Source: an uncultured Desulfobacter sp.
GTDB taxonomy: Bacteria > Desulfobacterota > Desulfobacteria > Desulfobacterales > Desulfobacteraceae
Direction of reading: 5' to 3'
DNA: 64,000 nt
Assembly (NCBI GenBank): GCA_963665095.1
Contig: OY762069.1
Coordinates: 1,440,001 to 1,504,000 of the forward strand
Shown here: in pieces, positions 1 to 64,000 of the stretch
How positions within the stretch are numbered: position 1 is the first letter of the stretch
How the letters are laid out: the number at the start of each line of letters is the position of its first letter
The notes under the pieces: generated by a model
What the model saw: the letters and a program-made list of their open reading frames with translations, nothing else
Database searches by the model: none
What the model was told of the DNA's origin: nothing
Translations under genes and position numbers: made by a program

Positions 1-134
1 GTTTCTGGAACAATAACTATGTCCATGTACCCATGGATGCCTCGGCCGGGCGGCGTAAAAAGCTGGATCCGGCCGGCAGACTGTGGCAGTCGGTACTGGA
101 AACCACAGGCCAGAATGCCTTGATTAATACGTAA
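1..134 (+). CDS. 3' end of probable ATP-dependent 6-phosphofructokinase (partial)
   Basis: Frame from nt 3 reads FWNNNYVHVPMDASAGRRKKLDPAGRLWQSVLETTGQNALINT*, resembling the HVP..RKK.DP...LW.SVLE.TGQ C-terminus of PfkA-type enzymes; stop at 132-134. Confidence 0.65.
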   Translation, partial: FWNNNYVHVPMDASAGRRKKLDPAGRLWQSVLETTGQNALINT

Positions 135-1803
135 TTTCCTGGAACTTTCCCTTTTTTACGGTAATCAGAAACAATTCTTTATGGGGAGTCCCGGTCTCAT
201 CAAAACGTGTCCGTCCAGTTGCCCCGTCAAATATCATCTGGCCCTGAAGGATATTTTTAAAATCCTTTCTTGACCTTACATCTGCCGCTCTGACTGCCGT
301 AAATAGGATCCGGGTCGTATCATAGGCAACTGCCTCTAAAAAACCGGGTTTATCCTCAAAAAACGACTGAAATGCCGTATCAAACTTTACGGTTTCAGGA
401 TTTTTGCTCTCACTGAAGTATCCGTCACAAATAACGGCATTTTGATTATATCCACGAGACTGGACTAAAAGAGAGTCCCTGTGCCACAGATTGGTGCCCA
501 GCAAAATAACGTCTCTAACATCGTAATAGGCCAGCTGAGGGAGAATCAGATTCACCCTGGATAAACTGTCCGGAATGAAAAGCGCCTCAAAGGCAAGATT
601 TATCTGATTTGCTTTTTTTAATGCTGACCGGGTTGAAATTCTGTCAGAACCAAGTGCTGGTTCCTGGTCTTCCTGATACGCCTCTTCGCCTGCCGGGTCA
701 TCATATTGGACTTCGGTCAGCTTTATTATGGGCTTGGAAAAATCAGTGTTATTCCCGTTATAAGATTCTGCTGCAACCAAATGCCCGTCAAACTGGGCAA
801 CCATATCCCGGAACGTCTGCAAATAGCGATCCCCATATTTATCATCCGGATATAAAATCGCCACTCTTTTCAGACCCAGCTTTAAAAAAATGTAAGACCC
901 CAGGGCTTGAACCTGCATCTCAGGGGTGATGAAATTACTGAATATATAATCACCGTAAAGAGGGATCTCGGTTTTCTGGGTCATGGCCATCATGGGGATA
1001 CCTAACTCTTGCGCCTTCTCAGCTGCATCTTCGGAAACCAGGATAGGACCCAGAATGGCAAACACATTGTCATGGGCAAGCTCCTCAACGCACTGCACCG
1101 CGTGAATGGGGTCTGATCGGCTGTCCTTAAATACCATGCTGACAGTGAAGCCTTTAACTTCGGTCAGCTGGGCCAGTGCCAACTGAATTCCCTGCATGGC
1201 CTTCTGGCCGTAAAGCTGGTATTTGCCGGACAGTGGCAGAATGCAACCCAGTTTTGTTTTATCAAAAAGAGCTGTCTCTTGTTGTGCTAAAAGTTCTTTG
1301 ATCTCCCGGGTACGGGAATGCTCAGGATATCTTTCCAGAAAGGTCTGTGAAAATAGGACAGCATTGGCTGCATCCTGCCGCTCGGCATAGTTGCGGGCGA
1401 TCCAGTAATCAAAAAGGTCCCTGGGAATGGTAAGATTTTTAATCTCTGAAAACTTTTTAATATCTTCGGGATCGGCTTTACATAAAAGCCCTTCCACTTG
1501 ATTCATGATAATGTCTTTATTATAGGATGCATCCGGTCCTGCATCTGGTTTTTCAACCAGATTAAGGGCATGATTATATATCAACAGTGCATCAGCAACA
1601 GCACCCTGCTCGGCAAAACTTCTGGCATCATTAATCAGACCGGATATATCCGCTTTTTCAGGAACAGGCTTTTGTGCCGGCACCGGGGGCGGCGGAAGGG
1701 GTGCAGGATCTGGTACAGCCTGTTTACCGCATCCGGACATAAACCCTAACGCAACAAAAAAAACGAAGGGAATTAGAACTTTGATTTGGATTGCATGTAT
1801 CAT
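124..1803 (-). CDS. LpoA/LppC-like lipoprotein (penicillin-binding protein activator / type I periplasmic binding fold)
   Basis: Lipobox MSGC, Pro-rich linker, helical region, then GCILPLSGKY...GP..S periplasmic-binding domain ending FDGATGRTRFD. Confidence 0.75.
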   Translation of the reverse strand: MIHAIQIKVLIPFVFFVALGFMSGCGKQAVPDPAPLPPPPVPAQKPVPEKADISGLINDARSFAEQGAVADALLIYNHALNLVEKPDAGPDASYNKDIIMNQVEGLLCKADPEDIKKFSEIKNLTIPRDLFDYWIARNYAERQDAANAVLFSQTFLERYPEHSRTREIKELLAQQETALFDKTKLGCILPLSGKYQLYGQKAMQGIQLALAQLTEVKGFTVSMVFKDSRSDPIHAVQCVEELAHDNVFAILGPILVSEDAAEKAQELGIPMMAMTQKTEIPLYGDYIFSNFITPEMQVQALGSYIFLKLGLKRVAILYPDDKYGDRYLQTFRDMVAQFDGHLVAAESYNGNNTDFSKPIIKLTEVQYDDPAGEEAYQEDQEPALGSDRISTRSALKKANQINLAFEALFIPDSLSRVNLILPQLAYYDVRDVILLGTNLWHRDSLLVQSRGYNQNAVICDGYFSESKNPETVKFDTAFQSFFEDKPGFLEAVAYDTTRILFTAVRAADVRSRKDFKNILQGQMIFDGATGRTRFDETGTPHKELFLITVKKGKFQEITY

Positions 1804-1872
1804 TAAGATTCCAGTTAATTTTTGTTATTATTATCTTTTCTTTAAACTGCAGGGTATAGTCAAATAAGGACG

Positions 1873-2784
1873 TTATGTCAAAAATTCTTTTGCCTGTTCA
1901 ATGGCCTTATCTGTATCTGACACATCTATCCAGACCAGACCCGGCTCTTTGTTGAACCAGGTAAACTGTCGTTTGGCATATCTTCGGGTATCCCGCTTTA
2001 AAAGTCGTATGGCCTCATTCAGATCGGCTTCTCCCTTGAGATACATGCCCATGTGCCGGTAACCAATGGACTGCATGGATTTTAAATCAAGGGAATATCC
2101 TTTTGCCACAAGCTGTTTCACCTCTTCAAGGAGGCCTTGTTCCATCATGATGTCCACCCGACGGTTTATTCTTTCATATAAGACACTGCGGTCCATAAAA
2201 AGTCCAAACGTAAGGCTTTCATACCGGTTTGATTTAAAATCGTGGTCGCTCTGACGACTGGAAATAGGGGTTCCGGTTGTCTGAAAGACTTCAAGTGCCC
2301 TGACAATCCTGAACCCGTCATTGGGATGAATTTTTTTGGCCGCATCGGGATCACAGATTGCGAGCTGTTCGTGAAGTACCACAGGCCCTTTATCTTCAAG
2401 CTCGTCATTCAATTGATCCAGGGTTTGCGGACAGACAGGTCTTGCCCTGAACAGTCCATGAATCAATGCCCTTATATAAAGGCCGGTCCCCCCGGCCACC
2501 ACCGGCACCAGGCCCCGCTCAGTGATATCGGCAATGGCCTGATCCGCCATGGCGGAAAAACGGCCGGCATCAAACTCCTCTTTCGGGTCAAGAAAGTCAA
2601 CAAGGTGATGAACAGCCTGCTTTCGTTCCATTTCATCGGGTTTGGCGGTACCCACATCCATATACTTATAAATCTGCATGGAATCCGCCCCGACAATTTC
2701 TGCATTCAGTGCCCGGGAAAGCGTAATTGCAAATCCTGTTTTTCCAACTCCGGTGGGACCGCATATAGTAATAATTTTAATCAT
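1873..2784 (-). CDS. miaA: tRNA dimethylallyltransferase
   Basis: GPTGVGKT, DSMQIYKYMDVGTAKP, GGTGLY, TRRYAKRQFTWF motifs. Confidence 0.97.
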   Translation of the reverse strand: MIKIITICGPTGVGKTGFAITLSRALNAEIVGADSMQIYKYMDVGTAKPDEMERKQAVHHLVDFLDPKEEFDAGRFSAMADQAIADITERGLVPVVAGGTGLYIRALIHGLFRARPVCPQTLDQLNDELEDKGPVVLHEQLAICDPDAAKKIHPNDGFRIVRALEVFQTTGTPISSRQSDHDFKSNRYESLTFGLFMDRSVLYERINRRVDIMMEQGLLEEVKQLVAKGYSLDLKSMQSIGYRHMGMYLKGEADLNEAIRLLKRDTRRYAKRQFTWFNKEPGLVWIDVSDTDKAIEQAKEFLT

Positions 2785-3106
2785 ACAAAAAATGAGCCCT
2801 GATAAGGTAATCGTCAGTCCTGTATAGGGTTATTAAATAAGGCAATTAAGGTTGACATTATTTAGTGAAACAGTCTATATCATGATTTTAAATTAATGGT
2901 AAGTAATTAAGGCCTTAAACCGCATAGTCTGTATACAGTTTAGAGGTTTTATCATGAAAAACAAAACCTGTTTTTCAAAATTTGTTACCATTGTGACCAT
3001 GGTTCGACCTGGTCATTTTTCTCCAGGTTGGATCTTCAACTATACATGAAAGAACGCCTGCCTTCATCTGGTTCTTTCATATTAATCCTTAAGGAGAGAT
3101 CACACT

Positions 3107-6100
3107 ATGAGTTCTGAAACAATCGGATCAGTCGCGGTGGTTGGCGGAGGTATATCCGGCATGCTGACAGCCCTTGATCTTGCCAACTCCGGATACTACG
3201 TCCATCTGGTGGAGAAAAGTCCTTCCATTGGCGGGGTAATGTCCCAGCTTGATAAGACATTTCCCACCAATGACTGTGCCATGTGAATTATCTCACCTAC
3301 ACTGGTCGAGGTCGGCCGGCACTTGAATATTGAATTACTCACTCTGTCAGAAATAGAAAAAGTATCTGGTGAGGCGGGAAATTTTGAAATTACCCTGAAC
3401 CAGAGTCCACGATTTATCGATACCAACAAATGTACGGGATGCGGCGAATGTGCCGAAGCCTGTCCTGTCACTCTGCCAAGCCTTTTTGAACAGGGCCTGG
3501 GATTAAGAAAAGCCACCTTTAAACCTTATGCACAGGCTGTCCCGGGGGCTTTTTCCATTTCCAAGAAAGACCGTTCCCCCTGTACCAATGCCTGTCCCAA
3601 TGAAGTAAATGCCCATGGTTACGTCAAGATGATTGGCCAGAAGAAGTATAAAGAGGCATTGGAAGTCATTACCCGTAACCTGCCCATGCCGGGTTCCATT
3701 GGCCGCATTTGTCCTCACCCCTGCGAAGATGCCTGCCGGCGTCAGCAGGTGGAGGAACCCATTTCCATCTGCAGTCTGAAACGATTTGCTGCCGATCAGG
3801 TGGACATCACCAGCCTTGAGCTGCCTGAAATCCCGTTACGGGAAGAAAAGGTCGCCATTGTAGGAGCAGGCCCTGCAGGTCTTACTGCTGCCTGGTTTCT
3901 TGCCAATAAAGGGGTTCAGGTCACCATTTTCGAGGCCCTTCCGGCTGCCGGCGGTATGCTTAAGGTGGGTATTCCTGATTACCGCCTGCCCCCTGAAGTC
4001 CTGGATAAGGAAACTGCCTTTATTACCTCAAGGCCCGGCGTTGAGATAAAATACAACACAGCCCTGGGCAGAGACTTCACCGTGGATTCGTTAATGGAGG
4101 AAGGGTATAAATCTGTATATCTGGCCATTGGCTGCCATACGGGGATGACCCTTGGCATACCCGGAGAAGATGCCCAGGGGGTTATTTCCGGTGTTGAGCT
4201 TTTAAAAGAGGTGGCCTTAGGGCGGTTTGAAGGACTTTCCGGCAATGTCGCCATTATCGGCGGTGGTGATGTGGCCATAGATGCAGCCAGAACAGCCTTA
4301 AGAATCGGTGCGGACAAGGTGAGTATCCTTTACAGACGAACCGAGGCTGAAATGCCGGCTCGCGATGAAGAGATCGAAGATGCCCTGGAAGAAAATGTGG
4401 ATATCCAGTTTCTTACCGCACCTGTTGAAGTGGTGGTTGAAAACGGAAAAACCGTCGGCATCAAATGTCTGAAAATGGAACTTGGAGAACCTGATAAAAG
4501 CGGCAGACGGCGGCCGGTGCCCATTGAGGGCAGTGAATTTATTCTGGATGCCGACTATATCATCCCGGCCATCGGTCAGAGAACAAACTCTGCCTGCCTT
4601 GAGACCTCCACAGGAATTGAGATCAATAAATGGGCCAACATTGAAGCCGATCCCATCTCTTTTGAAACTTCCCGCAAAGGGGTGTTTGCCGGCGGTGATG
4701 CCCAGACCGGGGCCTCCATTGCCATCAATGCCGTGGCAGCCGGAAAAGAGGCAGCCATCTCTATCATCCGCCTTTTGGATGGTCTCGATCTCAAAGAGGG
4801 ACGGGATCCCATTGAGTATGCCCAGAAAGATTTCAACAAAATACCCGAAGACGTTAAAAAGACCCCCAGGCACCACATGTCCCGCATCGACATGGACCAG
4901 CGGCTTAAAGGATTTGCCGAAGTGGAGCTGGGCTTTACAGAAGAGCAGGCCCTGGCAGAAGCCGGGAAGTGTTTGGACTGTATGGTGTGCTGCGAGTGCT
5001 TTGAATGTGTCAAAGCCTGCGGTGCCGGTGCTTTGACCCTTGAAACCCATCAGCAGACCGGCGGTCAAAAGGTGCTTAACACCGGTTCCATCGTACTGGC
5101 CCCGGGGTTTGAGCCTTATAATCCGTCAGGCCTTGACTATTATGGGTTTGACCGGTTTGCCAATGTGGTCACCTCCATGCAGTTTGAACGGATTCTGTCG
5201 GCCTCCGGTCCCACCCAGGGGCATCTGGTACGGCTGTCCGACCACAAGGAGCCCAAAAAGATCGCCTGGTTCCAGTGCGTGGGCTCAAGGGACATGAACC
5301 GCTGTGACAATGCCTACTGCTCCTCTGTGTGCTGTATGTATGCGCTTAAGGAAGCCGTGATTGCCAAAGAACATGCCGGCGCCGGTCTGGAGTGCTCCAT
5401 TTTCTATATGGATATGCGGACCCACGGCAAGGATTTTGAAAGATATTACAACCGGGCCCAGGACCAGGGCATCCGCTTTGTCCGGTCTCGTCCCCATACG
5501 GTTCTTGAAAAGGGAGACGATCTTGAGATCACCTATGTGGATGAAACAGGGAAAAGCGTCATTGAAACCTTTGACATGATTGTTCTCTCCATAGGCTTGG
5601 AAATATCTCCTGAAATCATAGAGATGGCAAAAGACCTGGATATTGAGCTCACCAGCGGAAATTTTGCAAAAACCGCCTCTTTTTCACCGGTTGAAACCAG
5701 CCGTAAGGGCGTATTTGTGGCAGGTGCCTTCCAGGGACCCAAAGATATTCCCCAGTCAGTTGTGGACTCTTCTGCAGCCGCCGCTGAGGCAGGGGCTTTG
5801 CTTGCACCTGCAAGAAATACTTTGATCAAGGTGCCTGAAGAAATTCCGGAAACCAATATTGTAGGTGAACGGCCCAGAATCGGCGTCTTTGTCTGCAACT
5901 GCGGTTCCAATATCGCAGGCGTGGTCAATGTGCCCGAAGTTCGCGATTATGCAGCAACGCTTCCCTATGTTGAGTATTGCACGGATAATCTTTATACCTG
6001 TTCCCAGGATACTCAGGACACCATGACCCAGATTATCAAGGAGCATAAACTCAACCGGATTGTGGTGGCGGCGTGTACCCCTAAAACCCATGAACCGCTG

Positions 6101-7549
6101 TTTCAGGAGACACTGATCAATGCCGGTCTGAACAAGTATCTCTTTGAAATGACCAATATCCGGAACCATGCCTCCTGGGTTCACAAGGAGTCTCCGGAAC
6201 TTGCCACCCAGAAGGCCAAGGATCTGATCCGCATGTCCATTTATAAGGTGGCCCTGCTTGAACCACTTAAGGAGGCGGAACTTCAGGTCAATCCGGTGGC
6301 CATGGTCATCGGCGGCGGCATTTCCGGGATGGTGTCTGCTAAAAACCTTGCCCAGCAAGGATATGAGGTTCATCTGGTGGAAAAACAGGATACACTTGGC
6401 GGGCAGGCGAACCAGCTTTACCGCACTTACCAGGATGAAGACATCTCAGCCGAACTGGGTACACTTATTAAAGATGTTACCGGCAATAGCAACGTTCATT
6501 TGCATATGAACACCACCCTGGAAGATGTCCAGGGTTTTGTGGGTAATTTCAAATCCGAGCTGAAGAACGGCAAGGGTTCTACCACCCTTGAACATGGCGT
6601 GGCCATTGTTGCCACAGGTGCCCATGAACATAAGCCGGATGAATACTGCTACGGTAAAGATGACCGGATTCTCACCAGCCTTGAACTGGATAAAAAGTTC
6701 ATTGAAAAGGATGACAGCCTTAAGGATCTAAACACTGCCGTATTTATCCAGTGTGTGGGGTCAAGGGAAAAGGAAAGACCCTATTGTTCACGGGTCTGCT
6801 GCACCCACTCCATTGAAAGCGCCCTGGAACTTAAAAAGATGAACCCGGACATGAATGTTTACATTCTTTACAGGGACATCCGAACTTATGGTGAAAGGGA
6901 ATATAAATACCAGCAGGCACGGACAGCCGGCATTATTTTCATCCGTTACTCTGTGGATGATAAGCCGGTGGTAGATGTGAAAGACGGCAGTTTGACCATT
7001 ACCACAAAAGACCATGTTCTTGGCTTACCCGTTGAAATCGAGACGGATCTGATCACCCTTGCCACAGCCATTATCCCCAACAGTGATGAAAAGCTTGCCA
7101 ATTTCTTTAAAGTGCCCATGAACGAAGACGGGTTCTTTGTTGAGAAACACGCCAAGCTTGGACCGTCTGAGTTTGCCACGGACGGCGTATTCCTGTGCGG
7201 ACTGGCCCACTACCCCAAACCCATTGATGAGGCCATTGCCCACGGGCAGGCTGCCGCATCCAGGGCGGTCACGCTTCTGGCCAGGGAGACGGTGAAGACC
7301 TCAGGTACTGTGGCTGCCGTAGATCCCATGAAGTGTTCTTCCTGCGGCGTCTGTGTCTCCATCTGCCCTTACTCTGCCCCGGCATTTGAAACTGAGGGAC
7401 GGTTTGAGGGTAAGGCGGCGGTCAATCCGGTACTGTGCAAAGGTTGCGGCCTGTGTGTCGCTTCCTGCAGGTCTGGCGCGCTTCACCTGAAAGGGTTTGA
7501 TACCAATCAGATACTTGCTCAGATTTTTGCATTGGGAGAAGCTGTATAG
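3107..7549 (+). CDS. hdrA: HdrL-type large heterodisulfide reductase A subunit (HdrA with inserted GltD-like NAD(P)/FAD domain), selenoprotein, 1480 aa
   Basis: RBS AAGGAG then ATG at 3107: [18 protein letters not shown]...[15 protein letters not shown](3284-3286)-IISP, in frame with the 3323..7549 ORF; UGA sits at the conserved Cys of DC.MCI; HdrA motifs CVGSR and YCS.VCC occur twice; GltD-like [10 protein letters not shown] and GAGPAG. Confidence 0.93.
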
Positions 7550-7555
7550 CTGTCC

Positions 7556-7597
7556 TAGGACCATCCATGGGTGTCGCTACACTTATGGATGGTCCTA
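7556..7597 (+). other. Intergenic 19-bp stem-loop
   Basis: TAGGACCATCCATGGGTGT-CGCT-ACACTTATGGATGGTCCTA: 17 Watson-Crick and 2 GU pairs, no U tract. Confidence 0.75.
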
Positions 7598-7649
7598 TCA
7601 ACTGCTTTAAAACTTAAAAATTGAGTGCTTTCACATATAAGGAGTCATA

Positions 7650-8072
7650 ATGACTGAACATAATACAAAAATTGTTGCATTTCTGTGCAACTGGTGCAGC
7701 TATGGCGCAGCCGACCTTGCCGGCGTCAGCCGGATGCAGTATCCGGCTGATGTACGGGTGATCCGAATTCCGTGTACCGGACGAATGAGTCCGAAATTCA
7801 TCCTGTCCGCCCTTAGAGAAGGGGCCGATGCCGTATGGGTGTCCGGCTGACATCCCGGTGAATGCCATTACCTGGAAGGTAATTACTATGCACGCCGGAA
7901 ATTCGCATTAATGGGAAATCTGCTTGAACACATGGGGATTGAAAAAGATCGGGTTCATTTTTCCTGGATTTCATCTGCCGAAGCCACCAAGTTTGCAGAT
8001 GTTGTCAGAGAAATCTGTAAAAAGGTTGAAGCGCTTGGACCCAATACAAAATTTGTAAAGGACTATAGCTGA
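7650..8072 (+). CDS. flxD: MvhD/FlxD [2Fe-2S] subunit, selenoprotein, 140 aa
   Basis: [21 protein letters not shown](7848-7850)-HPGECHY..GNY; the frame continues to TGA 8070-8072, which overlaps the next ATG. Confidence 0.93.
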
Positions 8073-9019
8073 TGGATACTTGTATGGATAAAATAAAACA
8101 GCTGGCTTGTGACCTGCTTGAAAAAGGTGAGGTGGATCAGGTGGTCGGGTTTACCAACGGGACCCTTCCCATGGCTACGCGACCTGTGATCATCCGCTCC
8201 AAAAAAGATATTGATAAATTGACATTCAACTCTTTTTGCGGGCTCAACCTTGCCAACTATGTCCGGCAGCAAAAGGGTAAAACCGCTGTAATTGCCAAAG
8301 GGTGTGACTCCAGAAATATTGTCACCCATATCGTTGAAAATCAGGTCAAGCGGGACCAGATTTATGTCATTGGCGTGCCCTGCACTGGCATGGTGGATAA
8401 AACCAAGCTTGCACAGAAAGTTGAAGAGGATATTACCGCTGTTTCGGAAGAAAACGGTAAACTGATTGTAACCACCGCTTCAAAAACCGAAACCATTGAT
8501 AAAAAAGCGGTGTTAAAAGGCAACTGCATGTACTGCACCCATCCAAACCCTGAAATCTGTGATGTGATGGCGGCAGAACCCGTGGAGGTGCCTAAGCTTG
8601 ACAACGCCTTTGCCGATGTGGATGAGATTGCGGCATTAGAACCGGAACAGCGTTGGGCCCATTTTGAGGATCTTTTATCCAACTGCATCCGCTGTTATGC
8701 CTGCAGAAATGCCTGTCCTTTATGTTACTGCCCCACCTGTTTTGTGGATGAATCAGGGCCCCAGTGGGTGGGCAAGGGCCAGAATAAAACAGATGTCTTA
8801 ACCTTTCATTTCCTTCGGGCATACCATTGCGCCGGCCGCTGCACTGACTGCGGTGCCTGTGTGGAGGCCTGTCCCATGGGAATCAATGTCAGAGATTTTA
8901 CCCGGAAATTGAACAAGGATGCCCTGGATCTGTTTGGGTGGGAAGCGGGATGTGATCCTGAAAAACGACCGCCCCTTGATGCATTCAGTCCTGATGATCC
9001 AAATGATTTTATCAAGTAA
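8072..9019 (+). CDS. flxC: FlxC-like 4Fe-4S protein
   Basis: KGCDSR, CIRCYACRNACPLCYC..C, GRCTDCGACVEACP; position between flxD and flxB. Confidence 0.8.
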   Translation: MDTCMDKIKQLACDLLEKGEVDQVVGFTNGTLPMATRPVIIRSKKDIDKLTFNSFCGLNLANYVRQQKGKTAVIAKGCDSRNIVTHIVENQVKRDQIYVIGVPCTGMVDKTKLAQKVEEDITAVSEENGKLIVTTASKTETIDKKAVLKGNCMYCTHPNPEICDVMAAEPVEVPKLDNAFADVDEIAALEPEQRWAHFEDLLSNCIRCYACRNACPLCYCPTCFVDESGPQWVGKGQNKTDVLTFHFLRAYHCAGRCTDCGACVEACPMGINVRDFTRKLNKDALDLFGWEAGCDPEKRPPLDAFSPDDPNDFIK

Positions 9020-9041
9020 CCGTTACGAATAAGGAAATCTC

Positions 9042-10097
9042 ATGAATTTCATAAACATTGATAAAAAAGACTGGGACCAGGGCATTGATCTTTCCAGGAA
9101 AGCATACAGGCTCTTCGGCCCGGTAACAGATAAAAACGGCTGCAGGTTCCAGGAACTTGCACCCGGCACTGCGCCTGAGATGGATGTCCGTGATACCGTC
9201 ATGTCGCCCAAGTGTGTCATTTTTCCCCAGTCAGAACCCATTATTACCTCCTGTCTGGATGAAAACAAAAAAGACCACCACATCATGAAACGGGCGGAAA
9301 CCGATTATTCACCCAGAGCGGTTCTTGGCATCAGACCCTATGACGCCAAGGCGGTTCAGCTGGTCAAGCTCAATTTTGACACGGATGATTATCGTGATCC
9401 CTACTGGTGTGACGCCTATGAAGCCACCACTTTTGTGGGCCTTGCTGAAAATCACCCGGGGCCCTTGGACTTTTCAATGTCCGTGGGGTCAGGTCCCTTT
9501 GCCGAAGAGGGCTTAGATGTGCTATTGGCGGATATGGATGACAAATATGTCGCCAAAGTGCTTACGGACAAGGGGCAGGCCTATATGGACGCCTGCGGGT
9601 TTAATAACATAGCCGAAGAAAAAGAGACCTCTGCCCTGTTTGATATATTAAAAAAACAGGCTGAAAAAGAGGCGGTATCCAATGTCTCAACAGACCATTT
9701 GAAAGAGAAAACCCTGCTTGACCTCCACGAGGCACCCTTCTGGGATGACTTGGCCTTTGCCTGCATCAACTGCGGGACATGTACCTTTGTCTGCCCGACC
9801 TGCTGGTGCTTTGACATCCAGGACGAGACCAAGCTCAAGGAATCAACACGGTACAGGAACTGGGACACCTGCATGTCCCCCTTGTTCACACGGCATGCCA
9901 CAGGCCACAACCCAAGAGGTGAAAAGACCCAGCGGGTCCGCCAACGCTTTATGCACAAGCTCAAATATTTTCTGGACAAATATGACCAGGGCATTATGTG
10001 TGTGGGATGCGGCAGATGCGTGAAAAGTTGTCCGGTAAACATTGATATCCGGCAGGTCTGTGAAACAATGAACGCATATGAAAAGCTTGTAGATTAG
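9042..10097 (+). CDS. flxB: FlxB-like (AsrA-family) 4Fe-4S protein
   Basis: CINCGTCTFVCPTCWCF, R.WDTC, RQRFMHK, CVGCGRCVKSCP. Confidence 0.82.
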   Translation: MNFINIDKKDWDQGIDLSRKAYRLFGPVTDKNGCRFQELAPGTAPEMDVRDTVMSPKCVIFPQSEPIITSCLDENKKDHHIMKRAETDYSPRAVLGIRPYDAKAVQLVKLNFDTDDYRDPYWCDAYEATTFVGLAENHPGPLDFSMSVGSGPFAEEGLDVLLADMDDKYVAKVLTDKGQAYMDACGFNNIAEEKETSALFDILKKQAEKEAVSNVSTDHLKEKTLLDLHEAPFWDDLAFACINCGTCTFVCPTCWCFDIQDETKLKESTRYRNWDTCMSPLFTRHATGHNPRGEKTQRVRQRFMHKLKYFLDKYDQGIMCVGCGRCVKSCPVNIDIRQVCETMNAYEKLVD

Positions 10098-10118
10098 CGG
10101 ACAAAGGAGAATTTCAAA

Positions 10119-10964
10119 ATGGAGAATCCATATTTACCCTATCCGGTTCGCATTGATAATATTGACATTGCAACGGAAGACAGATCGTTAAAAACGTTTA
10201 AGTTCGTTTTCTTAAATGAAGGAGACGAAGAAAAATTTGCATACCATGCCGGACAGTTTGCTGAACTTTCCATTCCAGGCATTGGGGAGATCCCCATCGG
10301 CATTGCCTCATCTCCTGTTGAAAAGGGCTTTGTGAAGTTCACTGTTTTCAGAACCGGCGTGGTCACCTCCTATCTTCACAATATGAAGGAAGGAGATGTC
10401 ATGGGGATCCGAGGCCCTTTGGGCAACTGGTACCCCTGGGATATGCTCAAGGGCAAAAACCTAGTGATCATTGGCGGCGGGTTTGCCTTTACCACCCTGC
10501 GCTCATCCATCGTTTACATGCTGGATCCTGCCAACCGCAAAGATTTCGGTACCATTGACGTGGTGTATGGTGCCCGCAGTCCCGGCATGCTGCTATACAG
10601 AGAAGAGCTTTATGAATGGGAAAAACGTGATGATATTAATATGCATATCACCGTGGATGGAACCGATGATCCCAACTGGAAATATAATACCGGTTTTGTT
10701 CCCCAAATCGTGGAACAAAAGGCACCCCAAGCGGATAAAGATACCTATGCAATCATCTGTGGGCCGCCCATTATGATCAAATTTACTCAGCCGGCTTTGA
10801 CCAAACTCGGCTACGAACCGGATCAGATTATTATGTCCCTGGAAAACCGCATGAAGTGCGGCATTGGTATGTGCGGCAGATGCAATATCGGTAAGGAACT
10901 TGTCTGCAAGGATGGTCCGGTCTTTACGCTTGAGCAGATCAACCAGACCCCGAAAGAGTATTAA
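10119..10964 (+). CDS. flxA: FlxA-like FAD/NAD(P)-binding [2Fe-2S] oxidoreductase
   Basis: GQF, RGPLGN, CGPPIM, SLENRMKCGIGMCGRC...CKDGPVF. Confidence 0.85.
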   Translation: MENPYLPYPVRIDNIDIATEDRSLKTFKFVFLNEGDEEKFAYHAGQFAELSIPGIGEIPIGIASSPVEKGFVKFTVFRTGVVTSYLHNMKEGDVMGIRGPLGNWYPWDMLKGKNLVIIGGGFAFTTLRSSIVYMLDPANRKDFGTIDVVYGARSPGMLLYREELYEWEKRDDINMHITVDGTDDPNWKYNTGFVPQIVEQKAPQADKDTYAIICGPPIMIKFTQPALTKLGYEPDQIIMSLENRMKCGIGMCGRCNIGKELVCKDGPVFTLEQINQTPKEY

Positions 10965-11016
10965 CTATGCCCTGTTCAGCAATTTTATTTTTTAGTGAAA
11001 CGTTTGCTATTCTTTG

Positions 11017-11045
11017 TTGACAAGCAGTAAATGCTGAGATATGTT
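11017..11045 (+). promoter_or_regulatory. sigma70-type promoter upstream of dsrC
   Basis: TTGACA-17 nt-TATGTT. Confidence 0.55.
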
Positions 11046-11147
11046 AAGTTCTCAATTGTTTAAGCGATCTTTAAAGTGAAGACGGATAGTCTTAAGATAG
11101 GTATGTTAAATACAGTTGAATCAAACTTTTTTAGGAGGATTTTTTAA

Positions 11148-25413: not shown

Positions 25414-25989
25414 TTATCCGGCCCTGATTTTGGACCCGCCTGATAAGATTATCAGGCTTGATACAAGTGCGTTTTCGGCGTTGGATTTCACCGCCCGGCA
25501 ATAATTGATGAAACTTGACGGCAGACGGCTGTTACTGACACCAGCGGATATCTGCCCCCGAAGCCTTCGCCAGGTTCGGCTCACTGGAAATGTATCCTGA
25601 AAAAAGGCAAGCCAGCGGTTTATTGTGTTCCGGCTAATGCCAGTTCGTATGGACAAATCATAAACGGTGATTTTTTCATTGGTATTTTGCCAGTCTGTTA
25701 AAACACACAGAATAACTGCAAACCAGTAGACTTTTCTCCCCAGAAAACGGCAGGACGGCGGCATCAATCTTTTGCGACACCCTTCGGTTCCACAACATAG
25801 GCTGAACTGAATAAAGAATTCCTCCGGCACGCCCTCAGGCTCTCCCCGGGGCTTGCGCATGTAATTGCTGAAATATAAGGGGCCTCCACAATGCGGACAA
25901 GGCAACTGTCTGTACTGTTTTGCTGTATTTTTATCGATTTCGTAAAGATGGAAAAAAAGATTTTTGTTTTTAATAAGTTCTGATAGCAT
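25414..25989 (-). CDS. Zinc-ribbon + HTH accessory protein (DUF6431-like)
   Basis: CPHCGG, CC...GCRKR..P, ISRNTINRW HTH; RBS GCAGGAG. Confidence 0.7.
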   Translation of the reverse strand: MLSELIKNKNLFFHLYEIDKNTAKQYRQLPCPHCGGPLYFSNYMRKPRGEPEGVPEEFFIQFSLCCGTEGCRKRLMPPSCRFLGRKVYWFAVILCVLTDWQNTNEKITVYDLSIRTGISRNTINRWLAFFQDTFPVSRTWRRLRGQISAGVSNSRLPSSFINYCRAVKSNAENALVSSLIILSGGSKIRAG

Positions 25990-26124
25990 ATCTCCTGCCC
26001 TGTTAGGGTAATAGGGGCAGAAGTTCCATTGATTATTTGCGAGATAAACGGGGGAGCTTCTGCCTCATCCCTGGCATATCTTGCAAATTATCTTTAATTT
26101 TTCCATGATTTTTTGTGATCATTC

Positions 26125-27501
26125 TCACTCCTGGGGAGACCGAACCCGCTGCTCAAGGAGGTTGGCGATGTATTCACATGAGAATGCAGAGAACTTAAAG
26201 GCATCTTCAATGGCCATGGCAACTTGTTCCCGGGAGTAGATTTCACTCAAGGCCACGATTTGCCGTACATGATGGGAGGCGTTAAGCCGCCTGTTCTGCA
26301 ATTGCCTGTAATACTCCCGGGCCTTGTCAGAGAGGCTTAAAAAACGCATATAAATTGCCTGGTCTCTGGCCTTTTTGCGCTGGCTCAAAAGGATTTTAGA
26401 GTGATCAGGATCTTCAAGGTCGTTTTTGCGGCCATAGGATCTGACATGGCGGGCAACCAACTTGTCTTCATGGTAAAAGCAGATCCGATCAGGGTAAAGC
26501 TTGGCAGTCAAAGCCACCCCTGCCAGCTGGGCGGGTACTGTGTAAGCATTTGTATCGATGACTACCCTGTACTGTCTTGAAGCCCGTACCTGCTTTACCA
26601 CACCGATATCATAGGGTTCTGACGGCAGAGGGTATAGGTGGGGCAATTCCAGGGCATACATCTCTGCGGGCTTTTGACCGGTCTCTCCGTGGGTTCTGAC
26701 ATTGGCGACAGTATCAAGCCAGTGTTTGCAGGTGGGCTCCATGATCTTAAAATCAGGGATTTCAAGACCGTTGAGCAGATTCTTTTTGACATAGCCCACA
26801 GCATTTTCAACCCGGCCTTTTTCATTACCCTTGCGCACATTACAGGGAACAATTGTAAATCCGTAATAATCTGCAAAATCAAGGTATCTGGGGTTGAAGA
26901 CCGGGGCTTTCCCCAGCAGTCTTTTTAGAACAGCGGATTTGAGATTGTCCACCATGACCTTTTCCGGCACCTTTCCAAAAAACTCAAATGCATTCTGGTG
27001 GCAGCCTAAAAAATGCTCCATGGTCTGGGAGACCGTGAACTCAACGTACATCATGCGGCTGTGGCACATCACCATCACAAAAAAGCTCAACCGCCGGGTC
27101 GTGTTGCCCACCCTTACTGTACTATAAGAACCCCAGTCCACCTGGGCAGCTTCACCCGGAGCAAAACTCAGTTTCAAATACGCCTTTGTTTTGGGCGGCC
27201 GCACCTTCCTGACATAATCCTCAACAATGGTGATGCCCCCGGCAAAACCATCCTGGGTGATTCGTTGAAATATCTGGCGGGAACTGTAGGGATGTTTTTC
27301 AAGCATATGCAGGATGGCGTTCTTATACGGATCAAGCTTGCTTTCTCTGGGGGCTGACTGTCTGGGCTGGTACCTTTTCAGGTTGGCCCACCTGGCAACT
27401 GTCCTGGGGTCCAGATCAAGGGCATTGGCAATCTGGCTGTATGTCAGGCCGTCTCGGGTAAAGTAATTTCTGATTTGAACATAGGTTTCGTAATCAATCA
27501 T
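26125..27501 (-). CDS. istA: IS21 transposase IstA, truncated by 33 aa through nested insertion
   Basis: SKLDPYK, PGEAAQVDWG, VDNLKSAV, EKGRVE; the stop codon is supplied by the TGA end of the nested element. Confidence 0.95.
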   Translation of the reverse strand: MIDYETYVQIRNYFTRDGLTYSQIANALDLDPRTVARWANLKRYQPRQSAPRESKLDPYKNAILHMLEKHPYSSRQIFQRITQDGFAGGITIVEDYVRKVRPPKTKAYLKLSFAPGEAAQVDWGSYSTVRVGNTTRRLSFFVMVMCHSRMMYVEFTVSQTMEHFLGCHQNAFEFFGKVPEKVMVDNLKSAVLKRLLGKAPVFNPRYLDFADYYGFTIVPCNVRKGNEKGRVENAVGYVKKNLLNGLEIPDFKIMEPTCKHWLDTVANVRTHGETGQKPAEMYALELPHLYPLPSEPYDIGVVKQVRASRQYRVVIDTNAYTVPAQLAGVALTAKLYPDRICFYHEDKLVARHVRSYGRKNDLEDPDHSKILLSQRKKARDQAIYMRFLSLSDKAREYYRQLQNRRLNASHHVRQIVALSEIYSREQVAMAIEDAFKFSAFSCEYIANLLEQRVRSPQE

Positions 27502-27880
27502 GGTTGCCCTCCGCTGCTGCTTTTAGAATATCTGAAAGACGCAGCATGGAGCCGTGCCGTTTTGATTTACCAGGAGCAGGGTCAAGGGCAAGCACCTGGT
27601 AAATAGGTCTCTGCCAGGCAATCAGCCCATTCTGTATTAACCCGGAACGTGCTGTCTTCAGGCCATCAGAATCCATGCACAGCCGATCCATGATCGCCTT
27701 ATCTCCATAGTAGCTGATGCCTTGACTGTCGGCCACACACACCAGAAACAGATATAGGGCGGACTGGGAGTGTGTACACCTGTCAATGTGCCGTTCACGC
27801 ACCAGGCGATGATCGATCCAACTGAAGCTTTGGGGTGTTTTTCGAACCCTGGATGGTAAAATGGGGGCCTTTGCAATCAT
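27494..27880 (-). CDS. Hypothetical winged-helix-like accessory protein
   Basis: 128 aa, FSWIDHRL, LYLFL..VAD..G.SYY, L...GLIAW..P.YQVL; RBS GAAGGAG; overlaps the istA start. Confidence 0.7.
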   Translation of the reverse strand: MIAKAPILPSRVRKTPQSFSWIDHRLVRERHIDRCTHSQSALYLFLVCVADSQGISYYGDKAIMDRLCMDSDGLKTARSGLIQNGLIAWQRPIYQVLALDPAPGKSKRHGSMLRLSDILKAAAEGNHD

Positions 27881-28361
27881 TTTGCTCTCCTTCTTTTTGG
27901 GGTTGTGAACATAAAATGTCTTGCCCGTATTTTTTCATACGAAGGAGCGTGGAAGCGATGTCATCTTGTAACGCACTGCCTGTAAAGTTGGCGATTAACC
28001 CTATAATGACAGGAGGTTGCGCCCGTAAGAAATCTTGTAACGCATTGTCCATGAATTGCGTTGAATCCTGTTTATTTTCAGCCTGTTGGGGCAATATCGA
28101 GTCTTGTAACGTATCTGGGCTTTTGGTCTTCTTCCAATATCCGGGATTCTTCTTTCTCCATTCCTGAACACGTTCAACATGGGCAGGCCCACAAAAGTAG
28201 TTTCGATTTTCAGGCTTGTTCAGCCATTTTTTCTGGCTGCACCTTTTGCTGGCTTTTCTGCACTCAGATCTGGAACAGTATTTTTGAGAGTCTATATTTC
28301 TTGGATTAGGAGCGAATAATCTTCTACAATTTCGGCACCTTCTTTTCTTGAGTAGTCCCAT
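27795..28361 (-). CDS. Hypothetical Cys-rich basic accessory protein
   Basis: 188 aa, CRNC...YCS..EC, WR..NPGYW; GGAGG upstream; lies inside the element's IRs. Confidence 0.7.
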   Translation of the reverse strand: MGLLKKRRCRNCRRLFAPNPRNIDSQKYCSRSECRKASKRCSQKKWLNKPENRNYFCGPAHVERVQEWRKKNPGYWKKTKSPDTLQDSILPQQAENKQDSTQFMDNALQDFLRAQPPVIIGLIANFTGSALQDDIASTLLRMKKYGQDILCSQPQKEGEQNDCKGPHFTIQGSKNTPKLQLDRSSPGA

Positions 28362-28587
28362 CTACATATTGCCTCCGATTCAAATCAGACATGAATAAGA
28401 TCAGTATGTACGGAAAAAAGCATAGGGCAAAGAAAGGAAAAAAATGAAGAAGACGAAATTTTTAAATTTGATTTTTAAGAGAAGAAAAACCAGCTAAGAA
28501 CATACATTTTCAAACCGGGGATTTGGCTGCATTTTCAAGACGGCCCTGACAGATTATCAATATGATAGTCAGGGCCTTTTACTTTTT

Positions 28588-28700
28588 GGTGCCCATCTCG
28601 AACCCGGAAGACCCGATTATATGTTTTGGTCTTTAGCGTCGATGGTACTGTCATAGGAGTGTTAGGAGTGTATTGTTTGGGAGAGTAGAACGTCGCCGTT
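28588..28700 (+). pseudogene. Degenerate 5'-truncated 5S rRNA copy 2
   Basis: Near-copy of 21526-21629 with an extra TAGGAGTGT duplication; preceded by the same terminator and followed by a decayed one. Confidence 0.88.
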
Positions 28701-28825
28701 TTTTTTAAAGCCCTGATCAGTTTATAACGAATGATCTTAGCTTTTTGTTTAGATTAAAACTATCTGAATCAATCAGAATACTACCTTATGAGTCCAATAA
28801 TTCGTTGACAAAATAAAGCTTATAG

Positions 28826-28842
28826 CTTACGTAAACGTTAAC
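28826..28842. promoter_or_regulatory. LiuR-type operator
   Basis: CTTACGTAAACGTTAAC resembles the TTACGT-ww-ACGTAA palindrome of LiuR-like MerR regulators and lies just upstream of such a gene. Confidence 0.65.
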
Positions 28843-28861
28843 TATAACTTGGATTTATTTA

Positions 28862-29260
28862 ATGAGTACTCCTAAGTCAACCTATACCATATCCCAGATT
28901 GCAGATGAGCTCGATATCTCCACCCGGACCATCCGGTTTTACGAAGAAAAGGGGCTGATTAGCCCTAAGCGGACCAATGGGAATCAGCGCATCTACACCT
29001 CACGGAATAAGGCCAGGCTCAAGCTGATCCTGCGTGGCAAGCGGTTTGGATTCAGCCTGGATGAAATCGCTGACATGATCGGCATGGCCAATGCCGATCC
29101 GGATGAACTTGAACAGATCGAAAAAAGCCTGGCATTCGGCCGGGCCAAGCTCAAAGAGATCCAGGACAGAAAAAAAGAATTGGAACTGCTGGAAAAAGAC
29201 ATTCTTTCCACCAGGGAAAAGCTGCTCAAAAGAAAAAAGGATATTTTGTCGGCTATATAA
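28862..29260 (+). CDS. MerR-family regulator (LiuR-like)
   Basis: YTISQIA..L.ISTRTIRFYEEKGLI.P.R, RLKLILRGKRFGFSL.EI. Confidence 0.92.
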   Translation: MSTPKSTYTISQIADELDISTRTIRFYEEKGLISPKRTNGNQRIYTSRNKARLKLILRGKRFGFSLDEIADMIGMANADPDELEQIEKSLAFGRAKLKEIQDRKKELELLEKDILSTREKLLKRKKDILSAI

Positions 29261-29283
29261 TAAATTTAATAGGAGGCTGTCCC

Positions 29284-30783
29284 ATGAACTTGATCGAGGT
29301 CATTGAAAAAAACGCGGCAACTACCCCGGATAAAACCGGCCTGTGTGATCTGCAGACATCGTATACCTTCTGGAAAATGGTTGACGAATCAAAGCAGATG
29401 GCAGCAAAACTCCAAGGCCTTGGCATTCAGAAAGGCGATGCTGTGGCGCTGATGGGGCAAAACAGCTTTGACTGGGTCTTCTCCTATTTCGGGATTCTTC
29501 TTTGCGGGGCTGTGGCCGTGCCTGTGAACCATAAACTGACAGCCAGGGAAACCTCATTTATTCTTGAAGATTGTGGAGCCAAGCTGTTTCTCTTTGACGG
29601 CGCACTTGTGGAAGTGGCCAAGGGTATTGAGCTGTCAATCCGGAAGCTTGCCATTGACAGCCCTGCGTCCGGATTTGACCTGCTTCGGGACCAGAAAAGT
29701 GATTCATATACACCTGTGTCGGTAACGGATGAAGATACCGCACAAATCCTTTACACCTCCGGGACCACCGGCAACCCCAAGGGCTGCATCCACACCCATG
29801 CCGGGGTATGTGTGGCCGGATCCACCGGACAAAAGGCCATCAGCCTGACATCGGAAGACCGGATGCTTGTGGCCATGCCCATCTGGCATTCATCCCCGCT
29901 GAACAACTGGTTTGCCGGCATCACCATTGCCGGCGGCACCACCGTGATTCTGCGCGAATACCATCCGCTGCACTTTCTGCAAATCGTCCAAGAGCGGCAG
30001 TGTACAGTCTATTTTGGCGCCCCCATCTCCTATCTTTTGCCTTTGCAGATGATTCCCAACTTCGGCGAATTTGATCTGACCTCCATGCGGGCCTGGATCT
30101 ACGGCGGCGGCCCCATTGCCCCTGAAACAGTTAAAAAACTTGCCGCAACTTACAAAACTGACCGGTTCTACCAGGTCTACGGCATGACGGAATCCGGTCC
30201 CACCGGCACAGTGCTTCTACCCAAGGACCATAAGGAACACGCAGGGTCCATCGGGTGCCGGGCCCTGCCTGGTGCCGAATTGAAAGTGATGAAAGAGGAC
30301 GGTTCCCCGGCAGGTCCTGAAGAGGCCGGAGAGATCTGGCTGAAAGCCGGTTCCATGATGAAAAGTTATCTGAACCGGCCGGATGCAACGGCAGATGCCT
30401 TCAGTGACGGCTGGTACCGCACCGGCGACATGGCCAGAATTGATGCGGACGGGTATCTGTTCATTGTGGACCGGATCAAGGACATGATTGTCACCGGCGG
30501 TGAAAATGTCTACTCCAAGGAGGTGGAGGACATGATCATGGAGTACCCGGATGTGGCGGGCGCAGCTGTTGTAGGCGCACCACATCCCGAGTGGGGAGAA
30601 ACCGTAAATGCCTTTATAGTGCCGGCCAAGGATGCGGAACTGTCCGAAGAACAGCTTAAAACCTTTTTGGCGGAACGGCTGGCCAGATATAAAATCCCGA
30701 AGAAATTTCATTTTGTCACGGAACTGCCCCACACCCCATCGGGCAAGGTCATGAAATATAAACTTCGGGAAGAGATAAATTAA
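29284..30783 (+). CDS. Acyl-CoA synthetase / AMP-binding ligase
   Basis: YTSGTTGNPKG, YGMTE, YRTGD, DRIKDMI.TGGEN, SGK. Confidence 0.93.
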   Translation: MNLIEVIEKNAATTPDKTGLCDLQTSYTFWKMVDESKQMAAKLQGLGIQKGDAVALMGQNSFDWVFSYFGILLCGAVAVPVNHKLTARETSFILEDCGAKLFLFDGALVEVAKGIELSIRKLAIDSPASGFDLLRDQKSDSYTPVSVTDEDTAQILYTSGTTGNPKGCIHTHAGVCVAGSTGQKAISLTSEDRMLVAMPIWHSSPLNNWFAGITIAGGTTVILREYHPLHFLQIVQERQCTVYFGAPISYLLPLQMIPNFGEFDLTSMRAWIYGGGPIAPETVKKLAATYKTDRFYQVYGMTESGPTGTVLLPKDHKEHAGSIGCRALPGAELKVMKEDGSPAGPEEAGEIWLKAGSMMKSYLNRPDATADAFSDGWYRTGDMARIDADGYLFIVDRIKDMIVTGGENVYSKEVEDMIMEYPDVAGAAVVGAPHPEWGETVNAFIVPAKDAELSEEQLKTFLAERLARYKIPKKFHFVTELPHTPSGKVMKYKLREEIN

Positions 30784-30798
30784 TAAAAGGAACTCATC

Positions 30799-32043
30799 AT
30801 GCACGAATATTTGTTGAATCAGGAGCAGAAAGATCTTCAGGCTGAGGCGCGGGACTTTGTGAAGAGCATTCCCAGGCAGATGATTCTGGATATGGATAAG
30901 GACAAAATACAGTTTCCCAAAGAATTTCTGCAGGAAGCAGGCCGGCGCAATCTCATGGGCTGCCGGTATCCTAAACAATGGGGCGGCCGGGGGCTGGACT
31001 GGGTTTCCACCTGCATGGTCATGGAAGAGATAGGCGTTCTGGGATATATTTTTGCCTGTACATTCGGGGTGGGTGCCGAACTTGTGTGCGATGCCATCAT
31101 CCTGCACGGCACAGATGCCCAGAAGGAAAAATATGTCAAACCCCTGCTCCAGGGAGATATCTTTGCGGCTGAATGCCTGACCGAACCACGGGGCGGGTCT
31201 GATTTCTTCGGCACCACCACCACGGCCGAAGACAAGGGAGACCATTTTCTGCTCAACGGCCAGAAGCGATTCATTGTAGGCGGCGAAGGCGCGGACTATT
31301 TTCTGGTCTATGCCAGAACCGATCCTGATGCCGCGCCCAAGGATGCCATCTCCTGCTTTATTGTGGACAGAGCCCCCGGGGTGCAGACCGAATACCTGTA
31401 TGGTCTTATGGGATGCCGGGGCGGCGGGGCCGCCCGCATGGTGTTCAAGGATGTGAAAGTGCCGAAAGAAAACCTTCTGGGCGGTCTCAACCAGGGCGTC
31501 AAGGTGTTTAACACCATGATGATCCCCGAACGTTTAGGGACAGCGGCCATGACCATTGGCGCGGCTGTGCCGGCCGTGGATGTGGCCACAAGCTACACTT
31601 CCCAGCGTAAAGCCTTTGGCCGGCCTGTGGCAGGGTTTCAAGGAGTCTCCTTCCAGGTGGCCGAAGCCGTCATCATGCTGGATGCGGCCCGGGCCATGAT
31701 CTACCAGACCTCCAGAGCCGTGGATGCGAACATTGACCCCAAGCAGGTCAGACGCCTGGTCTCTGAAACCAAAAAATTTGTCACAGAGTCCTGCCAGACA
31801 GCGGCCCACAACGCCATGCAGGTCATGGGCGGCATCGGGTACACCGATGTCTATCCGGTGGAACGGATCTTCCGGGATCTGCGCCTGGCCTCCATCTGGA
31901 CCGGTACCAACGAGGTGATGTCCATGATCATCGCCAATGAGTGGTACAAGGAGTACTGGAAAAATAAAGCCTCTTCCCCCATCCGGGACATGGAGATGGA
32001 TGCGGCCGCCGCCAATGAGGTGGATGAAAAAATATTTGAATAA
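30799..32043 (+). CDS. Acyl-CoA dehydrogenase
   Basis: CLTEPRGGSD, NGQKRFI, R.AFG, QVMGGIGY, IWTGTNE. Confidence 0.93.
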   Translation: MHEYLLNQEQKDLQAEARDFVKSIPRQMILDMDKDKIQFPKEFLQEAGRRNLMGCRYPKQWGGRGLDWVSTCMVMEEIGVLGYIFACTFGVGAELVCDAIILHGTDAQKEKYVKPLLQGDIFAAECLTEPRGGSDFFGTTTTAEDKGDHFLLNGQKRFIVGGEGADYFLVYARTDPDAAPKDAISCFIVDRAPGVQTEYLYGLMGCRGGGAARMVFKDVKVPKENLLGGLNQGVKVFNTMMIPERLGTAAMTIGAAVPAVDVATSYTSQRKAFGRPVAGFQGVSFQVAEAVIMLDAARAMIYQTSRAVDANIDPKQVRRLVSETKKFVTESCQTAAHNAMQVMGGIGYTDVYPVERIFRDLRLASIWTGTNEVMSMIIANEWYKEYWKNKASSPIRDMEMDAAAANEVDEKIFE

Positions 32044-32124
32044 CAGCCGTGGGCGGACCGGGCCTGTCAAACCCTAGGTTTCAACCCACAACAAAGCATG
32101 CAAGGACCTTAACAACGTATTGGA
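32041..32124 (+). repeat. 84-bp dispersed intergenic repeat, copy A
   Basis: 70/84 identical to 45207-45290, including an exact 25-mer AGGTTTCAACCCACAACAAAGCATG. Confidence 0.85.
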
Positions 32125-32135
32125 TCTTTAGCCAC

Positions 32136-32996
32136 ATGCACCCGGATAAAGTCAAAAGAGAACAGGTAAAAAAACTCACAGATCTGCCCAACATCGGCAA
32201 GGCCATGGAAGAAGACCTGGTTGATATTGGGATTACCGGGCCGGCACAGCTTAAAGGGGTGTCGGCCCTGGATCTGTATAAGACGCTTTGCAGACATCAA
32301 AAGGCACAGCATGACCCTTGCGTACTGGATGTGTTCCTCTCCATCACCCGGTTTATGGCGGAAGACCCACCCCGTGCCTGGTGGAAATATACAGAAGAAA
32401 GAAAAGCTTTCTGCGCCCGGGACCATCTGTTTGCCGTCACCGATATTTTCGGCAGGACAGCTGCATTTGAAAGGCTGATAAACAGCATTTCCAATAAATT
32501 TGCCTCTGTGGAAATTATTGATCCATACGACGGCCACGCTTATGATTTTAACGATGAATCAGAAGCCTACGCCTGTTTTCAAAAAGAGATCGGCCTTCAA
32601 AGTTACATTGAAAAGGTAAACGACCATCTTCTGGGAAGAAAAATTTTAAACCAGACCCTGCTGGGTTTCAGCGCAGGCGCATCTGCCATCTGGTCGGCAT
32701 CACAACATCTTAAAACCTTTAAACACACAAAAGCGGTCTGTTTTTACAGCTCCCAGATCCGTCACCTGCTGGATGTAACGCCTGAAGTCCCTACAGTCCT
32801 GTACTTTTCAAAAACGGAACCCTCCTATGATGTGGATGAGGTTATCGGTCAGTTGTCGAAAACTAATCATGTCACCTGCCACAAAACCCCCTACCAGCAT
32901 GGATTCATGAATGAACACTCCCTGAACTTTGATCAGAACGGGTATGAAGCGTATCTGGCAAAGCTGAACAGAAAAAATTATGTTTACACCCTGTAA
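32136..32996 (+). CDS. Cdd1/mitomycin-resistance-type HhH domain fused to a dienelactone-hydrolase-like domain
   Basis: N-terminal MHPDKV..LTDLPNIGKAM..DL..HDPCVLDVF..WWKYT.ERK; C-terminal TDIFG, GFSAGA, HGFMN; ATG 32136 preferred as start. Confidence 0.75.
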   Translation: MHPDKVKREQVKKLTDLPNIGKAMEEDLVDIGITGPAQLKGVSALDLYKTLCRHQKAQHDPCVLDVFLSITRFMAEDPPRAWWKYTEERKAFCARDHLFAVTDIFGRTAAFERLINSISNKFASVEIIDPYDGHAYDFNDESEAYACFQKEIGLQSYIEKVNDHLLGRKILNQTLLGFSAGASAIWSASQHLKTFKHTKAVCFYSSQIRHLLDVTPEVPTVLYFSKTEPSYDVDEVIGQLSKTNHVTCHKTPYQHGFMNEHSLNFDQNGYEAYLAKLNRKNYVYTL

Positions 32997-33747
32997 CAGA
33001 TCCTGACATTAAACTTCCTTGCCGGATTCCTTAATTTTCTTTTAATAACAAGCAATTAATTCCTTTCCAATTTTAAAGACCAGCCAATAAAAATTTTACA
33101 ATCCTAAAAGTCTATCCGTGCAGCTGTGCCCCGTAAAACAGGACTTTTTTCTTCATGTTTCATTATTGCAGCGCAGTGGTACCCGCAAAAAAATTGAAAA
33201 ATCGTCTAATCTCAATAGTGCTACAAATTTGTAATATAAAAATACAATTTTTTACTTGACCCTGAATCACACAGAGGACTATTCGATAGTTGAACGATGT
33301 TCTACAACCAAACAACCTTCTACTGAGAGGTGATCATGGGGTAAAGGGGCACCGGATACATACAACGGTTCTAAACTGCCGCCCGGCATCAACCGCGGGG
33401 AAAAAGCCGCTTTTTTCTACTGATGGAAGTAAACCCGGAAAGCTTCGGGCCTTTCAGAACAGTATCAGGCACAGTGCCGGATCACTGATCACTTCTTCTG
33501 CCTTTGTTCAGGCACAGACAAATTCACAAAACGCCTGCTTAGTTACAAGCAGTACATTCATGGTTTTCAAAACGTATTTATCGCGTCTTTCCGGTATGCT
33601 GCACTCTTTTTCAAATTACTGCATTAACCATGCTGACACTAGCATTGTTCAATGGCGCTGGTATGGTAATTGCTCTATTGGGATTCAGAATTTCCGCATG
33701 GCGGACACCCATTCAGGGTTTGCTCTTTTATATCAATGGAGGAAGTT

Positions 33748-34839
33748 ATGGGATTAAAAAAACTGGGAGGTTTGCTGTTCTCTTTCATTGGCTTGCTGTT
33801 AATTTTATCCGGGATGCCCCCGCCAGATCTTTATGCAGGAAACGGACGTCCCGTAATTGCAATAAAAAACGATCTGAACACTGTGGCTGTAATTCCTGAA
33901 AAAACAAGGATTGTAACTGCAGGGGAGTCTGGCGCTATTTTTCTAAGCGATGATGCCGGGACCCGCTGGATACAGGCAGACAGCGGCACCCTGGCCGCCC
34001 TTTTTTCCATCTCATTTCCGGATGGAACCAACGGCTGGATCTCAGGCCGAAACGGGCTTATCCTGAGCTCCCGCGATGCCGGTATGACTTGGAATAAACA
34101 GGAAACCGGTCTTTCCACTCATCTTTTCTCCATTGATTTTCATGATTCAGCCAATGGGTTTGCAGCCGGTGACTGGGGAAAAATCATCAGAACCCGTGAC
34201 TGTGGCACAACCTGGCAAGACGTCTCTTTGGAAGAAGACATTATCCTCTATGGCATTGTCATGCTGGATGTACAAAGCGCCTGCGTAGTCGGAGAGATGG
34301 GCAGGATTTTTCTCACGGACAACAGCGGGGAAACCTGGAAGGAAGCAGCATCTCCTGTTCAATCAACACTTTTTTGTATCAGCCGGGATAAATCCAGCCT
34401 TTGTGCAGCAGGCCTGGACGGCGCCATCATCTATTCAACCGATTGTGGCGCCACATGGCAGCAGGCGAAAACTTTCACCCAAACAGCTATTTACGGCATC
34501 AGCCTTTCTAACGGTACCGCCCTTGCCGCAGGACAGGCCGGTACCGCTTTGATCTCCGGCGATTGTGGCATGACCTGGCAGGCCTTGGAAGGGTCCGGGC
34601 AGAAACGCGCCTTCTGGCTCGGTGCGGCCTGCTTAAGCCGTTGGGACACGGGAGGGGTTACCGGCACCGTATGCGGCGCCGGGGGATTGACCGCACAGGT
34701 GACAGACAGTGCCATTCTTTGGGCTGATGATCCGTCAACGTCTCAGAACGGGACAATACCGGTAAAAGCAGCTGATTCAAAAAAATCTTCACCACCTGAG
34801 ATGACCACAGACAAAAACGGGAGGGCATCAGATGAATAA
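33748..34839 (+). CDS. YCF48-like BNR-repeat beta-propeller protein
   Basis: RBS GGAGG before ATG 33748, signal/TM segment, repeated S.D.G.TW motifs. Confidence 0.85.
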   Translation: MGLKKLGGLLFSFIGLLLILSGMPPPDLYAGNGRPVIAIKNDLNTVAVIPEKTRIVTAGESGAIFLSDDAGTRWIQADSGTLAALFSISFPDGTNGWISGRNGLILSSRDAGMTWNKQETGLSTHLFSIDFHDSANGFAAGDWGKIIRTRDCGTTWQDVSLEEDIILYGIVMLDVQSACVVGEMGRIFLTDNSGETWKEAASPVQSTLFCISRDKSSLCAAGLDGAIIYSTDCGATWQQAKTFTQTAIYGISLSNGTALAAGQAGTALISGDCGMTWQALEGSGQKRAFWLGAACLSRWDTGGVTGTVCGAGGLTAQVTDSAILWADDPSTSQNGTIPVKAADSKKSSPPEMTTDKNGRASDE

Positions 34840-37108
34840 GCATGTGCAATCAGAATCGCATTGTATCCGGTTCATTCTCCACCACCGCATTTGGTTTCTG
34901 GCCGCTTTTCTGCTGGTCACGGCGTTCCTAGGCTATCAACTGCCAACCCTTTCCATCAGCAAAGAGGTGAATGTCCTGTTCCCGGCCCACCACCCCAACA
35001 TGGTGCTGGTTAAAAAGTTTAACAAGATGCTGGCCACCCCGGACAAGCTGATCTGCATTCTTGAGGTTAAAAACGGGGATATCTACACGCCTGACGCATT
35101 ATCAAAAATCCAGGCCCTGACCCGGGCCGTGCTGCAGCTGCCAGGCTGTGATGCCTCGGATATCAAATCCATTACCGAAACCAGTGTCAAGCACATGGAG
35201 GCAACGGCCTGGGGCGTGGAAACCAACCCGGTGATCTTTCCGGATCTTCCGGAAACAACAGAAGAGTTTCACCGCTTGCGCCAACGGGTGGAAACAGATG
35301 CAGGCATCCGGGGGGTCTATGTCTCCTATGACGGGACTGCAGCCACCATCATGGCCAAGTGGAAAAAAAAAGACAAGCTGGGTCTGTTACATGATGATCT
35401 GCAAAAAATTGCCAAGGCCCACACAGATGACAATTTCATGGTTCACTTTGCCGGGGCCCCGGCCCTTGGCGCCCACCTGATTCATCTCACCGGCCAGTTC
35501 AAGACGGCAGCACTCTGGATGGCAGCAGGGCTGCTCCTTTTGCCGGCCCTTTTCCTGCGCAGTGTTACAGGGGTGGTGCTGGCTTTTGCAAGCCTTGTTT
35601 TAAGCAGTGTCTGGGCGTTGGGGTTTGCTGCCGCAATCTCAGTTCCATTAAGCTTTCTAACCATTGTCTGGATTTTGTTTTTCATTGGCGTTACCACCGG
35701 GATGTCTGCATTTTGTTTCAGGTATTACAAGGCCTGTGCCGAACATGTTCCAGAAAAATCCAACACCTTGGAAACCGCCTTTGGCCACCTGTTTTCACCG
35801 GTGACGGCTGGATTCATTCTTACAGGTCTGTGTGCGTTGACCCTGTCCCTGTCTGATCCGGCCCTGCTCTGCCAGACCGGATACTTTGGGGTCTTTTTTG
35901 CTGTGGCAGGATTTTTTATTGTACTGGTATTCAACCCGGCAGTTCTCTCCTTTCTGCCCTTGCAAAAACCCTGCACGCCTGTAATCCGGTCGGCACCGGC
36001 AATCTCCCGGGTGACGGCGATTCTTATCATGACGGCCATAATCGCCGGCGGCGTGTTCAGCGCCAGGCAACTTGCCGTTGGTGACAATGAACCAGGCTCG
36101 GCCTTTTTCTTTCCTGACCACCCGTACTCAGTCGGGTTCTCACTCTTTAATGAAAAATTCATTGGCGGCTACAACATGACCATCGTGGCCGAAGGCCGCC
36201 GGAAAGGCGTATTAAATGATTTCCAGACCATGGAGCTGATCGGACAATTCCAGCACTACCTGGAAAATGAAACCGATGCCAGGGCCTGTATCTCCATTGC
36301 CATGATGATGAAGCTTCTGGCCAGGCTCTACCACGAAGGCAATCCCAAATGGGCATTAATCCCCAGGGACGAACAGGCCCGTTCCGCCCTGGGCGGGGCC
36401 ATTAAAATGGGGGGCACGGCCGGCCAATGGATGGATGATACCTGGACCAATGCCTCCATCCAGGCCATGTACGGCAGTGACGACTACTACCTGACCAAAT
36501 TGCGGACAGCCAAGGCCCGGCAGTTTATCAAGGATCACCCTTCGGACCGGGTGGACTTCAGGGTGTGCGCAGGATTCTTAAGTGTTATTGAGGCCATGGA
36601 TGATGCAGGCGCCAGGGCATTTTGGCAGTGCATATGGATGGCTGCAGGCCTTACGCTCATTGCGGGTCTTCTGGCCTTCCGACAGCCCGTGCCCGCTTTT
36701 GCCGGTCTGGCAGCCACCATAACGGCCCAGGCAGCCGCATTGATTTTCATGGCGGCCCAGGGCATTTGCATCAGCATTCACATGGTACCTGTGGCACCAC
36801 TTTGCCTTGGCTGGGGTGGCATGCTTGGCATCTGCCTTCTGGCACTCATGGAAAAAAGCAGGGCCGGCTTTACGGATTTAAAGACCAGGGCCTTTACAGG
36901 TCAGGTGCTTTTTCCCCTGGCCACTTTAGGCCTTGTCCCTGCAGCCATGCTGCTGCCCTGGGCTTTGACAGACTTCAAGTTCATGGCTGAAAGCGCACAA
37001 CTCATTGTTTTTTTCACACTCGCACAATTTGTCACGTTAAGCATTACCCTGTTTTGTCTTGCAGATTTGAATAGATCGTCAGGCGCAGTAAACAAAAATT
37101 ACACATAA
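34832..37108 (+). CDS. MMPL/RND-family membrane protein
   Basis: Two repeats of one TM + large soluble loop + TM bundle; context next to YCF48/DUF1302/DUF1329. Confidence 0.8.
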   Translation: MNKHVQSESHCIRFILHHRIWFLAAFLLVTAFLGYQLPTLSISKEVNVLFPAHHPNMVLVKKFNKMLATPDKLICILEVKNGDIYTPDALSKIQALTRAVLQLPGCDASDIKSITETSVKHMEATAWGVETNPVIFPDLPETTEEFHRLRQRVETDAGIRGVYVSYDGTAATIMAKWKKKDKLGLLHDDLQKIAKAHTDDNFMVHFAGAPALGAHLIHLTGQFKTAALWMAAGLLLLPALFLRSVTGVVLAFASLVLSSVWALGFAAAISVPLSFLTIVWILFFIGVTTGMSAFCFRYYKACAEHVPEKSNTLETAFGHLFSPVTAGFILTGLCALTLSLSDPALLCQTGYFGVFFAVAGFFIVLVFNPAVLSFLPLQKPCTPVIRSAPAISRVTAILIMTAIIAGGVFSARQLAVGDNEPGSAFFFPDHPYSVGFSLFNEKFIGGYNMTIVAEGRRKGVLNDFQTMELIGQFQHYLENETDARACISIAMMMKLLARLYHEGNPKWALIPRDEQARSALGGAIKMGGTAGQWMDDTWTNASIQAMYGSDDYYLTKLRTAKARQFIKDHPSDRVDFRVCAGFLSVIEAMDDAGARAFWQCIWMAAGLTLIAGLLAFRQPVPAFAGLAATITAQAAALIFMAAQGICISIHMVPVAPLCLGWGGMLGICLLALMEKSRAGFTDLKTRAFTGQVLFPLATLGLVPAAMLLPWALTDFKFMAESAQLIVFFTLAQFVTLSITLFCLADLNRSSGAVNKNYT

Positions 37109-37126
37109 AAACGTAAAGGGGGAAAC

Positions 37127-38842
37127 ATGAACGTCAACAAAGCGGTAAAATGGATATGGATGTCCTTGATTCTGGTCATATTTTCCTGTCCAGGTGTCTG
37201 GTCCATGTCGCTGAATGAGTCAGGGACCCTTAATATCACCGGCAAGTTTGAAACCAGAAATGCCTTCAGAACGGAAGATTCCGACAGTAACAGATGGCCT
37301 GAGGCGAAGGCCGGCGACATGGTTCAGCAGCGCAATACCCTGCAGCTGGAGCTGGACCATGATTTGGGTGAATTAGGCAGCTCCGGGGTCCTGGTCAAAT
37401 ACCATCTTGTGGGAAGGGCCTGGTACGACGGCATATTTGATTACGGTCCATCTGTCTGGCAAAATGCAAGACAGACCAATGATACCATCAAAGACGATAT
37501 TGACGATTACAAATGGGACCTGGACCTGCGGGAAGGCTACACGGACATCTCGGCAGGCAAGGTATTTTTCAGAATCGGCCGCCAGAATCTTGCCTGGGGT
37601 GAAACCGATGCCAAAAGGCTTCTGGACGGGATCAATCCCCTGGACAATACCACCCCGTTCCTGAAACTGGATGACCGGCGCATTCCCTTGTGGATGCTGC
37701 GCAGCACCTACAATTTGGGCACCCACGGCTTTCTTTCCAACCTGAATATTGAAGGTTTTGTTTCACCCTGCTTCGGCAGCATGGCTGACCGGGTGGGGCC
37801 CACAACACCTGCAGGATCGCCCTACTCCTATGGGGAAAACATCCCCTCTGACGAAGTGATTAACGGATCCGGCATCGGTCTTTACAGGGAGATCAACGGG
37901 CCCACCAGCGATCTGGAAGACTCCCGCTGGGGGTTCCGTTTAGGGGGCGTTGTTTCAAACAACTTAGGTTTTACCCTGGCCCACTACAAAAGCTATCAGG
38001 ACACGGCACTGCCGGTTCTCAAAAGAAACAACAAACAGACCTTTGCCAACTCCAGCAACCAGGCCACCTATGCCGGGCTTATTTCAGGCTCCACGAATCC
38101 GGCCGTGGTAGGTGCCACCGCCGCAGCACTTGCCGGAGGATCTCCTTCAGGCATGTCTGCAGAACAGATCGCAACGCTGAACGCCCTGGGCAGCATGAGC
38201 ATTTTTCCTGAAAGCTTCACCCAGGAGATGGTGTACAACCCCATCAAGGTTACCGGCGGCAGCATCAATTACTGGGTGGAACCCCTTGATTTTGTGCTGC
38301 GCAGTGAGGTGGCCTATGTGCATGACCAGGCTTTTTTCTCAAAAGATGCCAACCTGAACATGATACTGGACTCCGACCACCTGGTCTCCACCCTGTCAAA
38401 GGACGGTTACCTGCCCACCTCGGATGTGATCAAGTTTGCCGTGGGCGTGGACAAAATGTTCTGGATCCGGCCCCTGAACCCCAATGTGCGGTTCACCCTG
38501 ATTGCCCAGTATTTCGGGTCCTATATCCGGGATTATGATGACAGCTTCTGCCTGCCCCTGACCAATCCCGACACCCAGGACTATGACCAGGTCAAACGGT
38601 ATGAACAGGCTTTTACGCTCAATCTGCAGACCACATACCGCAACGGCACGGTCAAGCCGGAGCTGTCCGTCCAATATGACCCCAGGGGCAACTGGGCCAT
38701 CCAGCCCTCCCTGGAACTGGAGAAAAACATGTGGCGGTTCAAAATTGAGGCCACCATCGGCGAAGCCAACACCATGACCGGAACGGGTGCGGCCCGGGAC
38801 AAGGATGAAATCGCCTTTACCATTGGCTGGCTGTTGCGTTAA
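37127..38842 (+). CDS. DUF1302-like outer-membrane beta-barrel
   Basis: Signal peptide, LREGY.D, RIGRQ.LAWGETD..RLLD.INPLD, RIPLWM, C-terminal beta strand. Confidence 0.8.
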   Translation: MNVNKAVKWIWMSLILVIFSCPGVWSMSLNESGTLNITGKFETRNAFRTEDSDSNRWPEAKAGDMVQQRNTLQLELDHDLGELGSSGVLVKYHLVGRAWYDGIFDYGPSVWQNARQTNDTIKDDIDDYKWDLDLREGYTDISAGKVFFRIGRQNLAWGETDAKRLLDGINPLDNTTPFLKLDDRRIPLWMLRSTYNLGTHGFLSNLNIEGFVSPCFGSMADRVGPTTPAGSPYSYGENIPSDEVINGSGIGLYREINGPTSDLEDSRWGFRLGGVVSNNLGFTLAHYKSYQDTALPVLKRNNKQTFANSSNQATYAGLISGSTNPAVVGATAAALAGGSPSGMSAEQIATLNALGSMSIFPESFTQEMVYNPIKVTGGSINYWVEPLDFVLRSEVAYVHDQAFFSKDANLNMILDSDHLVSTLSKDGYLPTSDVIKFAVGVDKMFWIRPLNPNVRFTLIAQYFGSYIRDYDDSFCLPLTNPDTQDYDQVKRYEQAFTLNLQTTYRNGTVKPELSVQYDPRGNWAIQPSLELEKNMWRFKIEATIGEANTMTGTGAARDKDEIAFTIGWLLR

Positions 38843-38947
38843 GCCCCGGACAGATTACAGGGGGGACCGCTTAAAAACAAAACGGCTTTTAAAAAAAAAT
38901 TATGCAACGGTTTATCGGATTAATTTATTACCAGGAGGAAAGAATCA

Positions 38948-40246
38948 ATGAAACAGTTTAAGACCTTGATATGGATCACCATCCTTTTGACAGGGATGGC
39001 TCTTTTGGCCGGCCCTGCCCCTGCAGATGAGGTCATTACGGCGGATAACTGGCAGAAAATCCAAGGCATGGTGCCGGACACGGTGCTGGAGTGGGTCAAA
39101 AAAGGAGATACCACCATCACCATCGTGGATGAACTGGCATTTGACACCGCAAAAATCATGAATGCTCCCGAGTTCGTGGCTGAAAATAAACTAAATGAGG
39201 GCAAATATGCGGTAAAAGACGGCTCCATTGTCTATGCCGACACCGGCAAAACAGCCGGTTTCATCTCAGGCCTGCCTTTTCCAGGGGAACTTTCCCCCAA
39301 AGACCCGGATGCCTTTCACAAGCTTTGCTACAACCGGTATTACAACCTGCACCGCATCGGTTCCATCCGGTTTGTATTTCTAGGCGAAATGGTGGGCCGG
39401 AAATCGGGCATGGAAAAAAGGGTACTGGGCAATTTCCTGAACTACTCCTTTGACGGATATGCCCCCCAGAAAGATGTCCCCAACCCGGACAATATCATGT
39501 TCATGTCCATCAACAACATCACCTCCCCCTATGACATGAAAGGGGTGGCATCCATGATGTGGCGTCACCGGGGCACCCAGAAAGACATGTGCTACAACTT
39601 TCTGCCCGGTACCAGACGTGTGCGGCGCGGCAGTCCCGCCGGAAGATCTGACGCCTTTGCCGGCTCCGATCTCACCCTGGACGACCAGGGCGGATACCAG
39701 GGCCAGATGGCAGCCATGAATACCCGGCTCATCGAAGAAAAAGTGGCGCTGGTGCCCTGGGTTGATGTCAAGCCCGTGCCGGTGACCCAGAATGAGGCAG
39801 GTGAGTGGGTTACGGGCAAAGATGCGCCCCTGCTGGACATCGGTTTCAGGAAAGAGGGCTGGAAAGGCGCGCCCTGGTCCATGCCGGGGCTTAAATACGT
39901 CAAACGGACGGTTTGGGTGGGGGAGATGATTTCAAAAGATCCCAGCTATAACTACGGTTTAAGCCATATGTGGTGTGACAAAGAGACCGGCATGGCCTGT
40001 TACAAGGTCAATTACGACCGCAAAAAAGAGTATTGGAAAACCATGATTCTGGGCCTTGCCGCCTTTGCGGCAAAAGACAACCCCGACAATGCCTGGTTTG
40101 AGATGGGGTCAACCCTGATTGTGGATGACAGAAGAGACCATGCCACGGTCATTGAGCAGGTAACCCCTGAATATCCCTACGTCTTTTTTGCCCAAAATGC
40201 GTTGAACGATTTTTCCCTGGCAGGGTTTAACAAGTACTGCAAATAA
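38948..40246 (+). CDS. DUF1329-like periplasmic protein
   Basis: Signal peptide, IT.DNW, GLPFP, PGTRRVRR, GSD.T.DD, YDRK.EYWK. Confidence 0.85.
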   Translation: MKQFKTLIWITILLTGMALLAGPAPADEVITADNWQKIQGMVPDTVLEWVKKGDTTITIVDELAFDTAKIMNAPEFVAENKLNEGKYAVKDGSIVYADTGKTAGFISGLPFPGELSPKDPDAFHKLCYNRYYNLHRIGSIRFVFLGEMVGRKSGMEKRVLGNFLNYSFDGYAPQKDVPNPDNIMFMSINNITSPYDMKGVASMMWRHRGTQKDMCYNFLPGTRRVRRGSPAGRSDAFAGSDLTLDDQGGYQGQMAAMNTRLIEEKVALVPWVDVKPVPVTQNEAGEWVTGKDAPLLDIGFRKEGWKGAPWSMPGLKYVKRTVWVGEMISKDPSYNYGLSHMWCDKETGMACYKVNYDRKKEYWKTMILGLAAFAAKDNPDNAWFEMGSTLIVDDRRDHATVIEQVTPEYPYVFFAQNALNDFSLAGFNKYCK

Positions 40247-40252
40247 CCCGGA

Positions 40253-40288
40253 TCATCCGGCCCGGGGCATCTGCTCCGGGCCGGATGC
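40253..40288 (+). terminator. GC-rich hairpin after the DUF1329 gene
   Basis: CATCCGGCCCGG...CCGGGCCGGATG; no adjacent U tract. Confidence 0.5.
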
Positions 40289-40333
40289 CAGGGTTGCCCA
40301 AACAACACCGGGAATTTTTTTAAATAAAATTTT

Positions 40334-41695
40334 ATGAAAAAAACCGTTTTGTACATATTATTCTGTTTGCTTTTTTTAATTCCAAGGGCCGGAGCTCAAA
40401 CGGTCTCCATCACCCGCGCCCTTGAACTGATGCAGCAGAATAACGACACCCTTAAAGGGGAAAAGGCCAAAGTTCAAGCGGCCGCCTATAAATTAAAAGA
40501 GGCCAAAGGCCTTAAATACCCCTCTTTGTCCATCATGGGCAGTTATGTCCACCTCAATGAGGATCTCGAACTTCACCTCAACGAATACAGAGACAAGGCA
40601 GCAGGCCTTTTGCAGATTACGCCCTCCATGCTGGGCAGCTGGGACATCAAAGTCCAGGACCAGGATTTTGGCCTTATCGCCGCTAACCTGTCCTGGCCGT
40701 TGTATACCGGTGGAAAAATCACATCCGCCATAAAAGCGGCAGGATTTGAAACCCGAATCGCAAAAGTTGAGACCACCCAGACCGAGAACCGCCTGATCTG
40801 CATTCTGGTAGACAGGTACTACCTGCTCAAACTGACCCAGGAGGCGCTAAAAGTCCGGCAGCGCGCCCTTGAGACCTGCCGGGCCCACCTGTTCAATGCC
40901 CGGAAACTGGAAAAACAGGGGATGATCGCCGCGGTTGAAACAATGCAGGCTCAGACAGCTGTGTCTGATGCCCAAAGGGAAACCGCAGCCGCCCTGAAAG
41001 ATATTGAGCTTGCCAGGGCCGCATTAACCGGTGTCATCGGAAAACAAGACTTAACCATTCATCACTTAAGCTCACCTTTGTTTGAATTTTCACTGGAGCA
41101 CGATCTTGATTATTACAAACAGCAGGCCAAAGACAATTATCCTACCATTGTCAAGGCAGGGTTGATGAAAAAGCTGGTCGAACAGAATCAAAAAGTGCAG
41201 CAGGCAGGCTTTCTGCCCCAGATTGCACTTTTGGGAAGCAGAAACTTATACACGGACAATCTGGTGCTGGATGAGTGCAATTATGAATGGTTTATAGGCT
41301 TAGGAATGACCCTGTCACTGTTCAACGGCATGCAGGACGTAAACCGGGTCAGACGCTCCCAGGCCCAGATCATAAGCATCTCCCGTCAAAAAAAACAGGC
41401 AAAAAAGGATATTCAGGTCCTGGTGGAAAAATATTACCTGGAAATTTTAAAATACAAGGAGCAGTACCAGGCCCTGGAAACAGATCTGGATGCGGCCAGG
41501 GAGCTTCTGCGGACCCGGAACCGCTCCTTTGCCGAAGGATTGTCGGACTCGGTACAGGTGGCTGATGCAAGCCTTTACCTGTCCGCCATTGAACTGAAAC
41601 GGCTCAAAGCTTTGTACGGCATGGATATAACCCTTGCAAGGCTTCTGGAACTAGGCGGGCAAAGCAGCTATTTTACCCGGTACGCCGATCAATAA
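40334..41695 (+). CDS. TolC-family outer-membrane protein
   Basis: Signal peptide, YPSLS, PLYTGG, LFNG, two OEP-like repeats. Confidence 0.88.
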   Translation: MKKTVLYILFCLLFLIPRAGAQTVSITRALELMQQNNDTLKGEKAKVQAAAYKLKEAKGLKYPSLSIMGSYVHLNEDLELHLNEYRDKAAGLLQITPSMLGSWDIKVQDQDFGLIAANLSWPLYTGGKITSAIKAAGFETRIAKVETTQTENRLICILVDRYYLLKLTQEALKVRQRALETCRAHLFNARKLEKQGMIAAVETMQAQTAVSDAQRETAAALKDIELARAALTGVIGKQDLTIHHLSSPLFEFSLEHDLDYYKQQAKDNYPTIVKAGLMKKLVEQNQKVQQAGFLPQIALLGSRNLYTDNLVLDECNYEWFIGLGMTLSLFNGMQDVNRVRRSQAQIISISRQKKQAKKDIQVLVEKYYLEILKYKEQYQALETDLDAARELLRTRNRSFAEGLSDSVQVADASLYLSAIELKRLKALYGMDITLARLLELGGQSSYFTRYADQ

Positions 41696-41719
41696 GGGGT
41701 AAGGGGCATATTTATAAAG

Positions 41720-42706
41720 ATGAAAAAAGACTTTATTTCCCTATTCATAACGCTTTTATTTGCGGCGGCCATTGTCGGTCTTTCTCTGTGGTATTTTCAA
41801 CAGCCTGAAATCCGGTATCTGCAGGGACAGGCCGAGGCCACCCAGATTAATGTGGCATCCAAGGTGCCGGGACGGATTAAAACCATTTATGTGCAGGAGG
41901 GGGACTTTGTTCAAAAAGGCACCTTGCTTATAGAGATGGAAAGCGATGAGATCGATGCCCGGCTCAGGCAGGCAACAGCCGCCAGGGACGCCGCCCTTGC
42001 CCAGCTGGATAAAGCCAATGCCGGAACCCGGAAAGAGCAGATTCAAAGTGCCTGGAACCTGTGGCAGCAGGCAAAGGCCGCAGCCGTGCTTGCCCAGAAC
42101 ACCTGGGATCGGGTGAATAACTTATATAAAGACAAGGTGGTGCCGGCCCAGAAAAAAGATGAGGTCTTCACCCGGATGCAGGCAGCCCAACAGCAGGAAC
42201 AAGCCGCCTTTTCTCAATACAAAATGGCCAAAAACGGGGCGCGCAGTGAAGACAAACAGGCGGCCCGGGCCTTTGTTGCCAAAGCCGAAGCCGCCATTGA
42301 AGAGATTGAATCCCATAAAAGAGAAACTTATGTGTATGCGCCGGCACTTGGAGAAATCGAAGAAATCATCCCCAACCAGGGAGAAATTGTAACCGCCGGT
42401 TTTCCCGTGGTTCATCTGGTTGACCTCAAAGATATCCGGGTGATCTTCAACATCAGAGAGGACAAGCTGGGCCGGTTTCAAATGGGCTCCGAATTCACAG
42501 CATTTATCCCCGCCCTGGACAACCGGGAAGTGATGCTCAAAGTTAAACACATGGCGGTCCAGGCAGATTTTGCCACCTGGCATGCCACCAGCGCCACAGG
42601 CGACTTTGACCGCAAAACCTTTGAGGTCAAGGCATATCCAGTCAGCGAGGTTGAGAATCTACGCCCCGGCATGAGTGTGCTGGTCAAAGAAGAGACAAAA
42701 AAATGA
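41720..42706 (+). CDS. HlyD-family membrane fusion protein
   Basis: VASKVPGRI..I.V.EGD.V.KG, coiled coil, AP..G, LRPGMS. Confidence 0.92.
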   Translation: MKKDFISLFITLLFAAAIVGLSLWYFQQPEIRYLQGQAEATQINVASKVPGRIKTIYVQEGDFVQKGTLLIEMESDEIDARLRQATAARDAALAQLDKANAGTRKEQIQSAWNLWQQAKAAAVLAQNTWDRVNNLYKDKVVPAQKKDEVFTRMQAAQQQEQAAFSQYKMAKNGARSEDKQAARAFVAKAEAAIEEIESHKRETYVYAPALGEIEEIIPNQGEIVTAGFPVVHLVDLKDIRVIFNIREDKLGRFQMGSEFTAFIPALDNREVMLKVKHMAVQADFATWHATSATGDFDRKTFEVKAYPVSEVENLRPGMSVLVKEETKK

Positions 42707-43872
42707 AGCTGGGATTTATAGCGGTATTCACAGATGAATTAAGGCTGATATCAGGCCTGCCCCGGCATGTTGTGTTTACCCTTGCCCTGCCCCTCTTTCT
42801 GTTTATCTTTTTTAGCTGTCTGTTCCAGACCGGCATCCCCCGGGATCTGCCTGTGGCCCTGGTTGATTCAGATAACAGTGCGTCATCAAGAATGCTCTGC
42901 CGCATGATCGACAATGGCCCCCACATCCGGCTGACCACCAGATACCAAGGGACATTTCAGGCAAAGGCAGCCATGCAGCACCAGGATATCTATGGTGTGA
43001 TCGAAATCGGTCCTGATTTTGAGAAAAATCTTCTAAAGGGGCTGCAAAATGAGGTGGTCTGCTATACCAACAACCAGTTCATCACCCCGGCAGGACTCAT
43101 TAAAAAAGATTTTTCCAGTGCCCTAGGCACGTTTTCAGCAGGGCTTAACTTAAAAAAAAGGCTGCTTGGCAACCAATCGCCCCAGCAGGCGGCCAACAGC
43201 ATTCAGCCTGTGGTCATTGACCCACATGTGCTGTTCAACCCCTATACCAATTACGCCTACTATCTGCTGCCTGCCATGCTGCCCATGATGTTCCAGATGG
43301 TGATCATGATCCTTACCATCAATGTACTTGGCACACCATTGAAAAACAACCTGGGCCGGCAGTGGTATAAAAGGGGCAACCAAAATGGCTGGGCCGCTCT
43401 TTGGGGAAAGCTTCTGCCCTATACCATCTATTTTATTTTCATGGGTATCTGGATGAATCTTTTGTTGTTTAATGCAATGAAGATCCCGTCCCGGGCACCG
43501 TTAAGCCAGAAGATATTGTTCACGATATTTGTCATTCTGATCTACCAGTTAACGGCCGCAGCCTTTGTGGGCGTTTCAAAAAACCTTCGATGCGCCCTGA
43601 CCTTTGGCGGAGGCTATGCCGCCATCGCCTTTTCCTTTGCCGCCTATACCTTCCCTGTTGAGGGGTTGCCCCACGCCATTCAAGCCCTGGCCCAGTTGTT
43701 TCCTTTTACCCACTATATGACCTTCTTCACCAACCGGGCCATCCGGGGCGTTCCCATCCAGCTGACCCTCTCTTCACTCATGGGACTTGTCGCATACCTG
43801 ATCCTGTTTCTGGCAACATTTCCCCTTTTTATAAACCGCTTAAAAAAGGGAGCGTATGAAAAAGATATATAA
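42703..43872 (+). CDS. ABC-2 type permease (YbhS-like)
   Basis: LPVALVD.DNS..SR, FNP..NY..YLLP, six TMs. Confidence 0.88.
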   Translation: MKLGFIAVFTDELRLISGLPRHVVFTLALPLFLFIFFSCLFQTGIPRDLPVALVDSDNSASSRMLCRMIDNGPHIRLTTRYQGTFQAKAAMQHQDIYGVIEIGPDFEKNLLKGLQNEVVCYTNNQFITPAGLIKKDFSSALGTFSAGLNLKKRLLGNQSPQQAANSIQPVVIDPHVLFNPYTNYAYYLLPAMLPMMFQMVIMILTINVLGTPLKNNLGRQWYKRGNQNGWAALWGKLLPYTIYFIFMGIWMNLLLFNAMKIPSRAPLSQKILFTIFVILIYQLTAAAFVGVSKNLRCALTFGGGYAAIAFSFAAYTFPVEGLPHAIQALAQLFPFTHYMTFFTNRAIRGVPIQLTLSSLMGLVAYLILFLATFPLFINRLKKGAYEKDI

Positions 43873-45082
43873 CAGCTGTATGGGGCATGCCCATGCCTTT
43901 GTGCATGCACTGGCATCTGAATTCAGGTATTTTTATTCGGATAAACCCGTACTTGTTTCCTTCGTCGGTGTGGCAGTCGTGATATTTACCCTTTATGCCT
44001 ATTGCTATTCCCATCAGACCCTGCCGGAATTAGGTGTGGTGGTGGTGGATTATGACAATACACCCACCAGCCGGAAATTTCTGCGCATGGTCCAGGCCTC
44101 AAATGATATGACCCTTTGCGGCGTTGAAACCGATCTGATCAGTGCCCAAAGGCAGGTGCTGGCATCCCGGGCCAGAGGAATTATCGTGATTCCGGAACAC
44201 TTTTCCAAGGATCTGGTCAAAAACCAGCAGGTGCATGTTTCGGTTTATGCTGATGGTGCCTACTTGCTCTATTACAAGCAGATTTTAACCGCCATAAAAG
44301 AGATTGCAGCCTATTTTAACGCCGGCATCCAGATCAAAAAAAAGATGCTTGACGGCAACACCGCAAAACAGGCCTCTAATGCCGTACAACCGGTTCTGGG
44401 CAAAACCGTGGATCTGTACAACCCGGGGTCCGGTTACGGCACCTTCCTGATGCCTGTAATCCTGGTCATTGTCCTGCAGACAACCATGCTAAACGCCATG
44501 GGGATACTTGGGGGGACCCTGTCAGAAGCCGGCAGTCTTACCACGGTCTATCCCAACGCGGCCCGCAGGTTTGGAACCCTTCCCGTGGTTCTGGGCAAGG
44601 CTTGCGCCTATGTTCTGACAGGCTTGTGCCTGGTGGTCTTTTTCGTAAGCATCGTCCTGCCGGGGTTTAAAATCCCTGTACGAACCAACATGCTTGCCAC
44701 CATTGTTTTCATGGTTCCATATCTTTTGTCTGTGGCCTGTTTAGGCCTGTTTCTGCTGACATTTTTCCAAAAACGGGAAACCGCTGTAGCAGTGATCATG
44801 TTCACCTCCATCCCTGCCCTGATGCTGACCGGCATTTCCTGGCCGGACCAGGATATTCCCGCAACGCTTGCCATTTTAAGACACCTTATCCCCTCTACTC
44901 CGGGAACAAAGGGCTTTGTTAGCCTGACCCAGATGGGAGCGGATTTTACCATTATCAAGGACACCTGGGTTCAGCTGTGGGGACTTTTCCTGTTCTACTT
45001 CATCCTGGCGGCCCTGTCCCTGAAGCGGTTGTGGATACTTGAGCTTGAAACGAAAACCGGTTTATCTTTAAAGTATCAATAA
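43856..45082 (+). CDS. ABC-2 type permease (YbhR-like)
   Basis: VVD.DNT..SR, YNP..GY..FL.P, GISWP, IPST. Confidence 0.88.
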   Translation: MKKIYNSCMGHAHAFVHALASEFRYFYSDKPVLVSFVGVAVVIFTLYAYCYSHQTLPELGVVVVDYDNTPTSRKFLRMVQASNDMTLCGVETDLISAQRQVLASRARGIIVIPEHFSKDLVKNQQVHVSVYADGAYLLYYKQILTAIKEIAAYFNAGIQIKKKMLDGNTAKQASNAVQPVLGKTVDLYNPGSGYGTFLMPVILVIVLQTTMLNAMGILGGTLSEAGSLTTVYPNAARRFGTLPVVLGKACAYVLTGLCLVVFFVSIVLPGFKIPVRTNMLATIVFMVPYLLSVACLGLFLLTFFQKRETAVAVIMFTSIPALMLTGISWPDQDIPATLAILRHLIPSTPGTKGFVSLTQMGADFTIIKDTWVQLWGLFLFYFILAALSLKRLWILELETKTGLSLKYQ

Positions 45083-45206
45083 TCTGTGTTATGAAGGATA
45101 CAACCCAGCGCCCAATGTTACATCCGGCATTTATACTTCTAAACGTACCCCCACAGGTGCGACAGCCTTTTTAAAGCTTCTTTCTGGTTTCCGGGCAAAC
45201 CCATAA

Positions 45207-45290
45207 TAACAGCCATGGGCTGACCTTGACTGTCAACACCCAGGTTTCAACCCACAACAAAGCATGAAGGGATCTGAACAACAAATTGGA
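45207..45290 (+). repeat. 84-bp dispersed intergenic repeat, copy B
   Basis: Direct-orientation match to 32041-32124. Confidence 0.85.
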
Positions 45291-45442
45291 CTTTTCATAT
45301 AACGGCCACGGGCCGGCCTGACATATCATCTGCCAGGCTTCGACCCAAAACAAAAATTGAAAGTATCTCAACAACTTAACGAGACTTTCTTGTAAAAAGA
45401 AATAGAAAGAAAATGTCATTAAACAAAAGGGGAGATGCAAGC

Positions 45443-45805
45443 ATGATAAAAAAAATTGAAAGTCCATCAATTCTTGAGTCCGCCGGCAACAAACCCAAAA
45501 AAATCGAAGAGTTCATCGGTTGTGTCAACTCCGGGACATCAGAGATCAGCATTGCCCGGATGACAAGCCCCTACGGGTGGGTGGAACCGGGCCAGACACC
45601 GAAGTTTGATGAATATACCCTGGTGCTCAAAGGCATGCTTCGGGTGGAGACCCAAGACGGCATCACAGATGTGAAAGAAGGCCAGGCCGTAATCGTTCCG
45701 GCAGGCCAGTGGGTTCAGTACAGCACCCCGGAAGCGGAAGGGGCGCAGTATATTGCCGTATGCCGGCCGGCATTCACACCGGATACGGTCAACAGAGATG
45801 AATAA
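45443..45805 (+). CDS. Cupin-domain protein
   Basis: GWVEPGQTP.FDEYT.VL.G, WVQYSTP, C.PAF.P; GGGAG upstream of ATG 45443. Confidence 0.85.
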   Translation: MIKKIESPSILESAGNKPKKIEEFIGCVNSGTSEISIARMTSPYGWVEPGQTPKFDEYTLVLKGMLRVETQDGITDVKEGQAVIVPAGQWVQYSTPEAEGAQYIAVCRPAFTPDTVNRDE

Positions 45806-45827
45806 GGGGGGCCGGACAGGGAGACTC

Positions 45828-46655
45828 TTATTCCGAAACAGAAGTAAAGACAGGTGGTAAAGGCTGTACCGGACCTGTTTTAAAATTATTTTCTGTGGCC
45901 GTCGCCCTAAGGCTTTTGATACGATCCATGGCTTCGGGATGGCTGTTGAAATAGTGTGTAACCCCTTTAAAGGTAGCGCCTGGTTCCGGTGCCATGGCCC
46001 TGAAAAATTCATCTGCCCCGCCCACATGCCCGTAATAGCAGTTAAGAATCTGAAGCGCTGACAGGTCTGCCATATTTTCCCTGTCCCTGGAGTAGAAGGC
46101 CATATTCAAATCCACGGTGGGGGCCAGGAAACGGGTGATATCCGATCCCGCACCGGTTAAAATGGCGGCAACCGCTGTCATCACAAGGCTTCGTCCCATT
46201 CCTTTCAAGTGATCCCTGTTTTTGAAATGGCCCAGTTCATGGGCCAGGACAAAACAGAGCCCGTTTTCACTTTTCACCTTGGACAGCAGCCCTTTAAAAA
46301 CGACAATCCGTCCTCCGGGAAGGGCTACGGCATTTGCAATGTCAGACGCCACCAGAAACACATCCAGAGGATAAGAGATCCCGGCACAGGCGACAAGTTT
46401 ATCGGTCAGTTCCTGAAGCAGGGCCTGTTCCGGGGTGTTTCCCACAGTACACTCCGGCGGGCAGAATGTCGCAAAAATTTTGGCTTCGACCTCCGGAGAA
46501 ATAAAATCCGCTGCAAAATCAACAAACTGGCCGGCTGCCCAGAAGAGTGTCAAAAGGCAGATGGTGATCCCGGCAAAAAGGAGAAAAAACTCTTTTAACG
46601 GATGCTCATGGGACACATTGCTGTTTTCTTCGGGCAAGACTGGTCGATATTCCAT
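45828..46655 (-). CDS. M48-family metallopeptidase
   Basis: NAVALPGG, LAHELGH, SRDRE..AD, SHP. Confidence 0.9.
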   Translation of the reverse strand: MEYRPVLPEENSNVSHEHPLKEFFLLFAGITICLLTLFWAAGQFVDFAADFISPEVEAKIFATFCPPECTVGNTPEQALLQELTDKLVACAGISYPLDVFLVASDIANAVALPGGRIVVFKGLLSKVKSENGLCFVLAHELGHFKNRDHLKGMGRSLVMTAVAAILTGAGSDITRFLAPTVDLNMAFYSRDRENMADLSALQILNCYYGHVGGADEFFRAMAPEPGATFKGVTHYFNSHPEAMDRIKSLRATATENNFKTGPVQPLPPVFTSVSE

Positions 46656-46710
46656 AATATTTTTTACCACAACAGTGAAACGTTTAAATCAGCTCTGGTT
46701 TCCGGTTAGT

Positions 46711-46791
46711 TCACTTCAAAAGGGATACAGCTGTGCCGTAAATGGCTGTTATTGTTTTACCTGGGATCTCTTCAGTGTTGCTTAAAAGCAG
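46711..46791 (-). pseudogene. ybjQ (UPF0145) remnant with internal deletion
   Basis: RBS AGGAG then (L)LLSNTEEIPGKTI-TAIYGTAVSLLK*, i.e. a YbjQ-like N-terminus joined directly to the C-terminal YGTAV motif. Confidence 0.7.
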
Positions 46792-47002
46792 TGCCTCTCC
46801 TTGAGTTGATTTTTCTGAATTTGCCTGGGGTTATTCCCCCTGCACCAAGCCGGACTGGCGGATGTATAAATATAAAAAAATTCTTCCAGTCCATGGCCAA
46901 ACCGCTCAAGCAGCTGTTGACATTTTTAAAGACAATTATGAATGAACATCTTTTTTTTAGCAATATATCAATTGCTTGTAAAGAAGTGTAATTCTGCTTT
47001 GT

Positions 47003-47282
47003 CTATATTGGCATTTTCATATTTGCCAAATCCATGTTGTAACGGTCTTTGGGACTGAAAACAATATGATCCAGAACGGCAATACCTATGGTTCTGACCG
47101 CCTTCTGGAGCTGCCGGGTCAGTTTGATATCAGCCCGCCCCGGGGTCGTGTCACCCGACGGCTGGTTATGGGCCAGGATCACCGCTGAGGTCCGGTCTGT
47201 TACGGAATCGGCAAAAACATCTTTGCACCATCTTTTCCCGGGGACGCACCTGTTTGGGAATATCAGACCGTTGTCTGGGCAT
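47003..47282 (-). pseudogene. radC: radC remnant with internal deletion and frameshift
   Basis: MPRQRSDIPKQVRPREKMVQ (RadC N-terminal RPREK), then in another frame VFAD..TDR.SAVILAHNQPSGD.TP..ADI..T..L.....IGI.VLDHIVF (JAB C-terminus). Confidence 0.85.
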
Positions 47283-47363
47283 GGGAAACGCCTGTTATTT
47301 TATCCAGTCACAGAAGCGATTGACCTTATCCCGCTTCCTCAGCCATTTTTTACGCGTTATCAC

Positions 47364-48713
47364 TTAATTGGCATCGACAAGTTTCCACTCTTTCAACCGA
47401 CTATAAGCATACTGACTGTATTTGTTGGACGCGTAGTTAACCTGTTTGATATATGAGATGTACTTGTCAGCTGCTTCGTTTTTCCGGCCGGCTTTGTCCA
47501 GGGCGAATCCCTGGTAAAAAGTCACCTGGGGGTTCCCCGGTAACCGCTTATCGCAGGTGGTAAAATCATCATAGGCCTTTATGTGTTTTTGTAAGTTTAA
47601 ATTGGCAAGCCCTGAAAGATAATACCCCTGGCTTTCTCCGGGATACAACTGCTTGGCCAGTCCTGCATGAAGCGCTGCATCCTTGGCTTTTTCCCTGAGC
47701 AGCATACACTTTGCCATCATCACCTGGGCGGTATAATCCGTATCTCTTATCTTGAGTGCAGATAAAAATGCCTGCTCAGCCTTTTCATACTGCTCTTTGG
47801 CTAAAAATTTATCCCCTTCCTGGAGTTTGGCGATCATGGGCCTGATCTTTCGCAGATCTGCAGTGTGATCCATATAACGCTCCCGGTACAGGCTGCGGGA
47901 ATGTGTGTCCAGGTACATTTCAGCATCCCGTTTACGGGCCATCTCCACACGCTCCCGGCTCATGGGGTGGGTGGCAAACAGCATTTCCACTGAGCTGGAC
48001 TGGGCTGAATGCAAGGACGCCAGCATATCCATAAGTCCTAAAAAGCCCTGGGAGCTGTATCCGGAGCGTGTCATGTAGAGATGCCCTAAGGCATCGGCCT
48101 CCCGCTCGTTATTCCTGGAGTATTTTGACAGGAACAGTCCCTGGCCCAGGGAACCCAGTTGCTGGGTCACCCTGCCCATCCCACTTCCCTGGGTCTCGGC
48201 GATGGCAGACAGGCCTGTCAACAGAACCGATGATATCTGGCCTTTTGACTGCTGCTCTGCGGTGTGCCTGGCATTGACATGGCCAAGTTCATGACCTAAA
48301 AGCGAAGCAAGTTCCGCCTCATTGTCAAGCTCCAGCAAGATACCGCGGGTCGCAGCTATGGAGCCGCCCGGAAAGGCATAGGCATTAATATAGGTGGCAT
48401 TGACCACATGGAAATTGTAGGGCATGTCAGACCGGTGTACATGGGAAAGCATGCCTTTGCCCACCTGAGAGATATACTGATTTAAACGGTTGTCCTGGCT
48501 GACGCCATAGTCCGAGGAAAACTGAAACCCGGATTGCTGCCTGTCTATCTCAATCTCCTGTTCCCGGCTCATGAGCATAAGCTGTTTGTGGCCGGTGACC
48601 GGGTCAATGGCACATCCGTGGAAAAGGCTGTGCCCTGCCCCCAATAAGGAGACTGATGCACACCCCTTTAAAAAATCCCGCCGTGTAATTCGGATTTTTT
48701 CAAGTTGCTTCAT
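47364..48713 (-). CDS. M48 metalloprotease with TPRs (BepA-like), Tat-type lipoprotein signal
   Basis: TRRDFLK..GC, NAYAFPGG, GHELGH, YSR..E.EAD, THP, C-terminal TPRs. Confidence 0.88.
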   Translation of the reverse strand: MKQLEKIRITRRDFLKGCASVSLLGAGHSLFHGCAIDPVTGHKQLMLMSREQEIEIDRQQSGFQFSSDYGVSQDNRLNQYISQVGKGMLSHVHRSDMPYNFHVVNATYINAYAFPGGSIAATRGILLELDNEAELASLLGHELGHVNARHTAEQQSKGQISSVLLTGLSAIAETQGSGMGRVTQQLGSLGQGLFLSKYSRNNEREADALGHLYMTRSGYSSQGFLGLMDMLASLHSAQSSSVEMLFATHPMSRERVEMARKRDAEMYLDTHSRSLYRERYMDHTADLRKIRPMIAKLQEGDKFLAKEQYEKAEQAFLSALKIRDTDYTAQVMMAKCMLLREKAKDAALHAGLAKQLYPGESQGYYLSGLANLNLQKHIKAYDDFTTCDKRLPGNPQVTFYQGFALDKAGRKNEAADKYISYIKQVNYASNKYSQYAYSRLKEWKLVDAN

Positions 48714-48870
48714 ACCAAATCCAGCCTGTGTTTAAAAAGTTATCGTTAATGCAAGTATACCTTTGCCGGATATTAACGGTCAATCCCCATGGATTTTCCG
48801 TAAAAAATGATTATATTCCATGAACCATTTCCGGCGTCACAAGTTACGGCCCAAAAAAAATGAGGTGACC

Positions 48871-49404
48871 ATGTTTATAGACCTGTTGCAGAAAAGAAGA
48901 AGCATCCGTAAGTTTGAAGACAAACCTGTATCCCTTGAACACAGGGATTTTCTCATTGAAGCGGCTTTAAGATCGCCCAGCGGCCGCGGTATCAACCCCT
49001 GGCACTTTGTTGTGGTGGAGGATAAAGAACACATTGAAAAACTATCCCGGTCCAAGCCCCATGGGGCTGGATTTCTAAAAAACGCGCCCCTGGTTATTGC
49101 GGTGTGTGCCGACACCACAAAAACAGATATATGGGTTGAAGACAGTGCCATTGTGGCGACCATCATCCATCTGGCAGCCCAGGATCTTGGCCTTGGCTCC
49201 TGCTGGGTACAGATGCGGCTTCGCACCCACGAGGACGGCTGTTCCTGTTCCGACTATATTTCGAACGTCCTCAACCTGCCAAAGCATTTTGAAGTCGAGG
49301 CTGTCATCGGGATCGGTTACCCGGCCGAGCAGAAAAAAGGGCATGCTGCAGAGACCCTGCTGTATAATAAGGTGAGTTATGAACAGTTTGGCCGGACAGC
49401 TTAA
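48871..49404 (+). CDS. Nitroreductase family protein
   Basis: KRRSIRKF, SPS, PWHFVVV, LGLGSCW, IGYP; RBS GAGG. Confidence 0.92.
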   Translation: MFIDLLQKRRSIRKFEDKPVSLEHRDFLIEAALRSPSGRGINPWHFVVVEDKEHIEKLSRSKPHGAGFLKNAPLVIAVCADTTKTDIWVEDSAIVATIIHLAAQDLGLGSCWVQMRLRTHEDGCSCSDYISNVLNLPKHFEVEAVIGIGYPAEQKKGHAAETLLYNKVSYEQFGRTA

Positions 49405-49778
49405 CCTCTCAGATTCATGATAATTCATCCTTTTCCAGGGCGGATGGCACACGCCGACTGCCCTGGTCGGATCTAACCGGTTCAGCCCGGAACTGCCCTT
49501 TCTGCCAGACCATATTTCATTGATAAAGCCAGACTATCAGAACTTTCCCTGCTTTCTGAGAAAAATATATTTAAAACAGTCAAAGAGGCCCCCTGATTCT
49601 CCGCATACACAAACAAAGACCATTTTTTCCTTGACAGGCACTATGGCTATAAAATAACTATATAGCATCCCAAACGTAACTAATATGTGATTTTGACTCT
49701 GGATGTATACCTGCTTCTTCCGGGACAGTCCCCGGGAAAAGTGAATATAACAACAAAACCATCTTTCTAAGGAGGAGA

Positions 49779-51113
49779 TTGTCCATGGAACAGGCAAAAT
49801 CACAGGTAGCCCCCCTTTCCGTCCAGGTCTGGGCCAAATTTCTGATCATGAGTGCTGTCGGCATTTTTTCTTTTTTCATCACATTTACCCTGGGGAACCG
49901 GGAGACCTTTCTGGTCAACCATATTGCCATAGCACTCAAGGGGAAGCTTGATCCATATGTCTATTCCTACATCATGATTCTGGCTGCCTGCGGGATTGTA
50001 GATCTTTATGTCCGCAGGGGCAGATTTTTTAAAGACACGGTCAATATGGTCCTCTCCTTAACCAAAATATCAGGGTTTATTGTCATTATCTGCGTGGTGA
50101 TGGGCATGGGACCGGAAGTTATCTTAAACCAGAGCGTGGGGCCTTTTGTATTAAAAAAACTGGTATTCCCCATATCCATAACCATTCCCGTAGCTGCCCT
50201 GTTTCTACCCTTTCTTCTGGATTTTGGACTGATTGATTTCTGCGGTGTGTTGATGCGCCCCATCATGCGCCCGCTGTTCAATGCCCCGGGGCGTTCGGCT
50301 GTGATCGCGGTCAGTGCATTTCTAGGCAACTTCTCCATCGGCCATATTGCCGTGGACAGTTTGTATAAAGAGGGGAAATTAACCGACCGGGAGGCCGCTA
50401 TTATCGGGACAGGATTTTGTACGGCCTCGGTGGCGTTTCTCATGGTCCTTGCCAACCTGCTCGACCTGATGGACCATTGGAATTTTTATTTCTGGTCCTC
50501 GTTTCTGATCACCATGGCCGTGACCGGTATCAGCGTCCGGATCCCCCCCTTATCCCGCAAACCATTGACATACTATCCCGGCGTCACCCCCCAGCCGGAA
50601 AAAATATACAACAGCGATCTGTTGAAACATGCATTTCTGGAAGGACTCAGAGTGACGGCGGAATCAGACGCCCTTGTCAACCGGGTGGGATTTATCATGA
50701 AGGAAAGTATGCTGATTGTCATGGGATTTATCAACGGCGTGATGCTTTTTGGTGTTGCCGGCATTCTGCTCAATGAATACACAAGTTTCTTCCAGTACCT
50801 GGGCTATATTTTCTACCCCTTTCTCAAGCTGGTACAGATTCCTGATATCGGGGTGGCCATGAAGGCTGCCGGGATCTCGTTTCTGGACATTCTTCTGCCG
50901 GCCCTGATCGGTTCCAAGGCAGATCTTGCCATCCAGACCCGTTACCTTATCGCAACCGTGTCGGTGTCAGGCATTATATTTTTAGGCGCGTTCATCCCCT
51001 GCATTTTGTCCACAAATATCCCTGTTAAATTTTCGGAGCTGGCCGTATTATGGCTGCAGCGTGTTGTTTTGACCATCCTTTTGGCCGGCGGTGTGGCGTT
51101 GATTTACTTTTAG
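49779..51113 (+). CDS. YjiH-family (nucleoside-recognition Gate domain) membrane transporter
   Basis: Multi-TM, FG..DF.G..MRP.MRPLF..PGRSA, RIPPLS.KP. Confidence 0.8.
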   Translation: MSMEQAKSQVAPLSVQVWAKFLIMSAVGIFSFFITFTLGNRETFLVNHIAIALKGKLDPYVYSYIMILAACGIVDLYVRRGRFFKDTVNMVLSLTKISGFIVIICVVMGMGPEVILNQSVGPFVLKKLVFPISITIPVAALFLPFLLDFGLIDFCGVLMRPIMRPLFNAPGRSAVIAVSAFLGNFSIGHIAVDSLYKEGKLTDREAAIIGTGFCTASVAFLMVLANLLDLMDHWNFYFWSSFLITMAVTGISVRIPPLSRKPLTYYPGVTPQPEKIYNSDLLKHAFLEGLRVTAESDALVNRVGFIMKESMLIVMGFINGVMLFGVAGILLNEYTSFFQYLGYIFYPFLKLVQIPDIGVAMKAAGISFLDILLPALIGSKADLAIQTRYLIATVSVSGIIFLGAFIPCILSTNIPVKFSELAVLWLQRVVLTILLAGGVALIYF

Positions 51114-51224
51114 GCGGGTTCAGTTCTCCTGGTGTAAAAATAGTATAAACGTGGACAGCCCCGTACAAAAACTGGTAAAAAAAAACACTCAACAACGCAT
51201 ATTTGAAAGGAATCACAAGGCACA

Positions 51225-52148
51225 TTGAAACCCATAGAACAAATTGCCATTTTCGGGGCCGGCGCCATGGGGGCGGCATATGCCGCTCTTTTTACGGACA
51301 ACTCAAACCTGCAAGTCTGTTTTTCAGCAAGAGGAGAACGGTTTTACCGCCTTGACGGGGCCACCATCAACGTCAATGGCCGGGATTACAAAATTCCCGT
51401 GGTGCATCCGGACCGGGTCAAGGCCCCCTTTAATCTGGTGCTGGTGGCCCTGAAGCACCACCACCTGACAGAACCGGTAATCAAAGATATCAACGCCCTG
51501 ACGGAACCTGACACCCTGATCCTTTCCGTGATGAACGGGCTTGAAAGTGAAAAGCTGGTGGGCAGGGTCTGTGGAGAAGACAAAATTGTCCCGGCCATTG
51601 CCGTGGGCATTGATGCAGTCCATGAAAACAACCGGTTTACCTTTGCCAATCCGGGTAAAATCATATTCGGTAATGACCCGACCCTTGAAAATGCGGATGA
51701 CACACTCCGGTTAAAGCGTGTGAAAACAGCCCTGGATAAGGCAGGCATCCCCAATGAGATCACGCCGGATATTTTAAGAACCATGTGGTGGAAATTCATG
51801 GTCAATGTAGGCGTTAACCAGTCGTCTGCCGTGCTTGGGGCTCCCTACGGCGTTTTCCAGAGCCGGCCTGCCGCACGGGAGCTGATGATCTCTTTGATGC
51901 AGGAAGTGGTCAATCTTGCCCACCATAAAGGGATCAACCTTCAGCCATCCGACATTGACCAGTGGGTGGAAGTACTCCACACCCTGAGCCCGGAAGGCAA
52001 GACCTCCATGCTCCAGGACATGGAGGCAAAAAGAAAAACCGAGGTGGAGATCTTTGCAGGCTCTGTGGTAGCCATGGGCAAAGAGGCGGGCATTCCCACG
52101 CCGGTGAACCAGACATTTCTCAATCTGATCCAGGTGTTGGAAGCCTGA
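51225..52148 (+). CDS. panE: Ketopantoate reductase family protein
   Basis: GAGAMG, MNG, W.KFM.N...N, SMLQD...RKTE. Confidence 0.85.
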   Translation: MKPIEQIAIFGAGAMGAAYAALFTDNSNLQVCFSARGERFYRLDGATINVNGRDYKIPVVHPDRVKAPFNLVLVALKHHHLTEPVIKDINALTEPDTLILSVMNGLESEKLVGRVCGEDKIVPAIAVGIDAVHENNRFTFANPGKIIFGNDPTLENADDTLRLKRVKTALDKAGIPNEITPDILRTMWWKFMVNVGVNQSSAVLGAPYGVFQSRPAARELMISLMQEVVNLAHHKGINLQPSDIDQWVEVLHTLSPEGKTSMLQDMEAKRKTEVEIFAGSVVAMGKEAGIPTPVNQTFLNLIQVLEA

Positions 52149-52202
52149 AAAAAGCCCGGGCCGTGCATAAACAGGCCCGGGCCGGTTAAATTTTCAACCG
52201 TA

Positions 52203-54164
52203 TCAGGCTGTCAGCTCCCGCCTGTCCGACATATCCACAAGCACGCGTTCCCTGGCCTTGTCAATGCCCAGTTGAGCGCGCTTTTTATCGATATGGGCAA
52301 TCATCAGGCGTGCAATCTCCTGGGGATCCACAGCCATCCCCCATTTTCCAAAACCAAACCCCTCCATCTGGTTGAACAGGTAATCGTGGTACCGGGTCTC
52401 CTGGACAATGGGAAATCCCACCCCAAACACCGTATAGACCCCGGAGGCAACAAAGTAGTGGCCAATGGCCAGCGCTTTTTCGCTCATCCACTCCGGTGCA
52501 CAGCCGGCCGCCGGAAGATCGGCGATACTGTTACCAAGGCCACCGGCTTTGACCATGGCCGTGGCAGCAATCAGAATGCGGGTGTTGTCCACACAGGAGC
52601 CAAGTCCGAGAACCGGGGGCATGCCCACGGTTTCGCAGACCTCTGCCAGGCCCGGGCCGGCCAGGGCTGCAGCTTCCGGCACCAGAAAGCCTGCCTTGGC
52701 AAGGGCAATTTGCGAACACCCTGTCTGGAGAACCAGAACGTCATTTTTGATCAGTTCCCTGACCACTTCCACGTGAACGGCATCCTGCTTCACTTTAGGA
52801 TTAGTACACCCCACAACCCCGGCAACGCCGCGGATTCTTCCGTTAATGATATTTTCATTCAAAGGCGAGTAGCTTCCCCTGAAACTTCCACCCAGCATAT
52901 ATTCAATGTATTCATGGGTAAACCCGTGAATGCCTGCTTTGCTCTGGGACGGAATCACCACGGGAACAGAACGGGTGCTGAACCGGGAGATGGCCCTTGC
53001 CAGAATTTCGTCCGTACATTTGCGCGGGTCTTTTTCTTCGAACTCCACATGGCTTGCCCCTTCAATCCGGCACCGCGGGTTGGTCGTGATCAAATGTGTA
53101 TCATAGGCCTTGGCAACGGTGGCAAGGCCCTGTTTGATGCATTGAATATCCACAACCATGGCATCAACGGCGCCAGTGACCAGAACCGCCTCCGTGGAAC
53201 TGAAATTACCGGCATGGGGAACGCCATGCCGGGACATCATCTCCGCACCTGAGCAGCACATCCCCACAAGATTAATGCCGGCAGCGCCTTTTTGTGTTGC
53301 CTGGTCTATGAAAAACGGATCATTGACCCCGGCAAGAATGGCTTCGAACATGGCCGGTTCATGTCCGTGAACAATAATGTTGACATGGTCTTTTTTCAAT
53401 ACCCCCATGTTTACCTCGGCCTGGATGGGAACCGGGGTGCCGAACATAATGTCAGACAACTCGGTGGCCACCATGGAACCGCCCCACCCGTCCGCTAACG
53501 CAGTCCTTGTAATCTGTTTGGTCAGGTTCCCGTACTCCTGGTCACATCCAATATGGGTCCGGCTCATCATCTCCATGATCTCCCGCATGGATCCCCTTGG
53601 CACAACCCCGTGCTTTCTCCAGGTGTTCAATGTCTCTTCCGGGGCTAACCGTGTTAAAGGCATCTCACCATCAGTAGCAGTAAACGTCTTCTCAAGTTCA
53701 TCGCAAAGATCCCTGCCAACCTCTTCAATTGTCCGGTCCCGGACCTCAACGCCCAAAGAGGTAGCAAGAGTCTCAAGTTTTCGGACATCCTTTATGCCGA
53801 AGTCAAGCACGTTATCTTCCACCACCTCTCTAAACAGTTTAAGGATATGCATGCCATGGTCATTATGGGAGGCACATCCAGAGGCAACCATCCTGCCAAA
53901 ATTTCTGGCCATGATGGTATCAATGGTGGCACCGCAAATACCAACCTTTTTATAAGGATCCTTGGGATTCAACCGGCAGGGCCCCATAAAGCAGTGCTTG
54001 CAGCAGGCAGAATCAGCCCCGATGGGACAGGCCTTCATCTCCTGCCCTCTGTCCAAGGCAATAGACACATTGTCCTGCCTTGCTTTTTCAAGCATCTGGG
54101 CGGTTGCATCGCAAGTCGTCAGATCCGATGGCGCCGCTTGAACTTTTTGGTTTGTTTTTTCCAT
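52203..54164 (-). CDS. cooS: Anaerobic Ni-carbon-monoxide dehydrogenase catalytic subunit
   Basis: C-x7-CC..C.MGPC, H..H, HGHEP, MCC, D.QC, GC.N, TGC, GSCVDN, SEKA. Confidence 0.95.
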   Translation of the reverse strand: MEKTNQKVQAAPSDLTTCDATAQMLEKARQDNVSIALDRGQEMKACPIGADSACCKHCFMGPCRLNPKDPYKKVGICGATIDTIMARNFGRMVASGCASHNDHGMHILKLFREVVEDNVLDFGIKDVRKLETLATSLGVEVRDRTIEEVGRDLCDELEKTFTATDGEMPLTRLAPEETLNTWRKHGVVPRGSMREIMEMMSRTHIGCDQEYGNLTKQITRTALADGWGGSMVATELSDIMFGTPVPIQAEVNMGVLKKDHVNIIVHGHEPAMFEAILAGVNDPFFIDQATQKGAAGINLVGMCCSGAEMMSRHGVPHAGNFSSTEAVLVTGAVDAMVVDIQCIKQGLATVAKAYDTHLITTNPRCRIEGASHVEFEEKDPRKCTDEILARAISRFSTRSVPVVIPSQSKAGIHGFTHEYIEYMLGGSFRGSYSPLNENIINGRIRGVAGVVGCTNPKVKQDAVHVEVVRELIKNDVLVLQTGCSQIALAKAGFLVPEAAALAGPGLAEVCETVGMPPVLGLGSCVDNTRILIAATAMVKAGGLGNSIADLPAAGCAPEWMSEKALAIGHYFVASGVYTVFGVGFPIVQETRYHDYLFNQMEGFGFGKWGMAVDPQEIARLMIAHIDKKRAQLGIDKARERVLVDMSDRRELTA

Positions 54165-54645
54165 GAATTCCTCCTGTGTTAAGTCAGGGCGAAGGCTTTG
54201 GGGTATGCCGACACCTGTTGGGGTTCCCCTAATTCAATGAGCCCTTCCACTGAAGAAGACACTTGTATACAGCTGTTTTATTCATATTAGGTTTTCAGTG
54301 GGAGGGTCTTCAGGAAAAATTTCATTCAAGCCATATGCCACAATGTGTCACACAGACCCTTTTATGGAAAAAAATTGAAGACAACATAACGATTAATGTT
54401 TACGCTCAGACATGAAAAGGTATTTGATTATTGTGGGTTACGAAATATGGATAACAAGACTGGCCTCATCCTGGATCATAAGATTTTCTTTTTAAAATAC
54501 CGCATAAGGAAAAGGCACTGGTGTCTCAAAGGCAAAATTTAATACAATTACGTATCTCTTCCATTTAAACGATACAATTATCAACGATACGGATGTGTAT
54601 CATTTAACACCCGGTCAACAGTTTTAAAATCACTTAATTTGATGG

Positions 54646-55302
54646 TCATCGACCCAGCTGCCAGTCTGTCTCTCCGGTGCGGGCATCATCAATACCCTTT
54701 GCCACCATTTTTTCCAGTGCTTCATAGGGCCTTGCACCGACCAGCCGCCGGGCACCCATGATAAAGGTCGGGGCAGCCACAAGTTCCAGTTTTCCTGCCG
54801 CCTCCCAATCCAGATCCACGCGACCGGCGTAGGTTCGAAGGTCGATGACCCTCTCCCCTTGTTCCATATCCAGTCCGGCAGCAGCCATCAGGTCCATGAC
54901 CACCTCGTTTTTCGCGATATTGCGCCCTTCAACGAAATACGCCTTAAAAGCTTTATCCTGGAACAAGGCGCCTTTACCGCAATCCTGTGCCCAGAGCCCT
55001 GCTTCCTGGGCCAGACGGGAATTGTAAACCATCTTACCGTCACCAAAGGGCAAACCAAATTTTTGAGCCGTAGCTTTAAGGCTTGCGGTTACCTGCTCTG
55101 CTGTGACCAGAAGGCCTTTTTTTTCAAGGACCTCGACCATTGAAAGACCCTGGTCCGGGACATCCGTTTGCAAAGGATAAGCCCGCCACTTTACCTGGAC
55201 ATCAAACTTTTCTTTTATTTTCTCAATACTCCCGGCACTGAAGTAGCACCAGGGTCAGATATAGTCTGAAAAAATTTCCAGACACAGGGGAGATGAAACC
55301 AT
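54646..55302 (-). CDS. DsbA/FrnE-family oxidoreductase, selenoprotein (UxxC), 218 aa
   Basis: ATG 55302: MVSSPLCLEIFSDYI-UGA(55257-55255)-PWCYF, in frame with the 54646..55173 ORF; NSRLA and PTF motifs. Confidence 0.88.
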
Positions 55303-55347
55303 ATTTTTCTCTTCTTAATTATTCTCTTATTTTAAATGTGGGTGGTT

Positions 55348-57090
55348 TCAGGCAGATTGAAGTTTTCGATACAAAGTGGGAAGACTGATGCCCAACTCCT
55401 TTGCCGCTTCCTTTTTGCCCTGGACCGTATTCGGATGGTTGGCCAGTGCCTCTTGTATCACCTGATACTCAAAATTTTTAAGCCGGGCTGTCAATGTTGT
55501 CTCTGATACCCGGGGCCTGGCTGAGACAATGGCCGGCGGCAGACTTTCGGGCAGTATCCGGTCTGTTTTTTCCATATTCACGGCATATTCGATGGCATTT
55601 TGAAGCTCCCGGGCATTGCCCGGCCAGGCATAGCTGATAAGAATCAGGCCGGCCCCTTTTGAAAACCCTTGAAGCCCCCTGCCAGTTTCCCTGTTGTACT
55701 TGTTCAGGAAATGGCGGGATAATACCGGAATATCTTCTTTTCTATCACGCAGAGGGGGAATGGTCAGCGGCATCACGTTCAACCTGAAGAACAGATCTTC
55801 TCTGAACAGCCCCTGTTTCTGCATGGTATTTAGATCCCGGTTTGTGGCGGCAATCACCCGGACATCCACAGTAATGGGATTGACCCCGCCGACCCGCTCA
55901 ACCGTCTTGTCCTGGAGAACCCGCAGAAGTTTGGCCTGCATGTGCAGCGGCATATCCCCGATTTCATCCAGAAAAATAGTGCCGCCGGCGGCAATTTCAA
56001 ATTTCCCCGGTCTTCCGCCCTTCCTGGCCCCTGAAAAGGCCCCGTCCTCATACCCGAACAGTTCACTTTCAAGCAGGGTTTCAGGGATGGCCGCACAGTT
56101 TATGGTAATAAAGGGAAAAGGGCTTCTTTTGCCAGCACTGTGAATGGCCCGGGCAAACAGCTCCTTTCCTGTGCCGCTCTCCCCTAAAATCAATACCGTG
56201 GAGTCGGTTCCAGCCAGTTTGGCCGCATATTTCTTTTGTTCGAGCATGGTGGGACTGGTGCCGTGGATGTCGTCCGGGGTCGTCTCCACCTGTCTTTCAG
56301 AGTACTCATATACCACAGAGTGCATTTTTTTTATGTTCTCAATGGAAATTACGGCACTGACCACGTTTTCATCCATCATCACAGGCTGGCCGGACAAAAG
56401 GCACTGGGCGGACGGGTTGAGCAAAGGGGTGGAGGCCATGCGCACCAAGGGTTCCCCTTTAAAAATTGGGGAAAAATCGGTTGTGGGAAGATAATTTTTC
56501 AAAGGAGTTTTCGCATAGGTGCCGGGCAGGCGTAAAGTCTCCATGGCATGCTGGTTGGCCTGGCGGATGGCACCATCCGGATCAACGATAATAATACCTG
56601 TATCCATGAAGTTGATAACCGCATCATACTGGTTTTTCATAATCTGCTCCTGGGCCAGGAGACGAACCAGCCGGATTTCGCTGGAGACCAGACTGGCCAT
56701 CTCTCCAAGAAAATCAAGAAGGGCTGCTGTATTGCCCAAAAGCCGGTCCTTCTGGGCCTGGGTATAGGCCACCATCACAATGATGCCGATGATTTCATTG
56801 TTATACTCAATGGTCCGGACAATCTCTGCGGTTTCCGGACAGTTCCCCTGATGAGGGCACCCCTGGCACAGTTCGTTGAAACCAGGGTTTGACAGGATCA
56901 CCACCTTTTTTTTAATGGCGCCTTTGACAAAATCGTGATTTACCCTGATGCCGCGTTTTTCAAGAAAGGTCCGGCTTGTGGCCACCAAGTTAAAGGCCTC
57001 ATCAATAAAGGCCACATCCATTTCCATGGCAGAGGCAATGGCGTCCACCACACACTGGGCCGTTTCTCTGATTTGTTCAAGCTTTGTCAT
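55348..57090 (-). CDS. sigma54-dependent activator with PAS domain
   Basis: GESGTGKE, ESELFG, GAFSGA, FLDEIG, WPGN.REL, Fis-type HTH. Confidence 0.93.
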   Translation of the reverse strand: MTKLEQIRETAQCVVDAIASAMEMDVAFIDEAFNLVATSRTFLEKRGIRVNHDFVKGAIKKKVVILSNPGFNELCQGCPHQGNCPETAEIVRTIEYNNEIIGIIVMVAYTQAQKDRLLGNTAALLDFLGEMASLVSSEIRLVRLLAQEQIMKNQYDAVINFMDTGIIIVDPDGAIRQANQHAMETLRLPGTYAKTPLKNYLPTTDFSPIFKGEPLVRMASTPLLNPSAQCLLSGQPVMMDENVVSAVISIENIKKMHSVVYEYSERQVETTPDDIHGTSPTMLEQKKYAAKLAGTDSTVLILGESGTGKELFARAIHSAGKRSPFPFITINCAAIPETLLESELFGYEDGAFSGARKGGRPGKFEIAAGGTIFLDEIGDMPLHMQAKLLRVLQDKTVERVGGVNPITVDVRVIAATNRDLNTMQKQGLFREDLFFRLNVMPLTIPPLRDRKEDIPVLSRHFLNKYNRETGRGLQGFSKGAGLILISYAWPGNARELQNAIEYAVNMEKTDRILPESLPPAIVSARPRVSETTLTARLKNFEYQVIQEALANHPNTVQGKKEAAKELGISLPTLYRKLQSA

Positions 57091-57282
57091 GGTCCGGTCA
57101 TATATTATAGGGTCTTTAGTATTTCAGATTTCCTTCATGTGGCGCCGACCTTATCATATTCAAGAAATTTTAACAACTTACTATTTATAAATGAGAAACA
57201 CTGCTTGAATCAATGTTTCTCAGACGTTTAAAGCTCCTAATACCCAATTGAGTCCTTTAAATTTATTAAAATTGATAAAAAG

Positions 57283-57297
57283 TGGTTTTTCCTTTGC
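57283..57297 (+). promoter_or_regulatory. Candidate sigma54 -24/-12 promoter
   Basis: TGGTTTTTCCTTTGC has GG-N10-GC spacing and faces the SHMT-like gene, divergent from the activator. Confidence 0.4.
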
Positions 57298-57466
57298 GTG
57301 GATATTGCGAACCACTTGATCAAATCTACTATTAATAATCACCTAACTATAAAACCGGTCATTGCACCTGGGACCAATTTTATGTAATGGTATTATTTTG
57401 CGGACCTTTTTGGCAAAACACATAAGAGACATGCAATATTATTGAAATCGAGAAGGAGTCCATACC

Positions 57467-58717
57467 ATGTCCACCCAGTCTTATCTTGCCACGGATGATC
57501 CTGAACTTGCCTGGCTGGTCCAGGCTGAAGAATCCAGACTTGAAAACACCTTAAACCTGATAGCCGCCGAGAGCCACTGTCCGCATTCCATTTACGAGGT
57601 CATGGGATCGGTTCTAAACACCAAGACCATTGAAGGATACCCTGGAAACAGGTTTCATGCCGGGTGCGTCAATGCAGACCGGATTGAAGAGATCGCCGTT
57701 GAACGGGCAAAAAAACTGTTTGGTGCGGAATATGCCAATGTACAGCCACATTCAGGAAGCAGCGCGAACATTGCTGTTTACTTCTCAGTCCTCAAGGTCG
57801 GGGATAAGATTCTGTCCATGAGTCTGCCCCACGGGGGACATCTCTCCCACGGACATAAAGCATCCATGACCAGCAAGTGTTTTGATTTTGCCCACTACCG
57901 GGTCAATCCGGAAACCGAACGTATTGATTACGACCGGGTGCGGGAGACCGCCCTTGAGTTCAAACCCAGAATGGTAGTGGCCGGTGCCAGTTCCTACCCC
58001 CGCCTTATTGATTATAAAACCATGGCCGAAATCGCCAGGGAGGTGAATGCCTATCTCATGGTGGACATGGCCCATCTTGGCGGCCTTGTTGCCGGCAAGG
58101 CAATTCCAAGCCCTGTGCCCCATGCTGATTTTGTGACCTTCACCTGTTACAAAACCATGGCGGGCGGCAGAGGCGGCGTGATCCTGTGCAAAGAGAAATA
58201 TGCCCAAACTATCAACCACGGGGTTTTCCCCGGATGCCAGGGCACCAGTGCCGTGAACCTTATTGCCGCAAAGGCATTGATTTTCAAACTAGCTGAAAAA
58301 CAGTCCTTTATTGATTTGCAGAAAACCACACTGGAAAACGCCAGGGCTTTGAGCAAGGCTTTCCGGGATCTTGGCTACCGGATTGTTACCGGCGGAACAG
58401 ACAACCACCAGGTAGTCATGGACGTAAGCGGCAAGGGCATCACAGGCAAAGAGGCTGAAGACCGCCTGGAAGCCGCAGGCATCATCATGAACCGCAACGT
58501 GGTGCCCTCCGATGAAAACAGCCCGGGCAAAGTCAGCGGCATCCGCCTTGGCACCAGCGCTCTGGCAGCAAGAGGCATGGGGCCGGACAAAATGGCGGAA
58601 ATCGCCGTACTCATGGATACAGCCATGATGAAGTCGCACCTGAATGATGCCATGAAAAAGGTCAAAGCTGAAGTGCTCCAGCTGTGCCAAACCTTTCCTT
58701 TAAAAAAAGAATTTTAA
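57467..58717 (+). CDS. Serine hydroxymethyltransferase-like PLP enzyme (divergent)
   Basis: EGYPG, NVQPHSGS.AN, GGHLSHG, DMAH..GL, KT..G.RGG, GGTDNH, SGIRLGT. Confidence 0.88.
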   Translation: MSTQSYLATDDPELAWLVQAEESRLENTLNLIAAESHCPHSIYEVMGSVLNTKTIEGYPGNRFHAGCVNADRIEEIAVERAKKLFGAEYANVQPHSGSSANIAVYFSVLKVGDKILSMSLPHGGHLSHGHKASMTSKCFDFAHYRVNPETERIDYDRVRETALEFKPRMVVAGASSYPRLIDYKTMAEIAREVNAYLMVDMAHLGGLVAGKAIPSPVPHADFVTFTCYKTMAGGRGGVILCKEKYAQTINHGVFPGCQGTSAVNLIAAKALIFKLAEKQSFIDLQKTTLENARALSKAFRDLGYRIVTGGTDNHQVVMDVSGKGITGKEAEDRLEAAGIIMNRNVVPSDENSPGKVSGIRLGTSALAARGMGPDKMAEIAVLMDTAMMKSHLNDAMKKVKAEVLQLCQTFPLKKEF

Positions 58718-58958
58718 CCGGATTACTCCAATTGGCTTGTGACGTCCTTTTTCAGGCCGTCGCTAGCCAATTTTTCAAATTCTTTAAAAAAAGGTTTTCC
58801 CAGAACGCTACCCACCCAACCTGCAAGGCTATAATCATCTGCCCTACCCCTTTATCCTCCAGTGTAAATAAAAATCCATATTGACTACACCCGTGAATTG
58901 TTTTAGCCATTGAAAGTAAAAAGACAGCACCACCATCGTTAACCAGACCGGCTGAGCC

Positions 58959-59561
58959 ATGGACCAGGAAAAGCACACATTTGCCTTAACCGCCTTAAAT
59001 CATTATGGAAATATTCCCCGTCATCAGTGGGATGAACTCACTGCGTTCATTAAAGAATCCGTCTTGAAAAAAAACGACTATTTTGTGATGCAGGGAACCC
59101 GGCCAAAACAGATGGCAATTATTGTTTCCGGTATTCTTCGGGTTTTTTGTGTCACGGACTCCGGCGAAGAAAAGACGCTGTCATTTCGAACCAAGGGACA
59201 ACTTGTAGCAGCGTTTACACCCTTTCTTGAAAATAAAGAGTCCTGGTATTCCATTGAGGCACTGACAGACTGCTGCCTGCTGCATTACCCCATACAAGAC
59301 TTTCATCGGCTGATGGCTGCCCACACCTGCTGGCGGGAACTGTATCTGAACTATATTGTGCGTCTTTATACGGAAAAAGAGGACCGGGAGCGCTCCTTTC
59401 TCATGGAAGATGCCAAAACGCGCTACCTGCAATTCAGACAAAAGCATCCTGAAATTGAAAAAGAGATCCACCAATTCCACATCGCCTCATTCCTAGGCAT
59501 TTCTCCGGTCTCCTTAAGCCGGATCCGGGCCGCCTTAAAAAAATCCGATCAATTAACATAG
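58959..59561 (+). CDS. Crp/Fnr-family regulator
   Basis: cNMP-binding barrel, C-terminal IASFLGISPVSLSRIR HTH. Confidence 0.9.
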   Translation: MDQEKHTFALTALNHYGNIPRHQWDELTAFIKESVLKKNDYFVMQGTRPKQMAIIVSGILRVFCVTDSGEEKTLSFRTKGQLVAAFTPFLENKESWYSIEALTDCCLLHYPIQDFHRLMAAHTCWRELYLNYIVRLYTEKEDRERSFLMEDAKTRYLQFRQKHPEIEKEIHQFHIASFLGISPVSLSRIRAALKKSDQLT

Positions 59562-59710
59562 GTTAATTACATCCCCTTCTTATCCGCACATTATATTTCC
59601 TGACCAAACCCTAACGAACCATGAAGTGACACCGGCAGCACCATACCGCCATCTTATACCGACAGCGGGCGGCCTATCTTCCAACCAGTTACGTGTTGAG
59701 CAGGAGAGAT

Positions 59711-60688
59711 ATGAAAAAAGCGTTTATCACAGGGGCCACCGGATTCATCGGGCTGAATCTGATTGAGCTTCTTTTACAGGATCAATGGGAGGTCACAGCC
59801 TTACATCTTCCTGGCGAAGATCTGACCTATCTGTCCCGCTACCAGGTGAGCCTGGCACCGGGCAACATCCTGGACTATCCCTCACTTCAGGCCGCCTTAA
59901 GTGAAGATCACGACGTGGTCTTTCATCTGGCCGGGGATACCACTACCTGGAAAAAACATGCGGATCGGCAGTTCGACATCAATGTCAACGGTACCATCAA
60001 CATGTGCAAAGCAGCCCATGAAAAAAAAGTGTCCCGCTTTGTGCTGACCTCATCAAGCTCGGCCTACGGCATTCACAAGGAAAGGCTTTCGGAATCCACT
60101 GTGTCCAATGCCCTTGAAACAGGTATCAGCTACCATAAAACCAAATACCTGTCCGAGGTGGAACTTAAAAAATTTGTGGATAACGGCCTTGATGCGGTGA
60201 TCGTGAACCCCTGCAACCTGATCGGGCCCTATGATGTCAGAAACTGGTCCCAGCTGATCATCAATGTCTGTAAGGGCAAGATGCCGGGATATCCGCCCGG
60301 AGGTGGGACCTTTGCCCATGTCAGGGACATTGCAAAGGCCCACATGGCAGCCGCAGAAAAGGGCAAAACCGGAGAGAACTACCTTTTAGGCGGCATCGAA
60401 GCCCCCTTCAAAGCAGTCATTGATGACATTTTAAGGATAACGGGCAGTCCCCTGTCTTTAAAACCGATTTCAAAGACCAAGTTGCGGCTGGCCATGGGAC
60501 TATCCTCAGTCCAGGCGGCATTTAGCGGAAAGGAGCCGCTGCTCACCTATCCCAAATACCGACGGCTTGTGGAAACATTGCGATGCGACAGTTCAAAGGC
60601 GAAACAGGCGCTCGGATTCAGCACCACCCCCATCCCTGTGATGATAACGGACTGTTACCAGTGGCTTAAAGCTGAAAATTTTGTATGA
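59711..60688 (+). CDS. NAD-dependent epimerase/dehydratase (extended SDR)
   Basis: TGATGFIG, FHLA, TSS, YHKTK; RBS AGGAG. Confidence 0.9.
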   Translation: MKKAFITGATGFIGLNLIELLLQDQWEVTALHLPGEDLTYLSRYQVSLAPGNILDYPSLQAALSEDHDVVFHLAGDTTTWKKHADRQFDINVNGTINMCKAAHEKKVSRFVLTSSSSAYGIHKERLSESTVSNALETGISYHKTKYLSEVELKKFVDNGLDAVIVNPCNLIGPYDVRNWSQLIINVCKGKMPGYPPGGGTFAHVRDIAKAHMAAAEKGKTGENYLLGGIEAPFKAVIDDILRITGSPLSLKPISKTKLRLAMGLSSVQAAFSGKEPLLTYPKYRRLVETLRCDSSKAKQALGFSTTPIPVMITDCYQWLKAENFV

Positions 60689-60737
60689 CGAAGTCTACCC
60701 CCATCACCCATAAACAATCAAACAGTGGAGAAACATC

Positions 60738-62444
60738 ATGAACGACACCCAGCAAGCAGTAAAAGTTGAAGGATGGCAGCTGATCAGTGATGCCTTAATC
60801 AAGGCGGGCGTTGAATATGTATTCGGACTGCCCGGAGAGAGCATCAGCCCGGTCCAGCGGGCCATTGAAGAGACGCCTATTAAAATTATCACCACCCGGC
60901 ATGAACAGGCCGCCACCTTCATGGCCGAAGCCTATGCAAAAATCACCCGCAAGACAGGGGTGGTGCTCGTGACCGTCGGGCCTGGCTTTACCAACACCAT
61001 TTCAGCCATGGTCACAGCCCAGCTCTACAATACCCCGCTGGTCCTGATTGCCGGCGGCCAGGGTCCCAACGCCTATGACAAATTAGGGCTGCAGGACATG
61101 CGCCAGGAGCCCATTATTGAATCCATTGTCAAACAAAGCTTTATCTGCCGGACGGCCCAACGCATTCCCGAATACATTGACATGGCGTTCAGGTGTGCTT
61201 CCCAGGGGCGCCCGGGGCCGGTGTTTTTAGAGCTGCCCATCAACGCCCTTGACGCGGAAGTGGCTGTGGAGACAGTTCCTGTGCCGTGTACCCGCAGCAA
61301 ATCCAGACCCTTTGACAAGGCGGATGCCAAAGCCATTATTGAAATGATCGCAGACAGCACAAAACCCGTCATTGTTGCAGGATCAGGCGCCCATTACTCA
61401 GATGCAGGCCAAGAGATCACCCAGTTGGCAGAACTGACAGGGATTCCGGTTTTCACGGCAAAGGCGGGCCGGGGCGTGGTGTCCGACACCCACCCCTTAT
61501 GCTTTGGCAATGGTTTGGGCATTGTCCCGGGCTGTGCCATGCCGGCGGCCATGGAAGCGGATCTGGTTCTTCTTCTGGGCACCCGGGTCTGTTTGTTCAT
61601 GGCCAACGGAAAGCTTTACAATCCAGCCGCCAAAATTATCCAGGTGGATATTGAACCAGAAGAGATCGGCCGCAACAAACAGATTGACCTGCCCGTATTC
61701 GGCGATGTGAAAGCCCTGGTGGCTGAATGCGTTGCCCAGATCACAGAAGATAAAAAAAATGAGGCCTTAAAAGCCAAATTCTCTGAATGGGTGGCCCATC
61801 TTGATACCCTGCATGAATCAGGCAAAGCCGTGAACCTGGAGACGATCCCAAAGGAAGGCAAATTCATCCATCCGGGATTTCTGGCCAACACGGTAAATGA
61901 GTTCATGAATCGTGAAGATGATGTGGTGGCAGCCGACGGCGGAGAGGCCCAGATCTGGATCTCGGTGGCAAGGACCTGCCTGCGCCCCTCAAACATTCTT
62001 GATCCAGGACTTTTCGGCTGCCTTGGCACAGGCATTCCCTACGCCATAGCCGCAAAGATCATCAACCCCAACCGCAGGGTCATGGTCTATATCGGGGACG
62101 GCTCCATGGGGTTCAACTTCATGGAGATCGAAACCTCCATCCGCATGGGGCTTCCCATCGTGATCCTCATCGACAACAACCGCAAGTGGGGCATGACCTC
62201 CAACAGTATGCAGATGCGGTTCAAGCACTACGTCCCCGGCACGGTGGAGCTGGGTAATCCCCCCTATCACGAGCTGGTGGAACGCCTGGGCGGAAAAGGT
62301 ATTCTGGTGGAGAAACCAGACCAGATCGTACCTGCCCTGGAAGAGGCGTTCAACGCAAGCGTTACCACCTGCATCAATGTAATGACCGATCCGGATATCA
62401 TCGGCCCCGGCACCCTGGCATTTGAGCTGTTGAAAGACCTTTAG
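60738..62444 (+). CDS. Thiamine-diphosphate enzyme (acetolactate synthase-like / 2-hydroxyacyl-CoA lyase-like)
   Basis: RHEQAA.FMA, GPG.TN, GRPGPV, GDGS.GF..ME...NN. Confidence 0.88.
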   Translation: MNDTQQAVKVEGWQLISDALIKAGVEYVFGLPGESISPVQRAIEETPIKIITTRHEQAATFMAEAYAKITRKTGVVLVTVGPGFTNTISAMVTAQLYNTPLVLIAGGQGPNAYDKLGLQDMRQEPIIESIVKQSFICRTAQRIPEYIDMAFRCASQGRPGPVFLELPINALDAEVAVETVPVPCTRSKSRPFDKADAKAIIEMIADSTKPVIVAGSGAHYSDAGQEITQLAELTGIPVFTAKAGRGVVSDTHPLCFGNGLGIVPGCAMPAAMEADLVLLLGTRVCLFMANGKLYNPAAKIIQVDIEPEEIGRNKQIDLPVFGDVKALVAECVAQITEDKKNEALKAKFSEWVAHLDTLHESGKAVNLETIPKEGKFIHPGFLANTVNEFMNREDDVVAADGGEAQIWISVARTCLRPSNILDPGLFGCLGTGIPYAIAAKIINPNRRVMVYIGDGSMGFNFMEIETSIRMGLPIVILIDNNRKWGMTSNSMQMRFKHYVPGTVELGNPPYHELVERLGGKGILVEKPDQIVPALEEAFNASVTTCINVMTDPDIIGPGTLAFELLKDL

Positions 62445-62475
62445 GCCCTAAGTTGAATTAAAATCCGTCATTAAG

Positions 62476-62500
62476 TGCCCGTCTGCAGATGGACGGGCAC
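62476..62500 (+). terminator. Intergenic hairpin
   Basis: GTGCCCGTC...GACGGGCAC; no U tract. Confidence 0.4.
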
Positions 62501-62539
62501 CACACAAACCTAAAACCTTACCGGTAAAAAGGGGATCTT

Positions 62540-63475
62540 ATGGAAATATCAACGCTCACCCGTATTGTCACCCCCATGGGGATTGCTGTTATCATGCTGG
62601 GCATGGGAATGTCACTGACCCTTGATGATTTTAAAAGGGTATGGGTCCAGCCCAAACCTGTTTTTATCGGTATTATTCTGCAGATTATCGGCCTGCCACT
62701 GCTGGGTATAGCCTTTGTCTCCATCATTGGCCCGGATCCGGTGACGGCTGCCTCCATCATGATTTTATCCGCCTGCCCGGGCGGGGCCATCACCAACCTT
62801 GTCTCCTATATTTCAAGGGGGGATGCAGCGCTTTCGGTGAGCTTAACCAGCATTAACAGCTTTATCACCGTGTTGACCATACCCTTTATAACAGAATTTG
62901 CCGTGATCCATTATTTAGGTAAAGAAGCCGCCACAAATTTTAATATCGCCTTTGTCTCTTTGGGGATCATCTGTATTACCATCCCTCCCATTATTTCAGG
63001 GATGCTGATCAAACATAAATTTCCGGTGGGCGCTCAGAAATGCGAGCCCTGGGTCAGAAAAGGCACCATAGTTTTTATTTTATTTCTGGCAGGGGTTGCC
63101 TGTTACAGCGATTCAGACATATTATTAAACAACTATGGCAAACTTAGCGCATTGGCTTGTGCTTTGGCGTTTTCAAGTTTTTTCCTGGGCGGTACGGTGG
63201 GATTTCTGGCCCGCCTGCCCAGACGCCAGGTCTTAACCCTGTCCATTGAGGTGGGGCTTCACAACAGCGCCATGGCCATTGTCATTGCCATCAGTTTTCT
63301 GAATATGGTTGCTTTAGGGATTTTTTCAGGATTTTACCTGATTGTTGAATATCTGCTGTCAGGCCTGATCATGTACATGATGAACACCTCTTTGGGGTCA
63401 AAATTCCTGGGAACAGACAGCCTTGTGTGTCCGAAGGAGAACCACCGGGAAGTGAAACGCAACATGGAAATTTAA
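62540..63475 (+). CDS. Bile acid:sodium symporter family transporter
   Basis: MLGMGMSL, CPGG..TN, GD.ALSV.LT, IEVG.HN. Confidence 0.9.
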   Translation: MEISTLTRIVTPMGIAVIMLGMGMSLTLDDFKRVWVQPKPVFIGIILQIIGLPLLGIAFVSIIGPDPVTAASIMILSACPGGAITNLVSYISRGDAALSVSLTSINSFITVLTIPFITEFAVIHYLGKEAATNFNIAFVSLGIICITIPPIISGMLIKHKFPVGAQKCEPWVRKGTIVFILFLAGVACYSDSDILLNNYGKLSALACALAFSSFFLGGTVGFLARLPRRQVLTLSIEVGLHNSAMAIVIAISFLNMVALGIFSGFYLIVEYLLSGLIMYMMNTSLGSKFLGTDSLVCPKENHREVKRNMEI

Positions 63476-63521
63476 GCGTATTCTTAGTTAAATGTCAGAC
63501 CGGCCATTGGAAAAAAGATAA

Positions 63522-64000
63522 ATTAAAGCAAAAACCATTATCCTGTCAATCGCTGTGCTTATCGTCTTATCGGCCATCTCAGGCGTGCTGGTGATAAGAT
63601 CCTGGCAGCAGACCCCATATGGAAAGCTGCACCCTAATGCCGCGCTTTTATTAAAACTCATTCAATTCAAAAATGTGGATCTGTTCGAAGGAAATCCGCC
63701 CATCGACCAGGTCCGGAAACAAAGTGCAGGCAGTCGGGGTTTGCTGCAAAAATTCCCTGTAGATGTGGCCCTGATCCGTGATGATTTCCTGCCGGGCCCC
63801 ATTGGCAATATCCCATTCAGATGCTATTCATCACAAAAAAACTTGCGACCTCCTGTCATCATCTATTTTCACGGAGGCGGCTGGGCCTTAGGCTCCCTTG
63901 ATTCCCATGACAATATTTGCCGTTCCCTATCCAATAAAACTGGCTGCATGATTTTTTCCGTGGGTTATCACCTTGCGCCTGAGCATCCTTTCCCTGGTGC
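63522..64000 (+). CDS. HSL-family alpha/beta hydrolase (esterase/lipase), runs off the window
   Basis: N-terminal hydrophobic anchor, YFHGGGW..GS..SHD, Y.LAPEHPFP; start codon uncertain. Confidence 0.85.
   Translation, partial: MKAKTIILSIAVLIVLSAISGVLVIRSWQQTPYGKLHPNAALLLKLIQFKNVDLFEGNPPIDQVRKQSAGSRGLLQKFPVDVALIRDDFLPGPIGNIPFRCYSSQKNLRPPVIIYFHGGGWALGSLDSHDNICRSLSNKTGCMIFSVGYHLAPEHPFPG

Follow-up and report, generated by a model that had tools for sequence, protein, structure and literature searches.

An IS21 variant with two accessory genes and phased repeats that form a portable cassette

Comparison with described mobile elements

IS21 is a model of ATPase-assisted transposition and has been described as a two-gene system. 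The archetypal IS21 encodes only IstA and IstB, whereas an intact copy of the element analysed here has four ORFs. The element was found in the window, a stretch of 64,000 nucleotides from an uncultured Desulfobacter sp. It resembles the IS21 family (IS21, IS5376) in having IstA and IstB proteins that score above the NCBIfam cut-offs, TG...CA ends with sub-repeats, target duplications of 5-7 bp and weak target specificity. Unlike these relatives, it is 3.35 kb long and carries two extra coupled genes, which we name orfA and orfB, and three phased repeats before istA. In the accessible text of PMC3281130, additional ORFs in IS21 receive a general remark only.

Tn7-like elements with TniQ/TnsD also have extra zinc-binding and DNA-binding genes adjoining a DDE transposase and an AAA+ ATPase, but here there is no family match and no attachment site, and the conserved DNA sites are internal to the element. 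The Mu internal activating sequence and the Hin enhancer are phased protein-binding sites that lie inside the element, within coding DNA, and help to pair its ends. Each of them serves one recombinase, whereas the cassette described here is common to unrelated engines and its reader is apparently the element-encoded OrfA. The RepA_N initiators (pSK41 and pTZ2162-type; PDB 4PTA, 4PT7, 4PQL and 5KBJ) and DnaD-N have a winged-helix domain that the one modeled for OrfB resembles, and RepA_N initiators have direct repeats within coding sequence according to the accessible part of PMC5703833. However, OrfB has no C-terminal primase-binding domain, and the repeats are found in the neighboring gene, orfA, 69 bp apart. 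Locus L195 of the same genome and several relatives carry three tandem tyrosine recombinases, like the RIT (recombinase in trio) elements, although the trios here are headed by orfA with its repeats and by orfB or a CHC2 finger. The mechanism of RIT mobilization is stated as unknown in the text available from PMC5737581.

The element is thus an IS21 variant whose basis is a portable, apparently undescribed cassette. Searches of largely open-access literature, mostly at the level of titles and abstracts, gave no account of it. New here are the codon-locking and phasing of the repeats, the assignment of their motif to OrfA over OrfB, the range of partners and a negative test of targeting.

Organization of the element and its accessory genes

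The element lies on the minus strand with TG...CA ends (TGTCAGG) at 28551 and 21652 and a 5-bp duplication, GATTA. Its insertion point is just 3' of a 5S rRNA gene. The features of the window copy are as follows.

28552..28580, plus strand: the other copy of GATTA (28552-28556), with the loop and right arm of the split hairpin
28503..28551, minus strand: IS21 left end (TGTCAGG..., with a tandem pair of GAAAATG-type sub-repeats), present 13 times in the genome; like architecture in 58 relatives
27795..28361, minus strand: orfA, 188 aa, predicted Cys4 zinc ribbon and basic helices (residues 1-80), linker and helical hairpin; dN/dS 0.28
27494..27880, minus strand: orfB, 128 aa, predicted winged helix (HTH_36/RepA_N/DnaD-N-like), linker and C-terminal helix; dN/dS 0.21
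26128..27501, minus strand: istA up to codon 458 (of 491), DDE transposase, interrupted by the nested element; NF033546, 275.6 bits (cut-off 160)
22587..26127, minus strand: nested 3,541-bp element, separate from the IS21, with a Cys-rich ORF, rve transposase, AAA_22 ATPase and 80-aa ORF; duplication CCAGGAG
22478..22586, minus strand: 3' remainder of istA, matching the end of intact istA
21751..22485, minus strand: istB, AAA+ helper ATPase, 244 aa; NF038214, 269.5 bits (cut-off 200); Walker A GPVGVGKT, Walker B LLIMDE
21652..21700, minus strand: right end of the IS21
21637..21651, plus strand: left arm of the interrupted terminator-like hairpin 3' of the 5S rRNA gene, ending in GATTA (21647-21651)

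The genome (6.9 Mb, one contig) has 13 full copies of the IS21; the left end was matched 13 times and the right end 18 times. Intact, the element spans 3,352 bp and encodes OrfA (188 aa), OrfB (128 aa), IstA (491 aa) and IstB (244 aa). Consecutive genes overlap by 86 nt (orfA/orfB), 8 nt (orfB/istA) and 8 nt (istA/istB), and an AGGAG/GGAGG-type sequence precedes the ATG of each overlapping gene. In the window copy istB lies 3.5 kb further on because the nested element cuts istA near its 3' end. IstA matches rve and Mu-transpos_C_2 above the Pfam cut-offs, and IstB matches PF01695 with 253 bits. A preliminary description of this DNA had placed a Cys4 basic protein and a winged-helix-like protein at 27494..28361, inside the inverted repeats and overlapping in series with istA. 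Both ORFs are present there on the minus strand, coupled by the 86- and 8-nt overlaps and enclosed by the TG...CA ends, and both characterizations agree with the proteins described below.

The boundaries of the IS21 were confirmed by a contig of one public sequencing run, which holds the empty site of another copy with one copy of its duplication. Read depth over the element was ∼10-14 times that of the flank in three of four sequencing runs, and no end-to-end circle joint was listed among the contigs of the four runs compared with the intact copy. These observations were counted neither for nor against replication because rare forms are lost from contigs and depth does not measure copy number.

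The four cysteines of OrfA are C9, C12, C29 and C34. Residues 1-80 contain 25 Lys/Arg against 5 Asp/Glu (pI 10.6), and their model (pLDDT 85-97) shows a zinc ribbon and basic helices. The final 28 residues overlap orfB, and their length varies among relatives. No structural match to the OrfA fold was found in the PDB or viral libraries; nothing scored above Z 3.4, and the rows returned cover only residues 99-158. Ribbon-helix-helix rows for residues 100-155, at Z about 3, were set aside as evidence. Pfam and NCBIfam gave no match for the window OrfA or OrfB, and a PDB sequence search gave none for either family. Weak family matches of OrfA were to zinc fingers and HNH-associated arms.

OrfB is modeled as a winged helix (pLDDT 83) that ends after a linker and one helix, with no RepA-type C-terminal domain. 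The top five Foldseek rows are staphylococcal RepA_N initiator domains (E 0.001-0.012). The top VIA row is 4PTA (Z 8.6, root mean square deviation 2.6, 83 aligned residues), with CRP-type and other winged helices no more than 1 Z away; DnaB (5WTN) scored Z 7.4. The modeled OrfB therefore matches the RepA_N plasmid initiator domain best, but narrowly. At the sequence level Pfam RepA_N gave no row among 52 OrfB members. The window OrfB did not match HTH_36 (PF13730); its homologue L172 did so with 34.8 bits against a cut-off of 25, two more reached 24.8, and weak matches were seen in 7 of the 52 close members. OrfB relatives match HTH_36, DnaD_N and phage initiator families. Four of the five PHROG families that they match are initiators or DnaD-like, and phrog_19658 is matched by 24 of 62 members.

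Clusters related to the two proteins at 90% identity number 2,314 for OrfB and 1,117 for OrfA, and an OrfA profile search found at least 2,200 clusters at 50% identity. Median dN/dS values were 0.28 for orfA, 0.21 for orfB, 0.095 for istA and 0.072 for istB, from 143 of 2,850 pairs, picked for unsaturated istA, among 76 distinct elements. The dN distances of the accessory genes track those of istA (Spearman 0.88-0.90). Both ORFs are thus more than chance frames and are under purifying selection. Among 80 OrfB-seeded genome loci, orfA was present in 74 of the 76 whose upstream DNA was long enough, the other two carrying diverged Cys4 ORFs, and istA followed orfB in 76 of 77. Among 80 OrfA-seeded metagenome loci, orfB was next in 75 of 75 and istA was present in 63 of 63. 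Both scans favor close relatives because they are based on short conserved patterns. Conservation, purifying selection and near-constant linkage in close relatives bear out the preliminary view that the genes are built into the IS21; they are not passengers of one copy. Within the lengths searched, a frameshift fusion of OrfA and OrfB is unlikely, the overlap being absent from several relatives (L054, L055 and L059).

Named hosts include Desulfobacterales, Verrucomicrobiota, Planctomycetota, Acidobacteriota and Proteobacteria. In a plasmid collection, six Caballeronia records among at least 5,000 matching records carry both accessory genes together with the sole IstA of 60% identity or more; Caballeronia SBC1/SBC2 is a cultured soil host. 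Searches of viral contigs gave 141 pattern matches and, among these, one weak match in an unrelated HNH-type context.

The co-occurrence with this IstA clade that the preliminary description had raised was examined with 30 IstA-seeded loci. At 57% IstA identity or more it held, orfB being present in 8 of 8 testable loci (one locus had no upstream DNA). At 30-37% identity the picture was mixed: nine loci had both genes, three had orfA only, one had another Cys4 ORF, five had neither and three were too short. The IstA tree forces at least two changes of the cassette label. It supports neither a single clade nor a single origin of the cassette-bearing IS21 elements.

Repeats within orfA and the range of the cassette

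Three repeats are embedded in the orfA coding sequence.

28101..28113, minus strand: repeat 1 (TACGTTACAAGAC), orfA codons 84-87
28032..28044, minus strand: repeat 2 (TGCGTTACAAGAT), 69 bp after repeat 1
27963..27975, minus strand: repeat 3 (TGCGTTACAAGAT), 69 bp after repeat 2 and about 94 bp upstream of the orfB start

Beyond the consensus, TGCGTTACAAGAT, comes TTAA at a distance of about one turn and CAA at about two, and the repeats translate as ALQD. Across the 76 elements the codons are nearly invariant wherever the residue is kept (GCG 97-100%, TTA 95-97%, CAA 100%), compared with 15, 14 and 37% for the same three codons in istA and istB of those elements. Conserved columns that are codon-locked make up 28 of 79 in orfA, 1 of 43 in orfB, 20 of 324 in istA and 13 of 174 in istB. 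The GC-rich Caballeronia copy retains the repeats. The neighbors of the ALQD peptide, G121, L122 and G128, are selected at the protein level and their codons are free.

The spacing is also conserved: of the 126 distinct arrays, 108 have 69+69 bp and another 15 have 81+69 bp. A second motif class, TTGCAAAGATGGACGCG, accounts for 26 arrays, 14 of which are spaced 69+59 bp, which is not a multiple of three. Distant OrfA clades have further motifs, CTTGATATACAA (69+69 bp) and GTGAGATACAAG (66, 64 and 66 bp), and two OrfA clades are named by their motifs TTACAAGA and GCAAAGATGG. Copies of the TTTAAGA/TTCAAGA class lie 3' of the orfA stop codon, 69-70 bp apart, in three of four loci (L263, L264 and L265). 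Among 150 representative proteins, 199 of 267 spacings equal 23 codons. A further 55 spacings (18-34 codons) cluster near half turns (p 0.002 relative to uniform choice), a test that leaves out the 13 spacings outside this range.

No alternative open frame over the repeats was conserved (best, 45 of 117), and RNA folding at the repeats was at the level of shuffled sequences (mean z −0.1 and 0.12, 25 sequences). Codon-locking, frame, folding and the non-coding arrays rule out a peptide repeat, an overlapping ORF or an RNA structure as the source of the repeats. Internal IstA sites were also rejected: the motif is unlike the end sub-repeats, and it is constant where the ends vary. The repeats are constrained at the DNA level; codon-locking, spacing, the lack of an alternative frame and folding at shuffle level point to sites on double-stranded DNA under a geometric constraint. 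No promoter consensus was found near the repeats (one site in the scan against 2.3 expected), and in the second motif class nothing is conserved downstream of the last repeat.

The cassette is portable: it also heads recombinase trios, ParB-IS21, primase-integrase and TrfA modules. The genome contains a fourteenth orfA, in L195, which is 41% identical and has the same three repeats; the only two motif matches outside the 13 IS21 copies are both in this gene. Behind it come a CHC2 zinc finger and then three tyrosine recombinases (three PF00589 matches above cut-off). OrfB might act in trans where it is encoded elsewhere in the genome, which is true for L195. A broad OrfA profile found the family in 37 genomes out of 151 in the window's order and in 40 out of 401 in its phylum. 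The 83 distinct orfA places examined, some of which are near-copies and therefore not independent events, comprised IS21 after orfB (38), tyrosine recombinases after orfB (8), orfB without an engine in reach (7), a ParB-like gene (6, three with IstA close behind), IstA directly (3), a primase core then a recombinase (2), an rve transposase (2), HTH, excisionase and TrfA (2), a CHC2 finger (2), and unclear or nothing (13). Linkage to istAB, as the preliminary description had it, thus holds for close homologues, yet the cassette extends beyond IS21, heading other engines in at least 15 of the 83 places. Whichever engine comes next, the cassette is first in the operon and co-oriented, and in the arrays examined the last repeat is about 25-135 bp upstream of the next start.

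In a phylogeny of the OrfA N-terminal domain that stops short of the repeats, the window motif marks one clade (22 rows, support 100/99), of which the OrfB-less L195 is a member, and clades contain a mixture of partners. Co-segregation of motif and OrfA is by itself weak evidence because repeats in or beside orfA travel with it. The OrfBs of L263 and L284 are, however, 64-73% identical to, and nested among, OrfBs of the GCAAAGATGG class, whereas their OrfAs are 30-43% identical and their motif differs. Repeat arrays are also kept without orfB in L195, L220, L236, L262, L264, L275 and L279. In distant relatives, then, the motif changes with the OrfA clade and not with OrfB. OrfB as the reader of the repeats is disfavored, OrfBs of 64-73% identity being paired with different motifs. 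The OrfA family, for which there is no Pfam model, would have a predictable putative cognate site in each clade.

Possible roles of the cassette and choice of target site

Regulation is the part of the preliminary suggestion, target-selection or regulatory factors, that survives as the best reading. The chance is about even, in our judgment, that OrfA binds the repeats and that the cassette of orfA, phased repeats and orfB controls the operon downstream. OrfA, with its zinc ribbon and basic helices on double-stranded DNA, would be the reader. Three sites about 6.6 turns apart could let the DNA wrap or loop ahead of the next gene start, and such a complex might act as a roadblock or promoter switch that throttles or switches the mobility genes behind it. 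OrfB may oligomerize on the OrfA-repeat complex, probably as a co-factor. Expression control is the simplest reading because a cassette that is first in the operon can serve any engine. A widespread four-gene IS21 and a cassette shared with other elements would represent a control layer across unrelated mobility chemistries. The replication-type partners, namely the RepA_N/DnaD-like OrfB, CHC2 finger, DnaG-N, TrfA and ParB, are left unexplained by expression control.

Alternatively, the cassette might be an iteron-like priming module, with OrfA as the protein that marks the repeats and with OrfB, or else a primase-type partner, recruiting the host helicase and primase for copy-out or circle copying. 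We regard this as possible but unlikely. It draws on the RepA_N initiator domains that are the best structural matches of OrfB, on the predominance of initiators and DnaD-like families among the PHROG matches, and on the gene that follows orfA where orfB is missing, which is often a CHC2 finger, DnaG-N or ParB, or leads to TrfA. In the part of PMC5703833 available, RepA_N proteins bind Rep boxes inside the rep gene and contact primase, and an HTH_36 domain can replace RepA_N. The accessible text of 10.1101/2023.06.07.543989 names IS21 among the families that have circles as intermediates and replicate in a copy-out step. Against priming, the motif goes with OrfA and not with the initiator-like OrfB, which has no RepA-like C-terminal domain and whose RepA_N match is barely separated from those of CRP and other winged helices. 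In addition, AT content is 0.42-0.73 in 12-bp bins beside the repeats, with no marked AT-rich unwinding stretch, and in some elements (L236 and L239) orfA stands directly before istA. The corresponding general proposal, a plug-in priming cassette made up of a zinc-ribbon protein, the half-turn-phased iterons in its own gene that it would read, and an exchangeable replication partner such as a RepA_N/DnaD-like winged helix, a primase zinc finger or core, ParB or TrfA, is equally doubtful; by this means DDE and tyrosine-recombinase elements could start their own copy-out without awaiting host restart proteins. Were the replication reading true, it would bear on how copy-out replication starts and on how RIT elements move.

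It is improbable that the repeats serve as a transpositional or recombinational enhancer, where OrfA, by bending the DNA at phased positions some 440-590 bp in from the left end, would aid end pairing. The half-turn-phased spacing and the near-fixed distance to the left end (the orfA start is some 190 bp inward) would suit such a role. However, the cassette is common to DDE transposases and tyrosine recombinases, mixed on the OrfA tree, and specific contacts with one recombinase are disfavored because it serves both alike.

A very slim probability attaches to the view that orfA and orfB are passengers that aid persistence of the host or element, through addiction or anti-defense, outside mobility. 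Most IS21 elements move without the cassette, and five IstA-seeded loci with enough upstream DNA had neither gene. Translational coupling to istA, the fixed first position and the tracking of istA by dN speak against it, and no toxin or defense family was matched.

The weakest reading, target selection in the manner of TniQ/TnsD that steered the window copy into the rRNA terminator, is largely refuted and has next to no likelihood: although the window copy does sit in a hairpin, the duplicated sites have no consensus and lie in hairpins at the chance rate, and the three other rRNA-operon ends in the genome are uninterrupted. The preliminary description had drawn the TniQ/TnsD analogy and offered it as an explanation of the terminator insertion; neither proposal is supported. 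No TniQ/TnsD family was matched by 114 OrfA (E ≤ 0.05) or 52 OrfB (E ≤ 0.1) sequences, there is no fixed target, and the repeat motif, considered as a target signal, was present in 0 of 29 flanks. As far as the accessible text of PMC11208146 goes, IS21 is without strong target sequence specificity and IstB gives structure-based selectivity. With regulation by the cassette as the preferred reading, the choice of target would fall to IstB, as it does in ordinary IS21.

Of the 13 copies in this genome, 11 have a target duplication of 5-7 bp, two of these being paired crosswise after an apparent inversion. A wider survey of 33 loci from eight genomes gave 29 rows, of which 19 (six genomes) have a 5-7 bp duplication. 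The 30 duplicated sites from seven genomes are those that lack a consensus. The hairpin energy of the window copy is at percentile 0.029, and those of the other 12 copies are at 0.16-0.99. The lowest 5% of hairpin energies included 1 of the 11 duplicated sites in this genome, that of the window copy, and 0 of the 19 in the six other genomes; 1 of 30 is the chance expectation. Two of the 10 survey rows without a clean duplication were also low, L067 at 0.01 and L039, the right boundary of which had been wrongly placed, at 0.05.

A nested element within istA

The istA gene of the window IS21 is cut near its 3' end by a separate insert.

22587-26127: nested four-gene element, 3,541 bp, encoding a 191-residue Cys-rich ORF, a 481-residue rve transposase, an AAA_22 ATPase and an 80-residue ORF

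The ends of this element are very short (TGAGA...TCTCA). It is present in 13 copies, most of which are accompanied by duplications of 5-7 bp. The 481-residue transposase scored under the cut-offs for IS481, IS3, IS21 and ISNCY. Across the genome's single contig (G000:C1), two of the 13 copies are housed in the istA gene of a window-type IS21, and seven further copies lie no more than ~11 kb from an IS21 copy. This clustering at or near IS21 may reflect either common hotspots or attraction to IS21.

The segment at 22665-22861 of the window has 80% similarity to a stretch found at more than 12 other sites in the genome. That stretch adjoins another rve transposase, which is 28% identical to that of the nested element. 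The repeated stretch and this second transposase together mark a third multi-copy element.

Other IS21 copies in the genome

Another IS21 copy is split by a different insert of ~1.5 kb (G000:C1 5489882-5491407), located at the 3' end of istA only a few bases from the point at which the window copy is interrupted. At G000:C1 3767485-3778896, two inverted IS21 copies have swapped flanks, and their duplications match crosswise, which suggests that the intervening stretch has been inverted.

Genes ahead of istA and downstream of orfA in other elements

The zinc-ribbon gene orfA also heads elements of other kinds. Within the window's own genome, the orfA of locus L195 (4684-8351; G000:C1 ~6182680-6186350) has the three repeats seen in the window orfA and is followed by a CHC2 zinc-finger gene and a trio of recombinases; the whole is an extended RIT element. 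Loci L220, L259, L261, L262 and L264 are IS21-like, with orfA, the repeats and a ParB-like gene ahead of istA; L264 has an additional CHC2 finger downstream of istB. At L268 and L269, orfA is followed by a small HTH gene and then by an excisionase-like HTH_17 gene, after which L268 also carries a TrfA-type replication initiator.

The istA gene of locus L187 belongs to a separate IstA clade. Immediately upstream of it is a 141-residue Cys-rich basic ORF (2587-3012) distinct from orfA. Two plasmid loci related to L187, L192 and L193, have no annotated gene at the corresponding position before istA.

The rRNA operon end at the insertion site

Degenerate partial 5S rRNA copies are found downstream of the genuine 5S gene, at window positions 21520-21632 and 28580-28704. 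Rfam scoring detected the first 5S only and none of the degenerate copies. Each degenerate copy at the insertion site terminates in a terminator-like hairpin, and these tandem units recur at the three other rRNA operon ends of the genome.
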